Part shown: positions 1 to 64,000 of the stretch, in pieces
Numbering within the stretch: position 1 is the first letter of the stretch
Layout: each line of letters begins with the position of its first letter
From: an uncultured Candidatus Saccharibacteria bacterium
GTDB taxonomy: Bacteria > Patescibacteriota > Minisyncoccia > Phycocordibacterales > CALRHW01
Assembly (NCBI GenBank): GCA_964407105.1
Contig: CAYOUG010000001.1
Location: 164,273-228,272 of the forward strand
Length of the DNA stretch: 64,000 nucleotides
Direction of reading: 5' to 3'
Program-made: the position numbers and the translations under genes
Notes under the pieces: generated by a model
The model's input: the letters and a program-made list of their open reading frames with translations, nothing else
Database searches by the model: none
Told to the model about the DNA's origin: nothing

Positions 1-90
1 ACCAATTTTGGAAACATTGATGCTGGTGTAGAGGAGTTACAGTAAGGTAAGAGCGGTAAGAAAATCAAACAAAAAACATGTCTTTCGTAG

Positions 91-153
91 GGGGTCTCGA
101 GCGCGACGGCGCGAGAGCTTCAGGATTTTTTAAGCTTCAAAAAATCCGTACCC
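91..153 (+). repeat. family A GC-rich palindromic mini-element, copy A1 (63-bp core GGGGTCTCGAGCGCGACGGCGCGAGAGCTTCAGGATTTTTTAAGCTTCAAAAAATCCGTACCC)
   Basis: Near-identical 63-bp cores at 6125, 19496 and 25397 (reverse); lies in the loop of a local AT-rich inverted repeat (71-86 / 158-176); flanked by CGTAG direct repeats. Confidence 0.85.
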
Positions 154-217
154 GTAGAAAGACATGTTTTTTGTTTGGTTGAAAAGAGAAAATACCGAAA
201 ATGCATATTGAAAAATG

Positions 218-276
218 ACTCGCACAGGCACGACGGCGCCGAGCGGAGCAGAAAAACCAGCAGGCTTTTACGCATG
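218..276 (-). repeat. family B GC-rich element, copy B1 (reverse orientation)
   Basis: Core shares CGACGGCGCCGAGCGGAGCAG... with reverse complements of 16758-16831 and 61234-61306; sits between a 30-bp near-perfect inverted repeat (185-217 / 277-306). Confidence 0.7.
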
Positions 277-374
277 CATTTTTCAATATACATTTTCGGT
301 ATTTTCTATTTTATAAACCTTGCAAAATAGCCACATTTCCCCTACACTAAAAACCTATTTCATTTAAAAAACAT

Positions 375-1475
375 ATGGAAAAGGAAGATACAAAAAAGCA
401 TTATACAAACATAAAAATCTCTAAACTCGACAACTCAGAAATAGAAATTGAGGGAGAAATTCTTGCAGAGTATTTTGATGAACATCACAAAAACGCCCTA
501 AAAAAACTTCTAGCCAACGCAGAGGTGCCGGGTTTTCGAAAAGGCAATGCTCCAGAGAATGTTGTTCTTCAACACTACAGCGACGCCAAATTACTTGAGG
601 GCGCGGCGCAAGACGCACTCGACTCGCAATATTGGAATATTTTATCCGACAATTCCATTAAAGCTCTAGGAGAACCATCCGTAACAATCACCAAACTAGC
701 AAAAGGTAATCCTCTTGGATTTAAAATTAAAACGGCAGTGTTTCCAGAATTTACTTTGCCTGATTATAAAAAAATTGCGAAGAAAATTGCTGAAGAAAAA
801 GAAGAAGCGATAGAAGTCGAACAAAAAGAAGTCGACGAAATTTTAAAACAACTTCAACATTCAAAATTACACGAAAAAGAAGGTCGTGTTGAGCATAACC
901 ATTCATCAGACGATCATTTGGCCGACACAGAGCACAAGCATGATGAAAAGGACTTCCCTCCTCTAGATGACACTTTCGCACAATCTGTTGCTCCAGAATT
1001 TAAAACTCTCGCTGAACTTACAGAAAAAATCCGCGAAAACATGCTCGCTGAAAAAAAATATAAAGCAAAAGAAAAAAAACGTTTAAGTATTCTTGAAGCA
1101 CTTGTAGAAAAAACAGAAATTTCTGTTCCTGAAATTTTACTAGAAAGTGAACTTCAGAAAATGATCGCGCAATTTAAAGATGATGTTGCAAAAGCTGGCC
1201 TTACATACGAAACATACTTAGAACACGCCAAAAAAACTGAAGCGGATATTCGAAAAGAATGGCGAGAAAATGCAATGAAACGAGCAAAAACCCAACTCAT
1301 TTTAGGAAAAATTGGACGTGAAGAAAAAATTGAACTTGATGAAGCTGAAGTTACAAGAGAACTTGAACACATTATGTCTCATCACAAAGATGCAGATCGT
1401 TTTCGCGCACGAATGTTTATTGAAAACATGATGCAAAACGAAAAAGTACTAGAGTTTTTGGAAGGAGTAAAGTAA
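375..1475 (+). CDS. tig: trigger factor (ribosome-associated chaperone)
   Basis: N-terminal ribosome-binding motif PGFRKGNAP, typical TF length and domain order; has a His/Asp/Glu-rich low-complexity insertion. Confidence 0.85.
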   Translation: MEKEDTKKHYTNIKISKLDNSEIEIEGEILAEYFDEHHKNALKKLLANAEVPGFRKGNAPENVVLQHYSDAKLLEGAAQDALDSQYWNILSDNSIKALGEPSVTITKLAKGNPLGFKIKTAVFPEFTLPDYKKIAKKIAEEKEEAIEVEQKEVDEILKQLQHSKLHEKEGRVEHNHSSDDHLADTEHKHDEKDFPPLDDTFAQSVAPEFKTLAELTEKIRENMLAEKKYKAKEKKRLSILEALVEKTEISVPEILLESELQKMIAQFKDDVAKAGLTYETYLEHAKKTEADIRKEWRENAMKRAKTQLILGKIGREEKIELDEAEVTRELEHIMSHHKDADRFRARMFIENMMQNEKVLEFLEGVK

Positions 1476-1518
1476 GCAATACAAAAACATGCGTTTCTGA
1501 GCATCACCTAAATGAAAA

Positions 1519-1548
1519 GCCCCTAGTCGCGTGTGCGCGGCTAGGGGC
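1519..1548. terminator. GC-rich hairpin between convergent tig and the GC-rich ORF
   Basis: GCCCCTAGTCGCG-tgtg-CGCGGCTAGGGGC stem-loop; no clean U-tract. Confidence 0.4.
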
Positions 1549-1592
1549 TTGAGACCAAGTGATAGTGCTGTAGTGAAGCTAGAGCACGGAAC

Positions 1593-2297
1593 TCAGTCAG
1601 GATCGACTCGCGAGAGAAGGAATGCGAAGCTGTACAAACCGTGACCCGCTCGATTCCAATTATCCTCTGGCCAGACAACATCAAGTGTCTTTGCAGAATC
1701 TATAAAGCGTCTTTCAGAGACCGTTGGAGAATGATCGGCCTGGCGAATTCCGAGCCGAATCTGATTTTGATCCTCCACCTCGTGCATCATGGTCAGATTC
1801 CAAAGACCCATCTCCCTAACCTGGTTGTCCGTGAAAGCTTCACGAAGGAGGAAACATGCTTCTAAAGGAAGTGGCCGCAGACAACGTCTCGAAGCATCGG
1901 CGACGACCATATCGGTCGTCAAAAGCTGTCTGCTAGATGCAAGCCCACGCCCATCTATGATGGCGACAGTGTACTCCACACCGCTCGTCACTTCAAACTT
2001 GGACGATCGCACTGATTCAGACCACTGACTCCTCATGCCATTCCTCAACTCCATGCCCAGATGACGCTCCCAATCATTTTTCGTCATACCAGTCGAGGTG
2101 AGAGTAGTATAGACAACGTTACCGTTGCGACGCCACCTAACCTCCGGCTTCGTGATACGCCACTCGCTGGAGTTCACCAGCCGAATAGCTTCGTTGGGAT
2201 CTTCTGCGCCCGTCTGCCTCATAATGTTCTTCAACAAAGCATTGAGCTTCATGATCTCTGGGAGAACATTAACAATAACAAGTGGATTCTTTTCCAT
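1593..2297 (-). CDS. hypothetical protein, encoded in a GC-rich islet
   Basis: Longest ORF in a visibly GC-rich block (about 1560-2340) with GC-rich codon usage unlike its neighbours; no recognisable motif. Confidence 0.5.
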   Translation of the reverse strand: MEKNPLVIVNVLPEIMKLNALLKNIMRQTGAEDPNEAIRLVNSSEWRITKPEVRWRRNGNVVYTTLTSTGMTKNDWERHLGMELRNGMRSQWSESVRSSKFEVTSGVEYTVAIIDGRGLASSRQLLTTDMVVADASRRCLRPLPLEACFLLREAFTDNQVREMGLWNLTMMHEVEDQNQIRLGIRQADHSPTVSERRFIDSAKTLDVVWPEDNWNRAGHGLYSFAFLLSRVDPD

Positions 2298-2508
2298 GTC
2301 TGTCCTTCTGGGCTAAATCGCCCAAAGACTTTTTTCCTCTAATCCGAGGAAGGAGCACAGACCATTATGGTCATAGCCAGTAGGTGCCGATTCATTTCGG
2401 CCTCTTTTGGCTATGACCATCTCGCAATTTCTCAAAGAACGTTATGGAAATATTATACCTTTATTTATATATAACGTCAAGTACTTTGTACATCATATTA
2501 CACCCTTG

Positions 2509-3207
2509 TTAAGCCATCAAAAAGAGCGCACTAGACACAACAGCCGCCGTCTCTGCCCGTAAAATATATGTACCCAGCGTGCGAACCTCTGCGCTTCGTG
2601 TAGAAAAAAGTGCAAGTTCTGCATCACTCCACCCACCCTCAGGGCCAACAAAAAGACTCACGCTACCACTACCGTGTTTCTCTGTATCTTGTAGTGAAGT
2701 ACCAGACGGATCAAAAACAAAAACATGCGTTTCTGCGCATAGTGTAAGAGCATCTTCAGGCGACAAAGCCTTATGTATGTAAGGCAACGTTCCCCTTCCA
2801 GACTGTTCGCTTGCCTCAATTACAATTTTTTCTAAACGTTCAACATTTAAATCTTTTTTTTCTGAGCGCTCCGCGAGTATTGGAACAATGTGTGACACGC
2901 CAAGCTCGGTAGCTTTTTGCGCGACCCATTCAAAATTATCTTTTTTAATGAGCGCAACACACAGCCACACTTCGCGCGGTGGCGCTGGCACTTCTTTTGC
3001 ACCATCCACCGTCACCTCCGCTTTTTCTTTAGACAGCATTTCAATGATGCACTCATATTCTTTTCCTGATCCATCAAAAAGCACCACTTTGTTGCCCGCA
3101 CCAAGACGAAAAACTTTTTTCCATTGATGCAGTGTGTCGGGGTTGGTAATAGAAAGAGTAGAACGACTTCCTATTGTTTCATGTATAAAAAATCTATGTA
3201 ATCGCAT
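2509..3207 (-). CDS. rsmE: 16S rRNA (uracil1498-N3)-methyltransferase RsmE family
   Basis: C-terminal GPEGGWS and LRAETA motifs typical of RsmE; length 232 aa. Confidence 0.8.
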   Translation of the reverse strand: MRLHRFFIHETIGSRSTLSITNPDTLHQWKKVFRLGAGNKVVLFDGSGKEYECIIEMLSKEKAEVTVDGAKEVPAPPREVWLCVALIKKDNFEWVAQKATELGVSHIVPILAERSEKKDLNVERLEKIVIEASEQSGRGTLPYIHKALSPEDALTLCAETHVFVFDPSGTSLQDTEKHGSGSVSLFVGPEGGWSDAELALFSTRSAEVRTLGTYILRAETAAVVSSALFLMA

Positions 3208-3323
3208 GTCATTAGTGTAGACACGGCTGAGAAAAAAGCAATAGTTTCAGCGCGCAACATACCCGTTGCGTCGCGCGCCTCTTTGATATACTATTATTGA
3301 ACTTTATTATTAACCACAAAAAC

Positions 3324-3893
3324 ATGTTAATCCCAACAGTGATTGAAAAAACAAATTTTGGCGAGCGAGCATATGATATCTACTCTCGCCTACTTAAAGA
3401 GCGCATCATTTTTCTTGGTGGTCCAATTGATGATTACATGGCAAATATTGTGATTGCCCAACTTCTTTTTCTTGAATCAGAAGATCCAAAAAAGGATATT
3501 TCCTTGTATATCAATTCTCCAGGAGGATCTGTGACAGCAACTCTTGCAATGCTTGATACAATGAATCATGTAAAACCAGACGTTTCTACTGTGTGTGTTG
3601 GTATTGCAGCTTCGGGCGCAGCAATTCTTCTTGCTGGTGGAGCAAAAGGAAAACGACTTCTCCTTCCAAACGCTGAGGTGATGATTCATCAGCCGTGGGG
3701 TGGGGTGCAAGGACAAGCGACAGATATTGAAATCACCGCAAAACAAATTCTTAAAACCCGAGCAAAACTTAATAAAATTCTTGCGGACGCAACAGGTCAA
3801 TCACTTACACAAATAGAAAAAGATGTAGAACGTGATTATTTTATGGATGCCTCTGAAGCAAAAAAGTACGGGATTATTGATAAGGTGTTGTAA
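3324..3893 (+). CDS. clpP: ATP-dependent Clp protease proteolytic subunit
   Basis: [46 protein letters not shown]; start placed at the internal ATG 3324, the six-frame ORF begins at 3297. Confidence 0.9.
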
Positions 3894-3911
3894 AGATTAA
3901 AAAATCATATG

Positions 3912-3946
3912 AAAAAAGCGACCATCAAAAGATGGTCGCTTTTTTC
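3912..3946 (+). terminator. intrinsic terminator after clpP
   Basis: AGCGACCATC-aaaa-GATGGTCGCT hairpin followed by a T-run. Confidence 0.7.
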
Positions 3947-4183
3947 AATACTTTTTACAAACCTCGACAAAATGCCCTTTTTCTTATACTATGAAATTGT
4001 TCATTTTATTTGAAATTTTTTAATTTAGATATTGTCGCTTTAAATTTCTTGACCGTATGACTCTAGCCATTATTTCTCTACTTCCCTTCTTTCCGTTACA
4101 CAAGAAAACATAGTCGGATAAGCCTGCTATAGCGAGGCACTTCTATTCGTGCAGGAAGACAAAGCGTCGGTATTCGCACACAT

Positions 4184-5713
4184 ATGTCAATCAAAACAAT
4201 TCTGCTCTTTGCGGGGTTTATGACAATTTTGGGTGTTGCGTTCGGATATTTTTTACGTCTCATAATTTCTCTAGGTAGAAAAGGTTCCATGGAGCTTGAT
4301 ATCAAGCAAATGGAGCTTAAAAGCAGAGAACAAGCACAAAAAATAATTACTGAGGCAGAGGAAAAAGCCGAACACACCCTAAAAGAAGCCCGTATTGAAG
4401 TAAAAGAAAAAGAAGAAAAACTGAAAAAAGCTGAGGATCGCATCATTAAAAAAGAAGAGTTACTAGACAAACGACAAATAGATATCGATTCAGAAGTAGA
4501 ATATATAAAAAATCGAATTGAGGAAGTAAAATCTATAAAAGAGCGCGCTGATGGATTACTTTTGGAACGTGAACAAAATCTACAAAAAGTAGCTAATTTA
4601 AGCGTGGAAGCAGCAAAAGAAGAAGTTTTTGCGATTGTAGAAAAAAAACACGAGGAAGACATACTTGTACGTATGCAAAAACTTGAAATGCTCGGTGCAG
4701 AAAAGCTCGACCGTCGAGCAAAAGATATTTTAGCTACTTCTATTCAGCGTCTTGCTACGTCGGTGTCTTCTGAAATGCTTACTACTACAGTACAAATCCC
4801 AAGCGATGAAGTAAAAGGAAAAATTATTGGAAAAGAGGGTCGAAATATTAAGGCATTTGAGCGCGCGACCGGCGTAGAAATAATCGTCGACGACACGCCG
4901 GGGGCTATTACCATCTCGTCGTTTGATCCTGTGCGACGACAGGTCGCGCGCGTCGCACTCGAAGCACTCATTGCAGACGGCCGTATTCAGCCTGCAAAAA
5001 TCGAAGAAATGGTTGAGAAATCAAAAAACGATATCAATAAAATTATAAAAGATCAGGGTGAGGCGGCTGCATATGAGTGTGGGGTACTAAATCTAGATCC
5101 ACGCATCATCGCCATCCTTGGACGTCTACATTTTCGTACAAGTTACGGTCAAAATGTGCTTCAGCACTCTATAGAAATGACGCACATAGCAGGAATGCTT
5201 GCTGAAGAACTTGGCGCAAATGTGGCAGTAGCAAAAGCCGGCGCACTTCTTCACGACATCGGCAAAGCGCTCGATCACGAAGTAGCGGGTTCTCATGTAG
5301 AAATCGGACGCAGAATTTTGCAAAAATTTGGTGCTAGTGAAGAAATCGTTAAAGCAATGCAAGCACATCACGAAGAATACCCTTATGAAACAATCGAATC
5401 TATTATCGTACAGGTAGCTGATGCTATTTCAGGTGGTCGTCCGGGTGCACGACGTGACACAGTAGAAAATTATCTCAAACGTCTTGGTGATCTTGAAGCA
5501 ATCGCAACAGGTTTTAAGGGTGTAGAAAAATCATATGCCCTTCAAGCCGGAAGAGAAATTCGTGTGTTTGTTTTTCCTCAACAAGTGACAGAACTTGAAG
5601 CAAAAAATATGGCCCGAGATATCGCTCTAAAAATCGAAAATGATTTAAAATATCCAGGTGAAATTAAAGTAAATATTATTCGCGAATCTCGTTTCATAGA
5701 ATTCGCTAGATAA
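4184..5713 (+). CDS. rny: ribonuclease Y
   Basis: N-terminal TM helix, coiled coil, KH domain (GKEGRNIKAFERATGVEIIVDD) and HD domain (LLHDIGKA); contains a GC-rich codon patch at 4861-4951. Confidence 0.9.
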   Translation: MSIKTILLFAGFMTILGVAFGYFLRLIISLGRKGSMELDIKQMELKSREQAQKIITEAEEKAEHTLKEARIEVKEKEEKLKKAEDRIIKKEELLDKRQIDIDSEVEYIKNRIEEVKSIKERADGLLLEREQNLQKVANLSVEAAKEEVFAIVEKKHEEDILVRMQKLEMLGAEKLDRRAKDILATSIQRLATSVSSEMLTTTVQIPSDEVKGKIIGKEGRNIKAFERATGVEIIVDDTPGAITISSFDPVRRQVARVALEALIADGRIQPAKIEEMVEKSKNDINKIIKDQGEAAAYECGVLNLDPRIIAILGRLHFRTSYGQNVLQHSIEMTHIAGMLAEELGANVAVAKAGALLHDIGKALDHEVAGSHVEIGRRILQKFGASEEIVKAMQAHHEEYPYETIESIIVQVADAISGGRPGARRDTVENYLKRLGDLEAIATGFKGVEKSYALQAGREIRVFVFPQQVTELEAKNMARDIALKIENDLKYPGEIKVNIIRESRFIEFAR

Positions 5714-5817
5714 AAACACAAAAACAACTCTGTGTATAGTAGCTTGCGCTAAAAAAGCCTTATTATATAATGACAGAGTAATCAAAAAACGATTATTAAT
5801 AAGCCAATAGCAACACT

Positions 5818-6090
5818 ATGAACAAACAAGCAATTGCAGAAGCAGTGCATGTAAAATTGGGTGGAACAAAAGCTCAAGCAGAAGAATTGGTAGATATGAT
5901 AATTGATTCTATCGTTTCGACACTAAAAAAAGGAGACGAGGTTTCAATTGCTGGTCTTGGTATTTTTTCTACAAAAACACGAGCCGCACGACAAGCTCGA
6001 AATCCTCGCACAGGAGAATCTATTCAGGTTCCTGCGATGCGAGTTCCAAAGTTTCGCGCAGCTAAAGCACTCAAGGACGCGGTGAAATAG
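5818..6090 (+). CDS. hup: DNA-binding protein HU
   Basis: 90 aa; GxGxF..RxxRxGRNPxTGE..I HU signature. Confidence 0.9.
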   Translation: MNKQAIAEAVHVKLGGTKAQAEELVDMIIDSIVSTLKKGDEVSIAGLGIFSTKTRAARQARNPRTGESIQVPAMRVPKFRAAKALKDAVK

Positions 6091-6124
6091 TGTTTCGAGT
6101 CTAAAAAGAAAACAGCTTTCGTAG

Positions 6125-6187
6125 GGGGTCTCGAGCGCGACGGCGCGAGAGCTTCAGGAATTTTTAAGCTTCAAAAATTCCGTACCC
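6125..6187 (+). repeat. family A element copy A2, in the loop of the hup terminator hairpin
   Basis: 63-bp core flanked by CGTAG direct repeats and a 24-bp local inverted repeat (6097-6120 / 6188-6215); internal hairpin shows compensatory change GGAATTTTT/AAAAATTCC versus GGATTTTTT/AAAAAATCC in the other copies. Confidence 0.85.
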
Positions 6188-6344
6188 GTAGAAAGCTGTT
6201 TTCTTTTTTAGACTCTATTACTTTATACTAATCAACAAAAAACGGCCTCCTCGCTAACCCGCTCGAAGGCTGTTTTTTTATTGTTTTTTAATTGCTTTTA
6301 TTATTTAAATCATTAGTATAATCCTAGAGAAAGGAGTGTTTGCA

Positions 6345-6620
6345 ATGCCAAAAAACACTCAAGACACTGGCGTGAAATGTGTTATTCCAAATTGTGGTGG
6401 ATTTATTGTTGCAGAAATCGAACAAATAAAAACCGTGCCACTTGACCAAATACCATTTGGATCAAGTGGAATGAACTGCTTTGAAGTTGTAATTCACTTT
6501 CACTGCAGCAACCCACATTGCCAAGTAGCGTACCACTGCCCACCAGGAAAAGAAACACACGACAAAGATTGGTGGACTAAAGAAATAATGAAAAGGAGAC
6601 GAACACAAAACTTAGACTAG
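6345..6620 (+). CDS. small Cys/His-rich hypothetical protein (possible zinc-binding)
   Basis: AGGAG 8 nt upstream of the ATG at 6345; CxxxxC and HFHCSNPHC..HCPPG spacing. Confidence 0.5.
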   Translation: MPKNTQDTGVKCVIPNCGGFIVAEIEQIKTVPLDQIPFGSSGMNCFEVVIHFHCSNPHCQVAYHCPPGKETHDKDWWTKEIMKRRRTQNLD

Positions 6621-6663
6621 TGTTTTGTAAGTCATTGCAAAACACAATCCCCGCCCCGTAATA

Positions 6664-6695
6664 GGGGTGGTTTTTTATTCTAAAAAAACCACCCC
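6664..6695. terminator. bidirectional terminator hairpin
   Basis: GGGGTGGTTTTTT-attc-TAAAAAAACCACCCC between convergent genes. Confidence 0.5.
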
Positions 6696-6698
6696 ACC

Positions 6699-7403
6699 CT
6701 ACTCACTAAAAAATCCTGTTCCAATATTTTTTACAACAACAGAAGATGGTAAATCACCAGACTGATCAAGACGAAGTGTAAAAATATATGTACCCGGCTG
6801 AACAATATCAAACCCCATTATTTGTTTTTTAGATTCTGTTCCATAAAAACGTTCGTCCATATAACCCAAATCTTTTCCATCAAGAAATGCCGTAAATATT
6901 CCCTGCGCAACACTGTCACTCGTAAAATCCAAATCAAAATATAAATAATTGGAAGGTTTTGTGGTTGTTACGGCAAAAGAAACCCAGTTTGATCGTGCTT
7001 GAGAGGTAGATTTTATTGCAACAACACTACCAGACTGAACGGTTGCAAAAGAAAGATTATTTGATGTGTACTGAGAATTAAAAACATCCACCAATGGACC
7101 ATCAACCATTGTTTGTTGAATAGCTACAGCGGTAGCCTGAGTTTGATTTGAAACTGTAGCGGCAACATTTTTGGCAGAAGCAACGGCATTTGCTAGTGGA
7201 ATATTTTCATTTTGAGGTTTTTTTGTATTTAAATCATCCCAGCTAAGCTCATTTTTGTATGCCACAAATTCTTTACGCAAAAACAAAGATTTTATAAAAC
7301 TAATTAGTGTTTTGTCATTAATATAATTCCACCACGCTGCATGTGTTACGAGTGGAATAAAAAAAAGGCCACTCAATAAAATATAAAAAGTTATTTTCTT
7401 CAC
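6699..7403 (-). CDS. secreted or membrane-anchored hypothetical protein
   Basis: The six-frame ORF extends to 7568 but overlaps the tRNA-Gly; trimmed to a GTG at 7403 giving an N-terminal MKKITFYILLSGLFFIPLV signal/anchor; start uncertain. Confidence 0.5.
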   Translation of the reverse strand: MKKITFYILLSGLFFIPLVTHAAWWNYINDKTLISFIKSLFLRKEFVAYKNELSWDDLNTKKPQNENIPLANAVASAKNVAATVSNQTQATAVAIQQTMVDGPLVDVFNSQYTSNNLSFATVQSGSVVAIKSTSQARSNWVSFAVTTTKPSNYLYFDLDFTSDSVAQGIFTAFLDGKDLGYMDERFYGTESKKQIMGFDIVQPGTYIFTLRLDQSGDLPSSVVVKNIGTGFFSE

Positions 7404-7450
7404 AAATATATTATAGCGTAAACAAAACCAACCAGCGAGAAATATTTCTG

Positions 7451-7521
7451 TGCGGGATGGGAGAATCGAACTCCCAACCTCGGTTTGGAAAACCGATATT
7501 ATACCATTTAACCAATCCCGC
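7451..7521 (-). tRNA. tRNA-Gly (anticodon UCC)
   Basis: Cloverleaf folded by hand: acceptor GCGGGAT/ATCCCGC, anticodon loop TTTCCAA, T-loop GTTCGATTC. Confidence 0.85.
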
Positions 7522-7606
7522 TTGAGCGCCCGAGCACTATGTATTTCAAACGATCTCCAAACGAACAAGGGTTATACTAGCAAAAAAGTATATGCTAATC
7601 AATCTT

Positions 7607-7921
7607 TTACTGGTCGACTTTTTTCGTCTTCGCTATTTTAATAATCTCATCGAAATTATCTCTTGATGAAACCTTGTTTCTTTTGATCGCACCACATTTT
7701 TCACAAACAAAAACCAAATCATACTTCCCGACTATTCCCTCCACACCCACAGGCTTCATCATTCCCCCACAACCCGCTTCCCTGTCGCCAGGATGAATGT
7801 CCACATGCTTGCTCCACAAACATGTGGCGCAATGATTTGTAAAACCATTGCCGGCGTTTTCCGCATTACAGTGTTCGCATGTAAAATCTTCTTTACGTTT
7901 TTTAAATACTTCTGAGCTCAT
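7607..7921 (-). CDS. RNHCP-domain protein (zinc-ribbon-like)
   Basis: NHCATCLWSKHVD plus CEHC and CEKC pairs match the RNHCP domain signature. Confidence 0.65.
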   Translation of the reverse strand: MSSEVFKKRKEDFTCEHCNAENAGNGFTNHCATCLWSKHVDIHPGDREAGCGGMMKPVGVEGIVGKYDLVFVCEKCGAIKRNKVSSRDNFDEIIKIAKTKKVDQ

Positions 7922-7924
7922 ATG

Positions 7925-8548
7925 TTATCTCGGAGTTAAATTATACGTCCCTATCTGTACAGCAAACACAAGAAAAAGAAATACTACTGAAACATCGGTA
8001 AAAGACCACCACACTGCGCTTGTAGCCATTACACCAGCAAGATGAATATATTTCCACGGACATTTCATATGCAAAAGCACTGGAATAGTTTTCATTCCCT
8101 CTTCCCCGTCTTTTTTCACATCCCGCAGATCTCCAAGAAAATTTCTAATTAATGTAAGAGAAAACGCAAACAAAGAAAGCGGATTCAAATAACCAACAAT
8201 TCCAGCTGAAAGCACAAAATTTTGAGCTCCACGAAGAAAAGGACTAGCTACACCCCAATATGAATGTTTTTTCTTTGTATAAAGATAAGCCAAGAAAATA
8301 AAAAGAATTCCTTCTGTTTTTTTAAAGAGAAGCAAACCAGCCAAAAACAATACGTAATCAAGATATTTTGGTAATTTTGTCCTATAAGAATGCTTGTGTC
8401 CCAACTCCAAATGCGCCAAAAAACCAATCCATAAAAACAAAACACCCAAACCTTGAGCAAAAGTGGCTTGAGTAGCAAGCAAAAGCCACACAAGATCCAC
8501 AAGAGAATAAAGTCTTAATTGGCCTAAATAATTTAGAAAAACCTTCAT
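7925..8548 (-). CDS. UbiA-family prenyltransferase-like membrane protein, apparently lacking the N-terminal half
   Basis: Polytopic membrane protein carrying the second UbiA motif DLRDVKKDGEEGMKTIPV; start set at an internal Met because the longer ORF runs antisense through tRNA-Pro. Confidence 0.45.
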   Translation of the reverse strand: MKVFLNYLGQLRLYSLVDLVWLLLATQATFAQGLGVLFLWIGFLAHLELGHKHSYRTKLPKYLDYVLFLAGLLLFKKTEGILFIFLAYLYTKKKHSYWGVASPFLRGAQNFVLSAGIVGYLNPLSLFAFSLTLIRNFLGDLRDVKKDGEEGMKTIPVLLHMKCPWKYIHLAGVMATSAVWWSFTDVSVVFLFLVFAVQIGTYNLTPR

Positions 8549-8561
8549 ACCGTTAAAATAT

Positions 8562-8637
8562 TGGTCGGGGCGCCGGGATTCGAACCCGGAGTCACTTGTT
8601 CCCAAAACAAGCATGTTAGCCGTTACACCACGCCCCG
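8562..8637 (-). tRNA. tRNA-Pro (anticodon UGG), CCA encoded
   Basis: Hand fold: acceptor CGGGGCG, anticodon loop TTTGGGA, T-loop TTCGAAT, 3' CCA. Confidence 0.85.
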
Positions 8638-8729
8638 AAAATCGTTTTATAAAACAAAATCGCTAAAAACCAATGTAGGTTATACTAGCACACGAATTTA
8701 AAAATCGCTAACAAAAAATAATGAAAATA

Positions 8730-9209
8730 TTATACATTAATATTCTCTATAACAGACACTTTCGCTCGCCTAGTGGAAAAATCTAAAACAACTGTAATTC
8801 CGTCTATCTGAAGGGGTGTTTCATGTGGAACATGAAACTTAAGAAGATAGAGCTGAACTGTTTTTGAGAAACGTTCGAGTTTTCGAAAATGTATGTTTTC
8901 CTCTGCGCGATATGAGTTTTTCTTTGTTTGCTCATCGTCCCCCACCCTTTTTCTTTCACGTGAAACAGTTTTTACTTCAAAAAAGTGTAGGGTTTTGATA
9001 TTTTGACCATCTTTCGTGTGATTTTTTATAGCCATGATATCTATTTCTCCACATTTTTGCCTAAAATTTCTCCCAACAACCTGAAAACCTTGTTTCACAA
9101 GAAACTTACATGCGATTTCCTCTCCCAAGACACCAACCTTTAAATGATCTGGCTTTTTTGTTTCTATATCTGGTTTTTTTGTAATTTTTGCTCTTTTGTC
9201 ACGTTTCAT
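8730..9209 (-). CDS. yraN: YraN-family (UPF0102) endonuclease-like protein
   Basis: GEEIACKFLVKQGFQVVGRNFRQKCGEIDIMA matches the YraN N-terminal signature. Confidence 0.7.
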   Translation of the reverse strand: MKRDKRAKITKKPDIETKKPDHLKVGVLGEEIACKFLVKQGFQVVGRNFRQKCGEIDIMAIKNHTKDGQNIKTLHFFEVKTVSRERKRVGDDEQTKKNSYRAEENIHFRKLERFSKTVQLYLLKFHVPHETPLQIDGITVVLDFSTRRAKVSVIENINV

Positions 9210-9507
9210 GATTAACATTGTTTCACGTGAAACATATTTTGAGGTTATTTAATAAAAAATCCTTAATATAAGCCATATTTCAATGAAAGACAGTTTGTAA
9301 TAGACAGAAAAATACCTGTCTTTTATACACATGTCCCCAGAGTTATCCACAGTTTTAAGGGTTTTTACCCATCAATTGAGACAAAATAAAAGACTTAAAA
9401 CGTCACATCGAAAAAAGCGTCACGCGTATTTAGGACAAAACTAGGACAAAACATTATTTCAATAAAAAAACGTCGCTTAACCACCACACCAACACCGTCT
9501 ATAAAAA

Positions 9508-9581
9508 TGGTGCGGGCAGGGAGAATCGAACTCCCGTCTCGTCCTTGGCAAGGACGTGTTCTACCACTAAACCATGCCCGC
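9508..9581 (-). tRNA. tRNA-Gly (anticodon GCC), CCA encoded
   Basis: Hand fold: acceptor GCGGGCA, anticodon loop TTGCCAA, T-loop TTCGATTC. Confidence 0.85.
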
Positions 9582-9638
9582 AATGATGTAATTATAAAGA
9601 AAAGATAAAATATAATCTACCCATGTTAACAAATCTTG

Positions 9639-9710
9639 TGCTCTCGGAGGGATTCGAACCCCCAACAGCGGTTCCGAAGACCGACGTGATATCCATTTCA
9701 CCACGAGAGC
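9639..9710 (-). tRNA. tRNA-Arg (anticodon UCG)
   Basis: Hand fold: acceptor GCTCTCG, anticodon loop CTTCGGA (one mismatch in the anticodon stem), T-loop TTCGAAT. Confidence 0.8.
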
Positions 9711-9772
9711 AAGAACAAAAACCATCATACTCCACATTGGCTAAAAATCAAAGGATATAATACAATTTCTTT

Positions 9773-11275
9773 ATGAAAAAAAACTCCAAAGCCGTCGAAG
9801 GTTCAGTGGTTTTTGCCTTCGATATTCCAAAAGAGGTTTCACATGTAACAAAAACTCTCGAGAGTGGGGGATTTGAAGCATTTCTCGTAGGAGGTTGCGT
9901 TCGTGACCTTATTTTAGGCCTTATTCCTAAAGATTGGGACGTCACAACAAATGCTACACCAGAAGAAATTATTGCTCTTTTTCCAAAAACATTTTACGAA
10001 AATACTTATGGAACGGTTGGGGTAGTAAACGAAGAAACAGAAGAAGGATCATTAAAAGTTATCGAGGTCACTCCATATAGGCTTGAAACGTCTTATACGG
10101 ACCACAGACGTCCAGACAGCGTAACATTCAGTAAAACACTCACAGATGATTTAAAACGTCGTGATTTCACGATTAACGCGATTGCACTAAATTCAAAAGG
10201 GGAGATTGTCGATCCGCACGAAGGATTAAAAGACATTTTGTCTAAAACAATTCGTACCGTAGGAAATGCAAAAGAACGCTTCAATGAAGATGCTTTGAGA
10301 ATTATGCGTGCGGTGCGTCTTTTTGCAGAACTAGATTTTACTATCGAACAAAACACATATGAAGCAATTCAAAAACTTGCTTCTACATTAGAAAAAATTG
10401 CCAAAGAACGTATTCGTGATGAATTTATAAAAATAATAATATCATCACAACCAGCAAGGGGGATAGAAATGGCTCAAAAGCTTGGTATTTTACGTTACAT
10501 TGTACCAGAACTCGAAGAGGGACTTGGTGTTAAACAAAATCAGGCTCATGCTTTTGATGTTTGGACACACCTAATGAAGACGCTTCAACACTCCGCGGAT
10601 AAAGAGTGGCCTTTGTACATTCGTCTTGCCGCACTGTTTCACGACGTAGGAAAACCAGCTACTCGACGCTTTGATAAAGCAAAAAACGATCCGACCTTTT
10701 ATGGTCATGAGGTGGTTGGAGCAAGAATGACTGAAAAAATTATGCAAAATTTGCGTTTTTCAAAAGATCTAACAGAAAGAGTTGTGAAACTCGTACGTTG
10801 GCACATGTTTTTCTCTGATACAGAACAAATCACACTCTCTGCTGTCCGTCGACTCGTTGCAAAAGTAGGAAAGGATAATGTGTGGGATCTCATGAACGTC
10901 CGAGTTTGCGATCGTATAGGCACAGGACGACCAAAAGAAAATCCATATCGTCTACGAAAATATAAATCAATGATAGAAGAGGTAATGCGCGATCCTGTAT
11001 CTGTGGGCATGCTTGCTATAGATGGAAAAAGTGTAATGGAAGCTGCTAAAATACCAGCCGGACCCAAAATCGGACATATTTTACATGCTCTTTTGGAGGA
11101 AGTACTAGAAGATCCGACACTAAATACAAAAGAATACTTGGGTAAAAAAGCTAATGAACTAGCCAAACTTTCAGAAAAAGAACTCGAAGAAATAGGTAAA
11201 AAGGGAAAAGAAAAAAAAGAAGAAGAGGATGAAAAAGATTTAAAAGAGATACGAGACAAATATCACGTAGAGTAG
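9773..11275 (+). CDS. cca: CCA-adding tRNA nucleotidyltransferase with HD domain and a Lys/Glu-rich C-terminal tail
   Basis: GGCVRDLILG..DWDVTT polymerase-beta head motif; HD domain; ends in a KEKKEEEDEKDLKE tail. Confidence 0.85.
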   Translation: MKKNSKAVEGSVVFAFDIPKEVSHVTKTLESGGFEAFLVGGCVRDLILGLIPKDWDVTTNATPEEIIALFPKTFYENTYGTVGVVNEETEEGSLKVIEVTPYRLETSYTDHRRPDSVTFSKTLTDDLKRRDFTINAIALNSKGEIVDPHEGLKDILSKTIRTVGNAKERFNEDALRIMRAVRLFAELDFTIEQNTYEAIQKLASTLEKIAKERIRDEFIKIIISSQPARGIEMAQKLGILRYIVPELEEGLGVKQNQAHAFDVWTHLMKTLQHSADKEWPLYIRLAALFHDVGKPATRRFDKAKNDPTFYGHEVVGARMTEKIMQNLRFSKDLTERVVKLVRWHMFFSDTEQITLSAVRRLVAKVGKDNVWDLMNVRVCDRIGTGRPKENPYRLRKYKSMIEEVMRDPVSVGMLAIDGKSVMEAAKIPAGPKIGHILHALLEEVLEDPTLNTKEYLGKKANELAKLSEKELEEIGKKGKEKKEEEDEKDLKEIRDKYHVE

Positions 11276-11602
11276 AGTATAAAAAAACCGCCTGATGCAG
11301 TCCTCGTGAAAGCATAAGCGGTTTGAAGAATCCGCTCAGAATATCACAACAAGTAGAGGATCTATATCTCAAAATGTGGAGAAAAGTTGAAGATATATAT
11401 GTCCTATGTAACTCATGTGACCCAAGCGACCTTCGCGGGGTGGCCTACCCATTCTAGACAGAACGTGAGGGATTTGTCTTTTATTTTTTATGATTAGCAC
11501 AGATTCCTCCCCGATTCCTTCTAGAGTATATCATCACATAAAAGACATGCAAATATTTTGTGTGGATAACTTGTCTTTTATAAAAAAGTTGTCAAGTGTT
11601 TT

Positions 11603-12376
11603 TTATTTTTCTTTTAGATAAAGGACAATTGGACAATGATCTGAGCCGTATACTTGATCAAAGATATCCATTGATTGAACCTCAGAAATAATTTCTGAAG
11701 AAACAAAAAAATAATCTATACGCCAGCCCACATTGCGTTCACGCGCCGATGTTTTCATGTCCCAATACGTATAAGCATCTTTTTTTTCTGGATAAAAGTA
11801 TCTGAAAACATCTACAAATCCATTTTTTACAACGTCATCAATCCACGCACGTTCGATCGGTAAAAATCCTGTATTTTCTTCATTTTGCTTTGGTCGAGCA
11901 AGATCTATTTCTGTATGCGCAGTATTTATATCTCCGCAAAAAATAATATTGTGGCCTTTTTTGCGCAATTTATTGATGTATTTTAGAAATTCTTTATAAA
12001 ATTCAAGCTTATACTCAAGACGTACTGGCCCACCACCACCGTTGGGGAAGTATACGTTGATAAACACAAAATCTTTAAAATACACAGTCACAAGACGACC
12101 TTCGCGGTCGAGCACATCTACACCCATTTCGTATTCCACTTTCTCTGGCTTCACTTTTGAATAAATAGCGACACCACTGTATCCTTTTTTTTCCTTAGGA
12201 AAATCGAAAAATGAGTGGTATCCCGCTGGATTTCGTACTTCATCAGGTAGCTGATCTGGATTTGCCTTTGTCTCTTGTAAACAGAAAATGTCGGCCTTTT
12301 GCGTCAAAAGCCAATCCCATTGACCTTTTTTATGAAGCGCACGTATGCCGTTTACATTCCAAGAAATGAATTTCAT
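11603..12376 (-). CDS. xth: exodeoxyribonuclease III
   Basis: MKFISWNVNGIRA..LQETK..SDHCPI ExoIII/AP-endonuclease motifs. Confidence 0.9.
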   Translation of the reverse strand: MKFISWNVNGIRALHKKGQWDWLLTQKADIFCLQETKANPDQLPDEVRNPAGYHSFFDFPKEKKGYSGVAIYSKVKPEKVEYEMGVDVLDREGRLVTVYFKDFVFINVYFPNGGGGPVRLEYKLEFYKEFLKYINKLRKKGHNIIFCGDINTAHTEIDLARPKQNEENTGFLPIERAWIDDVVKNGFVDVFRYFYPEKKDAYTYWDMKTSARERNVGWRIDYFFVSSEIISEVQSMDIFDQVYGSDHCPIVLYLKEK

Positions 12377-12412
12377 GCACTTAATTGTAGACTACCAAGA
12401 AGCATTTTGCAC

Positions 12413-13402
12413 TTATTTCTTATTATGAAACTTTTTATGCACTTCGCGGAGGTGTTTGTCAGTAAGATGAGTATAAATCTGTGTCGTACCAATGTTTGCA
12501 TGACCCAAAAGCATCTGCACAGAACGAAGATCGGCTCCATTTTGAAGTAAATCCGTCGCAAATGAGTGACGAATGACGTGTGGCGTCACTTTTTTAGTAA
12601 TCCCAGCTTTTATAGCGTAATATTTTACCAAACGTTCCACCGAGCGGGGAGTAAGGCGTGTGTCGTCTTTGTTTCCAACGTTTTTACCAAATTGTACAAA
12701 AAGTGCATCGTCAACATCCGTCCTCTTTGCGAGATATTTTTTAAGAGAATTTTTGGCATTATCCGAAAGAAATACCACACGCACCTTTTCGCCCTTACCG
12801 CGCACAGAAAACTCTTCACTTTTTAAATCTAAATCGCGTGTGAGGGAACAAAGCTCTGAAACACGTAGTCCTGTAGAGAAAAGAAGCTCTAAGATAGCAG
12901 CATCACGTAGAGATTTTACATCCTCTCCCTTTGGAGCAGACATGAGGCGGTCGAGTTCATCACGAGAAATGAGATCTATAGAACGTTCGGCTACTTTTGC
13001 AAGCTCTATTTGGTCTGGGTGCAAAGAAACAACCCTTCGACGAGCTAAATATTTTAAAAATGAACGTAACGCAATAAGATAATAATTTTGAGTGCGTTTT
13101 TTAAGACTGTCTGCACCGCCCTGTACACCAGCTTCTTTTTTGCCGGATTTTTGACGATTGAGCCACAGGCGATACTCACGCAAGACAGAGTCGTTGATAT
13201 CAGATGGGTTTTTCACCTTTGAAAATTCGAAAAAACGATCCAAATAGTGTTCATAATTTTGCACCGTTTTTAAACTGCGACCTTTTTCAATCTCTATATA
13301 TTCGAGATATTGACGTTTAAGTTCGGTCAGTTCGCTTTTTTGCTGACTTTCAGTTTTTTCGACCGGTTTTTCATTTTTTTTTAAATTTTTCTCTTGAGGC
13401 AT
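12413..13402 (-). CDS. tyrosine site-specific recombinase, XerC/XerD-like
   Basis: C-terminal RHSFATDLL..LLGHANIGTTQIYTHL catalytic motifs (R..H..R..Y). Confidence 0.85.
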   Translation of the reverse strand: MPQEKNLKKNEKPVEKTESQQKSELTELKRQYLEYIEIEKGRSLKTVQNYEHYLDRFFEFSKVKNPSDINDSVLREYRLWLNRQKSGKKEAGVQGGADSLKKRTQNYYLIALRSFLKYLARRRVVSLHPDQIELAKVAERSIDLISRDELDRLMSAPKGEDVKSLRDAAILELLFSTGLRVSELCSLTRDLDLKSEEFSVRGKGEKVRVVFLSDNAKNSLKKYLAKRTDVDDALFVQFGKNVGNKDDTRLTPRSVERLVKYYAIKAGITKKVTPHVIRHSFATDLLQNGADLRSVQMLLGHANIGTTQIYTHLTDKHLREVHKKFHNKK

Positions 13403-13448
13403 AAAATATTTTGCGACACTACTTATAGTATCACCAATAACAATTAGT

Positions 13449-14831
13449 ATGCTAGAATATATTTTAATGATTTCTCAAGAGGTGATCGTTCTTATATTAT
13501 TTGTATTAAGCTGCGCACAACTTATCTTTCTCGTTCGAAAATTGAAGTGGTCAGTATTTAAACAAAATATGTCGTCATATTTAATGCCGACATTTTCGGT
13601 TGTAACTTTTTATCTCTCATTATTTGTGCTTTTTATCAGTATCATTGAAGGTGTTGTGTTTGTGTTGCTTCCATTGATTGGATATTCATTGTCAAGCCAT
13701 TTCTCTGTTATCCGTGGTAATGGTTGGGGTACTCTTCTATTTTTAATTTATATATTATACCCAACACTTATTCTGTACACTTTTTTTACAACACTTGGAT
13801 GTATAGGACTTTTTATACACAAAATCACATCAGGATCATGGAAACGTATGCCAATGTGGCTCGTTGCATTTCTTGTAAGTACAATTGCTCTTCTTTCGAT
13901 GTTTGGACTTGTGATTTTTGTTTCTGATTTTTTTGACAACGTCATACAACGTTGGATTTCAAAAACGCTTACCTTATTTTATCGTGAATACGATCATGCT
14001 CCGTCACCTTTCTCTATAGTTTTCATATATCTTATGTTTTTGATTCAGGCAATAATTTCAGTTGCATACGCTTTTCGTCTCCGGGGGAGAGCGTGGTTTT
14101 ATTGGTTTTTAGCATTAATACACTCCATCTCGTTTTTGATTAGTTTCGGTGTAAATTCTTTTTTTCCATATCTTTTTATCATTACTCCCGCTTCGATAAT
14201 TGCAGCAATCGTATACGCACTTCATGGTAGTATTCATCCAAAGAAAATTATTGTTACAGGACTTATTATGATTGGGGTGTGTGCAATTATTACAGGGACA
14301 ATGATTGGACCAAATATTGCATCGTTTATTCGATACGGTATTGCTGGAGAAATAACTCTGCATATTGATTGCCCAGAATGTGTTGGTGATTCTCAGGTGT
14401 ACAAAATGACTGAACTTATGTTGTGTTCAAAAAATACTCTTTCTCAGGTAATGGATGGTAAGTTATCTGATCCGACTGATTTTTACACGAGCACCAGACA
14501 AGAGTTTTCATTTCCTTTATGCAATGCTGGCGGTACATGCCTACCATTCACTTGTGCAGTAAACAAGCGAGGCAATACGGCGGTAATAGGACATGAATTT
14601 TATTCAAGACCAGAAGTATGCTCAACTATAAAAATCTTTGATTCGCGAACATGGACAGCAAAAAACTTTAATGAATTTAAAACTCCACAGAATTGCGAGC
14701 AAAAATGTAATTCTATTGTTACAGCAAATAATAACAATTTCTGTTTGGGGCGATCTTTTGAATCATACAGTTCTCCACACCCCTTTGTAGAAAAAGTGTA
14801 TACCTGCGGATGTGTTATTAATACTTTGTAA
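13449..14831 (+). CDS. polytopic membrane protein with a C-terminal Cys-rich extracytoplasmic domain
   Basis: About ten hydrophobic segments followed by a roughly 150-aa domain with more than ten Cys; no recognisable family. Confidence 0.5.
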   Translation: MLEYILMISQEVIVLILFVLSCAQLIFLVRKLKWSVFKQNMSSYLMPTFSVVTFYLSLFVLFISIIEGVVFVLLPLIGYSLSSHFSVIRGNGWGTLLFLIYILYPTLILYTFFTTLGCIGLFIHKITSGSWKRMPMWLVAFLVSTIALLSMFGLVIFVSDFFDNVIQRWISKTLTLFYREYDHAPSPFSIVFIYLMFLIQAIISVAYAFRLRGRAWFYWFLALIHSISFLISFGVNSFFPYLFIITPASIIAAIVYALHGSIHPKKIIVTGLIMIGVCAIITGTMIGPNIASFIRYGIAGEITLHIDCPECVGDSQVYKMTELMLCSKNTLSQVMDGKLSDPTDFYTSTRQEFSFPLCNAGGTCLPFTCAVNKRGNTAVIGHEFYSRPEVCSTIKIFDSRTWTAKNFNEFKTPQNCEQKCNSIVTANNNNFCLGRSFESYSSPHPFVEKVYTCGCVINTL

Positions 14832-14882
14832 TAACCAATAGATCTCCTAGACACAACACGAAATAAAGGCACTCACAAGAGG

Positions 14883-15821
14883 ATGCTTGTGCTAGAATAT
14901 AAACATATGAAAACAACAATCATTACGCTTGTCATTATTATTATCGCGGGTTTAGGTTTTTATTTCTTTAGCCAAAAAAATTCAAATCAACAAAATTTAG
15001 TAACAGAACAAAACACACCAGTTACAGTTGTACCGCCCGTAGCTACCACAACTGAAGTAAAAGAACTTGCAAACGGCGAAACATTCGTTCTTGGCACATC
15101 AGTAGAAAAACGAGACATCGTTGCATACAATTTTGGTAAAGGAGACAAAGAACTTATTTTCATTGGAGGCATTCATGGTGGATATGCATGGAACACAGCT
15201 CTCTTGGGATACGAAATGGTTGATTATTTAACCAAAAATCCAAACACGATACCAGAAGGCACAAAAATAACAGTCGTTCCAGTATTAAATCCAGACGGTC
15301 TTTTTAAAACAGTTGGTACCTCAACCCGTTTTTCAGCAAAAGATGTTCCATCTTCTACAAGTTTACAAACCGCTGGACGTTTTAACGCAAACACCGTTGA
15401 TCTCAACCGCAATTTTGATTGTGATTGGCAAGCTTCTAGTAAATGGCAAAACAAAACAGTAAGCGGTGGCACCAAAGCTTTCTCAGAACCAGAAACACTT
15501 GCTCTTAAAAATTATGTAGAAAAAAACAAACCCGCAGCAGTGGTAGCATACTATAGTGCTGCCGGAGGAGTATTTGCATCAAATTGTCACAATGGCGTAT
15601 CAACAGAAACACAAGCACTCACAAAAGCTTACTCTGATGCGTCTGAATACAAGGCATACCAAGATTTCGATTTCTACGAAACAACAGGCGACATGACCAA
15701 CTGGCTAGCAAAAATTAACATTCCTGCAATCAGCGTTCTTCTTACAAATCACACAGACACTGAGTGGACAAAAAACAAAGCGGGTATCGACGCATTGTTA
15801 AAATATTTCTCTAACAAATAG
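14883..15821 (+). CDS. M14-like zinc-carboxypeptidase superfamily protein, probable inactive paralog
   Basis: Signal anchor; NPDG and DLNRNFDC motifs of the M14/AstE-AspA fold; HGGYAWN replaces HGGYEWN and the second His is missing; alternative start 14907. Confidence 0.55.
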   Translation: MLVLEYKHMKTTIITLVIIIIAGLGFYFFSQKNSNQQNLVTEQNTPVTVVPPVATTTEVKELANGETFVLGTSVEKRDIVAYNFGKGDKELIFIGGIHGGYAWNTALLGYEMVDYLTKNPNTIPEGTKITVVPVLNPDGLFKTVGTSTRFSAKDVPSSTSLQTAGRFNANTVDLNRNFDCDWQASSKWQNKTVSGGTKAFSEPETLALKNYVEKNKPAAVVAYYSAAGGVFASNCHNGVSTETQALTKAYSDASEYKAYQDFDFYETTGDMTNWLAKINIPAISVLLTNHTDTEWTKNKAGIDALLKYFSNK

Positions 15822-15827
15822 CAAGTA

Positions 15828-16712
15828 ATGGGATCAATTTCAATCAAGAAGATTCTTATACTTCTTTGTGTTGTATTTGTATTAGGTATTGGTGCGGTTA
15901 CAACGTTAAACCGCAAAAACACACCCACAGTAATTCAGCCGACAGTTGAAAAAGTTTCTGTTACATATCCAATAGAAAAAGTGATCGGTAAGTCGGTGGA
16001 AGGAAGAAATATTTCTGCATATACTTACGGAAACGGACAAAAAAATCTCGTTTTTGTAGGCGGTATTCATGGTGGCTATGAGTGGAACAGTGTTTTGCTC
16101 GCTTATGAATTCATGGATTATTTAAAAGCAAACCCCGCAATAATTCCAGAAAAAATTAAGGTGACCGTCATTCCGTCCCTAAATCCTGATGCGGTTTTTA
16201 AGGTTGTGAACAAAGAAGGACATTTTGTTGCAACAGACGTATCAAAAAATGAAGAACTTCTCTCCTCTGCACGTTTTAACACTCACAACGTAGACCTCAA
16301 TCGCAATTTTGATTGCAATTGGGCATCAACGAGCATGTGGAAATCAAAAGTAGTAAGCGCGGGTACTGCGCCACATTCTGAACCAGAAGCAAAAGCTTTT
16401 GTGGATTTTGCTCTTGCAGAAAAACCAGCAATGGTTCTTTTCTGGCATAGTCAAGCTGGTGCAGTGTATGCCTCTTTCTGTGATGGGGAAATTTTGCCTG
16501 AAACAGACACACTGTATAAAGCATACTCAGCGACTTCTGGATACAAAGCCGAAAAAACATTCACAAATTATTCAATCTCTGGTGACGCGGGGGATTGGCT
16601 TGCAAAAATTGGTATTCCCGCTATTTCTGTAGAGCTCACCGACCACCAAAACACTGAGTTTGAGCGAAACTTAAAGGGAATATTGGCGTTATTTGAATAC
16701 TTTAAGAAATAG
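15828..16712 (+). CDS. M14-like zinc-carboxypeptidase superfamily protein (murein-peptide peptidase-like)
   Basis: GGIHGGYEW, NPDA, DLNRNFDCNW and WHSQ motifs consistent with His-Glu-His ligands; tandem paralog of the upstream gene. Confidence 0.6.
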   Translation: MGSISIKKILILLCVVFVLGIGAVTTLNRKNTPTVIQPTVEKVSVTYPIEKVIGKSVEGRNISAYTYGNGQKNLVFVGGIHGGYEWNSVLLAYEFMDYLKANPAIIPEKIKVTVIPSLNPDAVFKVVNKEGHFVATDVSKNEELLSSARFNTHNVDLNRNFDCNWASTSMWKSKVVSAGTAPHSEPEAKAFVDFALAEKPAMVLFWHSQAGAVYASFCDGEILPETDTLYKAYSATSGYKAEKTFTNYSISGDAGDWLAKIGIPAISVELTDHQNTEFERNLKGILALFEYFKK

Positions 16713-16757
16713 AGGCTGGCGTTTGAACATCGTAAGAAAAACCCCCTAAAATGTGTT

Positions 16758-16831
16758 TCGAAAACCACGCATAAATCGCTGCTGCGATTTTGCTACGCTC
16801 GGCGCCGTTGCGCCTGCGCGATGCTTTTCTC
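16758..16831 (+). repeat. family B GC-rich element, copy B2
   Basis: Core ATCGCTGCTGCGATTTTGCT..CGCTCGGCGCCGTTGCGCCTGCGCGA shared with 61234-61306; embedded between a 20-bp inverted repeat (16737-16757 / 16832-16851). Confidence 0.75.
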
Positions 16832-16890
16832 AACATATTTTAGGGGGTTTTCTTGCATTTATATGGCATTTATGCTATTCTCATCACACA

Positions 16891-17163
16891 ATGCTTACGA
16901 AAACAAAGAAACAAAAGGTTATTGCGGTGGCAAAAATCCACGATGTGGATACGGGCTCACCGGAAGTTCAAATCGCCCTCCTTTCTAAAAGAATCGAGGA
17001 TTTAGCGGCTCATTTAAAGAAAAACACCAAAGATACTCATTCTCGACGTGGACTTCTTCAAATGGTGGCAGATCGCCAAAAGCACATGAAATATTTGCAG
17101 AAAAAGAGCACTAAACGCTTCAATGCAATCATGAAAAAGCTTGAACTCAAGAAAAAAGCCTAA
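16891..17163 (+). CDS. rpsO: 30S ribosomal protein S15
   Basis: 90-aa S15 (..HSRRGLLQMV..RQKHMKYL); the six-frame ORF starting at 16753 is an artefactual extension through element B2. Confidence 0.9.
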   Translation: MLTKTKKQKVIAVAKIHDVDTGSPEVQIALLSKRIEDLAAHLKKNTKDTHSRRGLLQMVADRQKHMKYLQKKSTKRFNAIMKKLELKKKA

Positions 17164-17181
17164 GTCAACTAATCAGTTTTC

Positions 17182-17208
17182 AAAAAAGCAACCACGAGGT
17201 GCTTTTTT
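17182..17208 (+). terminator. terminator-like hairpin after rpsO
   Basis: AAAAAGCAACC-acgag-GTGCTTTTTT. Confidence 0.5.
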
Positions 17209-17361
17209 GTTTGATATACTAAAGTAGCGCGGGTCGATATTTCGCGCCGATCTTTGAAAAATTATTTTCATACGTATTTCATAAGCATTCGCCGACAACG
17301 GCACATTTTAAAACTTAAAACCTTTTAAAATATTTAAAAAAATAAAACACCATTTAAAAAA

Positions 17362-17979
17362 ATGACAGTTATAAAACACAAAAATCAACGAGTAGGAATT
17401 TTTATCGATACTCAAAATCTTTATCATAGTGCAAAAAATTTATACAAAGCACGCGTCAACTTTGGACAAGTAGTAAAAGATGCATTGGCAGGCAGATCAC
17501 TCATCCGCGCAGTAGCGTATGTGATTACCACAGAATCAGGAGAAGAAAAAAACTTTTTTGAAGCTCTTGGAAAAGTGGGAATTGAAACAAAAACAAAAAA
17601 TCTTCAAATATTTGCTGGTGGAGCAAAAAAAGCAGACTGGGATGTAGGCCTTGCTGTAGACGCAATTTCACTTGCGCCAAAACTCGACACAGTTATTATC
17701 GTATCGGGCGACGGAGACTTTGTGCCACTTGTAGAATATTTAAAAATTAACGAGGGGTGCCAGGTAGAAGCGGTTGCGTTTGGAAAATCTTCATCAGCAA
17801 AACTTATTGAAGCGGCAGACGACTTTATTGATCTCGACAACAATCCAAGAAAATATTTAATGAATTTTGGACGCACACCAATACAACACGACACACGTCG
17901 AAGACAGGGAAGAGGAGACGCAACACAAGACGAAACGTATAACGAAACGTTTGAAGAATCCGCAACAGAAACCCAATAA
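17362..17979 (+). CDS. NYN (LabA-like) domain protein, putative RNase, with a disordered acidic C-terminal tail
   Basis: VGIFIDTQNLY and IIVSGDGDF PIN-like NYN motifs. Confidence 0.65.
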   Translation: MTVIKHKNQRVGIFIDTQNLYHSAKNLYKARVNFGQVVKDALAGRSLIRAVAYVITTESGEEKNFFEALGKVGIETKTKNLQIFAGGAKKADWDVGLAVDAISLAPKLDTVIIVSGDGDFVPLVEYLKINEGCQVEAVAFGKSSSAKLIEAADDFIDLDNNPRKYLMNFGRTPIQHDTRRRQGRGDATQDETYNETFEESATETQ

Positions 17980-17990
17980 AAAATATATCA

Positions 17991-18021
17991 AAAACACACC
18001 CAAGACATCAGGTGTGTTTTT
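17991..18021 (+). terminator. intrinsic terminator
   Basis: AAAAACACACC-caagacatca-GGTGTGTTTTT. Confidence 0.6.
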
Positions 18022-18029
18022 GATATATA

Positions 18030-19025
18030 ATGGAAAAAACAATATATCGTATGGAACCAGATTTACTCAAACCAATAGATACAAAAACAACCACCAACGC
18101 TTCTACACCTGTACAAAAAAGTGATATTCTAAAACCTTTGCGCACATACGAACGCGACATTGCTGATTTGGTACGAGCACATCAAGTGTCAACAGTACAA
18201 ATAAATATTGCCGAACAAAAAAAAGTAGAAAAACTTCCTGAACCAGAAAAAAAACAAATACAAAAAGAGCGACAAGAAGAACGTAAAGAGTTACTTCAAA
18301 AAACAGAAGTGGTGACACGCAATTCCATTTTTTCTATACTCAGCATAATACTCATCATTATTGGCGCGTCAGTTTTTGTTTTATTTTTCATCAACAAACC
18401 AAACAGCATCACAACGAATACAACAAACCCAGAATTAATAACATCTATTCCGAGTGATTTGGAATACGGCATTGTACTTGATATTTCAACACAACCACAA
18501 CTCGCAAAACAATTTTCAGATTTAGTACAATCAACAAAAGATAATTCTTTAACTCATGTAAAATTTTTGGTGGGCACTATTAATAATGTAAAAGAGGCGA
18601 GCCCAGAAACATTTTTTAGAGCAACAGCACCAAATATTCCAGCCTCACTTACACGCGCACTTAACACAACAATGTTTGCTGGAATTTATGCAAACAATGA
18701 TAAACATCCGTTTTTTATTATAAGTGTTGATACTTTTGATAAAGCTTTTGAGGGAATGCTGGAGTGGGAAAAAAACATGTATCAAGATTTTGGAATATTT
18801 GTGCGCACAAACAAAACAAATTCTTCTGTCGCTTTTGGCACACCACCTTTTGTATTTGAAGATGAAATTATACAAAACAAAGATACTCGCATATTAAAAA
18901 ATAATCAGGGTGAAGTGGTAATGATTTACTCATTCATTGATGAACAAACGCTTTTTATTGTTGACAATGAAGAAACTTTTAAAGAAATTCTAAATCGATT
19001 TTCTTCAGCAAAATTTGTGCGATAA
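18030..19025 (+). CDS. single-pass membrane hypothetical protein
   Basis: Charged N-terminal region, one TM helix (IFSILSIILIIIGASVFVLFFI), roughly 200-aa extracytoplasmic domain. Confidence 0.5.
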   Translation: MEKTIYRMEPDLLKPIDTKTTTNASTPVQKSDILKPLRTYERDIADLVRAHQVSTVQINIAEQKKVEKLPEPEKKQIQKERQEERKELLQKTEVVTRNSIFSILSIILIIIGASVFVLFFINKPNSITTNTTNPELITSIPSDLEYGIVLDISTQPQLAKQFSDLVQSTKDNSLTHVKFLVGTINNVKEASPETFFRATAPNIPASLTRALNTTMFAGIYANNDKHPFFIISVDTFDKAFEGMLEWEKNMYQDFGIFVRTNKTNSSVAFGTPPFVFEDEIIQNKDTRILKNNQGEVVMIYSFIDEQTLFIVDNEETFKEILNRFSSAKFVR

Positions 19026-19081
19026 TTTTTTCTCTAGCGTATTTGTGTGTGGGTTGCGAGGGTTATGTATTCTGCTATGAT

Positions 19082-19453
19082 ATGGAACATATGACAGAAA
19101 TAAATACAACACATTTCAAAGAAAAACTTGAAACAGAATTAGCAAAAGTGAAAGCTGAACTTAAAACGGTTGGTATAGAAGATCCAGCAAGTCATGATTG
19201 GCAAGCATCACCACCAAGCACAGATGACACTTCTTCAGCAGATGAAAATGAGATGGCTGATCGAATAGAAGAGTATGAAGATAACGCTGGAATTTTAAAA
19301 GAACTAGAAATTCAATATAACGAAATTGTAGTAGCACTTAAAAAAATTGAAGCTGGTACTTATGGTATTTGTGAAATAGACGGTGGACAAATAGAGCACG
19401 AAAGACTTGAGGCAAATCCAGGAGCAACAACGTGCATGAAACACATGAAGTAG
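19082..19453 (+). CDS. DksA/TraR-family protein with a degenerate (C-D-C-H) zinc finger
   Basis: Coiled-coil N-terminus; C-terminal ICEIDGGQIEHERLEANPGATTCMKH aligns to DksA CxxC..RLEAxP..CxxC with Cys-to-Asp and Cys-to-His replacements. Confidence 0.55.
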   Translation: MEHMTEINTTHFKEKLETELAKVKAELKTVGIEDPASHDWQASPPSTDDTSSADENEMADRIEEYEDNAGILKELEIQYNEIVVALKKIEAGTYGICEIDGGQIEHERLEANPGATTCMKHMK

Positions 19454-19495
19454 GTTGCTGGTGTTTTGAAACAAAAAGAAAAAGTGGTGTTTAGG

Positions 19496-19558
19496 GGGGT
19501 CTCGAGCGCGACGGCGCGAGAGCTTCAGGATTTTTTAAGCTTCAAAAAATCCGTACCC
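19496..19558 (+). repeat. family A element copy A3
   Basis: 63-bp core identical to A1; in the loop of a local inverted repeat (GTGGTGTTTAGG / CCTAAACACCAC) just after the DksA-like gene. Confidence 0.85.
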
Positions 19559-19690
19559 CTAAACACCACTTTTTCTTTTTGTTTCACACTCACGTTATCC
19601 ACAGTGATATCGTTTTCTTTAACATTTCTTTAGGGAAACTTTATCTCCGCTTTGATGTAATACAGACATTAGCAACAGTTTCACTGTTAT

Positions 19691-21238
19691 ATGGGTTTTT
19701 CAAAAATTCACAGCGCACAAGTTTCATTACTTCAACCACACATCATAGATATAGAGGTCGATATATCAAACGGATTACATTCATTTACTATCGTTGGTTT
19801 GCCAAGCAAAGCTGTAGAAGAATCCAAAGATCGTGTTTCCGCTGCTATTAAAAATTCAGGGCTCACATCGCCCAAACAAAAAAATCAAAAAGTTGTTATA
19901 TCACTTGCACCAGCAGATTTAAAAAAGGACGGGCCGGTTTTTGATCTGCCTATAGCACTCGCTTATCTTTTGGCATCTGGAGATGTGTCTTTTGATCCTG
20001 CGCAAAAAATATTTTTAGGTGAACTTTCACTCGACGGGGAACTGCGTTCGATGCGCGGTGTTTTACCACTTGTGCAAGAAGCAGAACGTTGTGGATTTAC
20101 AAAAATTTATGTACCGAAAGAAAACGCAAAAGAAGCGGCGATTATAAACAACGTCACAGTATTTGGTGTAAATTCTTTTTCTGATTTACTCGCACACCTT
20201 GATCCTAAATATGTGTGTGAGAAAAAAATAACAACATTAACACCGCAACCCAAAACACAAATTCAACATACACAAAAAATAAATTCTCAAACATTTGCAG
20301 ATATACGTGGACAAGATGGAGCGAAGCGCGGACTTGAAATTGCGGCGGCAGGAGGACACAGTATTGCAATGAGTGGACCACCTGGTACCGGCAAAACAAT
20401 GTTGGCCAACGCATTTTGCGAACTTCTACCACCACTTTCATTTGATGAAATTCTTGAAGTTACTTCTATACATTCGGTGGCTGGTAAACTCGAAAATACA
20501 CTCATAACACACCCACCTTTTCGAGCGCCACATCACAGTGCTTCTCATAGCGCACTTGTGGGTGGAGGAGGAATTCCAAAACCCGGAGAAATAACTCTCG
20601 CACACCGTGGTGTTTTATTTCTTGATGAATTTCCAGAATTCGATCGACAAGTTATAGATTCGTTACGTCAACCACTTGAAAATAAAAAAATTAATATCTC
20701 CAGAGCAAAAGGTTCAGCCCTTTTTCCTGCAGATTTTATTTTGATTGCTGCAATGAATCCGTGCCCATGTGGATTTCGTGGTGTGAAAGGCCGAGAATGT
20801 GTATGCTCGGCTGTAAATATAAATTCATATCGTCGCAAAATTTCTGGACCAATTATTGATCGTATTGATTTGTGGGTAAATGTAGAAAAAATTGAATATA
20901 AAAACTTCGGTGAAAAAAACACACAAGAAAACACAAATATTATTAAAGAAAAAATTGAAAATGCGCGAAAAATACAGAAAAAAAGATTCGAAAAACATCA
21001 AATTAATATCAAAACAAATGCAGAACTCGGGAGTGAGAAATTAATAAGTATCACGCCACTATCTTCTGACGTACAACAGCTTTTAAACACATCAGCAAAA
21101 AAACTTGATCTTTCTGCGCGCGCATATCATCGAGTTTGGAAAGTAGCGCGCACCATTGCCGATCTCGCAAACCACGAAAATATAGAAACACCCGACATGC
21201 TCGAAGCCTTGCAATATAGATCGAAAAATATTTTCTAA
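19691..21238 (+). CDS. comM: YifB/ComM Mg-chelatase-family AAA+ ATPase
   Basis: N-terminal Lon-like domain; Walker A GPPGTGKTM; Walker B/arginine-finger region FLDEFPEF; C-terminal helical domain. Confidence 0.85.
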   Translation: MGFSKIHSAQVSLLQPHIIDIEVDISNGLHSFTIVGLPSKAVEESKDRVSAAIKNSGLTSPKQKNQKVVISLAPADLKKDGPVFDLPIALAYLLASGDVSFDPAQKIFLGELSLDGELRSMRGVLPLVQEAERCGFTKIYVPKENAKEAAIINNVTVFGVNSFSDLLAHLDPKYVCEKKITTLTPQPKTQIQHTQKINSQTFADIRGQDGAKRGLEIAAAGGHSIAMSGPPGTGKTMLANAFCELLPPLSFDEILEVTSIHSVAGKLENTLITHPPFRAPHHSASHSALVGGGGIPKPGEITLAHRGVLFLDEFPEFDRQVIDSLRQPLENKKINISRAKGSALFPADFILIAAMNPCPCGFRGVKGRECVCSAVNINSYRRKISGPIIDRIDLWVNVEKIEYKNFGEKNTQENTNIIKEKIENARKIQKKRFEKHQINIKTNAELGSEKLISITPLSSDVQQLLNTSAKKLDLSARAYHRVWKVARTIADLANHENIETPDMLEALQYRSKNIF

Positions 21239-22314
21239 AATGGATTCTTTGCTCCTCTAATTTCAAAATGTACGTGTGGACCAGTAGATTTTCCGCTTGA
21301 TCCAACATTTCCAATAACCTGACCCTGAACAACTCTTGTGCCCACAGAAACAATAATATTAGACATGTGCGCATAAAGTGTTTGTGTGCCATTATCATGA
21401 GCGATTACAACATACATTCCATAACCTCCATTCCATCCAGAACTCTTACTGATAATCACGGTGCCTCCAGCAGAAGCTAGAAGTGGTGTACCTATTGGAG
21501 CGCCAATATCAATTCCGTTGTATCCATGAATTCCTTGTGTTTTTGTTCCACCAACAACGGGTCGAATATAATATCCTGCTGGTACAGCACGTATTGGGAG
21601 GGGATTTTTGGGTGCACCAAAAGATTTTGATGGTACGGTTCTTGAATAAACACTGTCTTTCGAAGAGGGTTGTGTGGAAACTGGAGTCAATTCTCCGTCC
21701 GGTACAATAACAACATCTCCCACAGCAAGTTTTGCGCCAATAGATAAGTCATTAAATTGACGAATTTCTTCTGCATTACTTTTATACTTTTTTGCAATAG
21801 TCTCAACGGTATCTCCAGATTTTACTATGTGTTGTACGCCAGTAATAGGGAGAATAACAAGGGTTTGACCCTCTGAAATTGTTCCTCCAGAAAGATTGTT
21901 ACCCCAAAGAATGGTGTTTACAGAAACATTAAACATTTTAGCGATCTGTGAAAGAGAATCGCCTTTTCGCACAACATACAAACTAATTTGTCCAGCAGAA
22001 AGACTTGTGTCTTCACCAATACTTCCAACAGCATTAAGTTCTGGCATAATAGCGTTTTCATCCACGATGGTAACCTCGCCACCACCCACAGACATACTGA
22101 TATTTAGTGGTGCTTGAAGCAGGGGAATGTTCTGAGAATTGTGATCATTGACAGAAAATTCTTCTGTTGTCCCTCCAAACATCGCTGAAACAACATTAAA
22201 AAAACCAGCGTGAGCTACTGGAACATTGAGAAAAGAGAAAAAAGCTAAAAAAAGCGTTGTCATCGACAAACCCCTAATAACTGTTTTTATGGCTCCAAAT
22301 CTAGCTTTTTTCAC
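21235..22314 (-). CDS. LysM-domain M23 peptidoglycan endopeptidase
   Basis: Signal peptide; two LysM repeats; C-terminal HxxxD..HxH M23 motifs (GIDIGAPIGTP..HVHFEIR). Confidence 0.85.
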   Translation of the reverse strand: MKKARFGAIKTVIRGLSMTTLFLAFFSFLNVPVAHAGFFNVVSAMFGGTTEEFSVNDHNSQNIPLLQAPLNISMSVGGGEVTIVDENAIMPELNAVGSIGEDTSLSAGQISLYVVRKGDSLSQIAKMFNVSVNTILWGNNLSGGTISEGQTLVILPITGVQHIVKSGDTVETIAKKYKSNAEEIRQFNDLSIGAKLAVGDVVIVPDGELTPVSTQPSSKDSVYSRTVPSKSFGAPKNPLPIRAVPAGYYIRPVVGGTKTQGIHGYNGIDIGAPIGTPLLASAGGTVIISKSSGWNGGYGMYVVIAHDNGTQTLYAHMSNIIVSVGTRVVQGQVIGNVGSSGKSTGPHVHFEIRGAKNPF

Positions 22315-22537
22315 AGCGCCCCCAACACAGCAAGATGTGGATTTATTGAACTGAGTTAAAATAAGCCTAAGATTAATGATAATTTCGTCCTGAATCGGTA
22401 AATGTGGCTTTGTTGAGCCACATTATAATATCGGGCGATCTTTCTGGGTATCTTTTTATTATACAAAGTGAACATCTCTCGTCAATCATTTCACGCACCT
22501 CTGTGGATATTGTGCTCTGTGATATAGTTTATTTCTA

Positions 22538-24511
22538 ATGTCACAAAATACGGAAAAAAATTATCTTGACGCACTAAATCCAGCACAAAAAGAAGCGGTG
22601 ATCGCAACAGAAGGTCCACTACTCATTGTAGCGGGGGCAGGGGCGGGAAAAACAAAAACGATTACACATCGAATTCTTCATCTCATTAAAAAAGGTGTGC
22701 CTCCACAAGAAATTTTGGCAATTACTTTTACAAACAAAGCGGCCAGAGAAATGAAAGATCGTGTTCTACATTTTGTAACCAACGATAAAGAAACACGCGA
22801 CACAATCACTCGTTTTGGAATGCCTTTTGTTAGCACATTTCATTCACTTGGCGTGTTTATTTTAAAAGAACACGGTCATCACCTTGGACTTTCAAAATAT
22901 TTCACGATTTGCGACAAAAATGATAGTAAAAGAATTATTAAAGAAGCAATGACTGAATCTGGTTATGATCCAAAACAATTTGATCCAGCAAAAGTAATGG
23001 GGGCTATTTCTAGAGCAAAAGGAGAGGGAATGACTGTAAGTGTTTATCAAGAAAAAGTTTCAAATCAGTATTTTGAAAGTGTTGTGCTTGCTATTTGGAA
23101 ACGTTACGAAACAATTCTTTCAAAAGAGAGCGCCCTTGATTTTGATGATCTTCTTTTAAAAACCTTGGTGCTTTTAGAAAAATTTGAAAGTGTACGCACC
23201 GTATGTCAAAATCGATGGAAATATATCCATATTGATGAATACCAAGACACGAACAAAGTACAAGACAGAATAGCAGAAATTATTTCTTCAACACATCGCA
23301 ATATTTGTGTAGTAGGAGACACAGACCAAAACATCTATAGCTGGCGTGGAGCAAATATTCAAAACATGCTCACTTTTGAAAAAAAATATCCTGATGTAAA
23401 AATTGTTCGTCTAGAAGAAAATTATCGATCAAGCAAAACCATTTTGGGTGTTGCAAACAACGTTATCATAAAAAACAAATATCGCATTGAGAAAAATCTT
23501 TTTACCAACAACCCAGTAGGAGAAAAAATAGGTCTTATTGATAATTATGATGAAAACCAAGAAGCATATACTGTGGCGGGAAAAATTCGAGATCTCATTA
23601 CTAGTGGTGTGTCTCCAGAAGAAATTGCAGTACTTTATCGTGCCAACTTTCAATCGCGCATTCTAGAAGAAGCCTGCGTGTCACTTTCAGTACCTTACCA
23701 AATGATTGGTGTGCGTTTTTTTGAAAGAAAAGAAATAAAAGATACTCTTTCATATATTCGTGCATCACTAAACCCAAACAGTGTTTCAGACATTAAACGG
23801 ATCATAAACGTACCAGCGAGAGGAATTGGAAAAGTAACTATCGACAAAGTATTAGAGAAAAAAGAAAACGAGCTATCTGCTGGAGCACAAATAAAAGTAA
23901 CCAATTTCCGAAATATTTTGTCACACATAAAAGAAGAATCAAAAAAATTAACACCATCCTTACTCATTAAATATACAATCAAAATTTCCGGCATCGAAGC
24001 TGAGTTAGAAAAAGGTAAAAGTGAAGAAGATACCGAACGGCTTGAAAATATAAAAGAACTTGTAACACTAGCACTTTCTTATGACGGATACGGCGCAGAA
24101 GAGGGAATAGACAGACTTCTCACTGACGTAGCGCTTGCAACAGATGAAGAGGGTGATGAAAAAAAAGAGCCCGCAATAAGACTTATGACAGTACACGCCG
24201 CAAAGGGTCTTGAATTTGATTATGTGTTTATCACCGGACTTGAAGAAAATCTTTTTCCACACCAACGTAGAGAAGCTGGCGGAAAAGCAGAAGACAATGA
24301 AGAAGAGCGTAGGCTTTTTTATGTAGCTGTCACTCGTGCACGTAAAAAACTTTTTCTTTCGTATGCACAAACGCGCACTATTTTCGGCTCCAGACAAGTC
24401 AACGTCCCCTCAGAATTTCTTTTTGATGTAGAAGAAGATCAGGTCGACAGAGAATCTGGTACTACCGCAGACATGCCTAGCCGAAAACCACTCTTTAAGA
24501 TAGATTTCTAG
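22538..24511 (+). CDS. pcrA: UvrD/PcrA-family DNA helicase
   Basis: GAGAGKT Walker A, TFTNKAAREM motif Ia, DEYQDTN motif II and the remaining SF1 helicase motifs. Confidence 0.9.
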   Translation: MSQNTEKNYLDALNPAQKEAVIATEGPLLIVAGAGAGKTKTITHRILHLIKKGVPPQEILAITFTNKAAREMKDRVLHFVTNDKETRDTITRFGMPFVSTFHSLGVFILKEHGHHLGLSKYFTICDKNDSKRIIKEAMTESGYDPKQFDPAKVMGAISRAKGEGMTVSVYQEKVSNQYFESVVLAIWKRYETILSKESALDFDDLLLKTLVLLEKFESVRTVCQNRWKYIHIDEYQDTNKVQDRIAEIISSTHRNICVVGDTDQNIYSWRGANIQNMLTFEKKYPDVKIVRLEENYRSSKTILGVANNVIIKNKYRIEKNLFTNNPVGEKIGLIDNYDENQEAYTVAGKIRDLITSGVSPEEIAVLYRANFQSRILEEACVSLSVPYQMIGVRFFERKEIKDTLSYIRASLNPNSVSDIKRIINVPARGIGKVTIDKVLEKKENELSAGAQIKVTNFRNILSHIKEESKKLTPSLLIKYTIKISGIEAELEKGKSEEDTERLENIKELVTLALSYDGYGAEEGIDRLLTDVALATDEEGDEKKEPAIRLMTVHAAKGLEFDYVFITGLEENLFPHQRREAGGKAEDNEEERRLFYVAVTRARKKLFLSYAQTRTIFGSRQVNVPSEFLFDVEEDQVDRESGTTADMPSRKPLFKIDF

Positions 24512-24512
24512 T

Positions 24513-25370
24513 ATGAAAGCTAAAAAATCACTCGGACAAAATTTTTTAAAATCAAAACACGCACTACGTGTGATTGTTGAATCTGCAAATATTGCGCCCA
24601 CTGATACCGTGCTTGAAATAGGGCCGGGAAAGGGGGCGCTTACCGCCGGACTTTTAGAAAAAGCGGGACACGTCATAGCGATAGAAAAAGACGATGAACT
24701 TGTGCCTTTTTTGCAAGAAATGTTTGCCGCAGATATTGCGACAAAAAAACTTACACTTATTCATGGAGATATTATGGAAATGACGATTGAGGAAATTTTT
24801 GCACAAGCACGAAATGCTGGCGCAAGCGATGTAACGGCAGAATCATACAAACTCGTTGCAAATATTCCATACTATATTACAGGTGCACTCATTCGAATGT
24901 TTTTGGAGACGGCGCGCCAGCCACGCCTCATGGTGCTCATGCTCCAAAAAGAGGTGGCGCGCCGCATCACCGCAACCGACAAAAAAGAAAGCTTACTCTC
25001 ACTTTCAGTAAAAGCATACGGCACACCTAAATATATAGAGACCGTCAAAGCAATGTTTTTTTCACCACGCCCAAACGTAGACTCCGCAATTTTACTTATT
25101 AAAGATATTTCAAAAGCATTTTTCAAACGGGACACAGATACAAAAGAAACATCTGGCATCCAACCAACCACACACGCCGAAGAAACTTTTTTCAAAATTA
25201 TCAAAGCCGGCTTTGCACACAAAAGAAAACTTTTGGTGCGCAATCTTGAAAGCGATTTTTCAAAAGAAAAAATTTCTACAACTTTTGCTTCGTGCAACCT
25301 TTCTCTAAAGGCGCGTCCAGAAGATCTTTCTCTTGATCAGTGGAAGTGTGTAACAACACAAATAAAATAA
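24513..25370 (+). CDS. rsmA: 16S rRNA (adenine1518/1519-N6)-dimethyltransferase
   Basis: SLGQNFL start and GPGKGALT SAM motif. Confidence 0.9.
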   Translation: MKAKKSLGQNFLKSKHALRVIVESANIAPTDTVLEIGPGKGALTAGLLEKAGHVIAIEKDDELVPFLQEMFAADIATKKLTLIHGDIMEMTIEEIFAQARNAGASDVTAESYKLVANIPYYITGALIRMFLETARQPRLMVLMLQKEVARRITATDKKESLLSLSVKAYGTPKYIETVKAMFFSPRPNVDSAILLIKDISKAFFKRDTDTKETSGIQPTTHAEETFFKIIKAGFAHKRKLLVRNLESDFSKEKISTTFASCNLSLKARPEDLSLDQWKCVTTQIK

Positions 25371-25396
25371 AACAAAAAACTTTTATATCTTTCTTC

Positions 25397-25459
25397 GGGT
25401 ACGGATTTTTTGAAGCTTAAAAAATCCTGAAGCTCTCGCACCGTCGCGCTCGAGACCCC
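25397..25459 (-). repeat. family A element copy A4 (reverse orientation)
   Basis: Reverse complement is a 63-bp core with one mismatch to A1; within a local inverted repeat (AAAACTTTTATATCTTTC / GAAAGATATAAAAGTTTT) between convergent rsmA and the 25506 gene. Confidence 0.85.
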
Positions 25460-25505
25460 CTACGAAAGATATAAAAGTTTTTTATTTTATTTTTTTGTTT
25501 AAACT

Positions 25506-25859
25506 CTATGACGTACCCACTATTGTCATAATACCTTGTGCTGGCCACTGATCTAAACATTCACCCTCATCCCACGTACCGCAAGATGTTGGTACTCCAG
25601 AATGAAGCCCCAAAACCCAATTTCCGGGAGTAAAAATATTTCCATTCGCAAAAAGTGTAGATAATCCTGGAAAAAACAAAAATGCACCACCAACCGGAGG
25701 AGAAACCTGAATCCACAACGCACCAGGACACGTGCATACTCGCACATAAGTAATCATTCCACCAAATGGCAAAAAAGCTTCCGCTTTTTTATACACAAAC
25801 ATACTACTACTCAAAATAACCAAAACGAAAACCATAAAAGCTAAAATTTTTCTCTTCAT
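25506..25859 (-). CDS. small secreted hypothetical protein
   Basis: Signal anchor MKRKILAFMVFVLVIL; Cys-containing mature part. Confidence 0.4.
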   Translation of the reverse strand: MKRKILAFMVFVLVILSSSMFVYKKAEAFLPFGGMITYVRVCTCPGALWIQVSPPVGGAFLFFPGLSTLFANGNIFTPGNWVLGLHSGVPTSCGTWDEGECLDQWPAQGIMTIVGTS

Positions 25860-25860
25860 A

Positions 25861-26949
25861 TTAGATGACGTTAAGTATAGCAGGTGAATTTTTATCACTC
25901 ACACCATTGATGTTAACAACATAAATAAAGATTTTTAATCCACTCACACCATTACCACCATTATCTTTAAAAATATCACCCAGATTTGGAAGGTTCGATG
26001 GGGCTTCTAAAGTAAAAGTGAGGGTTTTTCCATCAGAAGAAGAAAGATTTGAAAAATTACCAAAAGAAGTATGAACACTATTTCCTGTTGGTGTAAAATT
26101 TTCACCTAAAATAGTAATTTGAGAACCGATAGACGCAGAGATAGGGGAGATAGAAATAATCTTTGGAACAAAACCGCTATTGGCCGTAACTACAAAATAT
26201 GAGTTACTTTCACTTTTTCCTTTTGAATTACTTACCTCAATATCATAAATACCAACCGGAATTGTTTGTGGAATTGTAAAAACAATGTTGTTTGCATTTA
26301 CTGAAGAAACGTTGCTCACAATATGTGGTCCAAAATGGATACTATTGCCTGTCGACAAAAATCCCGTACCAGTAAGAGAAAGGGTACTGCCATAACCTCC
26401 ACTGTTTGCAGACATAAATGCAAGCTGAACTTTTGAATTATCTGCTTCTGTAAACAAACTAAATAAATCAAATTGATTTAAGCTTTGTGTGGGTTGTGTT
26501 GGTTGTGTAGATTCCTGAACCGGCAAAACATTTTCGTAAGCTGTTCCGGATTGTGCTGGTGCAGTTTTTGGAAAACCATCATTTGTGCTTATTGAAGAGG
26601 GTGAATTAAGCACTGCGCGAGTCGATGGTCCAACAAAACCGGTACCAACACCCAAACCAAGGGGGGTTAAAATTTGATCTGCATGTTCATTTTGAAAAGC
26701 AATTACAGCCTGTTTTGTGGCTGGACCAAAATACATTGTTTCATTACCCAAAGAACCCGAACCGCTTTGCGCTACAACAGTTTTTTCATTTGTGTTTAAT
26801 GTTTTTTGAAGCTCCAAAACATCAGGGCCCACATCTCCAAAAGATAAATTACGAACAAAAGTATAAGCAAAAGATGTTTTTGGTAAAAACGAAAACACAG
26901 AAAAAATAAAAATGAGTGTGTAAACAGAAATACAAAAATATCGATACAT
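25861..26949 (-). CDS. secreted protein with a peptidoglycan-binding (PG_binding_1-like) domain and IPT/TIG-like repeats
   Basis: Signal peptide; FGDVGPDVLELQKTLN..YFGPATKQAVIAFQ matches the PG-binding pattern; two Ig-like repeats with GTGF..GNS.HFG. Confidence 0.55.
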   Translation of the reverse strand: MYRYFCISVYTLIFIFSVFSFLPKTSFAYTFVRNLSFGDVGPDVLELQKTLNTNEKTVVAQSGSGSLGNETMYFGPATKQAVIAFQNEHADQILTPLGLGVGTGFVGPSTRAVLNSPSSISTNDGFPKTAPAQSGTAYENVLPVQESTQPTQPTQSLNQFDLFSLFTEADNSKVQLAFMSANSGGYGSTLSLTGTGFLSTGNSIHFGPHIVSNVSSVNANNIVFTIPQTIPVGIYDIEVSNSKGKSESNSYFVVTANSGFVPKIISISPISASIGSQITILGENFTPTGNSVHTSFGNFSNLSSSDGKTLTFTLEAPSNLPNLGDIFKDNGGNGVSGLKIFIYVVNINGVSDKNSPAILNVI

Positions 26950-27039
26950 ACAGACATTGTACGGCAAAAAATACGCCTTCACAATCAATACATTTCGGTC
27001 ACACAATCTGATATACTAAAGAAAATTTCCATTAAAATC

Positions 27040-28035
27040 ATGAAATTACCAAGCATTAAAATAATACTCGTTGCGATCACATGTGTTGCGGTAGTAAGTG
27101 CCATTTATGTTTTAATACAAAAAAATAATAAAACAGAAATAAATAGTGTAACCACAAACACACTTTCTCCAGAATTAGTAAGTTCAAGCGTAAAGGGTTC
27201 AGCTTACATCGACAGCGACAAAGACGGTTTGTACGATTGGGAAGAAATAATCTGGAAAACCGACCCGCTGAACCCAGATACAGATCAAGATGGCATTCTC
27301 GATGGGGAAGATGTAAAAAAAACACCATCATTTGATACCGCGACACAAAAACTTACAAAAACAGATGGTGTAAATGATATAAACACACAAACAGACTCAC
27401 CACAAAACCTAACCCTCACAGACAAAATCGCCCAAGCAGCATTTACACAGTACGCACTTTTAAAACAAAGTGGTAAAAAAATTACTGCAGATCAAGCGCA
27501 AGAAATTGCACACAACATTATTGCAAATCAACCGTTGGTGGAGGGCTTGAAAAAATTTACTGAATTAAATATTCCAAACAAAGTAGAAAATTCTTCGGAC
27601 AATATTTATACATACGGCAACGAGGTGTGGGATATTATGGTAAAAGACACGCCAAAAAATGTAAAACTTGAAAATGAATACACTATTCTACTTACCGCAC
27701 TTCAAAAAGAAGATGAGAAATATCTTGAAAAACTTGATCCAATTATTTTGGGTTATCAAAACACAATAAAAGATTTGCTTTCAATGAAGGTGCCCGCAGG
27801 CGCAGTTTCTGCTCATTTAAATTTTGTAAACAATATGAATGGCGTTCTTGCTTTCATTGAAGACATGCGCGCGTATTATAAAGATACTGCACGTGGTTTG
27901 GGTGCTGTAACGTACTATGGTGGGCAGGTGATAGAACTTCGTGCATCGCTTACACAATTAGTAGAATACTTTTCATCACAGGGTGTAGAATATGTGGAGG
28001 GCGAGAGTGGCTACCTACTAACGCATAGTATATAA
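27040..28035 (+). CDS. membrane-anchored protein with DxDxDG calcium-binding-like repeats
   Basis: N-terminal TM helix; DSDKDGLYDWEE and DPLNPDTDQDGILDGED thrombospondin-type-3-like motifs; first gene of a tight operon. Confidence 0.5.
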   Translation: MKLPSIKIILVAITCVAVVSAIYVLIQKNNKTEINSVTTNTLSPELVSSSVKGSAYIDSDKDGLYDWEEIIWKTDPLNPDTDQDGILDGEDVKKTPSFDTATQKLTKTDGVNDINTQTDSPQNLTLTDKIAQAAFTQYALLKQSGKKITADQAQEIAHNIIANQPLVEGLKKFTELNIPNKVENSSDNIYTYGNEVWDIMVKDTPKNVKLENEYTILLTALQKEDEKYLEKLDPIILGYQNTIKDLLSMKVPAGAVSAHLNFVNNMNGVLAFIEDMRAYYKDTARGLGAVTYYGGQVIELRASLTQLVEYFSSQGVEYVEGESGYLLTHSI

Positions 28036-28038
28036 TTA

Positions 28039-29013
28039 ATGGCAAAAGACATTACTGTGTCATCAATTTATTCTAAAAAATTATTTTTTACTGTTTTCTC
28101 TCTCGCTCTGTCTATCGGCTTTTTCATTCCTTTACATGTAAAGGCGCAAGTTGCTGTGCCTGTTGTTGAGCTTGTAGGATCTCCACTCCTAACCAATACG
28201 ATATTTATAATGGCAAGCACCGACGATATCGCTTGGAACACAGCGTATCTTGCTGCAAAAGAAACAGGAGTTGCAAAATATAAAAATATACCAATTACCG
28301 GAGTGCAAGTCGCTGCCGGAAGTACACTGAGCGCTGATTCAATTGCGACTACATTCCTCAAGCCACTCATCCGCAACATGACCAACTCGCTTGTACAATG
28401 GATAAACAGCGGTTTTCAAGGATCACCACTTTTTGTAAGCGATCCAGCAAAGTTTTTTATTGGTGTTGCAGATAGAATAGCGGGAAGTTTTATAGAGGGT
28501 TCAGATCTCGCATTTCTCTGTTCGCCTTTTTCTTTAAAAATAAGACTCGCGCTCAATTTAAATTATTCAGCACGTTTTCGTGATGAAATTGGTTGTACAC
28601 TTACAGATGTAGTAGAAAATATAGATAATTTTCAAAAAGATTTTACTCAGGGTGGATGGGATGCGTGGTTTAGCATGACACAAAATCCACAAAACAACGC
28701 ACAAGGTGCATATCTTTCTTCTCAAAGTCAGCTTGATATCCGTCTTGCAAGTGCGCTTGGTATAGAAGTGGCTCAGCTTGACTGGGGTCAAGGTTTTCTA
28801 TCTTTCAGAGACTGTGAAATTTATGATCAGACTGGAAAATGTATAAAATACGGCCCCACAAAAACACCCGGAACTGTTATCAATGGTCAGTTACAAGACG
28901 CACTAGGTACAGATCTTTCACAGCTCGAGCTTGCCGATGAATTTGATGAAATTGTAGCGGCGCTAGTAGGTCAGCTATTTAGCAAAATCCAACAGGGTTT
29001 GATCAACTCATAA
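28039..29013 (+). CDS. secreted hypothetical protein (operon member)
   Basis: Signal peptide ..IPLHVKAQVAV; start is 4 nt after the previous stop. Confidence 0.5.
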   Translation: MAKDITVSSIYSKKLFFTVFSLALSIGFFIPLHVKAQVAVPVVELVGSPLLTNTIFIMASTDDIAWNTAYLAAKETGVAKYKNIPITGVQVAAGSTLSADSIATTFLKPLIRNMTNSLVQWINSGFQGSPLFVSDPAKFFIGVADRIAGSFIEGSDLAFLCSPFSLKIRLALNLNYSARFRDEIGCTLTDVVENIDNFQKDFTQGGWDAWFSMTQNPQNNAQGAYLSSQSQLDIRLASALGIEVAQLDWGQGFLSFRDCEIYDQTGKCIKYGPTKTPGTVINGQLQDALGTDLSQLELADEFDEIVAALVGQLFSKIQQGLINS

Positions 29014-29014
29014 T

Positions 29015-31114
29015 ATGAAACGATTTTTTAGAAACAAAAAAACACGCTTCATCTTTGCAACACTTGTTGTGGCATTTTTCATATGTATTCCTCTAGTTAC
29101 TTTCGCAGAGGTCACTTCACCTTCATCACCAGCACCGGGGTGGTTTGGAACCGAAATTCTTGCTGCAGTAACTGGAGTTTTTAATAGACTCCTAGCCCTT
29201 GCTGGCGCATTTGCCATGATGCTCACAAGTTGGATTTTGTGGGCTTCCGGATCACTTCTTACTGAAGTATTGAAATACACCGTTCTGAACATGTCACAAA
29301 ATATTAATTCTATTAGCGCTATAAATGTTGCGTGGACAGTATTCAGAGATCTCGCAAACATGTTTTTCATTTTTATACTTCTTTATGCGGCCATCGGCAC
29401 CATTTTAGGTTTAAGCGGCGTCAATGCAAAAAAAATGGTCGTCAATATAGTTATTATTGCGCTTCTTATAAATTTCAGCTTATTTTTCACAAAAATAATT
29501 ATCGACGCATCAAACATCGTTACTATTGGTTTTTACAATAGAATAACCTCATCTATAGGAGAAAATGGTGGTCTTGCCACACCTTTTATGAACAAAATGG
29601 GGATAGTGGGTATGTTTAGTATTGATGGAATAATGTCTGATAGTGGTGCCTTATCATCAAACAAAACCCTCACAGAAATAGCGCTCACTGGAATAATGGG
29701 CTCCATATTTATTCTTGTAACCGCTTTCGTCTTTTTTGCTGCCAACATTATGTTTATTGGCCGATTTGTGATTTTGATATTTTTAATGATACTTTCTCCG
29801 CTTGCTTTTGCTGCAATGGCATTACCGAAAGATAAATATTCATCTGATTGGTGGAAGTCCTTACTTGATCAAGCGCTTTTTGCACCAGCCTTTTTAGCGA
29901 TGATGTATGCCACCTTACTCATTGTAGAGGGCTTAAATATACCAAATGCTGGTTTTGCAAAAGTATTTGTCCCTGGAGAAGATGGTAAGGCACCAGATCT
30001 TGCTATGGTACAGGTTCTTATGAATTACATAATTATCATAGTAATGATAATAGCCTGTCTTATTATTGCTAAAAAATTTGGCGCACACGGATCAGGTGAA
30101 ATGATCAAGCGTGGCCAAAAACTCCGTGGTTGGGCACAAGGTAAGGTAGGGAGGGGGGCTTTGCGAGGAACGGGTCTTGCTGCCCTTGATAGAAAATTTG
30201 CAGATTCAGATTTTGCAAAAACACGAACAGGTAACATTTTTCGCAGTATGACAACCGGCGCAATTACCAATGCAAAATTTGGCTCTGATACTTCAATACA
30301 AAAAGTAGATAAGGCAAACAAAGATCTTGATAAAAAATACAATGAGGGTGTAATGAAAGGTGTGGAGAAAAAATTTGAAAAAAGTTTGCCAGAACAACGA
30401 AAAAACTATATTGGCGATTTAAACAAAAAAATTGATGAATCTGGTACAAAAAAGTTTGAGACCGAAGCACAACTTATGACAAAACGAGAAGAGCTCGAAG
30501 ATGCTATCGCAAATGGAAAAGCAGTACGACCAGAAAGAGAACTACCTAAACTAGAACGAGAAATAACCGAAAGAGAAGGGCAGTTGCGTCGAGCTTCATC
30601 GGGCGGGCTAGCCATTCCTAAGAGTGAAATTGATCGTGTCAATACAGAAATTGCAGAAAGAAGAGAGAAGGTAAGAGTTACAAAAGAAATACAAAAACAA
30701 ATTGAAAATTTAAAAAAAGAGTCAGACACCACACAAAAAGAAATTAGTAGTTTTGAACAAGAAAAGAAAACTACTCAATCTAATATGGATGGTGGCTTTG
30801 TCGCTACAAAAAGCGAAAAGGGTCGTTGGTTAAATCAGGCATACGAAGAAAAAGCTAAAAGTCTCGAATCCTTGGGACCAACACTAGAAGCTGGTAAGAA
30901 AATGTTCCCCGGAACATCAAGAGTTATCGGTGCTCTTGGTAAACTTCGTCCAACATATCTAGATTTTGAAATGGGTCTAACAGCAAAAAAAGATGTCGTA
31001 AAAGAGTTGCGCAAAAAAACACAAGGTGGCGGTAAAGAAAAGGATATAATAAATCAACTTAAAGAATCTCTAAAAAATGCAGGTGAATTGGAAGATGGGG
31101 GAGAAAAAAAATAA
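29015..31114 (+). CDS. VirB6/TrbL-like polytopic membrane protein with a long charged coiled-coil C-terminus
   Basis: About 360-aa N-terminal region with six to eight TM helices then a roughly 340-aa K/E-rich coiled coil; topology and position upstream of PrgI-like/VirB4 genes. Confidence 0.5.
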   Translation: MKRFFRNKKTRFIFATLVVAFFICIPLVTFAEVTSPSSPAPGWFGTEILAAVTGVFNRLLALAGAFAMMLTSWILWASGSLLTEVLKYTVLNMSQNINSISAINVAWTVFRDLANMFFIFILLYAAIGTILGLSGVNAKKMVVNIVIIALLINFSLFFTKIIIDASNIVTIGFYNRITSSIGENGGLATPFMNKMGIVGMFSIDGIMSDSGALSSNKTLTEIALTGIMGSIFILVTAFVFFAANIMFIGRFVILIFLMILSPLAFAAMALPKDKYSSDWWKSLLDQALFAPAFLAMMYATLLIVEGLNIPNAGFAKVFVPGEDGKAPDLAMVQVLMNYIIIIVMIIACLIIAKKFGAHGSGEMIKRGQKLRGWAQGKVGRGALRGTGLAALDRKFADSDFAKTRTGNIFRSMTTGAITNAKFGSDTSIQKVDKANKDLDKKYNEGVMKGVEKKFEKSLPEQRKNYIGDLNKKIDESGTKKFETEAQLMTKREELEDAIANGKAVRPERELPKLEREITEREGQLRRASSGGLAIPKSEIDRVNTEIAERREKVRVTKEIQKQIENLKKESDTTQKEISSFEQEKKTTQSNMDGGFVATKSEKGRWLNQAYEEKAKSLESLGPTLEAGKKMFPGTSRVIGALGKLRPTYLDFEMGLTAKKDVVKELRKKTQGGGKEKDIINQLKESLKNAGELEDGGEKK

Positions 31115-31120
31115 AAAACA

Positions 31121-31870
31121 ATGGATGACTTTCAAATAAAAAAAATAATACAAGAACAGTGGGGTATACTTCCTGAAAACATTCAAAAACTTATTCTGTC
31201 CTCGGAATTTGATTCAAAAATCGAACAAATTTCTAGAAAATACAATCTTCTTGGAAATCAAACTGTTAACCTAAAAAATGAGATTGTTTTTGTGCTTCTT
31301 GGTCTTGTTCATCTTATGGATTTTACCCAAAATCTAGAGCATGAACTTGCAATTCCAAAAGAACAGGCACGCTTACTAGCTCAAGAGGTTGGCGCACAGA
31401 TATTTGCCAATGTAAAAGAATCTCTCAGGGAACTTGGCAAAACACTCGAATTGGAAAATGCTCAAGATTCTCAGAATTCATTGGGTACAGACCAGCAAAA
31501 ACCAACAAATCAAAACGTTCCACCCCCAATCGCAACGGTACAAGGAGTACACATGCAAAAAGAATCGCTCACCCCAGAAACACAAGACAGTATAATTACT
31601 GCTAGCGCGAATGTAGAAAAGGAAGAGGGGAACGTGCAAACAGGTATTGTAGAAGACGTTGCATCATTAAACAAAGAAACCTTACTTAAAGAAATAGAAT
31701 CTCCAGCTCTCATTACCGCCCACGCATCAACCCCAGAATACGAACCAACAATAATAGATAAAAAACTTAGTGGCATAATGAAAGTGCCACGCGAAGAGGT
31801 GCGTGTAAATGTAGATGCAAACACACCAAGCTATAAAGGTACCGATCCATACCGTGAACCTTTAGAATAA
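31121..31870 (+). CDS. soluble acidic hypothetical protein (operon member)
   Basis: No TM helix; lies between the VirB6-like and PrgI-like genes. Confidence 0.45.
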   Translation: MDDFQIKKIIQEQWGILPENIQKLILSSEFDSKIEQISRKYNLLGNQTVNLKNEIVFVLLGLVHLMDFTQNLEHELAIPKEQARLLAQEVGAQIFANVKESLRELGKTLELENAQDSQNSLGTDQQKPTNQNVPPPIATVQGVHMQKESLTPETQDSIITASANVEKEEGNVQTGIVEDVASLNKETLLKEIESPALITAHASTPEYEPTIIDKKLSGIMKVPREEVRVNVDANTPSYKGTDPYREPLE

Positions 31871-31874
31871 AATT

Positions 31875-32300
31875 ATGAGATTTCAAGTCCCACAATTTAC
31901 TGACGTTGAAGATAAAATTTTTGGCGCACTCACTTTTAAGCAGTTTATATATCTTGCTGGAAGCGCTGGAGCATGCGTCATTTTGTACTACATCATTCCG
32001 TTCAAAATTATTTCTTTCATGTTTATGTTTCCGATAATCGCTTTCGGCCTTGCTTTAGCATTTTACAAAGTAAACAATAAACCTTTTATTCGTGTAGTAG
32101 AAGCATTTTTTAAATATTCAGTCACAAGCAAACTATATATTTGGAAACATGAACCCAAAAAAATAACGGCAATGTCTACTCCAAAAGAATTTTCGTCATC
32201 TTTTTTACCAAAACTTTCAGAAAGTAAGCTAAAAGATCTCACCTGGACACTTGACGTTACAGAAAATATAAACAAAAAGGTTCCTTCTGATTTTAAATAA
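31875..32300 (+). CDS. PrgI/VirB3-like small membrane protein
   Basis: 141 aa with two central TM helices; immediately precedes VirB4 as in Gram-positive-type T4SS. Confidence 0.5.
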   Translation: MRFQVPQFTDVEDKIFGALTFKQFIYLAGSAGACVILYYIIPFKIISFMFMFPIIAFGLALAFYKVNNKPFIRVVEAFFKYSVTSKLYIWKHEPKKITAMSTPKEFSSSFLPKLSESKLKDLTWTLDVTENINKKVPSDFK

Positions 32301-32327
32301 AAGGAATATAGGATATAATTTCTAAAT

Positions 32328-32972
32328 ATGGCAACCAATGCACGAGCTTCTCAAGAATTTGTGCCGATTAATGACATTCAAAATGGCATTGTCACTTTAA
32401 AAGACGGCTCATTACGTGCTGTACTTATGGCATCTTCTGTAAATTTTTCTCTTAAATCAGAAGAAGAGCGTGCAGCCATCATGTTTCAATTTCAAGATTT
32501 TTTAAACTCTCTTGATTTCACTGTACAAATTTTTATTCAATCACGACGTCTAGACATTCGTCCATACATTAATCTTCTTGAAGAACGCAAGAAAGCGCAA
32601 GTAAACGATCTCATGAAAATTCAGGTGGAAGAATATATTGGTTTTATCAAAAACTTTACCGACAACACCAATATTATGACTAAACATTTTTTCATAATCG
32701 TGCCGTATTCTCCTGCAATTCTTCAAAAGGGTGGCAATAATCCCGTCACTGGTTTATTTAAAAATAAAAAAAATGATGAAGAGATAAAAATTAATACACA
32801 AGAGGCATTCGAGGAACGACGCACTCAGCTAGAACAACGTTTGGCGGTGGTGGAGCAGGGGCTTGTCCGCTCAGGAGTACGTGTAGTACAGCTTGGAACA
32901 GAAGAAATCGTCGAACTTTTTTACAAAATTTTCAATCCCGGCGAAGCAGAGAAACCAATTCACATTCAATAA
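32328..32972 (+). CDS. VirB4-family N-terminal domain (separate ORF)
   Basis: EFVPINDIQNGIVTLKDGSLRAVLMASSVNFSLKSEEER resembles the VirB4/TrsE/TcpF N-terminus; its stop is 1 nt before the ATG of the ATPase ORF, which is in a different frame. Confidence 0.6.
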   Translation: MATNARASQEFVPINDIQNGIVTLKDGSLRAVLMASSVNFSLKSEEERAAIMFQFQDFLNSLDFTVQIFIQSRRLDIRPYINLLEERKKAQVNDLMKIQVEEYIGFIKNFTDNTNIMTKHFFIIVPYSPAILQKGGNNPVTGLFKNKKNDEEIKINTQEAFEERRTQLEQRLAVVEQGLVRSGVRVVQLGTEEIVELFYKIFNPGEAEKPIHIQ

Positions 32973-32973
32973 T

Positions 32974-34788
32974 ATGAGCTTTTTAGAAAATATATTTGGT
33001 GGTAAAAAGAAAGAGGAAACAGTAGGAATGCTTCCTCAGGAAATTTATCAAGCGCAAACACTTGAATTAAAAGATATTATCGCACCAAGCGCCCTAAAAA
33101 TTGCTCCAAAAGAACTAAATTTAGGAGATAAAATTGTACGAACATTTTTTGTTATTTCATACCCGCGTTTTCTTGGTGAAAGTTGGTTTGCGCCAATTAT
33201 TAATCTTGACCGTGTTTTTGATGTCTCTATTTTTATACATCCAGTAGACACAGTGAAAGTTTTGAGACAATTTCAAAAAAAGGTGGCTGAGGTGCAAAGT
33301 CAGATTCATGAACGAGAAGACAAGGGAATGGTGCGTGACCCAATGCTTGATACCGCATATCAAGATCTCGAAAATCTTCGTGATAGTTTACAGCAAGCAC
33401 AAGAAAAACTTTTTGATGTTGGTTTGTACATTTCCATTTATGCAGAAAGTGATGCTGAACTCGATAAAATCGAATCAGAAATACGATCCATTCTTGAATC
33501 AAAGCTTGTTTACGTAAAACCCGCACTTTTCCAACAAGAACAAGGCTATAAAAGCGTGCTTCCTATTGGTACGGACATTCTTGAGGTGCATTCAAAGCTC
33601 AATTCTTCACCGCTTTCAAGTCTTTTTCCTTTTATTTCTTTTGATCTTACGTCTGATAAAGGAATTTTGTATGGTATCAATCGCCACAATTCAAGTCTTG
33701 TACTTTTTGATCGTTTCTCACTTGAAAATTACAACTCTATTACTTTCGCAAAGTCTGGTTCTGGAAAATCTTACGCAACAAAGCTAGAAATTTTGCGTAC
33801 CCTTATGTTTGATACCGAAGTTATAGTTATTGACCCTGAACGAGAATATGAATATATGGCTGAGGCTGTTGGTGGAAGATACTTTAAAATTTCCCTCAAC
33901 TCCGAACACCACATTAATCCATTTGATCTACCCCTTCCAGGAGAGGGTGAGTCTGGAGAAAGCGTGCTTAGAAGTAATATTATCAATCTTGTGGGTCTTT
34001 TTAGGCTTATGCTTGGTGGTATTAGTGCAGAAGAAGACGCAATTATCGACAGAGCAATTACAGAAACATACGCATTAAAAGACATCACGGCCCAGTCTAA
34101 TTTTGCAAATATAGATCCACCACTAATGTCTGATTTCGAGCTTGTGTTGGGGGGAATGGAGGGTGGGGAATCACTAGCGCAACGTCTTACTAAATACACG
34201 AGAGGTACGTGGGCTGGGTTTATCAATCGTCCTACAAATATTGATATTAATAAAAAGTTTATTGTGTTTTCGTTGCGCGACATGGAAGACGAGCTCAAAC
34301 CTATCGCCATGTACATTGTGATGCACTATATTTGGAGTGCAATTCGCAAAGAACTTAAAAAACGCCTCTTGGTAATAGACGAGGCGTGGTGGATGATGAA
34401 ATCCGAAGACACGGCCTCGTTTCTCCTCTCACTCGCTAAACGCGGCCGAAAATATTACCTCGGCCTAGCCACCATCACCCAAGACGTTGACGATTTCCTC
34501 AAGTCTCCATACGGAATGCCGATTATCACCAACTCCTCAATTCAAATTTTACTCAAACAATCTCCAACATCTATAGACAAGCTCCAACAAACATTCAACC
34601 TCACCGACGAAGAAAAATATTTACTCCTTGAAAGCTCGGTAGGAGAGGGAATTTTCTTTGCTGGCCTAAAACACGTCGCAATAAAAATTATTGCATCGTA
34701 TACCGAAGATCAAATCATTACATCCGACCCATCTCAAGTGCTTTCTATTCAACAAGCAAAACGCGATCTGGAACAGTCTCAACAATAA
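32974..34788 (+). CDS. VirB4/TrbE-family T4SS ATPase (ATPase domain)
   Basis: Walker A GSGKSYAT, Walker B LLVIDEAWWMM and the conserved C-terminal region. Confidence 0.8.
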   Translation: MSFLENIFGGKKKEETVGMLPQEIYQAQTLELKDIIAPSALKIAPKELNLGDKIVRTFFVISYPRFLGESWFAPIINLDRVFDVSIFIHPVDTVKVLRQFQKKVAEVQSQIHEREDKGMVRDPMLDTAYQDLENLRDSLQQAQEKLFDVGLYISIYAESDAELDKIESEIRSILESKLVYVKPALFQQEQGYKSVLPIGTDILEVHSKLNSSPLSSLFPFISFDLTSDKGILYGINRHNSSLVLFDRFSLENYNSITFAKSGSGKSYATKLEILRTLMFDTEVIVIDPEREYEYMAEAVGGRYFKISLNSEHHINPFDLPLPGEGESGESVLRSNIINLVGLFRLMLGGISAEEDAIIDRAITETYALKDITAQSNFANIDPPLMSDFELVLGGMEGGESLAQRLTKYTRGTWAGFINRPTNIDINKKFIVFSLRDMEDELKPIAMYIVMHYIWSAIRKELKKRLLVIDEAWWMMKSEDTASFLLSLAKRGRKYYLGLATITQDVDDFLKSPYGMPIITNSSIQILLKQSPTSIDKLQQTFNLTDEEKYLLLESSVGEGIFFAGLKHVAIKIIASYTEDQIITSDPSQVLSIQQAKRDLEQSQQ

Positions 34789-34795
34789 AAACTTT

Positions 34796-35224
34796 ATGGA
34801 ATCAAAACTCACCACCCTAACAGCCGGACTAATGATCACAGTAGCTGTGATTTTTGATATTATTCAAGCACTTCTTGATTTGCTTCACTTTATACCGCTT
34901 GTGGGAAACATATTTGCAATTATTTCCACCTCACTGCTTTCTGTTTTCGCGTGGCTCACATTCTATTTGTGGATGAAAATAAAAGGAATAGATTTTGCAA
35001 GCCCAAAACGCTCGCTTAGTCTTGGTGGTGGTTTTATTTTTGAACTTATTCCAATATTAAATGCTCTTCCGGGATGGACACTTGCTGTAATACTTATTAT
35101 TGGAAGTATGCGTGCTGAAGAATTGATTGCAAAAACCACAGGTATAAACGTAAATATTTCTTCTGGAGTATCGCCGATACCAAATCCAACACAAGCTATT
35201 AAAAACACACCATTGAACAAATAG
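34796..35224 (+). CDS. small polytopic membrane protein (operon member)
   Basis: Three to four TM helices; 8 nt after the VirB4 stop. Confidence 0.45.
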   Translation: MESKLTTLTAGLMITVAVIFDIIQALLDLLHFIPLVGNIFAIISTSLLSVFAWLTFYLWMKIKGIDFASPKRSLSLGGGFIFELIPILNALPGWTLAVILIIGSMRAEELIAKTTGINVNISSGVSPIPNPTQAIKNTPLNK

Positions 35225-35241
35225 TGTATCGTGCTAAAATT

Positions 35242-36264
35242 ATGAAGTACTCTTTGTATATGCTCCATTCTTCTATAAAAATAATATGTGTGACACTTGT
35301 TTTGTTTTTTGCATGCACACTAAGTGCGTCCGCTCAATTGGGCAATCCATCAGCAGAAAGCGTGCAGTTTTTTATTACACCAGAAAATCCTGGATCAAAT
35401 GAACTTGTAAAAATCAGGGTGGAAAGTTTTACATCAGACCTAAATTCAAAAGAAATTACTTGGTCACTAAATGATAAAATCCAAAAAAAAGCGGTGGGCG
35501 ACAAAAATTTTGAGTTTACTACCGGCCCACTTGGAAGTGTCTCTAAAATAACCTTTTCTACAAACACAATAACTAAAAGTGTAACCCTACGCCCAGTAGA
35601 TCTTTTTATAACTTGGCAAACCAACACCTACACACCACCTTTTTATAAAGGAAAAGCAGTGTACACCAACCAAAGCTCAATACAGTTTGTGGCACTTCCT
35701 ATGTTTGTTGGATCAAATGGAAAAACAATAGATCCAAAAAATTTAATATATAAATGGACAAGAGACGACTCCGTACTCAACAACGAATCTGGCTATGGAA
35801 AACAGGTCCTTTCTACTAGCGGTGGAACACTCGCAAAACCAATATTAATTAATCTTGAGGTTACGAGTGCCGACGGACTACTTAAAGCGAAAAGAGAAAT
35901 CGAGGTTGAAGGAAATCTTCCAAGAATTATATTTTACGAAAATCATCCACTCTACGGAATCACGTATCGCAATGCATTACCAGACATCTTTACACTCACA
36001 AGTAAAGAAATAAGTCTTGTCGCCGCACCTTATTTTTTTGATATAAGTGGAAAATTAGACTCAAATCTTTCATATGTATGGAAAATGAATGGGGAAGTCA
36101 TAGAAAATCAAGAAAATCCATCAACACTTACACTTCGAAGACCTGAGGGTTCTGCTGGTGGCAAAGCAAATATATCTCTTATGACTTCTCACCTTGCAAA
36201 AATTATTCAATTTACAAACAAATCTTTAGATATTAATTTTGAAGCTCTAAATATTTCCGATTAA
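35242..36264 (+). CDS. secreted protein with three Ig-like beta-rich repeats
   Basis: Signal peptide; three roughly 100-aa repeats. Confidence 0.5.
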   Translation: MKYSLYMLHSSIKIICVTLVLFFACTLSASAQLGNPSAESVQFFITPENPGSNELVKIRVESFTSDLNSKEITWSLNDKIQKKAVGDKNFEFTTGPLGSVSKITFSTNTITKSVTLRPVDLFITWQTNTYTPPFYKGKAVYTNQSSIQFVALPMFVGSNGKTIDPKNLIYKWTRDDSVLNNESGYGKQVLSTSGGTLAKPILINLEVTSADGLLKAKREIEVEGNLPRIIFYENHPLYGITYRNALPDIFTLTSKEISLVAAPYFFDISGKLDSNLSYVWKMNGEVIENQENPSTLTLRRPEGSAGGKANISLMTSHLAKIIQFTNKSLDINFEALNISD

Positions 36265-36269
36265 AATAT

Positions 36270-37115
36270 ATGATAAAAAACGCAAAAAAATATCTTGGTT
36301 TTATAATAATTTTGATAACTATTTTAAGTATACATGGTGCTTTTTTAACAAAAACGACTTTTGCAGAGCTTGAATCTGGTGGCACCACAGGAGGTTTTAC
36401 AAATTACAAACCCCTTATTCCACTTCCAATTGGACCAAACGGTAGCAACGAAACACCTACAGAACTTTCAAAATACCTACCTGCAATGTTTCAATTTTTT
36501 ATAGGTATTGCTGGAGTACTTGCTGTGGTAATGATCGTAATTGGTGGAATACAATATATGTCTACTGATGCGGTCTATGGTAAAAGTGCTGGAAAAGAAA
36601 AAATCGCTCAAGCACTTGGTGGACTTTTGCTCGCTATTGTTGCTTGGCTTATTCTTTATTCCATCAACCCAAATCTTTTAAATACAGTTCTTGGTGGGCC
36701 AAATACACAAATGGCCAGTTCAACACCAACAAACCCAATACCACACACAGCAAGAGTAACGTATCACGTACAAAACACATATGGACCACCAACAACCGAG
36801 TGTAAAAGTACATATCCATCACCACAAGCATGTGCACAATCACTTACACAACTAGAAGCATCATATCCAACGCCACCATATGCCAACGTATCTGTTGGTT
36901 GTGATGTTGAGTGCAATCCAACACCTCCACCCCCACCATATTCACTTATGGTTACCTATCATGTACAGGGCATACCAGGACCACCAAAAGTAGCCTGTTA
37001 CCCTTATACTGGTCCCGTAGAATGTCAAACAGCATCTGAAAACTTTGATCAATCAGACCAACCAACATGGATTATTCACAACGAAATTTGTACTCAAGAG
37101 TGTACAGAACAATAA
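36270..37115 (+). CDS. VirB2/TrbC-like pilin candidate with a C-terminal tandem Cys-containing repeat
   Basis: Long signal peptide then two hydrophobic helices separated by a short loop (LPAMFQFFIGIAGVLAVVMIVIGG / KIAQALGGLLLAIVAWLILY); C-terminal repeats RVTYHVQNTYGPPTTEC and MVTYHVQGIPGPPKVAC. Confidence 0.5.
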   Translation: MIKNAKKYLGFIIILITILSIHGAFLTKTTFAELESGGTTGGFTNYKPLIPLPIGPNGSNETPTELSKYLPAMFQFFIGIAGVLAVVMIVIGGIQYMSTDAVYGKSAGKEKIAQALGGLLLAIVAWLILYSINPNLLNTVLGGPNTQMASSTPTNPIPHTARVTYHVQNTYGPPTTECKSTYPSPQACAQSLTQLEASYPTPPYANVSVGCDVECNPTPPPPPYSLMVTYHVQGIPGPPKVACYPYTGPVECQTASENFDQSDQPTWIIHNEICTQECTEQ

Positions 37116-37118
37116 ACC

Positions 37119-38357
37119 ATGCTTAAAAAAATTATTATCGTCATAGCTATTATTATCTTACTCGCTTTAGGCGCATTTACTTATCTTTATTTCACATCAC
37201 CAGAAAGCCTTAACTCAATCACAAGCAATGTGGGAATAAACGTGTCAGACTTTTTTCCTTTTGGACAAGAGCCCACAACACCAACAAACACCACAAACAA
37301 TTCTTCGGGAGACACCCCTCCAAACACAACGCCGGCCCAATTACGACAAATATATTCTTCTCCTGTATCTGGTGGGCAGTTTTTCAATATAAACAACAAC
37401 ACCGCTGTGCGTTTTGTGGAACAGTCAACAGGCAACGTATATGAAGCGAATACAGAAAATACGGCCATAGAACGCATCACCAACACCACAATTCCAAAAG
37501 TAACAGAAGCTACTTTTGTAACAAAAGATAGTGTGCTTTTGCGATTTTTACGAGACGATAGTGATCTTATTGAAACTGTATACGGCACAATAAGCACAAC
37601 AACATCTACAAGCACGGTGCAAAGTGAGTTTGCAGACCTTCAAACAACATTTCTCTTTCCAAACATCAAAGACCTTGTTGTTTCTCCTAAAAAAGATAAG
37701 GTTTTTTACATAAATCAATTTTCGATTGGCGCTCTAGGTACCATTGCAAGTCCTAATGGTTCAAATAAGACTGTGGCGTTTGAATCTCCAATTCGTGAGT
37801 GGAACACGCAGTGGCCGACCACCACCACACTAGCACTCACCACAGCGCCAAGTGCACAGGTATCAGGATATTTATATTTCGTAAACACCACCACAGGCAC
37901 GCAACAAAAAATATTAGCAAATATTCCAGGACTAACCACTCTCACAAACACAAACACTTCGAGCGTGCTCTACACAAAAAATAATCTCAAAGGAAGTTTT
38001 TCCCTAAATTTACTTAACACAAAAACAGGAACATCAACCCTTCTTTCTTTTGGTCAAACATTACCAGAAAAATGTGTGTGGAGTAAAAAAAATGTAAACG
38101 TAATGTATTGTGCGGTGCCAAAAGTTATACCAAAAGGGGAATATCCTGATATTTGGTATATGGGTCTTGTTTCTTTTAGTGACAAACTCTGGCGTATCAA
38201 CACAGAAACCAACGAAACAGATATGCTTGTCGATCTTGAAAGTGTGTCTGGACGAACACTCGATGCTATAAAACTTTCTTTGGATACAAATGAAAACTAT
38301 ATTCTGTTTACAAACAAAGCTGACTCAACCTTGTGGAGTTTCGCACTAAATAAATAA
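37119..38357 (+). CDS. membrane-anchored Thr/Asn-rich extracytoplasmic protein (last gene of the operon)
   Basis: N-terminal TM helix, low-complexity TPTNTTNNSSGDTPPNTTP linker, beta-rich C-terminal domain. Confidence 0.5.
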   Translation: MLKKIIIVIAIIILLALGAFTYLYFTSPESLNSITSNVGINVSDFFPFGQEPTTPTNTTNNSSGDTPPNTTPAQLRQIYSSPVSGGQFFNINNNTAVRFVEQSTGNVYEANTENTAIERITNTTIPKVTEATFVTKDSVLLRFLRDDSDLIETVYGTISTTTSTSTVQSEFADLQTTFLFPNIKDLVVSPKKDKVFYINQFSIGALGTIASPNGSNKTVAFESPIREWNTQWPTTTTLALTTAPSAQVSGYLYFVNTTTGTQQKILANIPGLTTLTNTNTSSVLYTKNNLKGSFSLNLLNTKTGTSTLLSFGQTLPEKCVWSKKNVNVMYCAVPKVIPKGEYPDIWYMGLVSFSDKLWRINTETNETDMLVDLESVSGRTLDAIKLSLDTNENYILFTNKADSTLWSFALNK

Positions 38358-38401
38358 AACAAAAAGATTTTCTCCGCTTTATATTTTATTTTTGAGGTTT
38401 A

Positions 38402-39181
38402 TTATTTCTTAATGTTTCTTTTGAGTACCAATTCTTGTCCGATAGTAAATAAATTACTCGTAATCCAATAAAGTGCGATTGCTGCGGATATTCCATAAGA
38501 GATGAATCCGGCGATAATCGGGAATACATAGATCATTTGTACGCGCATACTACGTGCAAGATCGTGTTTAAATGAATCTGTATTGGTTTTGCCCTGTGTC
38601 TCAGTTTTTTGCTGTGTTTTTGGAGCCATTAATTTTGCTTGAAAAAACGTAGAAATAGCCACAAGCACAGCAAGCACAATACTTTTTGAAGAAATATCTA
38701 TAAGTCCCAAAAACATCATATTAATATAATTGGGAATACCCACAAAACCATATAAAAGTTCTTTGTTTACTGTTGGTAAACCTGAATGCCAAAATATTCT
38801 ATAAAGGGCAAAAATTATTGGTAATTGAATAAATATAAGCAAAATACTCATAAAAGGCCGCACACCTCTTTCTTTGTAAAGTTGCATCGTCTTTCGAGCT
38901 TGTTCTTGTTTATCATCCTTAAACTGTTCACGAATTATTTGAAGCTCTGGTTCTATTTGCTTCATCTGAATCTGTGTTGTGACGGCTTTTTTGGAAAGAG
39001 GGAATAGAATAAGTTTGATTATGATTGTAAACAAAATTACCGCAATTCCAGCATCCACCCAAGGAATTAGATTAATCAACAAAATAAGTCCGTTATAAAG
39101 AGGCTGGTAAACAATTGTGTGGTATATATTTGATATCATCAGGTTATTGTAACTTACGGTGGAAGCATTTTCAAACCACAC
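38402..39181 (-). CDS. yidC: membrane protein insertase YidC/Oxa1 family (short form)
   Basis: Five TM helices and the conserved ..KQIEPELQIIREQFKDDKQE..MQLYKERGVRPF.. region. Confidence 0.85.
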   Translation of the reverse strand: MWFENASTVSYNNLMISNIYHTIVYQPLYNGLILLINLIPWVDAGIAVILFTIIIKLILFPLSKKAVTTQIQMKQIEPELQIIREQFKDDKQEQARKTMQLYKERGVRPFMSILLIFIQLPIIFALYRIFWHSGLPTVNKELLYGFVGIPNYINMMFLGLIDISSKSIVLAVLVAISTFFQAKLMAPKTQQKTETQGKTNTDSFKHDLARSMRVQMIYVFPIIAGFISYGISAAIALYWITSNLFTIGQELVLKRNIKK

Positions 39182-39510
39182 TACATAAGACGAGCTTTGT
39201 GAAAAAGTTCCTCTATTTCAGACTGTAAAACAGCGAAGGTTATTTTATTAGCTCCTTGTTTTGCAGAAATAACAGTATGTGATGTTTTTTTTATTTGTGG
39301 CAATAGCACACGTATTACCGCATACACACGTCTACGCACTCTGTTTCTGTCTACAGCGCTCTGTGCAACCTTTTTTGAAACAAGAGCGGCATAACCCTCT
39401 TTGGAGGCCGAGATTGTTCGTAATAAGAAGTGGGGGGAATTTTGCAATAAACCCAAAGAAAGAATGCGTCCAAAAGAATCTCTAGGGATCCTTTTTTGTT
39501 TAGGTAGCAT
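39181..39510 (-). CDS. rnpA: ribonuclease P protein component
   Basis: 109 aa, basic; RNR motif region AVDRNRVRRRVYAV; located between rpmH and yidC. Confidence 0.8.
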   Translation of the reverse strand: MLPKQKRIPRDSFGRILSLGLLQNSPHFLLRTISASKEGYAALVSKKVAQSAVDRNRVRRRVYAVIRVLLPQIKKTSHTVISAKQGANKITFAVLQSEIEELFHKARLM

Positions 39511-39538
39511 ATATAAAAGGAGATTATGCTCTCAGGCC

Positions 39539-39673
39539 TTAAACCGTGAGTCTAGCTCGACCTTTTGCTCGTCTTCGATTGACGGTTTTTTTACCACCAG
39601 CCGTTCGTTTTCGCTTAAGAAAACCGTGTGATTTAGCGCGTTTTCGTTTTTTAGGATTATATGTAAAAGACAT
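39539..39673 (-). CDS. rpmH: 50S ribosomal protein L34
   Basis: Hand translation MSFTYNPKKRKRAKSHGFLKRKRTAGGKKTVNRRRAKGRARLTV (44 aa); not in the ORF table because it is shorter than 60 aa. Confidence 0.9.
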   Translation of the reverse strand: MSFTYNPKKRKRAKSHGFLKRKRTAGGKKTVNRRRAKGRARLTV

Positions 39674-39817
39674 ATGACAGGAGTATATAGGAGAAATTAT
39701 ATTTATTCAAGTAAAAGTCTATTTTTTTGTTATACACAAGATATGCACAGTGTATCAACATATTTGTACCTTAAATACAAGTACGAAGTGTTTACCTATC
39801 ATATATAATAGTTCGAT

Positions 39818-41173
39818 ATGGATAGTAAAAAAATCTGGGAGAGTGTACTTGTGGATATAGAAATTAATGTTTCTAAGGCAAATTTCAATACTTGGTTCAA
39901 AGATACTTATATATATAAATTTGAAGATGGGGTGGTGTATTTGAGTGTGCCAAATAATTTTGTAAAGGAGTGGCTTCTTAAAAAATTTCACTCATATATA
40001 TTAAAGGCTTTGCGCGGACTATCAGAAAACGTTCGGTCGCTTGACTATATAGTAAGTAGGGGAGATATAAAGAAAAAAGAACCTGATCACATAAAAGGAT
40101 TAAACACTTTAGCTGAAAGCACAAACGAACTACCTTTAAATGAATTTTATATCAACAAAGACGATAATTTGAATCCAAAATACACCTTTGATTCTTTTAT
40201 TATCGGCCCATTCAACGAACTTGCTCACGCAGCAGCGCAAGCGATTATTAAAAAACCAGGAATTGTTTATAATCCACTTTTTGTTTACGGCAACACCGGA
40301 CACGGAAAAACCCACCTTATACAAGCAATAGGTAACCACATGAAACATACTTATCCTGAACGTAAGATACATTACCTTACATCAGAAAAATTTGCTGTTG
40401 ATTATATAAATTCAGTTCAAAATCAAAAAGTAAACAATTTCAAAGAAAAATATAGAAAATATGACGTTCTTATAATGGACGATATTCAATTTCTTTCAAA
40501 TAAAGAGAGGACTCAGGAAGAATTATTCCATTTGTTTAATTTTCTCTACGACAACAATAAGCAAATTATTTTTTCTTCAGACAAACATCCAAACTATATT
40601 CCACAACTCGAGGAACGTCTTAAATCGCGCTTTGGTGCTGGTATGATAGTAGACATTCCTCCTCCAGACGAAGAATCACGCGCAGCTATTTTGACTGCAA
40701 AACTAAAACAACACAACCTAGAACTACCAAAAGAGGTGCTTGCTTATCTTGCACAAACACTTTCTACAAACATTAGAGAGCTTGAGGGTGCTTTAAATGG
40801 GGTAATGATGCAAATGCAACTAAAACAAAAAGAAGTTACTCTTAATGATGTAAAAAACCTTCTTAAAAACAACACAAAACCAAAGAAAAATCTTTCACCA
40901 AAAGAAATAATAAAAATAATCGCTGATTTTTATAATATCAATGAAGAAAGTATTTATGAAAAAACAAGAAAAAAGGAAATAATAAAACCACGCCAAATTA
41001 CTATGTATATTTTACGAGAAGATTTTAATATCTCTTACCCATCAATAGGGGAGAAAATGGGAGGGCGAGACCACACTACAGTTATTCATTCGTGTGAAAA
41101 AATAAAAAACGACCTTAAATTAAATACTGACTTGGCGCAGGAGATAAATCAGATTAGATCAATGTTTGTTTGA
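39818..41173 (+). CDS. dnaA: chromosomal replication initiator protein DnaA
   Basis: AAA+ Walker A GNTGHGKTHL, Walker B LIMDDIQF, sensor motifs and C-terminal DNA-binding domain. Confidence 0.95.
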   Translation: MDSKKIWESVLVDIEINVSKANFNTWFKDTYIYKFEDGVVYLSVPNNFVKEWLLKKFHSYILKALRGLSENVRSLDYIVSRGDIKKKEPDHIKGLNTLAESTNELPLNEFYINKDDNLNPKYTFDSFIIGPFNELAHAAAQAIIKKPGIVYNPLFVYGNTGHGKTHLIQAIGNHMKHTYPERKIHYLTSEKFAVDYINSVQNQKVNNFKEKYRKYDVLIMDDIQFLSNKERTQEELFHLFNFLYDNNKQIIFSSDKHPNYIPQLEERLKSRFGAGMIVDIPPPDEESRAAILTAKLKQHNLELPKEVLAYLAQTLSTNIRELEGALNGVMMQMQLKQKEVTLNDVKNLLKNNTKPKKNLSPKEIIKIIADFYNINEESIYEKTRKKEIIKPRQITMYILREDFNISYPSIGEKMGGRDHTTVIHSCEKIKNDLKLNTDLAQEINQIRSMFV

Positions 41174-41402
41174 TGTGTAAAACCTTGTGTATATAGTGTG
41201 GATAGGGATGAATAAGTGTGGATAAAAAAACAAATTATTTTTCAAAAACTACTTTATGAACAACCTATTAAAAACAATCCACAGTTCAATAATTGAAAAT
41301 AAAAAAAATACGGCTAATTATCGAGGTTTAAAAAGTTATCCAGATATCCACATCCCGTATAATAGTAATAGTATTTATATATAATATATACATACAACAT
41401 AT
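41174..41402. promoter_or_regulatory. candidate oriC: DnaA-box cluster plus an AT-rich unwinding element between dnaA and dnaN
   Basis: TGTGGATAG (41197), TGTGGATAA (41217), CAATCCACA (41275), TTATCCAGA (41336), ATATCCACA (41345), then a pure A/T tract at 41366-41400. Confidence 0.7.
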
Positions 41403-42503
41403 ATGAAAATAGAATGTCTTATCGAAAAATTAAATAAACATATAATGCAGGCTGAGCGTATTGCAGGTAAAAATCATTCACTACCAATTATTAATTGTAT
41501 TTTATTGGAAGCAACAAAAAACTCACTTCGTATTAGATCTACAAATCTTGATTTAGGTATAGAAATTACTGTGCCAGTAAAAGTATTAGAAGAGGGAAGT
41601 GTTGCTGTACCCGCTGGTATATTAGGTATGTTTTTATCGAGTTTACATACAGATAAAGCAGTAACACTAGAAACAAAAGATAATACTTTATTTGTTTTTT
41701 CTCAAAAAAATTCAACACAAATAAAAACCCAGTCAGTAGAAGATTTTCCAACATTACCAATGGTTTCAAATGAAAAACTATTTAAAATTAATCCACAAGA
41801 TTTTATAAATGGTTTAAAGTCGGTATGGTACAGCTCTTCAGTTTCAAGTATGAAATCTGAACTCTCAAGTGTTTATATTTACAGTGATGATGATAGTCTT
41901 GTTTTTGTTGCCACTGACTCATTTAGGCTTGCTGAGAAAAAAATAAAAAACCAGAAAATAAAAGAATTTAATCATCTTCTTATTCCTTTTAAAAACATTC
42001 CAGAAATAATTCGAGTACTTGAAAATACTTCAAATGAAGTGGAAATTTGTGTAGAAAAAAACCAAATATCTTTTACATACGAATACATATACCTTACTTC
42101 ACGTGTTATTGATGGTGTTTTTCCTGATTACAAACAAATTATCCCTAAAAATTTTACTACCGAAGTGGTAATGTTAAAACAAGATTTTGTAAATTCTCTT
42201 AAGACAGCAAATATTTTCTCAAACAAACTTAATCAGATAAACATAAAAGCATTACCGTCTAAAAAGATATTTGAACTTCAAACAAAAAATTCAGATATTG
42301 GAGAAAACACAAATAGTATTGATGCTGTTTTTATAGGTGAAGATATAGATATTAATTTTAATTATAAATATGTTGTTGATTGTCTCCAATCCATTGATTC
42401 AGAAAGTATTTCTTTAAATTTTACAGGAATGAATAAACCAATGGTGATATTTGGTGTTTCAGATAAATCATTTCTTTATCTTGTGATGCCTATGAATAGG
42501 TAG
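41403..42503 (+). CDS. dnaN: DNA polymerase III beta sliding clamp
   Basis: 366 aa with three-domain clamp architecture; conserved N-terminus MKIECLIEKL.. Confidence 0.9.
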   Translation: MKIECLIEKLNKHIMQAERIAGKNHSLPIINCILLEATKNSLRIRSTNLDLGIEITVPVKVLEEGSVAVPAGILGMFLSSLHTDKAVTLETKDNTLFVFSQKNSTQIKTQSVEDFPTLPMVSNEKLFKINPQDFINGLKSVWYSSSVSSMKSELSSVYIYSDDDSLVFVATDSFRLAEKKIKNQKIKEFNHLLIPFKNIPEIIRVLENTSNEVEICVEKNQISFTYEYIYLTSRVIDGVFPDYKQIIPKNFTTEVVMLKQDFVNSLKTANIFSNKLNQINIKALPSKKIFELQTKNSDIGENTNSIDAVFIGEDIDINFNYKYVVDCLQSIDSESISLNFTGMNKPMVIFGVSDKSFLYLVMPMNR

Positions 42504-42508
42504 ATTTT

Positions 42509-42763
42509 ATGGAAAATATCACTTCTTTTTTACAAAAATTCAAAAAAATACTTTCTTCTCAAGGTGCTCACGCGTATGTATTTATTGAAATTGTAAAAGA
42601 CGAGCTTGGTATTAAGTTACAAAAAAAAGATGTGAGTGTTCGAGGTAATGTGATTTATGTTCGTGTTTCTCCAGCATCAAAAAATACAATATTTTTAAAA
42701 AAGAAGAAAATACTCGATCTACTCACAGAACAGGCTGGTCGCCACGTCACCGATATTCGCTAA
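42509..42763 (+). CDS. small conserved protein after dnaN, possibly DciA/DUF721-like
   Basis: 84 aa; context only (genes of this size after dnaN are often DUF721). Confidence 0.3.
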   Translation: MENITSFLQKFKKILSSQGAHAYVFIEIVKDELGIKLQKKDVSVRGNVIYVRVSPASKNTIFLKKKKILDLLTEQAGRHVTDIR

Positions 42764-42765
42764 GG

Positions 42766-45255
42766 CTACTTGTTTATTTCAAATACGACAAAATCTTCAT
42801 CTTTATTAAACACTTCGTCGTACACCACTATTTTGAGCTCATTGTTTCCGTTTTTAATAAAATCAAGATCGTTGGGAACAAAAGAAATAGTAAAAGGAGA
42901 TTTTGTGTTTACACCAACCACGTTTCCGTTTATATAATATTCTATTTTTTGAATAGGGAATTCTCCGGAATATTCTATTGATGTGTTTATTTTTTTATCA
43001 CTATCATATTTTTTGTTTTTTTGAGGAGTTTCAATTGAAATGTTCGGCATATTTTCTGGAGTGTGCACATCGTCATATTTTGTTGGTTTTGATACGTCTG
43101 ATTCATTGATATTGTTTTCTTCAACCCATTTACGAACACCATACTCCCAGTTTTTAAATTGAGGATCGTCGTCCGGGTTGCTTGGTATTGGTCCGCGAGG
43201 ATTATTTTTGTCTACCCAATAAAGAATAGAGTGAACAGTACCAGTAACCACCTCTTTTTGTGTTTCTGGTGGAGTGTATTCTGTTGCGAGTTTTCCAGAT
43301 ACGGTATCAATCGAATATGTTTCGCCACCCTGCCATTTGTCACGAAGAATTGGTTTTTGATCACTTAAATCCTCAACAAAAGGCGCTTCAAATTTTTCAT
43401 TCGGATAATTCTCAAGAGCTTTACTCATTATTTTGTTCCAATATGGAGCAATAATGTAACCAGCCACCTTTTTGTCCATCGGAGTGTTATTGTTGTTACC
43501 AACCCACCCGCCAATAACCAAACTTGGTGTGTAACCAACAATCCAAGCATCTTTGTAGTCATTGGTAGTACCTGTTTTTACAGCCACATCACGATTTGGA
43601 ATATACAGAGATGAGTGTGCTCCAAAAATTGGTGCACGCGCTTCATCGTCTGAAAGAATATTAGAAATTTGTAACGCTACATTTTTGTCTAATACATTTG
43701 TTGGGGTTTGTTCAGTTTTTGTGATAACACCAGTGTCTTTGTCTGTAATTTCAAGAATTGTTTTATATGGATAACGCACCCCATTGTTTGCAAAAACACC
43801 ATAAGCGCTTGTCATATCTACAAGCGACACCTCACCACCTCCAAGCACAAGAGTGAGCCCGTATTGATCTATGTTTCCAAGAGTGCTGATACCCATATCT
43901 TTTGCAAAACGAAGAGTATCGCGCATACCAGCAAGATAAAGTGTTTTTATGGCTGGAATGTTTATCGATTGGGCAAGAGCGTTGCGCATTGTCATTGGTC
44001 CGCGAAAATTACCAGTATAATTTATTGGCGCATAACATCCGTCACCGTTTTTCATATCATCTGGTTTGCAGGTTGTTGAAAATTGAGTTTTAACATCAAA
44101 AAGCACAGTGCTTGGAGTGAATCCTTTTGTAAATGCTGTTGCGTATGCAAATGGTTTGAAGGCAGATCCAGGTTGTCTTTTAGCTAGTGCAATATTAAAA
44201 TTACCGTCTATTGTGGTGTCAAAGTAGTCTCTAGAGCCTACCATTGCTAAGACATCTCCATTTTTAGGGTCGATTGCTACAGTCGCAATATTTTCAGCTT
44301 GGTGTGTTTTTGCGTTTGCAAGCGCATACTCTTTTGCCTCTTTTTCTATCATTTCTTGAAGTTTGTAGTCGAGTGTGGTGATTACTTTAAGTCCACCTTG
44401 TTCTAAAACCTCTTTCCCGTATTGTTTTTCAAGTAAATCTTTTACAAACATCACAAAATGCGGTGCTTTTATTCCCGACTCCTCTTGAGTTTTAAAAACA
44501 ACAACTTCGTTTTTTGCTTGATTAAATTCTGTTTCGTTTATATAACCCTGATTTTTCATTTCTTCAAGGACAACATTTTTTCTTTCATCTAAGGCGGTGC
44601 GATTTTTGTATGGAGAATAGTATGATGGAGCTTTTGGAAGGGAAGCGAGGTATGCCGCTTCTGCTATGGTTATATCTTTTGATTTTTTGCCAAAAAACGC
44701 ACTACTTGCTTCTTCGACACCATAAATACTACCGCCGTAAGGAATTTCATTTAGATACATTGCCAGTATTTCGTCTTTTGTGAGAATTTTTTCAAGTTTA
44801 ATAGCAAGCACCCACTCTTTTATTTTTCGTGAAATACTTTTTTCACCAGTGAGTAAGGAATTTTTTACTACTTGTTGTGTAATGGTTGATCCACCCTGAC
44901 TAAATTGAAGTGTTTTTAGGTTTGCAAATATTGCACGAATAAAAGAAGAAGGTTTTACACCATGATGTGTATAAAATTCTTTATCTTCAATTGCAATTGA
45001 AGCGTGTTTTATGTGGTCTGAAATTTGGTCAAGAGGCACCACCGTGCGACGAATATTTTGATATACATCATAAAGAAGTACTTCGCCTGTGCGATCATAA
45101 ATTTTTGTTGATTGAGAAACTTTACGCTCTTGAAAAGAGTCTAGGGTGGGTAGTTTGAATGTTGAAATCCAAAGTAAAAAAATGGAGATGAAAATGATAA
45201 ATGCGCCAGATCCTAAAAATACAATATTTTTAATTAGACGAGTTTTCTTTTTCAT
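42766..45255 (-). CDS. class A penicillin-binding protein (transglycosylase/transpeptidase) with a C-terminal extension
   Basis: N-terminal TM helix; GT51 motifs (EDKEFYTHHG, GGSTITQQ) and transpeptidase SxxK/SxN/KTG (KTGTT) motifs. Confidence 0.85.
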   Translation of the reverse strand: MKKKTRLIKNIVFLGSGAFIIFISIFLLWISTFKLPTLDSFQERKVSQSTKIYDRTGEVLLYDVYQNIRRTVVPLDQISDHIKHASIAIEDKEFYTHHGVKPSSFIRAIFANLKTLQFSQGGSTITQQVVKNSLLTGEKSISRKIKEWVLAIKLEKILTKDEILAMYLNEIPYGGSIYGVEEASSAFFGKKSKDITIAEAAYLASLPKAPSYYSPYKNRTALDERKNVVLEEMKNQGYINETEFNQAKNEVVVFKTQEESGIKAPHFVMFVKDLLEKQYGKEVLEQGGLKVITTLDYKLQEMIEKEAKEYALANAKTHQAENIATVAIDPKNGDVLAMVGSRDYFDTTIDGNFNIALAKRQPGSAFKPFAYATAFTKGFTPSTVLFDVKTQFSTTCKPDDMKNGDGCYAPINYTGNFRGPMTMRNALAQSINIPAIKTLYLAGMRDTLRFAKDMGISTLGNIDQYGLTLVLGGGEVSLVDMTSAYGVFANNGVRYPYKTILEITDKDTGVITKTEQTPTNVLDKNVALQISNILSDDEARAPIFGAHSSLYIPNRDVAVKTGTTNDYKDAWIVGYTPSLVIGGWVGNNNNTPMDKKVAGYIIAPYWNKIMSKALENYPNEKFEAPFVEDLSDQKPILRDKWQGGETYSIDTVSGKLATEYTPPETQKEVVTGTVHSILYWVDKNNPRGPIPSNPDDDPQFKNWEYGVRKWVEENNINESDVSKPTKYDDVHTPENMPNISIETPQKNKKYDSDKKINTSIEYSGEFPIQKIEYYINGNVVGVNTKSPFTISFVPNDLDFIKNGNNELKIVVYDEVFNKDEDFVVFEINK

Positions 45256-45331
45256 TTGTTTATTTTATCATAACGGACACAAGAGTATATGGATTCCAAA
45301 AACAACGCAAATATGATACATTTACGTCATT

Positions 45332-46549
45332 ATGAAACTGTTTGGTGCTAGAAAAGTTAATACAGACAAAGACGCTATTCGTGAGCTACTTACTCGTGGT
45401 GTAGAAGAGATTTTTGTAAAAGAAAGTTTGGAAAAAAAGCTTTTTTCAGGCAAACCCCTTAGAATAAAACTCGGCTTTGATCCTACTGGCTCGAATATTC
45501 ATATCGGTCGTGCTGTGGTGCTTCGAAAACTTCGTGAGTTTCAAAATCTTGGACACACCATCGTTTTTATTATTGGTGATTTTACCGCGCAAATAGGCGA
45601 CCCATCAGACAAACTTTCAAAACGTCCGATGCTTTCTAGTGCTGAGATTAAAAAAAATCTAAATCAATATAAAGCACAGGTTGGTAAAATTATCGATCTT
45701 TCTCGAGTGGAGTTTCATTACAACAGTAAATGGCTTTCAAAACTTACTTTTCAGGAGATAAGTAGTTTGGCAGAAAGTTTTTCTGTACAACAGATGTCGA
45801 ATCGTAGAAATTTTAAAGAGCGTCTTGATCGTGGAGAAGAGGTTTCTTTGCGAGAGTTTTTATACCCACTTATGCAGGGTTATGATTCGGTGATGGTAAA
45901 AGCAGATGTTGAAATAGGTGGTTTTGACCAACTTTTTAATCTTAAAGCTGGAAGAACTATTCAAAAACACTACAACATGCCTGAGCAGGATGTGCTCATT
46001 ACCAAAATGCTTGAGGGCACTGATGGGAGAAAAATGTCTACAAGCTGGGGTAATGTAATTAATGTTGTTGATGACGCCAAAAATATGTTTGGAAAAATTA
46101 TGTCGATACGCGACAATCTTATTACGCAATATTTTCTACTTTGTACAGATGTACCAGAAGGTGAAATTGGAGCGATAGAAAAAAGTTTTGAATTTGGAGC
46201 AAATCCACGCGATATAAAAATGAAGCTCGCCACACAAATTGTAACCATTTATCATGGTTCGGCCTCAGCCCAAAAAGCAAAAGAAGATTTTATCAATACA
46301 TTTCAGAAAGGTGCAATTCCTGACGATATTCAGGAACTGTCTTTAGCACCAAATACACCTTTGGTAGATGCGCTACTTGTTGCTGGGGTAGTAAAATCAA
46401 AATCAGATTGGCGACGACTTGTAAAAGAAGGTGCAGTGCAAACAATGGACGATAAAACGATTATTTTAGACCCGGCTTTTACTGTATGGAAAGATGTTGT
46501 AATAAAAATAGGGAAGTTGCGTTTCGTTAAAATAAAAATTATTTCATAA
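45332..46549 (+). CDS. tyrS: tyrosine--tRNA ligase
   Basis: HIGH-type motif GSNIHIGR, KMSKS-type motif KMSTS, C-terminal S4 domain. Confidence 0.85.
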   Translation: MKLFGARKVNTDKDAIRELLTRGVEEIFVKESLEKKLFSGKPLRIKLGFDPTGSNIHIGRAVVLRKLREFQNLGHTIVFIIGDFTAQIGDPSDKLSKRPMLSSAEIKKNLNQYKAQVGKIIDLSRVEFHYNSKWLSKLTFQEISSLAESFSVQQMSNRRNFKERLDRGEEVSLREFLYPLMQGYDSVMVKADVEIGGFDQLFNLKAGRTIQKHYNMPEQDVLITKMLEGTDGRKMSTSWGNVINVVDDAKNMFGKIMSIRDNLITQYFLLCTDVPEGEIGAIEKSFEFGANPRDIKMKLATQIVTIYHGSASAQKAKEDFINTFQKGAIPDDIQELSLAPNTPLVDALLVAGVVKSKSDWRRLVKEGAVQTMDDKTIILDPAFTVWKDVVIKIGKLRFVKIKIIS

Positions 46550-46560
46550 TTTTTGGGTTA

Positions 46561-46597
46561 CAAACAAAAAAGAGCCGAAAGGCCCTTTTTTGTTTGT
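46561..46597. terminator. bidirectional intrinsic terminator after tyrS
   Basis: CAAACAAAAAAGAGCC-gaaa-GGCCCTTTTTTTGTTTG. Confidence 0.75.
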
Positions 46598-46843
46598 TTA
46601 TATTGCTTCATCAATTCCCAAACCACCCACTTCTTCTTCCTCTTCTTCCAAATCGACTTCTTCTTCCACTTCCTCATCATCAACTTCCATAGGGTCTTTT
46701 TCGTCTTCCATATTTTAAAAAATTATTTATAAAAACCCACGTTGTTTCTATTTATTTCTCGTGGACCCCCTATTTGTATCAAATCTCGAATTTTTTGCAA
46801 ATTTTTTCTTTAGAATATGTGGATAATAATTAGAAAATATAAT

Positions 46844-47350
46844 TTATCTTGATAAAAATTGTTTGGATGCTATGTGTGTAAGCCCCACCGCAATAGCGTC
46901 GAATTCATCATCAACTGTTTTTTTCTGTTTTATTTCTATAAGCTTTTTTACCATAAGAGTCACCTGATCTTTTGTGCTTCTTCCGTAGCCAGTTACTGCC
47001 ACTTTTATTTCCAGTGGAGTGTATTCATATATTTCAAGATCAGCTTGCGCCGCTTCATAAATTATTACACCGCGAGCCTCCGCTACTTTTATTACTGTTG
47101 TTTGGTTTGAATTAAAAAAAAGCTGTTCTATTGCCATGTCGGTGGGGGAATATTTGTTTATAACACGTCGAATTTCTTTACCAAGAAGAGCGAGGCGTTT
47201 GTCGTGACTGAGTTTTGCTGATGTATTAAAACATTCAGAAAAAATTAAACAATCTTTTGATTGTAAATTTTTTTCTAGAACAGCAATACCTGTGCGTTCA
47301 TAACCCGGATCTATTGAAATGACACAATATTTTTTTTGTTTACTCGGCAT
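46844..47350 (-). CDS. ruvC: crossover junction endodeoxyribonuclease RuvC
   Basis: ISIDPGYERTGIAV start and RNase-H-like fold motifs. Confidence 0.85.
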   Translation of the reverse strand: MPSKQKKYCVISIDPGYERTGIAVLEKNLQSKDCLIFSECFNTSAKLSHDKRLALLGKEIRRVINKYSPTDMAIEQLFFNSNQTTVIKVAEARGVIIYEAAQADLEIYEYTPLEIKVAVTGYGRSTKDQVTLMVKKLIEIKQKKTVDDEFDAIAVGLTHIASKQFLSR

Positions 47351-47867
47351 TTGTATATACAGCCTGCACCTCGTCGTTGTCTTCGAGTTCGGTAATCAAT
47401 GTATCAAGTGTTTTCGCTTCTTCTTCTGAAATCGGTGTGGTGTTTTTTGGAATCCAAACACCCGCTGTTTTTTCAAAAGCCCACGTGGCCGAACCTATAC
47501 CTGCGAGTGTACAACCATGATTTGAAAGAATGTGTTTTATTTCCTGTGTTGCTTTGTTGTGGTTGTCAGTAAGGGCTTCAATAACAAGCGCACAACCTCC
47601 CGGGCCATAACTTTCATATACAACATGATCTAAATCTACAGCTTGGCTTGTTGCTTTTTTAATAGCGCGTTCGATATTTTCACTTGGCATGTTTTCGGCA
47701 CGAGCGCGTTCGATAATGGTTTTTAGTGTTGGTGAATTAATATTGCCATTACTTTTTTTTGCTTCCTGAGTAATGAGTTTTGCAAATTTAGCAAAAACTT
47801 TACTTTTCTGTCCGTCAGTTTTCTCTTTCTGTCTTTTTATTTGTGACCATTTATTATGTCCTGACAT
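47340..47867 (-). CDS. yebC: YebC/PmpR-family transcriptional regulator (short form)
   Basis: MSGHNKWSQIKRQK YebC N-terminal signature; sits between ruvC and ruvB. Confidence 0.8.
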   Translation of the reverse strand: MSGHNKWSQIKRQKEKTDGQKSKVFAKFAKLITQEAKKSNGNINSPTLKTIIERARAENMPSENIERAIKKATSQAVDLDHVVYESYGPGGCALVIEALTDNHNKATQEIKHILSNHGCTLAGIGSATWAFEKTAGVWIPKNTTPISEEEAKTLDTLITELEDNDEVQAVYTNAE

Positions 47868-47876
47868 GGTATTTTT

Positions 47877-48953
47877 TTATAATAATTTTTTAGTTTTTCC
47901 ATCTTTTGGTAATACACCAATGTGTTCATATCCAGCATCTGTCACCACTCTACCACGCGGTGTGCGCTCTAGAAAACCCACCTGAAGAAGGTATGGCTCA
48001 TTAAATTCTTCTATCGTAGCCTGCTCTTCGGAGAGAGAGGCGGCGAGAGTATTTAAACCCACAGGACCCCCTTTAAATTTTTCGGCAATTGTTTGAAGAA
48101 TCGTGCGATCAGATGGTGAAAGACCTACGTGGTCGATACCAAGAAGCACAAGAGCCTGATCAACAATATCTTTTGTAAGTGACCGTTTGTGGACTTGTGC
48201 AAAATCTCGACAGCGTTTCAAAAAATAATTGGCGGTGCGTGGTGTAAAACGACTTCGTTTTGCGATCTCCGTAACCGCTGTTTTTTCTGCTTCTATGCCA
48301 AGAATTTTTGCTGAACGCTGTATAATTTCTTCAATTTCACTTTGGGTGTAATATTCAAGTCTAAAAATACCACCAGAAAAACGTGAGCGAAGAGGAGAGG
48401 AAATGAGAGCTACGCGAGTGGTTGCGGCAATAAGTGTGAAAAGTGGAAGTTCTAGCTGAACGGTGCGTGCTGAAGGACCTTTACCGATAATAATGTCGAG
48501 TACACCGGATTCCATCGCTGGATAAAGCACTTCTTCAATAGCTTTGTTGAGTCGATGAATTTCATCGATAAATAATATGTCGCCAACAGAAAGATTTGTG
48601 AGAATTGAAGCAAGATCACCCACTTTTTCAATGGCAGGACCAGACGTGATTTTTATTTGCGCACCAGTTTCTTTTGCAATGAGATGGGCGAGGGTTGTTT
48701 TGCCGAGTCCAGGTGGACCGTAAAAAAGAATATGTTCCGGTGGATGGTTTCGTTCACGAGCTGCGGTAAGAAGGATGTGGAGATTATCTTTTATGTTTTT
48801 CTGTCCAATATATTCATGCCATTTTGACGGTCGGAGAGTATGATCTAGAGAGGAGGCATCTTTTTCTGTATCCATTAATCCGGTGTCATCGAGCGGTTTT
48901 GCTGTTTTTGATGATAGCTTCTTCATGAAATCATTATATACAAAAACCCCCAC
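47877..48953 (-). CDS. ruvB: Holliday junction branch migration helicase RuvB
   Basis: LRPSKWHEYIGQ.., GPPGLGKTTLA Walker A, sensor motifs; alternative start at 48926. Confidence 0.9.
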   Translation of the reverse strand: MGVFVYNDFMKKLSSKTAKPLDDTGLMDTEKDASSLDHTLRPSKWHEYIGQKNIKDNLHILLTAARERNHPPEHILFYGPPGLGKTTLAHLIAKETGAQIKITSGPAIEKVGDLASILTNLSVGDILFIDEIHRLNKAIEEVLYPAMESGVLDIIIGKGPSARTVQLELPLFTLIAATTRVALISSPLRSRFSGGIFRLEYYTQSEIEEIIQRSAKILGIEAEKTAVTEIAKRSRFTPRTANYFLKRCRDFAQVHKRSLTKDIVDQALVLLGIDHVGLSPSDRTILQTIAEKFKGGPVGLNTLAASLSEEQATIEEFNEPYLLQVGFLERTPRGRVVTDAGYEHIGVLPKDGKTKKLL

Positions 48954-49058
48954 GCTAGACAGCTGTTATGCATTACGCTAATGATGTATTGACAAATACA
49001 TCAAATTATGCTATACTCTACGTTAGAAATACCTTGAAATTAAATGTGTGTTGAGATG

Positions 49059-49110
49059 TTTGCCACAACGGAAAATGGCTTGAAAATAAGCTATTTTCCG
49101 TTGTGGCAAA
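49059..49110. promoter_or_regulatory. 52-bp palindrome (perfect 18-bp arms) upstream of the GC-rich ORF; candidate operator
   Basis: TTTGCCACAACGGAAAAT-ggcttgaaaataagct-ATTTTCCGTTGTGGCAAA, about 50 nt upstream of the ATG at 49158. Confidence 0.4.
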
Positions 49111-49157
49111 CCAATGTGGTTAAGCCAACAAACAGCACTTCAGAAAGGAAAAGTCAC

Positions 49158-49718
49158 ATGGCACGTTCAAAGTCTGAAAAACTCATGAACCCGGCGACAG
49201 AATTGGAAATCGGAGAGGTGGAAGCAGTGGACACTTTTGTTTTGAAAGGAGACTCTTTCATTACGATCAGAGAGGGAAAACAGACCTCGACGATGGTGGC
49301 TTCCATCGACCCCTTTTTTATGAGTCGATTTTTTACGAAGACCCCAAATGCGGATCATGCCATGGTGGTTGTCAAACCACCAACATTGAAACGAAGGTTT
49401 CAGTGCACCGGCTTGAAGCGATACGACCATGGAAGGTACGTGGTTGCGAGCGAGGTGATTCGCGAGTTGGGTGGGGAAGCAAAGGTCGCAATAACTCCAG
49501 CGGAGTTTTGTCACTTTCTGGCGTCCCAATCCGATGATTTTAGGTTCAAGAATCGCGTTTGTTTTATGAGGGACACAAGTGGTGTTCTTCAGGAGGTTTA
49601 TGTGAGTTACTACCAACATGGTTCTCTAGCTGGTCTTCATATCAGCGCCAACCTCATCAATTGCGGTCGATGGTCTGAGGGAACACGTTTGGTTTTCCCT
49701 CGTGCCAAAGGAAAGTGA
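49158..49718 (+). CDS. hypothetical protein in a GC-rich islet
   Basis: GAAAGGAAAAG ribosome-binding site; GC-rich codon usage unlike the flanking ruvB and pilB; no recognisable motif. Confidence 0.5.
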   Translation: MARSKSEKLMNPATELEIGEVEAVDTFVLKGDSFITIREGKQTSTMVASIDPFFMSRFFTKTPNADHAMVVVKPPTLKRRFQCTGLKRYDHGRYVVASEVIRELGGEAKVAITPAEFCHFLASQSDDFRFKNRVCFMRDTSGVLQEVYVSYYQHGSLAGLHISANLINCGRWSEGTRLVFPRAKGK

Positions 49719-49750
49719 TTCAATACACGAGATCCCTGATCGTTCTCTAT

Positions 49751-49790
49751 GGTCCTCGTTTGCTTAGGCAGACCGAGGACCATTTTTTTT
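49751..49790 (+). terminator. GC-rich intrinsic terminator
   Basis: GGTCCTCG-tttgcttaggcagac-CGAGGACC followed by TTTTTTTT. Confidence 0.75.
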
Positions 49791-50204
49791 ATTTAATTAT
49801 TTCACTTGACATTTTAGACAATGTATGATACATTTATGGGGAACTTGAAATATGGCGGTGTCAAACGATCAAAGACAGACAGTCCTTGATTTTTTTCTCG
49901 CCTTGGGTAATATATGAGACTCCCACTTTATGGGGTACTCCTTTGTCAATCCAAGATATAAATCTCTAAGCAACGAGGCCTTACGGCCTAGTAAGATTTC
50001 TTCAGAGGACATTCTGGTTACCACCTTGTGTGGTTTGCTGGGGTTATCCTATGTGAAATGTTTAACTTTTGGTACGAATATTAAAAGTGTTGCTTAGAGA
50101 TTTATGTCTTTGATTGTTTTAAAAACAATTCATCTCTACTAGTCTAATTATTCATAGGAAAAGAGTTTCTGCAATCTTGTAAAACAAAAAATCTGTTTCT
50201 TAAT

Positions 50205-50236
50205 ACAAAAAACACTCGAGCTTGAGTGTTTTTTGT
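50205..50236. terminator. terminator hairpin downstream of pilB
   Basis: AAAAAACACTCGAG-ct-TGAGTGTTTTTTG. Confidence 0.6.
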
Positions 50237-50237
50237 A

Positions 50238-51914
50238 TTATTTATCTTCTTCTAGATCTACAACACGCTGTAATTCTTCAATAGAAGTGATTCCCTGTAA
50301 TACTTTTATAATTCCATCTTGTTGCATGTCTAAAAGGTGCTGTGGAGCGGCTGCTTTTTTGATTTCTCTTTCACTTGGATTGTATTGCACCACTTTTTCT
50401 ATTTCCTCATCTGTTTTTATTGCCTCATAAACACCAATACGTCCACGATAACCAGTAAAATTACATTTATTGCATCCTTTTGCTTCCCAAATCATACTCA
50501 AATCAATACCATCAAGATACGTTTTGTCTTCTATACCTCCAATAATTTTTTCTAATATTTCTTTTTCTTTACCCTCGAGTTTTTTTTGCGCTTTGCAATC
50601 AACGCAAAGTTTTCTTACTAAGCGTTGAGCCATACAGATACTAATTGCTGATGTAATCACTTTTGGATTTACACCAAGATCGATGAGGCGAGGGAATGCT
50701 CCAGCTGCGTTGTTGGTGTGAAGTGTGGAAAACACCAAATGTCCGGTAAGCGCCGCGTTTACTGCTATTTCTGCGGTTTCGTTGTCGCGAATTTCTCCCA
50801 CCATTATGACGTCTGGGTCTTGGCGAAGCGCTGAACGCAGGCCCTCGAGAAATGTGTAGTCTTCGGTGGTTTGTGTTTGCACAATTCCCGGCAAATGATA
50901 TTCAATCGGATTTTCAATTGTAATAATTTTAATATCTGATGAATGAATTTTTTTCAGAAATGCGTAGAGTGTGGTGGTTTTTCCGGAGCCGGTTGGACCT
51001 GTGTTTAAAATCATACCGTTTGGTTTGCTGATTTCATTTTGTAATACAGAAAGAAGTCGTGGATGAATACCAAGCTCTTCTAGGGGAACAGAAATTGCTT
51101 TTGGATTAAGCACGCGCAAAACAATTGAGTCGTTATATGCGCCCGGTAAAAGGGAAGTACGAATTTCAATTTCATCTCCTTCGAGTTTGATACTAAAACG
51201 TCCATCTTGTGCTTTTCCTTTTATATTTAGTTTTAAGTTTGAAAGCAGTTTTATACGAGACAAAATGAGATTGTAGGTGTCTGTATCAAATCGAATAATA
51301 TCGGTAAGCACACCGTCGAGACGATAACGCAAACGCACATATGCTTCTTCTGGCTCAACGTGTATGTCTGAGGCTTTTTGGGCCAGTGCTCCAGCAAGAA
51401 TTGTTTCAAGAATGCGAGAAATACGGTATGCTTTTTTTTCTGCAAGACCCTCCTCTAAAAGTTTTTGAAGTTCGTCGAGCGTTGTTACTTTTTCAAGTAA
51501 GGCAATAATACCTTCGTTTGAAAGATCAAGTGCTCCACCTTTTGTTTCCATTGACATTGAAAGATCTTTGTAACGATCCCACACTTTTTTTAGACTTTCT
51601 GGTGACACAAGATAGATTATTGGGATGTATCCTTTTTCTGTGAGTGCGGCGATAGCGTTTTTTGTTTGTTCTGTACTTGGAGAAAGTACACCAACGTGAA
51701 GTTTTTTGTCTACAATATTAAAAACTGCTATTTGTGCGGCGATAGCATCTTCTTCTTTTAGAACACGAAGAGCGTCTATGTTTACTGGCACAAGCGCAAG
51801 ATCAAGATAAGGGAGTTCATATTTTTCTGAAAGTACTTCGGTGAGATTTTCTGCTTCGTGACGCTTAAGTTCTTCTAGTCGTTCGTTTTGTTTTTCTTCA
51901 TTAAATTGAACCAT
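50238..51914 (-). CDS. pilB: type IV pilus assembly / type II secretion ATPase PilB/GspE family
   Basis: N-terminal GSPII domain, Walker A GPTGSGKTTT, Asp/His boxes, C-terminal CxxC..CxxC zinc site (CVDC..CNKC). Confidence 0.85.
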   Translation of the reverse strand: MVQFNEEKQNERLEELKRHEAENLTEVLSEKYELPYLDLALVPVNIDALRVLKEEDAIAAQIAVFNIVDKKLHVGVLSPSTEQTKNAIAALTEKGYIPIIYLVSPESLKKVWDRYKDLSMSMETKGGALDLSNEGIIALLEKVTTLDELQKLLEEGLAEKKAYRISRILETILAGALAQKASDIHVEPEEAYVRLRYRLDGVLTDIIRFDTDTYNLILSRIKLLSNLKLNIKGKAQDGRFSIKLEGDEIEIRTSLLPGAYNDSIVLRVLNPKAISVPLEELGIHPRLLSVLQNEISKPNGMILNTGPTGSGKTTTLYAFLKKIHSSDIKIITIENPIEYHLPGIVQTQTTEDYTFLEGLRSALRQDPDVIMVGEIRDNETAEIAVNAALTGHLVFSTLHTNNAAGAFPRLIDLGVNPKVITSAISICMAQRLVRKLCVDCKAQKKLEGKEKEILEKIIGGIEDKTYLDGIDLSMIWEAKGCNKCNFTGYRGRIGVYEAIKTDEEIEKVVQYNPSEREIKKAAAPQHLLDMQQDGIIKVLQGITSIEELQRVVDLEEDK

Positions 51915-52002
51915 GGTGTATTTATACTAACATTTTCGGTGAGTGTTACACACGTGTGGTGTGGAAAGGTTTTGCTTTTAAGGTAGTATTTATTAGCTAG
52001 TA

Positions 52003-52031
52003 TTGACTTTTATTCTTCATTGTGCTATAAT
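52003..52031 (+). promoter_or_regulatory. sigma70-like promoter for the GC-rich lipoprotein gene
   Basis: TTGACT, 17-nt spacer, TATAAT, about 65 nt upstream of the ATG; AAAGGAGGG ribosome-binding site. Confidence 0.55.
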
Positions 52032-52097
52032 AGAAAAGGATGAAGTGAGGAATGTTTCCTGCTTCAAATACAGAAATTCCGCCCAAAGGAGGGCATC

Positions 52098-52430
52098 ATG
52101 ACAACTCGATCGAACATTATCAAACTCGCAGTTCTCACCTTCGTCGCGATGCTCCTCGGTGGAGCGTTTGGCGGATGTGGTCCTCAACGGACCACGTCGA
52201 TTGAGACTGTGGTTAACCCCGACGGTTCAACCACGGTCCACAAGTACAAGACGGTTGTCGAGGGAGGGAGCGGAATGTTCGCCCCCGTCCACATCAACCG
52301 ATACTCGTCCCCCGGATATGTTCGGGGGCGATACGTGGAATGGGGTACGGAGAATCGCGGGGTTGCTTATCACAGCTTCGGGCTCAACGAGCCCCACAAG
52401 CACGTGTATGGCAACAACTGCAACAAGTGA
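52098..52430 (+). CDS. small putative lipoprotein in a GC-rich islet
   Basis: Signal peptide ending ..LLGGAFGGC (lipobox-like); GC-rich codons; own promoter and terminator. Confidence 0.55.
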   Translation: MTTRSNIIKLAVLTFVAMLLGGAFGGCGPQRTTSIETVVNPDGSTTVHKYKTVVEGGSGMFAPVHINRYSSPGYVRGRYVEWGTENRGVAYHSFGLNEPHKHVYGNNCNK

Positions 52431-52627
52431 ATGATGAAGTGTATACCACAACATCATCACAACGCGCGCTTAACCTTTCGAGGTTTGGCGCGTTTTTTCT
52501 TGTGTGTATACGTATTTTTTTTAATAATTTAAATATTGACTGTCGATATAATTTATGTTAGTATTGTGGAAGATTAAACAGCAGAAATTTTTTCAGCTGT
52601 TTCCGCAAAGCCAACAGAAAGGAAGTT

Positions 52628-53020
52628 ATGAAGCTCTTTGGAATTGTTGCTGCGGCGATGGTTGCAGCTGTGTCATGTGGTGCGTTGGCTGAGACGATTA
52701 CGCGTACCGAGTACGCTGGTGGGCCGGTCATGACGTACACCAACGGTGTGCTCACGCATGTCAACGGTATGAGTGTGCCACCACCCGCACCTCCGCCAGC
52801 CCCCGTTGTGCAGACGCAGGTTGTGGTGGTGCAACAGTATGCCCCGCCTCCGCAGGTGGTGTGTGTCGAACGGCCACGCGTGGTCTTTCGGTACTACCAC
52901 CAGCCGACGTACTGCGCACCGGTGGTGCATGTGCGTTCGTGTGAATCACGGGTGAATGTTGGCCTTTCAGTCGGCATTCGTTTCGGTGGTGGACACGATC
53001 ACTTTCACCCTTGCCGCTAG
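52628..53020 (+). CDS. small secreted Pro-rich, Cys/His-containing protein in a GC-rich islet
   Basis: Signal peptide (..CGALA/ETI), PPPAPPPAP linker, four Cys and GGGHDHFHPC at the C-terminus; own promoter-like TTGACT..TAGTAT and AAAGGAAG ribosome-binding site. Confidence 0.55.
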   Translation: MKLFGIVAAAMVAAVSCGALAETITRTEYAGGPVMTYTNGVLTHVNGMSVPPPAPPPAPVVQTQVVVVQQYAPPPQVVCVERPRVVFRYYHQPTYCAPVVHVRSCESRVNVGLSVGIRFGGGHDHFHPCR

Positions 53021-53085
53021 ACGTTTGCATCTCTCTTGGGGTGCGCACGCGTCAGATCTTTATGGTCTGACGCGTTTTCTTTTAC

Positions 53086-53158
53086 AAAATTTGTTGTAAC
53101 CCCCCACCCAACACTCTCTCACTAAAGCGCTTCGCTAACCCGTTCGAGAGTGTTGGGT
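53086..53158. repeat. exceptionally long perfect hairpin (23-bp GC-rich stem, 27-nt loop) upstream of tsaE
   Basis: GTAACCCCCCACCCAACACTCTC ... GAGAGTGTTGGGTGGGGGGTTAC; loop contains TCGCTAACCCGTTCGAG, similar to the loop at 6251-6268. Confidence 0.7.
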
Positions 53159-53172
53159 GGGGGGTTACACCC

Positions 53173-53703
53173 TTGATGAAAGATTGTTTTGTGTGGGTTT
53201 TAGGCGACCAGCTGTGCTACTATAGTCGCATGATTACTACCACAAGTCTGACAGAAACATACGTGGTTGCGGCGGATTTTGTACAAAAAATTATCAAAAT
53301 TCCCCAACAAATTTCTGATAATAATTCTTTATCTAATGCTATTGTTGTTGGTTTTTATGGAGATTTAGGTGCAGGAAAAACAGCTTTCATACAAGGTATA
53401 GCAAAAGCGTTGGGTGTAGAATCTCAGGTGGTGAGTCCTACGTTTGTGTTAGAAAAAATATATAAACTTAATGCGAGTATGCAGGAAAGATTTACACACC
53501 TTGTGCACATTGATGCGTATCGTATGGATGATCCAAAAGAACTTGTGCATATTGGCTGGCACGATCTTCTTAAAGATTCGCGAAACCTTATTTGTATTGA
53601 ATGGCCAGAACGTGTTGCATCAGAAATGCCACAAAATCATATTCACATCACTTGTGGTTTCGTTGACGACACAACTCATACTTACGATATTCAATTATCA
53701 TGA
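53173..53703 (+). CDS. tsaE: tRNA threonylcarbamoyladenosine biosynthesis protein TsaE
   Basis: P-loop GDLGAGKTAF and TsaE-like length; alternative start 53230. Confidence 0.8.
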   Translation: MMKDCFVWVLGDQLCYYSRMITTTSLTETYVVAADFVQKIIKIPQQISDNNSLSNAIVVGFYGDLGAGKTAFIQGIAKALGVESQVVSPTFVLEKIYKLNASMQERFTHLVHIDAYRMDDPKELVHIGWHDLLKDSRNLICIEWPERVASEMPQNHIHITCGFVDDTTHTYDIQLS

Positions 53704-56240
53704 CTTCTGCTATACAAAAAGAAAAAACGAAAACCCGCATCAGTGGTGAACAAAAAAAAGTTGTACTACTCGATGTGCATGCAATAATTCATCGCGCTTA
53801 TCATGCGTTGCCTGATTTTTCATCTGCGAAAGGTGAGCCCACTGGTGCGCTTTATGGTTTGTGCACAATGCTTCTAAAAATCGCAGGTGAACTTTCTCCA
53901 GATTATGTAGTGGCGTGTTATGATCTTCCAGAAAAAACACATCGACACGAAGTGTACGAAGCGTACAAAGGTACACGTAAGAAAATTGACGATGCGCTTA
54001 TTGCGCAGATTATACGTTCTCGAGATATTTTTACAGCGTTTAATATTCCTATCTATGCATGTCCGGGTTTTGAAGCAGATGATGTGCTTGGTACTATTGC
54101 AGAACATTTAAAAAAGGGGGACGCAACGGTGGGTGATGATAAAAAAGTTGATGTTAATGTAAGTGTGATTATTGCTTCTGGTGATATGGATACGCTTCAG
54201 CTTGTTGATGATAAAAAAGTGCAAGTTTACACTTTGCGAAAAGGAATTAAAGACACGGTGCTTTATGACGAAGAGGCGGTGTGTGAGCGTTTTGGTTTTG
54301 CGCCAATACTTTTGCCAGATTTTAAAGGACTTCGTGGAGACCCCTCAGATAATATTATTGGCATCAAAGGTATTGGAGAAAAAACCGCGACAACACTTAT
54401 TACAACATTTGGCTCGATAGAAAAAATGTATGAGGCGCTTGCTAAAGGTGATGCGTCATTTAAAGAAGCTGGAATTACTCCGAGAATTATTGATTTGTTG
54501 CGAGCAGGAAAAGAAGAGGCGATGTTTTCAAAAACACTTGCAACGATTCGTCGTGATGCACCGATAGATTTTTCTTTGCCAGAACAAACATGGAAAGAAT
54601 CGCTCTCGCAAAATGGCTCACATATTGCGATACTCAGTGCTCTTTTTGCAGAACTAGATTTTCGTTCAATGATGGGTCGTGTGGAAGAAGTGTTGCTTGG
54701 GAAAAAGCCTCTCAAGCAGAGCAGTTTGCTTGGTGTGGACAATGAGAGTGGATTGGGTGCGGCGGGAGCGGCAGAGGGCGTGGGCGTAAGCGCGGGCACG
54801 GTAGCGCTCCCGCCGCATGAACAAAAGCTTCTTTCTCTTGCCCTGTGGATTATTGATTCAAATATTTCAAATCCCACAACAGAAGATATTTTGCGCTTTG
54901 CACACACCGACTCACTCGTTGTCGCACAAAAAATGATTTTCTCCGAACTTGAAAAACGCGGTCTTTTGAAAGTATTTAAAGAAATTGAAGAGCCGCTCAT
55001 TGCCGTGATAGATGGAATGCAAACTCGAGGGATAAAAGTAGATACGAAATATTTAAAAACACTTTCGCAGGAGTATCATGCACGTCTCAAAGATCTTGAG
55101 AAAAATATTTACAAAGAAGCGGGAGGGGAGTTTAATATCAACTCACCAAAACAAATGGGCGAGATTCTTTTCGATAAACTCGGCCTCTCTGTGAAAGGAC
55201 AAAAGAAAACTGCGGGCGGTGCAAAATCTACGCGCGAAAGTGAGCTTGAAAAAATGATTGATATTCATCCAATCATCAAACACATTCTCACATATCGGAT
55301 GCTTCAAAAACTCGTTTCTACATACATCGACACGTTACCCACAATGCTTGCGGAAGACGGACGCCTACACACCACCTTTGAACAAACAGGCACCACCACC
55401 GGCCGTATGTCTTCCAACAATCCCAACCTTCAAAATATTCCTATCAAAACAGAAGAAGGTCGTCGCATCCGAAATGCTTTTGTAAGCGAGCGAGGTTTCA
55501 AACTCGTCACCTTCGACTATTCTCAAATCGAACTTCGCATCGCAGCATTTCTTTCTGGCGATCAAAAACTAATTGAAATTTTTACATCCGGCGGAGACAT
55601 TCATGAAGCGGTGGCGTCGCAAGTGTTTGGTGTACCGCGCGAAAAAGTGGATAGGGAAATGCGCCGCAGGGCGAAAGTTATCAACTTCGGCATTCTTTAT
55701 GGTATGGGAGTAAATGCTTTGCGTGCAAATTTAAGTGAAGGCGTAGCAAAGGGTTCTGAAGTTTCCCGCGAAGAAGCGCAGCGTTTTTTTGACGAATATT
55801 TTAATACATTCACCGGTCTCGCACAGTATTTAGAAAATGTAAAAGCGAGCGCAAAAAAGACCGGCTACACAGAAACATTTTTCGGTCGTCGTAGATATTT
55901 TCCGCAGATAAAATCTAAGCTTCCATACATTGTGGCGGCAAATGAGCGCATGGCTATCAACGCTCCGATACAAGGCACAGCAGCGGATGTGATCAAGCTT
56001 TCTATGATTCACATTCACGACTACATTAAAAAAGAAGGTTTGGAGAACGATGTGTTTCTCTTGCTTCAGGTGCACGATGAACTTGTGTTTGAAATTCGTG
56101 AAGATGCTGTGAAAAAAGTGTTGCCGGAGCTTGAGCGTATTATGCAAAGCGTGCTTACTCCTACGCAAATGCGTGGCGTGCCTTTAAAAGTAAATGGTAA
56201 ATTGGGGGACAATTGGGGCGAGACTGAAGAGATCAAATAA
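53700..56240 (+). CDS. polA: DNA polymerase I (5'-3' exonuclease plus polymerase domains)
   Basis: FEN motifs in the N-terminal domain; motif A DYSQIELR, motif B RRAKVINFGILYG, motif C LLQVHDELVFE; contains an in-frame GC-rich palindromic insertion in the inter-domain linker. Confidence 0.9.
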   Translation: MTSAIQKEKTKTRISGEQKKVVLLDVHAIIHRAYHALPDFSSAKGEPTGALYGLCTMLLKIAGELSPDYVVACYDLPEKTHRHEVYEAYKGTRKKIDDALIAQIIRSRDIFTAFNIPIYACPGFEADDVLGTIAEHLKKGDATVGDDKKVDVNVSVIIASGDMDTLQLVDDKKVQVYTLRKGIKDTVLYDEEAVCERFGFAPILLPDFKGLRGDPSDNIIGIKGIGEKTATTLITTFGSIEKMYEALAKGDASFKEAGITPRIIDLLRAGKEEAMFSKTLATIRRDAPIDFSLPEQTWKESLSQNGSHIAILSALFAELDFRSMMGRVEEVLLGKKPLKQSSLLGVDNESGLGAAGAAEGVGVSAGTVALPPHEQKLLSLALWIIDSNISNPTTEDILRFAHTDSLVVAQKMIFSELEKRGLLKVFKEIEEPLIAVIDGMQTRGIKVDTKYLKTLSQEYHARLKDLEKNIYKEAGGEFNINSPKQMGEILFDKLGLSVKGQKKTAGGAKSTRESELEKMIDIHPIIKHILTYRMLQKLVSTYIDTLPTMLAEDGRLHTTFEQTGTTTGRMSSNNPNLQNIPIKTEEGRRIRNAFVSERGFKLVTFDYSQIELRIAAFLSGDQKLIEIFTSGGDIHEAVASQVFGVPREKVDREMRRRAKVINFGILYGMGVNALRANLSEGVAKGSEVSREEAQRFFDEYFNTFTGLAQYLENVKASAKKTGYTETFFGRRRYFPQIKSKLPYIVAANERMAINAPIQGTAADVIKLSMIHIHDYIKKEGLENDVFLLLQVHDELVFEIREDAVKKVLPELERIMQSVLTPTQMRGVPLKVNGKLGDNWGETEEIK
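54759..54815 (+). repeat. in-frame GC-rich palindromic insertion within polA (57 bp, 19 codons; encodes AAGAAEGVGVSAGTVALPP)
   Basis: 11-bp terminal inverted repeat GCGGCGGGAGC / GCTCCCGCCGC; codon usage foreign to the rest of polA. Confidence 0.6.
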
Positions 56241-56256
56241 TTTTTACACAATATTT

Positions 56257-56976
56257 ATGCTCTACTTTCTCTACGGCACAGATTCAAAAAAAGCTCGCAA
56301 CAAACTTCACGAGCTGCTCGAAACGCTTCAAAAGAAAAAACCGGATGCGAGCGTTTTTCGTATAGAAGCAGAGCAGTGGAACGCGGCACAATTTGAAGAA
56401 TTGCTCAGCGGACAAGGACTTTTTTCAAACAAATATATTGTGGTACTTGATCGCGTGTTTGAAAATACGGAAGCAAAAGAATATATTGTAGACTCTCTAA
56501 AAAAAGTTGCGGAGTCTGACAATGTTTTTATTTTTATTGAAGGTAAGATAGACGTCGCGACGCTCAAGAAGATCGAAAAGCATGCACAGAAAACGCAGGA
56601 ATTTGAAGAGAAAAAAAATGCGCCAGCCGCGCAAGCATTTAATATGTTTTCTCTCACCGATGCGTTTGGTACGCGCGATAAAAAAAAGTTGTGGGTGCTT
56701 TATCAGCAGGCAATTGCTTCGGGTGCACAGCCAGAAGAAATTCACGGCATTTTATTTTGGCAACTCAAAAGTATGATCGTGGCATCGGAAGCGGGGAGTG
56801 CTGAAGCTGCGGGCCTGAAGCCCTTTGTGTATCAAAAGTCGCGCGGGTTTGCTGCAAAATTTTCTCCTGCCGAACTACGCTCTATGTCCAGTGCTTTCAT
56901 CGACATCTACCACAACGCTCGCCGCGGAATATGTGACATGGACATTGCGCTTGAGAAGTTTGTGTTGGGGTTATAG
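56257..56976 (+). CDS. holA: DNA polymerase III delta subunit-like protein
   Basis: N-terminal LYFLYGTD and overall HolA-like pattern; the longer ORF from 56194 overlaps polA. Confidence 0.6.
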   Translation: MLYFLYGTDSKKARNKLHELLETLQKKKPDASVFRIEAEQWNAAQFEELLSGQGLFSNKYIVVLDRVFENTEAKEYIVDSLKKVAESDNVFIFIEGKIDVATLKKIEKHAQKTQEFEEKKNAPAAQAFNMFSLTDAFGTRDKKKLWVLYQQAIASGAQPEEIHGILFWQLKSMIVASEAGSAEAAGLKPFVYQKSRGFAAKFSPAELRSMSSAFIDIYHNARRGICDMDIALEKFVLGL

Positions 56977-57082
56977 GACAATTTGAAATTACGTATTGTT
57001 GACTTATTTCTACCTCATGTTACCATCTTTGCTTGACGTGTTTTTGTGTTCGGGGGTTCATTTAACATCTTGGGAGTCTAGA

Positions 57083-57400
57083 ATGCTTAGCTTGGTGATC
57101 GAAGTGAGTCATGAATTGTTTCTTCGCGTCGAGGAACTGACGAATGCTGTGGTGAGGGCGGTCGTTGAGGCAACCGGAATCAACGCCGCCGATCTGTGGT
57201 TTTTTGTGAAGGGACCACCTGAACAAGATCTGGCTCCAAATGGGGTCATGATCAAGACGAGCGGTTGGTCGCAACAAACAGATTGGCTACAACAGCTTGA
57301 AAGAGCTGTCACGAACGCAATCAGCGGGATGGGCTTTCAACCGCAAAGGGTTGCGATGTGTCATTCGGTGGCATTGCGAAGCACGCTTTTTTCCCACTGA
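57083..57400 (+). CDS. small hypothetical protein in a GC-rich islet
   Basis: GGAG ribosome-binding site; GC-rich codons; followed by the GC-rich terminator CCGCCCG..CGGGCGG at 57432-57470. Confidence 0.45.
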   Translation: MLSLVIEVSHELFLRVEELTNAVVRAVVEATGINAADLWFFVKGPPEQDLAPNGVMIKTSGWSQQTDWLQQLERAVTNAISGMGFQPQRVAMCHSVALRSTLFSH

Positions 57401-57511
57401 ATCGATCCGATGATCAAAAAACAAAAAACGTCCCGCCCGCAGAAGTCGCACGACTCTCGGGCGGCTTTTGTTTTGTAAATTAAAAAACTGCTAAAAGCAG
57501 TTTTTTTCTAG

Positions 57512-57584
57512 TCCGCCCACCAGGACTCGAACCTGGGACCAAGTGCTTAAAAGGCACCTGCTCTACCAACTGAGCTATAGGCGG
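57512..57584 (-). tRNA. tRNA-Lys (anticodon UUU)
   Basis: Hand fold: D-arm GCTCAGTTGGTAGAGC, anticodon loop CTTTTAA, T-loop GGTTCGAGTCC; unusual 5' C1 paired to G72. Confidence 0.85.
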
Positions 57585-57626
57585 ATATCAAGAAAATATA
57601 CCAGAATTGGGTTAAAAGTCTATATC

Positions 57627-57992
57627 TTACAGAGGAATATCCATTGCAAAACCACCAGCGCCAGAAAAAAGAAGAGAGCAAGCAATAATTATTGTAAAAA
57701 TCGCAAGCCATTTTTCGTCGACACTGAGCGTGTCTTTGTGTGTTATTTTTTGCCACAACATGAATACCGTTAATACCATAACAACAAGCGACGCTATTTG
57801 TGTGTAAAATCCAACAATTATCATTATTCCGACAATTACAAAAATCCCAGCAATTGCGCGTTGTTTTTTGTTGTCTGTTTTTTTATATACAAACTGATAT
57901 GTGTTTATTAAAAAAATACCAAGTATTACGCGCAACAAAAGAGGGGACAAAAAGGCGCCGAGAAAAAATAGGTCTGGAAATGGATTAAGCAT
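57627..57992 (-). CDS. DoxX-like small membrane protein
   Basis: Four TM helices; LLLRVILGIFLI pattern. Confidence 0.45.
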   Translation of the reverse strand: MLNPFPDLFFLGAFLSPLLLRVILGIFLINTYQFVYKKTDNKKQRAIAGIFVIVGIMIIVGFYTQIASLVVMVLTVFMLWQKITHKDTLSVDEKWLAIFTIIIACSLLFSGAGGFAMDIPL

Positions 57993-58545
57993 GCACGTAG
58001 TATATCAGCCTGTGAAAATTATGAAAATAGTGTATGGTGTGAGCATGAAAAAAACAGTGAAAAATAAAACGCCAGTATATGTAATTCTCCACAATATTCG
58101 CAGTATCCATAATGTCGGTTCTGTTTTTCGCACAGCTGATGCGGCAGGAGTTTTAAAAATATTTCTTACAGGATATACACCTACACCACATGATCGTTTT
58201 GGTCGTATCAGAAAAGATCTTGCAAAAGTGGCTCTTGGTGCAGAAAATTCTGTGGAATGGGAATATGTGAAAAATCCAACAACACTTTTAAAGCGACTTA
58301 AGAAAGAAAAAATTCAGATTATTGCCGTGGAACAAAGTTCGCATGCAATAAATTACAAAAAAGTAAAAATAGATAATGGCGCCGGCGCGACCGCGTTTTT
58401 GTATGGAAACGAGGTCTCCGGTGTCGTGCCGGCGCTCCTCTCTCTGTGTGACACAATTGCCGAAATTCCAATGTTGGGCAAAAAAGAATCGCTTAATGTT
58501 TCTGTTGCAGTTGGTGTTACACTTTTTGGAATACTAGATCTTTAG
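57991..58545 (+). CDS. SpoU/TrmH-family RNA 2'-O-methyltransferase
   Basis: Motifs VILHNIRSIHNVGSVFRTADAAG, YGNEVSGV and IPMLGKKESLNVSVAVGV; start uncertain (57991 or 58045). Confidence 0.75.
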   Translation: MHVVYQPVKIMKIVYGVSMKKTVKNKTPVYVILHNIRSIHNVGSVFRTADAAGVLKIFLTGYTPTPHDRFGRIRKDLAKVALGAENSVEWEYVKNPTTLLKRLKKEKIQIIAVEQSSHAINYKKVKIDNGAGATAFLYGNEVSGVVPALLSLCDTIAEIPMLGKKESLNVSVAVGVTLFGILDL

Positions 58546-58547
58546 TT

Positions 58548-59378
58548 TTAAAAATCGTAACTATACACATCTACAAGTCGGCCTTGAGCATCCCAAAGAC
58601 GAAGTGTGTCTTTTTCTTTATACCAATACGGGAATTTACTATTTAGAAACAAACGCCACTCTGGTTTATAAAAATCTTTATCTTCAACATGCAGTCCGAC
58701 ACAAGCTCCGTACGACATTGTTTTTTCAATATATGCTTTGCAGTATGATGGCAAATTCGGTAATTTTTTTGGTGGAAGTTCACATCTAGAAAATGAATGA
58801 AGGTAGTCCATGCACTCATCGTTATCCTCTACTTTTTTTGGTAAAAAATCTTCATTTTCTGGAAGTGGACACTGAAGCGGAAGAGTGGGTGTAAAAAGAT
58901 ATTTTTCCTCATAATAACCCGTGCATAGATTTGTTCGAAAAGAAAAACTCATCGGTGATTTTCCTGATGAAAGAATAACTTTGTCACCCTTTTTTAAAAT
59001 CATTGTTTGTACTGGTAAAATTTCAGGAAAAGGGGATGCAGTACCAATAACTGCTTTATTTCCGGTTGTATCACTTGTAATAGTCCAACCCGTAAACACA
59101 ATCGGATCTCTAAAAGATGATTTGATTGTTATGTATTCTGATCCGGCAAACGTTCCGGGGTTTTTTATTCCAATAATTCCTACATAATTTTTATATGGTG
59201 AGACAGCGCCAAAATTTGTTGTTTGTGCACCCAACACTTCTCCTTTTGTGCTTTGTGAACTGGATGTTTTTGAGTTAGTTTTTTTTGTAGACGTAAAGAG
59301 CTTACCGTCTTGATAGAGTGTCATGATTATTGCAATAGCAATAATTGTTGTGAGTATAAATGGTCCACCGTTTTTCAT
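58548..59378 (-). CDS. membrane-anchored protein with a lamin-tail-domain-like region and a Cys-rich C-terminal domain
   Basis: N-terminal TM helix; SEYITIKSS..IVFTGWTITSD..KGDKVIL matches the lamin-tail-domain pattern. Confidence 0.4.
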   Translation of the reverse strand: MKNGGPFILTTIIAIAIIMTLYQDGKLFTSTKKTNSKTSSSQSTKGEVLGAQTTNFGAVSPYKNYVGIIGIKNPGTFAGSEYITIKSSFRDPIVFTGWTITSDTTGNKAVIGTASPFPEILPVQTMILKKGDKVILSSGKSPMSFSFRTNLCTGYYEEKYLFTPTLPLQCPLPENEDFLPKKVEDNDECMDYLHSFSRCELPPKKLPNLPSYCKAYIEKTMSYGACVGLHVEDKDFYKPEWRLFLNSKFPYWYKEKDTLRLWDAQGRLVDVYSYDF

Positions 59379-60292
59379 ATTGTATATTTTTTTTGATGTG
59401 TATCGCAGAAATGTGCACTTCGACCGCCAACTATTTTGCGCTCTATTTTGCCTGTACAACCACGCTTACGACACAGTTCGTTTTTCCGTCGATATACGTT
59501 GTGTTCATTTTGAAATTTTCCCATTTCTCCATGAATATTTCGATAATCAGACATTGAGTCGCCACCGAAATCGATGCCTTTGGCGAGCACTTTTTGAGTA
59601 AAACGATGCATTATCCTAAGAGCCTGGTCGGGAATAGCCTTGACGAATGTTTCTGGATGAACACCACTATACCACAATATTTCATCTGAGTAAATATTAC
59701 CAATACCAGAAATTAGTGTTTGGTCCATAAGAACTGTCTTTATTTTTCCTTTAGGTTTTTTGTATAAACGATTTTTGAAAATGGAAAATGTAAATTTTTT
59801 GTCGGTAGGTTCGGGTCCAAGTTCACGAAGGTCAACAGACTGCGCAAGCGTGTCGGTGGAAAGTAGTGTTACCTTTGCAAATTTACGTGTGTCAGAAAGA
59901 GCAACGTGTTTTTTGTTTGAGAGAATAATTACAAAATGTACTCGTGCATTAAATGGGTCGTCGCGCAGTGGCCCAGCGTGTTTAGCAATCCAAGTTTTTT
60001 CATTTTTTTCATACTGTCCAAAAAGTAGGTGGCCGGTCATTTTCATATGCACTAAAATGGTGTGATTTCCTTCCAGATGTATGAGTACGTTTTTACCACG
60101 TCTTCCAACAGATAAGATTTTTTTACCACACACCGCTTTTCGAAAACTTTTAAAAAAAGTTGGATTTTTTATATTTTTTTTACCAATATAAAAACTACTA
60201 TTGTAGTCTGTCCAAACATCTACAATTTTTAGATTGGGCAAGACATTTTGCAAGCCTGTGGCAGTGGTGTGTACTTCTGGTAGTTCTGGCAT
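59375..60292 (-). CDS. mutM: formamidopyrimidine-DNA glycosylase
   Basis: MPELPEV N-terminus and C-terminal zinc finger CxxC..CxxC. Confidence 0.9.
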   Translation of the reverse strand: MPELPEVHTTATGLQNVLPNLKIVDVWTDYNSSFYIGKKNIKNPTFFKSFRKAVCGKKILSVGRRGKNVLIHLEGNHTILVHMKMTGHLLFGQYEKNEKTWIAKHAGPLRDDPFNARVHFVIILSNKKHVALSDTRKFAKVTLLSTDTLAQSVDLRELGPEPTDKKFTFSIFKNRLYKKPKGKIKTVLMDQTLISGIGNIYSDEILWYSGVHPETFVKAIPDQALRIMHRFTQKVLAKGIDFGGDSMSDYRNIHGEMGKFQNEHNVYRRKNELCRKRGCTGKIERKIVGGRSAHFCDTHQKKYTI

Positions 60293-60331
60293 AGTGAGGA
60301 TTATATCCTACCGCATGTTATACTTTTTGCC

Positions 60332-61180
60332 ATGAAACGTACCATTTTTCTGATTATCGCTCTTTCTTTGTTTGGTTTTATGATATACACCGGCAAAGCT
60401 GATGCTCCAGTGCTCGACGCAAAAATACAACAAACACAACAAGAAAAAATTAAAGTTCTTATTGTGGTGGGACATGACAATGTGGTGTGGGGTGCGAAGT
60501 TTGGAGCGCTTAAAGAGGTTGTCCTCAATAGAATTTTAGGGCAATATCTTTTTGAACTTCTTTCTTCAGATCCTCTTTTTGAACCCACAATTACTCAGCG
60601 TGATGGTAAATATATTCCGGAGCTTGCAGATTTCTTTGATACACAAGAAGAAAAAATACATAAATATCGTGCAGAGCTTAAGCAAACATTTATTAAAAAA
60701 GAAGAGCCGGGCGACGTTGATGATATCAAACACAACAAAGTGACTGAGGGTGTGGCTCAGGTACTTTACGGTACCAATATGTGGGCACAAGAAAAAAATT
60801 TTGATCTCATCTTGCACGTACATTTTAATGATTATCCTGGTCGACCACGTACAAGTGCAGGAAAATATTTTGGCTTCGCTGTGTATGTACCAGATCACAC
60901 GTTGCAAAATGCGCAGAAAAGTATTGAGCTTGGAAAAGTACTTCACAAAACTCTTGCAGAATATCAACCAGAAAGTAATTTATTTATTGAAAAAGTGGGT
61001 GTGATAGAAAGTGAAGATTTGATCGCACTCGGCGCAAAAAATAGTTTGAGTATTCCAGCGGTACTTATTGAGTATGCGTATATTGCTGAATCACGACTTA
61101 ATGATGAGCGACGAGAAGGGGAGTTGCGCGCGATGGCAAAGCAAACTTATGATGGGCTGAAGGAGTTTTATCAGAAGTAG
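60332..61180 (+). CDS. secreted N-acetylmuramoyl-L-alanine amidase-like (Amidase_3-like) protein
   Basis: Signal peptide; candidate metal-binding pattern IVVGHDN, LHVHFND, LIEYAYI. Confidence 0.45.
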   Translation: MKRTIFLIIALSLFGFMIYTGKADAPVLDAKIQQTQQEKIKVLIVVGHDNVVWGAKFGALKEVVLNRILGQYLFELLSSDPLFEPTITQRDGKYIPELADFFDTQEEKIHKYRAELKQTFIKKEEPGDVDDIKHNKVTEGVAQVLYGTNMWAQEKNFDLILHVHFNDYPGRPRTSAGKYFGFAVYVPDHTLQNAQKSIELGKVLHKTLAEYQPESNLFIEKVGVIESEDLIALGAKNSLSIPAVLIEYAYIAESRLNDERREGELRAMAKQTYDGLKEFYQK

Positions 61181-61233
61181 GACAAAAAACCAAAACATGT
61201 GTTGAGAAGAGAAAAATAAAAACAGTGGTGTGT

Positions 61234-61306
61234 CTCGCGATACGCGTCAATCGCTGCTGCGATTGCTGCTCCGCTCGGCGCCGTCGCGCCTGCGCGAGTT
61301 CGCTTA
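61234..61306 (+). repeat. family B GC-rich element, copy B3
   Basis: Core ..ATCGCTGCTGCGATTGCTGCTCCGCTCGGCGCCGTCGCGCCTGCGCGAG.. within a 20-bp perfect inverted repeat (61214-61233 / 61307-61326) between convergent genes. Confidence 0.75.
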
Positions 61307-61320
61307 ACACACCACTGTTT

Positions 61321-62589
61321 TTATTTTTCTAACATCTTTCGCAACTCCTCTTCTGCTACTGCGCGATCACTCCACGGTTCTTTTGTTCCACCTGCGCGCA
61401 TGATATATGGATCAGTTCCTTTTCCAGTAATAAGTATAGCGTCACCGGCGCGCGCTTTGGAAATAGCTTTTGCAATAGCTTGTCTGCGATCCATAATGAT
61501 TTCACAGGGTTTTTCAACAATTGCCTTTTTCATTTCCTCCACAATGCTTAAAGGATCATCATCGTAAGGATCTTCGTCGGTAAGAATAATTTCATCACAA
61601 TATGAGTCGGCGATTTGTGCCATTTCTGGTCTTTTCCAAGTATCACGTCCACCACCGGTATTACCAAGTACACATATTTTTCGTTGAGTAGGAAATGCTT
61701 GGTAAAGCTTTTCAAGAGAGTCTGCGGTGTGTGCATAGTCGACAATAACATCAAAATTTTGTCCCATCTCGACACGTTCAACACGCCCTTTGATTGGCGC
61801 AATATGTGAAAGTGCACGGGCGATTGTTTCAACAGGAATTCCCATTGCGTGTGTTACTGTTGCTGCAGCAAGAGCATTGTATATATTAAAAAGTCCCGTG
61901 AGCGGCATGAAAATTTTTGTACCATGAAATGTGAATGTAACAGAATGTTGATTTTCTTTGTTATCAAGCGTATACGGTTTTGCGTCATTAATTGAAAATG
62001 GAACAGTGTGTTTTATTTTTGGTAAAGAAAGATAAAATGTGGATTCGCTATCGTCAAGATTTGCTACCATCCACGTTTCTTTATGCGAACGAGTAAGTGC
62101 TAAAGCGATAGACCTTTTTGCGTCACGGTATTTTTCAAACGAACCATGTGACTCAATATGTTCTGGCGAAAGATTATTGAATATAAGTGCATTAAGTTCT
62201 ATGCCGTGATGACGATATTGTCTCGCACCCTCAGAGGTTATTTCTATTACTGCATGAGTACACTGAGCATTTACTGCTTCCCGTAAAAAATTTTGCATAA
62301 AAAAGCGTCCCGGCATCGACATTTTATACATATTCGGACGACTTTTTTCGGCAATTTTAAAACGAATAGTATTTGAAAGCGCAGTTTTTTTGCCCGCTTC
62401 TTCTAGTATTGCGTTGATAAGTTCTGTCGTACTAGATTTTCCTTTTGTGCCCGTAACACCTATTACTATAAGTTTTTTTGAAGGAAAGCCGTTGAGTATT
62501 GTGCCTGTGTATGCAAGAAGTATGTGATATGCAGGTTGAAAAAAATTAAACATTGGTTTAGGAATAATTTTTTTAAGAAATGAAAACAT
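61321..62589 (-). CDS. Mur ligase family protein (MurE/MurF-like central and C-terminal domains, short N-terminus)
   Basis: GVTGTKGKSST P-loop; C-terminal DYAHTADSLEKL, GGGRD..KRP and TDEDP motifs. Confidence 0.7.
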   Translation of the reverse strand: MFSFLKKIIPKPMFNFFQPAYHILLAYTGTILNGFPSKKLIVIGVTGTKGKSSTTELINAILEEAGKKTALSNTIRFKIAEKSRPNMYKMSMPGRFFMQNFLREAVNAQCTHAVIEITSEGARQYRHHGIELNALIFNNLSPEHIESHGSFEKYRDAKRSIALALTRSHKETWMVANLDDSESTFYLSLPKIKHTVPFSINDAKPYTLDNKENQHSVTFTFHGTKIFMPLTGLFNIYNALAAATVTHAMGIPVETIARALSHIAPIKGRVERVEMGQNFDVIVDYAHTADSLEKLYQAFPTQRKICVLGNTGGGRDTWKRPEMAQIADSYCDEIILTDEDPYDDDPLSIVEEMKKAIVEKPCEIIMDRRQAIAKAISKARAGDAILITGKGTDPYIMRAGGTKEPWSDRAVAEEELRKMLEK

Positions 62590-62600
62590 TGTGGTTTTTA

Positions 62601-63182
62601 TTACATTTTTGAACCCAAAATTTTTAATGCCTCTTTTACTCGTGCGCCAGTATTTTTAATTTCTTTAGAAACTTTTTGCAAAGTTTCCCTCGCTTCATTT
62701 TGTGAATACCCAAGAGATTTAAGTGCTTCTATTACGTCTGAATCTTTTTTAAAATTTTCTGCACCGGCACCGGTTGCATCCATTCCCTCAAATTTTCCTC
62801 TAAGTTCACGCACAATTTTTTCAGCTATTTTTTTACCGACACCGGAAACTTTTGTAAGGTAGGCGGTTTCTCCTGAAGATATTGCCATACGCACAGTTTC
62901 AGGAAGCACCACCGCAAGTACACCGATAGCTGTTTTTGGTCCAATACCAGAGACAGTAATTAGCATCTCAAAAAGATCGAGATCTTCTTTGCTCTCAAAA
63001 CCATATAAATCAAGGGCGTTTTCTCTTACAGCAAGATGAGTCCAAAGAGTAATTTTATTACCTTCCCGCGCATTATCGAGTATCGACGGGGTGGTGGCTA
63101 CTTTATATCCCACACCAGCCACATTTACCACAATATGACGTATATCTTTGTATAACACCACCCCTCGAATTTGAGAAATCAT
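62601..63182 (-). CDS. ruvA: Holliday junction DNA helicase RuvA
   Basis: MISQIRGVV..GVGYKV OB-fold start and HhH motifs GIGPKTA / GVGKKIAEKI. Confidence 0.85.
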   Translation of the reverse strand: MISQIRGVVLYKDIRHIVVNVAGVGYKVATTPSILDNAREGNKITLWTHLAVRENALDLYGFESKEDLDLFEMLITVSGIGPKTAIGVLAVVLPETVRMAISSGETAYLTKVSGVGKKIAEKIVRELRGKFEGMDATGAGAENFKKDSDVIEALKSLGYSQNEARETLQKVSKEIKNTGARVKEALKILGSKM

Positions 63183-63253
63183 GGCTGTATGATAACAGAA
63201 TTTGCCTTTTTGAGCGATATTTGCTACGATGCTTTGACATACAAAATACATTT

Positions 63254-63517
63254 ATGCCAATTACATCATCAGCAAAAAAGGCACTTCGAAATTCTGCGCG
63301 TAAGCGAGTTTTTAATACACGCAAAAAAGACTCTCTTCAGAGTGCTCTTAAAAAACTTCGCAAGCTTGTTTTAGAAAAAAACAAAACAGAAGCGCAGAAA
63401 CAAATGATTTTAATTCAAAAAACCTTAGATAAATCTGCAAAAACAGGTTTAATCAAAAAGAATACCGCCTCAAGAAAAAAATCTCGTTTGGTTGCGATGA
63501 TCAAGAAAATAGCATAG
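63254..63517 (+). CDS. rpsT: 30S ribosomal protein S20
   Basis: MPITSSAKKALRNSARKRVFN.. basic helical S20. Confidence 0.85.
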   Translation: MPITSSAKKALRNSARKRVFNTRKKDSLQSALKKLRKLVLEKNKTEAQKQMILIQKTLDKSAKTGLIKKNTASRKKSRLVAMIKKIA

Positions 63518-63524
63518 ATTGTCA

Positions 63525-63558
63525 CAAAAAATCCCACACTGTTGTGTGGGATTTTTTG
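63525..63558. terminator. bidirectional intrinsic terminator after rpsT
   Basis: AAAAAATCCCACAC-tgttg-TGTGGGATTTTTT. Confidence 0.7.
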
Positions 63559-63789
63559 TTATAGTTTTTGGATTTCTTTTAGATCGTGATCTGGGGCGTA
63601 GAGAATTACCAATCCTATAATTATTCCACCAAGTCCTGTTAAAAAATGTGAACCTCCGAAAAACCAAATATCGATAGAATCAAGAACGTGCCACACACCT
63701 CTCCAAATGAGCACAAGACCCAAAATAATACTTAAATTTTTTGCTAAATACACCAACGTCAACTTTTTTTGATACCCCATATTATTCAT
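63559..63789 (-). CDS. small two-TM membrane hypothetical protein
   Basis: 76 aa with two hydrophobic helices. Confidence 0.4.
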   Translation of the reverse strand: MNNMGYQKKLTLVYLAKNLSIILGLVLIWRGVWHVLDSIDIWFFGGSHFLTGLGGIIIGLVILYAPDHDLKEIQKL

Positions 63790-63840
63790 ATGTTTAAAAT
63801 CCTATCATAATACAAAAACCTAAGCCACCACCCCAAAAAG

Positions 63841-63911
63841 TGCTCTCAGTAGGAATCGGACCTACATCGCAAGCTCCGCAAGCTCGCATTCTATCCATTG
63901 AACTATGAGAG
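63841..63911 (-). tRNA. tRNA-Arg (anticodon read as GCG; atypical T-loop)
   Basis: Hand fold: acceptor GCTCTCA, anticodon stem CGAGC/GCTTG with a G-U pair, loop TTGCGGA, T-loop TCCGATT (C at position 55). Confidence 0.65.
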
Positions 63912-64000
63912 CAAAAATATGTTCACGTTTTATCTATAGGAACACAAGCAGGGTATCACGAAAAAGTTAAAAACCCAAATACTCCATGAGTTTTTGTAGG

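Follow-up and report, generated by a model that had tools for sequence, protein, structure and literature searches.

In the polA gene of the window (the whole 64-kb stretch of DNA that was analysed), a GC-rich patch of 19 in-frame codons has at its ends an inverted repeat (IR) that is perfect over 13 nt and encloses a 34-nt spacer. The patch is a single-copy feature that has been inherited vertically, as the two closest orthologs have a homologous patch, and its perfect arms have been conserved while the spacer diverged between the window and one of these orthologs (L001), but not in the other (L002). We give about an even chance to the explanation that the patch is a single-copy, inherited piece of the PolA tether whose 13-bp IR was written, and has been kept perfect, by template switching during replication.

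The gene is intact, and its orthologs are named as DNA polymerase I of Paceibacterota/Parcubacteria; the host of the patch is an AT-rich Paceibacterota (CPR) bacterium. In the encoded protein, Pfam recognized PF02739 at residues 20-199, PF01367 at residues 202-300 and PF00476 (DNA_pol_A) at residues 450-841, and detected no 3'-5' exonuclease domain. The patch begins at a codon start of the ORF and corresponds to residues 354-372, between the exonuclease domains (20-300) and DNA_pol_A (450-841). The ORF list and Pfam thus bear out an earlier reading made from the letters alone (hereafter the sequence-only reading), which had described 19 in-frame codons for a Gly/Ala-rich peptide in the linker between the 5'-3' exonuclease and the polymerase. 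That reading had also given the segment an 11-bp IR; the repeat is real, but it is perfect over 13 nt, and the whole structure (54758-54817, 60 nt) reaches one base beyond the 19 codons at each end. In an AlphaFold2 model of PolA, for which 27 orthologs served as input, pLDDT is below 50 at residues 336-368 and no secondary structure is predicted until the next helix, which starts from residue 372. The alignment of PolA orthologs showed that this tether segment is hypervariable in both length and sequence. The L-P(E) codons overlapped by the right arm have a conserved counterpart in patch-free PolA orthologs.

Table 1. Positions in the window of polA, its tether and GC-rich patch, and of comparable GC-rich inverted repeats in other genes.
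Feature	Position	Strand	Basis
polA ORF, 846 aa: 5'-3' nuclease and family-A polymerase	53700..56240	+	ORF list, Pfam
Inter-domain tether, predicted disordered, residues 333-371	54696..54812	+	AlphaFold2 model, ortholog alignment
GC-rich 19-codon patch, peptide AAGAAEGVGVSAGTVALPP, GC 0.81, GC3 0.79	54759..54815	+	
Left IR arm TGCGGCGGGAGCG, within the lineage-specific part of the linker	54758..54770	.	
GC-rich spacer, 34 nt; 8/11 codons G/C-ending	54771..54804	+	
Right IR arm CGCTCCCGCCGCA, encodes (A)LPP(H), overlaps L-P(E) codons	54805..54817	.	
GC-rich IR in ksgA/rsmA, CGGCGCGCCA / TGGCGCGCCG, loop 35	24910..24964	.	
GC-rich IR in SpoU-family methylase gene, 13 bp with one G-T, loop 31	58379..58435	.	
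Possibly same class: GC-rich IR in KH-domain region of RNase Y gene, 12 bp, 1 mismatch, loop 67	4861..4951	.	
Possibly same class: 9-bp GC-rich IR, 35-nt loop, in GC-rich orphan ORF 52098-52430	52279..52331	.	

Both the repeat and the codon bias of the patch are real. When the 76-nt region was shuffled 5000 times with its dinucleotides preserved, no perfect IR of at least 13 nt arose (P <2e-4), and 300 shuffles of the window that kept the local composition gave a GC-rich stem of 10 nt at most, versus 13 nt in the patch. The RNA fold of the patch has a predicted energy of -43.1 kcal/mol (z = -4.9). No other stretch of 19 codons in the 60 long ORFs is as rich in GC as the patch (GC content 0.81; next highest 0.70). 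Fifteen of its 19 codons end in G or C, whereas 5.4 would be expected for the same peptide from the codon usage of the window, and none of 100,000 simulations matched this number. The claim that the codon usage of the segment is foreign to polA is thus upheld.

The two closest PolA orthologs, which are 84% and 82% identical (L001 and L002), both carry a homologous patch; in independent samples (L001 and L002/L026), its site and its spacer length of 34 nt are those of the window. In the polA ortholog alignment, the next relatives (P0004-P0014) do not have the patch. No conserved hairpin was seen at this position in the other Paceibacterota linkers examined, which are mostly Lys/Glu-rich or otherwise ordinary and often of low complexity. 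The linker has gained 11 residues net, rather than 19, over that of the nearest ortholog without the patch. Hence, of the 19-aa insertion that had been proposed, a lineage-specific extra in-frame segment stands, but its length does not, the L-P of the patch aligning with the conserved L-P. An E-to-P change (GAA to CCG/CCA) is common to the three patch-bearing lineages; in the window the conserved LPE has become LPP (GAA to CCG, three changes), whereby the complementarity to the left arm is lengthened. Both polA arms differ from the patch-free orthologs and no outgroup has an intermediate state, so the number and direction of the events at polA are not reconstructible. An assembly artefact was ruled out, as the patch occurs in independent NCBI, Logan and JGI sample assemblies. 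As a separate observation, one metagenomic contig (L027) starts within the patch, and a Logan contig of the source organism is delimited by copies of a dispersed intergenic repeat (family A, see below), which suggests that hairpins and repeats here break up assemblies.

Within the patch, arms and spacer have evolved differently. Between the window and L001, 25 of the 26 arm positions are identical (including positions 2-13 of the left arm), while the spacer is 68% identical, with 11 of its 34 nt differing. Two identical 13-mers that lie 47 nt apart and flank so diverged a spacer are unique among the 2404 positions of this alignment. Despite its fast divergence, the spacer has kept a constant length in three lineages, which are all the patch-bearing lineages compared. 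The L001 repeat has a probability of 4e-4 given the local dinucleotide composition, and its fold is ordinary for its composition (z = -0.8). In L002, where the counterpart of the left arm is cAGGGCGGGAGCG, the arms are degenerate: the longest perfect IR is 6 nt (P = 0.36), the MFE z-score is +1.5, and none of the six arm differences is compensatory. The sequence-only reading had regarded the same residues with ordinary codons in relatives as counter-evidence to an insertion. The outcome of this check is mixed: homologous residues are indeed present in the two closest orthologs, but they are encoded by the same GC-rich codons as in the window (L001) or by partly AT-shifted ones (L002, 10 of 19 G/C-ending).

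An ordinary low-complexity Gly/Ala expansion of the linker, for example by triplet slippage, could in principle yield such a patch, with its GC content being due to the codons of Gly, Ala and Pro and its IR incidental. Ortholog linkers are hypervariable and often of low complexity, the codons GGN, GCN and CCN are GC-rich by nature, and the L001 patch looks like an imperfect GCG/GGC run. Nevertheless, third positions as rich in G and C as those of the patch were never simulated, the IRs of the window and L001 are too improbable given their composition, Tandem Repeats Finder reported no tandem repeat in either sequence, and another long linker expansion (P0010/L067) lacks both the GC content and an IR. 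The codon simulation, the IR shuffles and Tandem Repeats Finder largely refute this expansion, which we regard as scarcely credible.

An in-frame, foreign palindrome resembles a Rickettsia mobile element, a tempting misreading that is corrected here, since the patch is single-copy and inherited. The search for a dispersed mobile palindromic element gave, in the DNA covered, no further copy, no duplication and no clean boundaries, and lends this candidate no support. With blastn-short on the masked window, no patch-like sequence was found elsewhere in the 64 kb, which are part of a contig of at least 284 kb (best E about 1), and an approximate-arm search of 39 CPR loci (228 kb) gave no second copy of an arm beyond the orthologous sites. 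A scan of one genome per species across 185,579 species, which demanded exact arms, returned 22 matches, mostly in high-GC taxa and none in CPR. The flanks, TTGGG on the left and TGAAC on the right, contain no target-site duplication, and the boundaries are not clean, as the right arm overlaps codons that align with the conserved L-P. Dispersed GC-rich repeats (families A and B) do occur between genes of the source genome, 7 copies of them in the window. These families consist of a GCGC-GACG-GCGC hairpin core and a second hairpin within an AT-rich, locus-specific outer stem, whereas in the patch the outer stem is GC-rich and a three-way junction is lacking. The Smith-Waterman score of the patch against both families was 19, compared to a shuffle mean of 17.7 (P = 0.31). 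The proposal that this genome's GC-rich palindromic elements also settle in genes, as those of Rickettsia do, is therefore not supported for the patch, which is unlike the intergenic repeats and has neither copies nor a target-site duplication.

An ancient event of this kind, in line with the sequence-only reading, in which a small GC-rich palindromic mobile element (an analogue of RPEs, MITEs or the GC clusters of yeast mitochondria) inserted in frame in the common ancestor of the three lineages and is now decaying, would account for several features: the entire 57-60 nt are compositionally foreign, arms and spacer alike, the terminal IRs lie in frame in a surface or disordered region, one clade has the patch while its relatives do not, and the L002 patch appears partly AT-ameliorated with its 10 of 19 G/C-ending codons. 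The genome already hosts dispersed GC-rich structured repeats, which are absent from relatives. We nevertheless judge such an insertion very unlikely. Beyond the missing second copy in the window, the related loci and, for exact arms, the CPR genomes, the missing relation to families A and B and the missing target-site duplication, the right arm covers codons homologous to L-P and only 11 residues were gained. In addition, structurally identical IRs in ksgA and spoU surround conserved coding sequence and are therefore not inserted elements.

A class of similar repeats exists, and one arm is newly written in its members. The 3' arm of the ksgA IR (which can alternatively be drawn as 12 bp with 1 mismatch and a loop of 31) consists of the conserved EVARR codons, and its 5' arm is a lineage-specific rewrite. 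In spoU, the loop encodes the conserved AFLYGNEVSG motif, and the 5' arm comprises a 3-codon insertion together with changed codons, without which the orthologs in L002 and L003 are found. Compared to synonymous-codon shuffling, GC-rich coding IRs are in excess (4 vs 0.21 expected), and no excess was found for AT-rich and mid-GC IRs in coding DNA. In 282 kb of clade DNA, 18 IRs with an 11-nt stem were counted versus 2.1 expected, and the clade IRs are preferentially spaced by 29-35 nt. Though small, the excess across the clade of GC-rich repeats spaced by about 34 nt is statistically clear. In four cases (ksgA in the window and L064, spoU in the window and L003), relatives share the 3' arm but not the 5' arm, which is specific to the lineage. 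For ksgA in the window and L064, each left arm fits its own synonymous variant of the right arm (GTG vs GTC) in a different pairing register, and the palindromic GCGCGC core in these cases permits a direct-repeat reading too. This pattern of a new 5' arm and an old 3' arm is consistent relative to transcription, with n = 4 only, but shows no consistent polarity relative to replication, as the dnaA-dnaN origin has ksgA on its left and polA and spoU on its right, and the three genes share the + strand.

Selection for a hairpin in the mRNA or DNA of polA, whose function would keep the codons GC-rich, was also considered; such a hairpin might slow or decouple translation at the domain boundary, shield the upstream mRNA from 3' exonucleases or serve as a protein-binding site. 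Identical arms around a spacer that is 32% diverged between the window and L001 and still G/C-ending in its codons, together with the very stable fold of the window patch, would fit such a function, as would the restriction of the IR excess in coding DNA to GC-rich, stable repeats and the hairpins that two lineages have at one ksgA site in different pairing registers. The preference for a spacing of 29-35 nt hints at a ruler, such as a bound protein. However, the version in L002 has degenerated without compensation, the hairpin is missing from all other Paceibacterota polA linkers examined, those in ksgA and spoU are likewise lineage-specific rather than conserved, and the fold energy in L001 is ordinary for its composition. 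Neither a terminator-like nor a promoter-like signal was found at the patch, and it belongs to no Rfam family: a search of the whole window with Rfam 15 gave 6 tRNAs only, and at permissive settings, 54650-54920 matched nothing but a miRNA-precursor look-alike with 19.5 bits against a threshold of 84 bits. A selected hairpin therefore appears rather unlikely to us.

As a more speculative extension, these Paceibacterota may have a process that writes or recognises hairpins with a ruler, giving GC-rich arms of 10-13 bp at a distance of about 29-35 nt in coding and non-coding DNA alike, although we think this quite unlikely. The recurrence of a repeat at the ksgA site in two lineages in different registers is compatible with a ruler, and no such behaviour was seen for AT-rich repeats. 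Speculatively, the ruler could be a bound protein (e.g., the footprint of one single-strand-binding protein) or the geometry of the replisome, and the Y-shaped intergenic repeats of this genome might owe their perfect, locus-specific outer stems to the same process. If it exists, its oldest product still to be seen would be the polA patch, which would also show how essential proteins can acquire new stretches of peptide.

The patch is most simply seen as a local product of replication, and template switching is the mechanism of writing that we infer. Most likely, a template switch between nearby GC-rich sequences would write the 13-bp IR by creating and then correcting a quasi-palindrome, and later template switching would preserve the perfect arms in polA. 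The patch would be translated as a flexible, Gly/Ala-rich peptide of the PolA tether, where it would be tolerated because the length and sequence of this disordered tether vary freely across the phylum; the peptide itself is probably neutral. Template switching seems to be active throughout the clade, as judged from the GC-rich 10-13-bp repeats of ksgA and spoU, 29-35 nt apart. There, one arm is ancestral coding sequence and the other a lineage-specific multi-nucleotide rewrite, a pattern that fits template switching during replication. Perfect IRs conserved beyond expectation are a reported signature of correction by template switching (PMC5941160), and template switching reportedly gives rise to perfect stems and preserves them (PMC8794818) and can reportedly reshape coding sequence (PMC8604942).

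Several observations fit template switching less well. The rewriting of an arm leaves unexplained why the spacer, for all its divergence in sequence, is GC-rich with G/C-ending codons (8/11) in two lineages. That the IR excess is confined to GC-rich repeats requires one to assume, in addition, that pairing must be GC-rich to be stable enough for priming a switch, and the preference for a spacing of 29-35 nt is not predicted by the standard model. The patch-bearing lineages number three, and one of them (L002) has degenerate arms without compensatory changes. Inversion of the spacer, a signature of template switching, was looked for by eye, and the window spacer did not match the reverse complement of that in L001. 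If template switching is nonetheless the cause, polA in the reduced genome of a CPR bacterium would be a case of mutation adding translated sequence to an essential enzyme, and of IR arms evolving in concert inside a gene.

Among known systems, Rickettsia palindromic elements (RPEs; PMC10969869, PMC1779305) resemble the patch as palindromes that lie in frame in housekeeping genes, are translated, occupy sites harmless to the fold and are present in some lineages while orthologs lack them. Different from the patch, which has 60 nt, one copy, no family and no clean insertion boundaries, RPEs are about 150 bp long and belong to families whose dozens of copies in a genome share a conserved peptide. 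The GC clusters of yeast mitochondria (PMC4478555) are likewise short GC-rich palindromes in a very AT-rich genome, but they constitute a multi-copy mobile family with a shared consensus, whereas neither a second copy nor a consensus was found for the patch. REP/BIME sequences (PMC3733652) are also GC-rich and hairpin-forming, BIMEs being two inverted units around a short linker. REPs, however, are extragenic, of high copy number and tagged with a terminal GTAG or CGTC, while the patch is intragenic and single-copy, and its sole GTAG (54801-54804) is GCAG in L001, so that the tag is not conserved. The coding palindromes of Nematomorpha mitochondria (PMC6649704) are perfect IRs in protein-coding genes with both arms translated, as in polA; they are numerous and up to 284 bp long in an animal mitochondrion, in contrast to the short arms and fixed spacer of a bacterial chromosome described here.

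The IRs attributed to template switching (PMC5941160, PMC8794818, PMC8604942, PMC5453318) were also compared. Unlike in the published model, GC-rich repeats alone are in excess here, in an AT-rich genome, their spacing is concentrated at 29-35 nt, and the polA spacer is itself compositionally foreign. Like the patch, these IRs have perfect Watson-Crick arms far above chance that are better conserved among orthologs than the spacer; they arise by clustered multi-nucleotide changes that raise complementarity, as seen here, and can lie within coding sequence, altering the protein.

The 19-codon patch inside the DNA polymerase I gene (polA) lies in frame with the ORF and encodes the peptide AAGAAEGVGVSAGTVALPP. 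It is bounded by a perfect inverted repeat (IR), which is real, as the sequence-only reading had proposed, but each arm is two bases longer than stated there (13 nt), with a 34-nt spacer between the arms. No perfect IR of at least 13 nt was found in 5000 dinucleotide-preserving shuffles of the 76-nt patch region, and the longest GC-rich stem in 300 local-composition-preserving shuffles of the whole window was 10 nt. The predicted RNA fold of the patch is -43.1 kcal/mol (z = -4.9), and the opposite strand gives a similar fold. The window is AT-rich (GC 0.38), with a GC3 of about 0.27 in a typical gene and 0.36 in polA. The patch, at GC 0.81, is the richest of all 19-codon windows in the 60 long ORFs, the second highest being 0.70. 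Its GC richness does not come merely from Gly, Ala and Pro codons, because 15 of its codons end in G or C while 5.4 are expected for the same peptide under the window's codon usage; 15 or more were reached in none of 100,000 simulations, bearing out the foreign codon usage claimed earlier. Both the IR and the composition thus exceed chance, and these simulations and shuffles contradict an ordinary low-complexity linker, which we consider extremely improbable.

Features of the window and of related loci (L-numbers, DNA loci of relatives; minus sign, reverse strand)
Feature	Position	Details
polA	53700-56240	DNA polymerase I ORF
polA patch	54759-54815	19 codons
Left IR arm of patch	54758-54770	TGCGGCGGGAGCG; 13 nt, perfect
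Right IR arm of patch	54805-54817	CGCTCCCGCCGCA; 13 nt, perfect
Tether expansion, polA of ortholog P0010	L067 2988-3110	GDDFGNGGGFTGDDGDYGDASGFGKTSKVAD
Family A	56-180; 6090-6209; 19461-19590; 25361-25496(-)	dispersed intergenic repeat
Family B	182-312; 16738-16851(-); 61205-61335(-)	dispersed intergenic repeat
Terminator-like hairpin	about 53050-53085	ordinary
Intergenic hairpin	53095-53170	24-bp perfect stem, TAACCCCCCACCCAACACTCTCTC...; -53 kcal/mol, z = -9.7
GC-rich IR, spoU	58379-58435	
GC-rich IR, spoU of L003	L003 7010-7063	10 nt, 34-nt loop
GC-rich IR, ksgA	24910-24964	
GC-rich IR, ksgA of L064	L064 10364-10418	11 nt
GC-rich IR, RNase Y	4861-4951	
GC-rich IR	52279-52331	
GC-rich IR	L061 about 1542	
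GC-rich IR	L065 about 2435	
ksgA/rsmA	24513-25370	
Small ORFs before tsaE	52098-52430; 52628-53020	GC 0.56; 0.59; GC3 0.68; 0.60
Further atypical-GC3 ORFs	1593-2297(-); 49044-49718; 56996-57400	none with a Pfam match
dnaA	39818-41173	
dnaN	41403-42503	

A homologous patch with an identical spacer length was found at the same site in both closest orthologs, P0002 (locus L001, a Logan assembly; 84% identity) and P0003 (locus L002, from JGI; 82% identity), the latter sequence recurring in the sister samples L026 and L027. The patch is therefore real and vertically inherited rather than an assembly artefact. The L027 contig (Ga0163147_10013111, a metagenomic contig of the L002 species) starts at its position 1 within the patch (GGAACGGCAGTGCTCCC...), so the GC-rich region may break assemblies. 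The three patch-bearing lineages form a near-trichotomy. Between the window and L001, the arms are conserved and the spacer has diverged: the 12-nt core of each arm is the same, and the spacer differs at 11 of 34 bases. No other pair of 13-mers at a distance of 47 nt in the 2404 polA alignment positions combines full conservation with a spacer of at most 68% identity, and the IR of L001 is itself significant (12 nt, P = 4e-4). At six positions the L002 arms are changed, and no pair is compensatory; perfect IRs there reach at most 6 nt (P = 0.36), and the fold is no better than that of shuffles. The L002 patch is also partly AT-shifted, with 10 of 19 codons ending in G or C vs 15 of 19 in the window and L001.

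The PolA protein, whose nearest homologues are from Paceibacterota/Parcubacteria (CPR), has 5'-3' exonuclease domains at residues 20-300 and a family-A polymerase domain at 450-841; the domain search yielded no 3'-5' exonuclease domain. In an AlphaFold2 model built on 27 orthologs, pLDDT is below 50 at residues 336-368, and residues 333-371 lack secondary structure, a helix beginning at 372; therefore, the patch (residues 354-372) is predicted to be part of a disordered tether between nuclease and polymerase. The ortholog alignment showed this tether to be the most length-variable part of PolA: 8 to 17 residues separate the conserved 'SLL' and 'LP' in 70-75% identical relatives, vs 25 in the window, 24 in L001 and 33 in L002. 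Because of this variation, the earlier description of a 19-codon insertion is only approximate. An extra segment is present, but the net gain relative to P0004, the nearest patch-free ortholog, is 11 residues, and the right-arm L-P lines up with an L-P conserved in the close orthologs P0004-P0012. LPP is common to the three patch-bearing lineages, and the patch-free close orthologs that keep L-P have LPE; the change from LPE to LPP takes three nucleotides (GAA to CCG or CCA) and extends the complementarity to the left arm. No intermediate outgroup was present among the orthologs. In a different lineage, P0010 carries its own long Gly/Asp-rich tether expansion, of moderate GC (0.50-0.57) and with no IR longer than 7 nt. 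Several further small insertions in PolA (GDATVGD, QNGSH, EGVAKG) are clade-specific, and none of them is bounded by an IR.

The sequence-only reading had regarded the patch as one of the GC-rich palindromic elements of this genome. Dispersed GC-rich repeats do exist: two related families, A and B, account for seven intergenic copies in the window. Each copy has a locus-specific, AT-rich, (almost) perfectly complementary outer stem of 31-39 bp and a conserved GC-rich core, whose two hairpins (one of them GCGC-GACG-GCGC) make up a three-way junction, and folds at about -70 kcal/mol (z about -11). They matched no Rfam family, and 228 kb of related CPR DNA, syntenic loci included, did not contain a copy; downstream of ksgA, syntenic sites without a copy were seen in L060 and L061. 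These repeats may be a structured RNA gene family, a hairpin-targeting mobile element, or cores with stems grown by template switching. L062, a Logan contig of the same organism, begins and ends within two such copies. The heptamer GCGCGAC occurs at 13 sites in the window vs 2.9 expected (e.g. 101, 4863, 6135, 19506, 58385 and 61283); it is common to the A/B cores and the spoU and RNase Y repeat arms and is absent from the polA patch. A separate intergenic hairpin, preceded by a terminator-like one, lies just upstream of tsaE and polA.

The polA patch itself, however, lacks the hallmarks of a mobile element. As a candidate member of families A and B it was rejected, since its best local alignment to them scored within the range of shuffled patches (P = 0.31). 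The patch is single-copy: nothing similar occurs elsewhere in the 64-kb window (best E about 1), which is the part of the at least 284-kb contig covered by the search, and no further copy of the arms was found in related CPR loci. A scan of one genome for each of 185,579 species for both exact arms at a 24-44-nt gap gave 22 matches, none in CPR genomes and mostly in high-GC organisms (e.g. Streptomyces, Nocardia and Gemmatimonadales), which were attributed to chance or to terminator-type similarity. The patch is not flanked by a target-site duplication. An ancient insertion resembling Rickettsia palindromic elements (RPEs) or GC clusters would account for the foreign composition of the entire patch, but the tests of copy number, similarity, duplication and boundaries all go against it, and it is very unlikely.

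Between the T2SSE gene and tsaE, two small ORFs of strongly atypical composition encode proteins with hydrophobic N-termini that resemble signal peptides, as judged by eye, one of the proteins being Pro/Val-rich; neither has a Pfam match. They are probably foreign DNA, because L003 has only 580 nt at this place. Three further ORFs have atypical GC3. The chromosomal replication origin is probably near 39-41 kb, since dnaA and dnaN lie at the cumulative GC skew minimum, in the window's most AT-rich part.

The polA repeat belongs to a class. Perfect GC-rich IRs of at least 9 nt number 5 in the whole window vs 0.21 expected from local-composition shuffles, and 4 in coding DNA vs 0.21 from synonymous-codon shuffles; AT-rich and mid-GC coding IRs show no excess. 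Across 282 kb of AT-rich clade DNA, 18 stems of 11 nt with at most one mismatch were found vs 2.1 expected. Their loops measure 29-34 nt in 8 of the 18, with 1-2 in each other 10-nt bin and a flat null distribution. Most IRs of the class sit inside coding sequence, and they favour a spacer of 29-35 nt. In spoU of the window, the loop encodes the conserved AFLYGNEVSG motif and the 3' arm the GV(V/L)PA codons, which L003 has too; the 5' arm comprises a three-codon insertion (GGC GCC GGC) and altered codons absent from L002 and L003. L003 has its own IR elsewhere in spoU, with a 3' arm common to L002 and an L003-specific 5' arm (AAG AAA to CGC GCG). In ksgA of the window, the 3' arm consists of the conserved EVARR codons and matches the closest relative, L060, completely; the 5' arm differs from L060 at 7 of 9 bases. 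At this site the non-sister lineage L064 also has an IR, paired in another register. In both lineages the left arm of ksgA complements the right arm of that lineage exactly, down to the synonymous variant (GTG in the window, GTC in L064). The spoU and ksgA IRs cannot be inserted elements, because they enclose conserved coding sequence. Compared with orthologs, KsgA also has two additional segments specific to its lineage, of about 11 (RNAGASDVTAE) and about 14-16 residues (RDTDTKETSGIQPTTH, partly common to P0122).

The class is marked by one old arm and another newly written as its perfect complement, with no long-term conservation. Such a pattern is reported to arise from, and to be maintained by, template switching between neighbouring sequences during replication (PMC5453318, PMC5941160, PMC8794818, PMC8604942). 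Our best explanation, to which we give an even chance, is that the polA patch is an inherited, single-copy part of a disordered tether that evolves freely; the terminal repeat of the patch would have been written and then kept perfect by template switching, and its peptide may be tolerated as additional flexible linker. The mechanism is inferred, and so is the neutrality of the peptide. Arm rewriting alone fails to explain the spacer, which stays GC-rich with G/C-ending codons in two lineages despite sequence drift; the lack of an intermediate polA outgroup and the restriction of the IR excess to GC-rich repeats are weak points for template switching, whose standard model also does not predict a spacing of roughly 34 nt. 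A selected RNA or DNA hairpin fits the retained GC, the excess of GC-rich IRs alone and the ruler-like spacing, as well as the arm conservation; it is nevertheless unlikely, since the stem is lost in L002 without compensation, the hairpin is absent from all other polA linkers examined, and the patch shows no terminator, promoter or Rfam signal. That a clade process with a ruler writes or recognises hairpins seems quite unlikely; such a process might also explain why the intergenic repeats have locus-specific outer stems.

Compared with known systems, the patch resembles RPEs only superficially: RPE families are defined by elements of about 150 bp, tens of copies and a shared conserved peptide (PMC10969869), features that it does not have. 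Its likeness to yeast mitochondrial GC clusters (PMC4478555), REP/BIME (PMC3733652) and the coding palindromes of Nematomorpha mitochondria (PMC6649704) is equally superficial. In its chance-exceeding perfect IR, and in the conservation of its arms relative to the spacer between the window and L001, it behaves like a template-switch-maintained quasi-palindrome within a gene. Three features go beyond what has been described for template-switch repeats: the confinement to arms of high GC within a CPR genome that is AT-rich, the spacing of 29-35 nt, and the recurrence at the same site across lineages.
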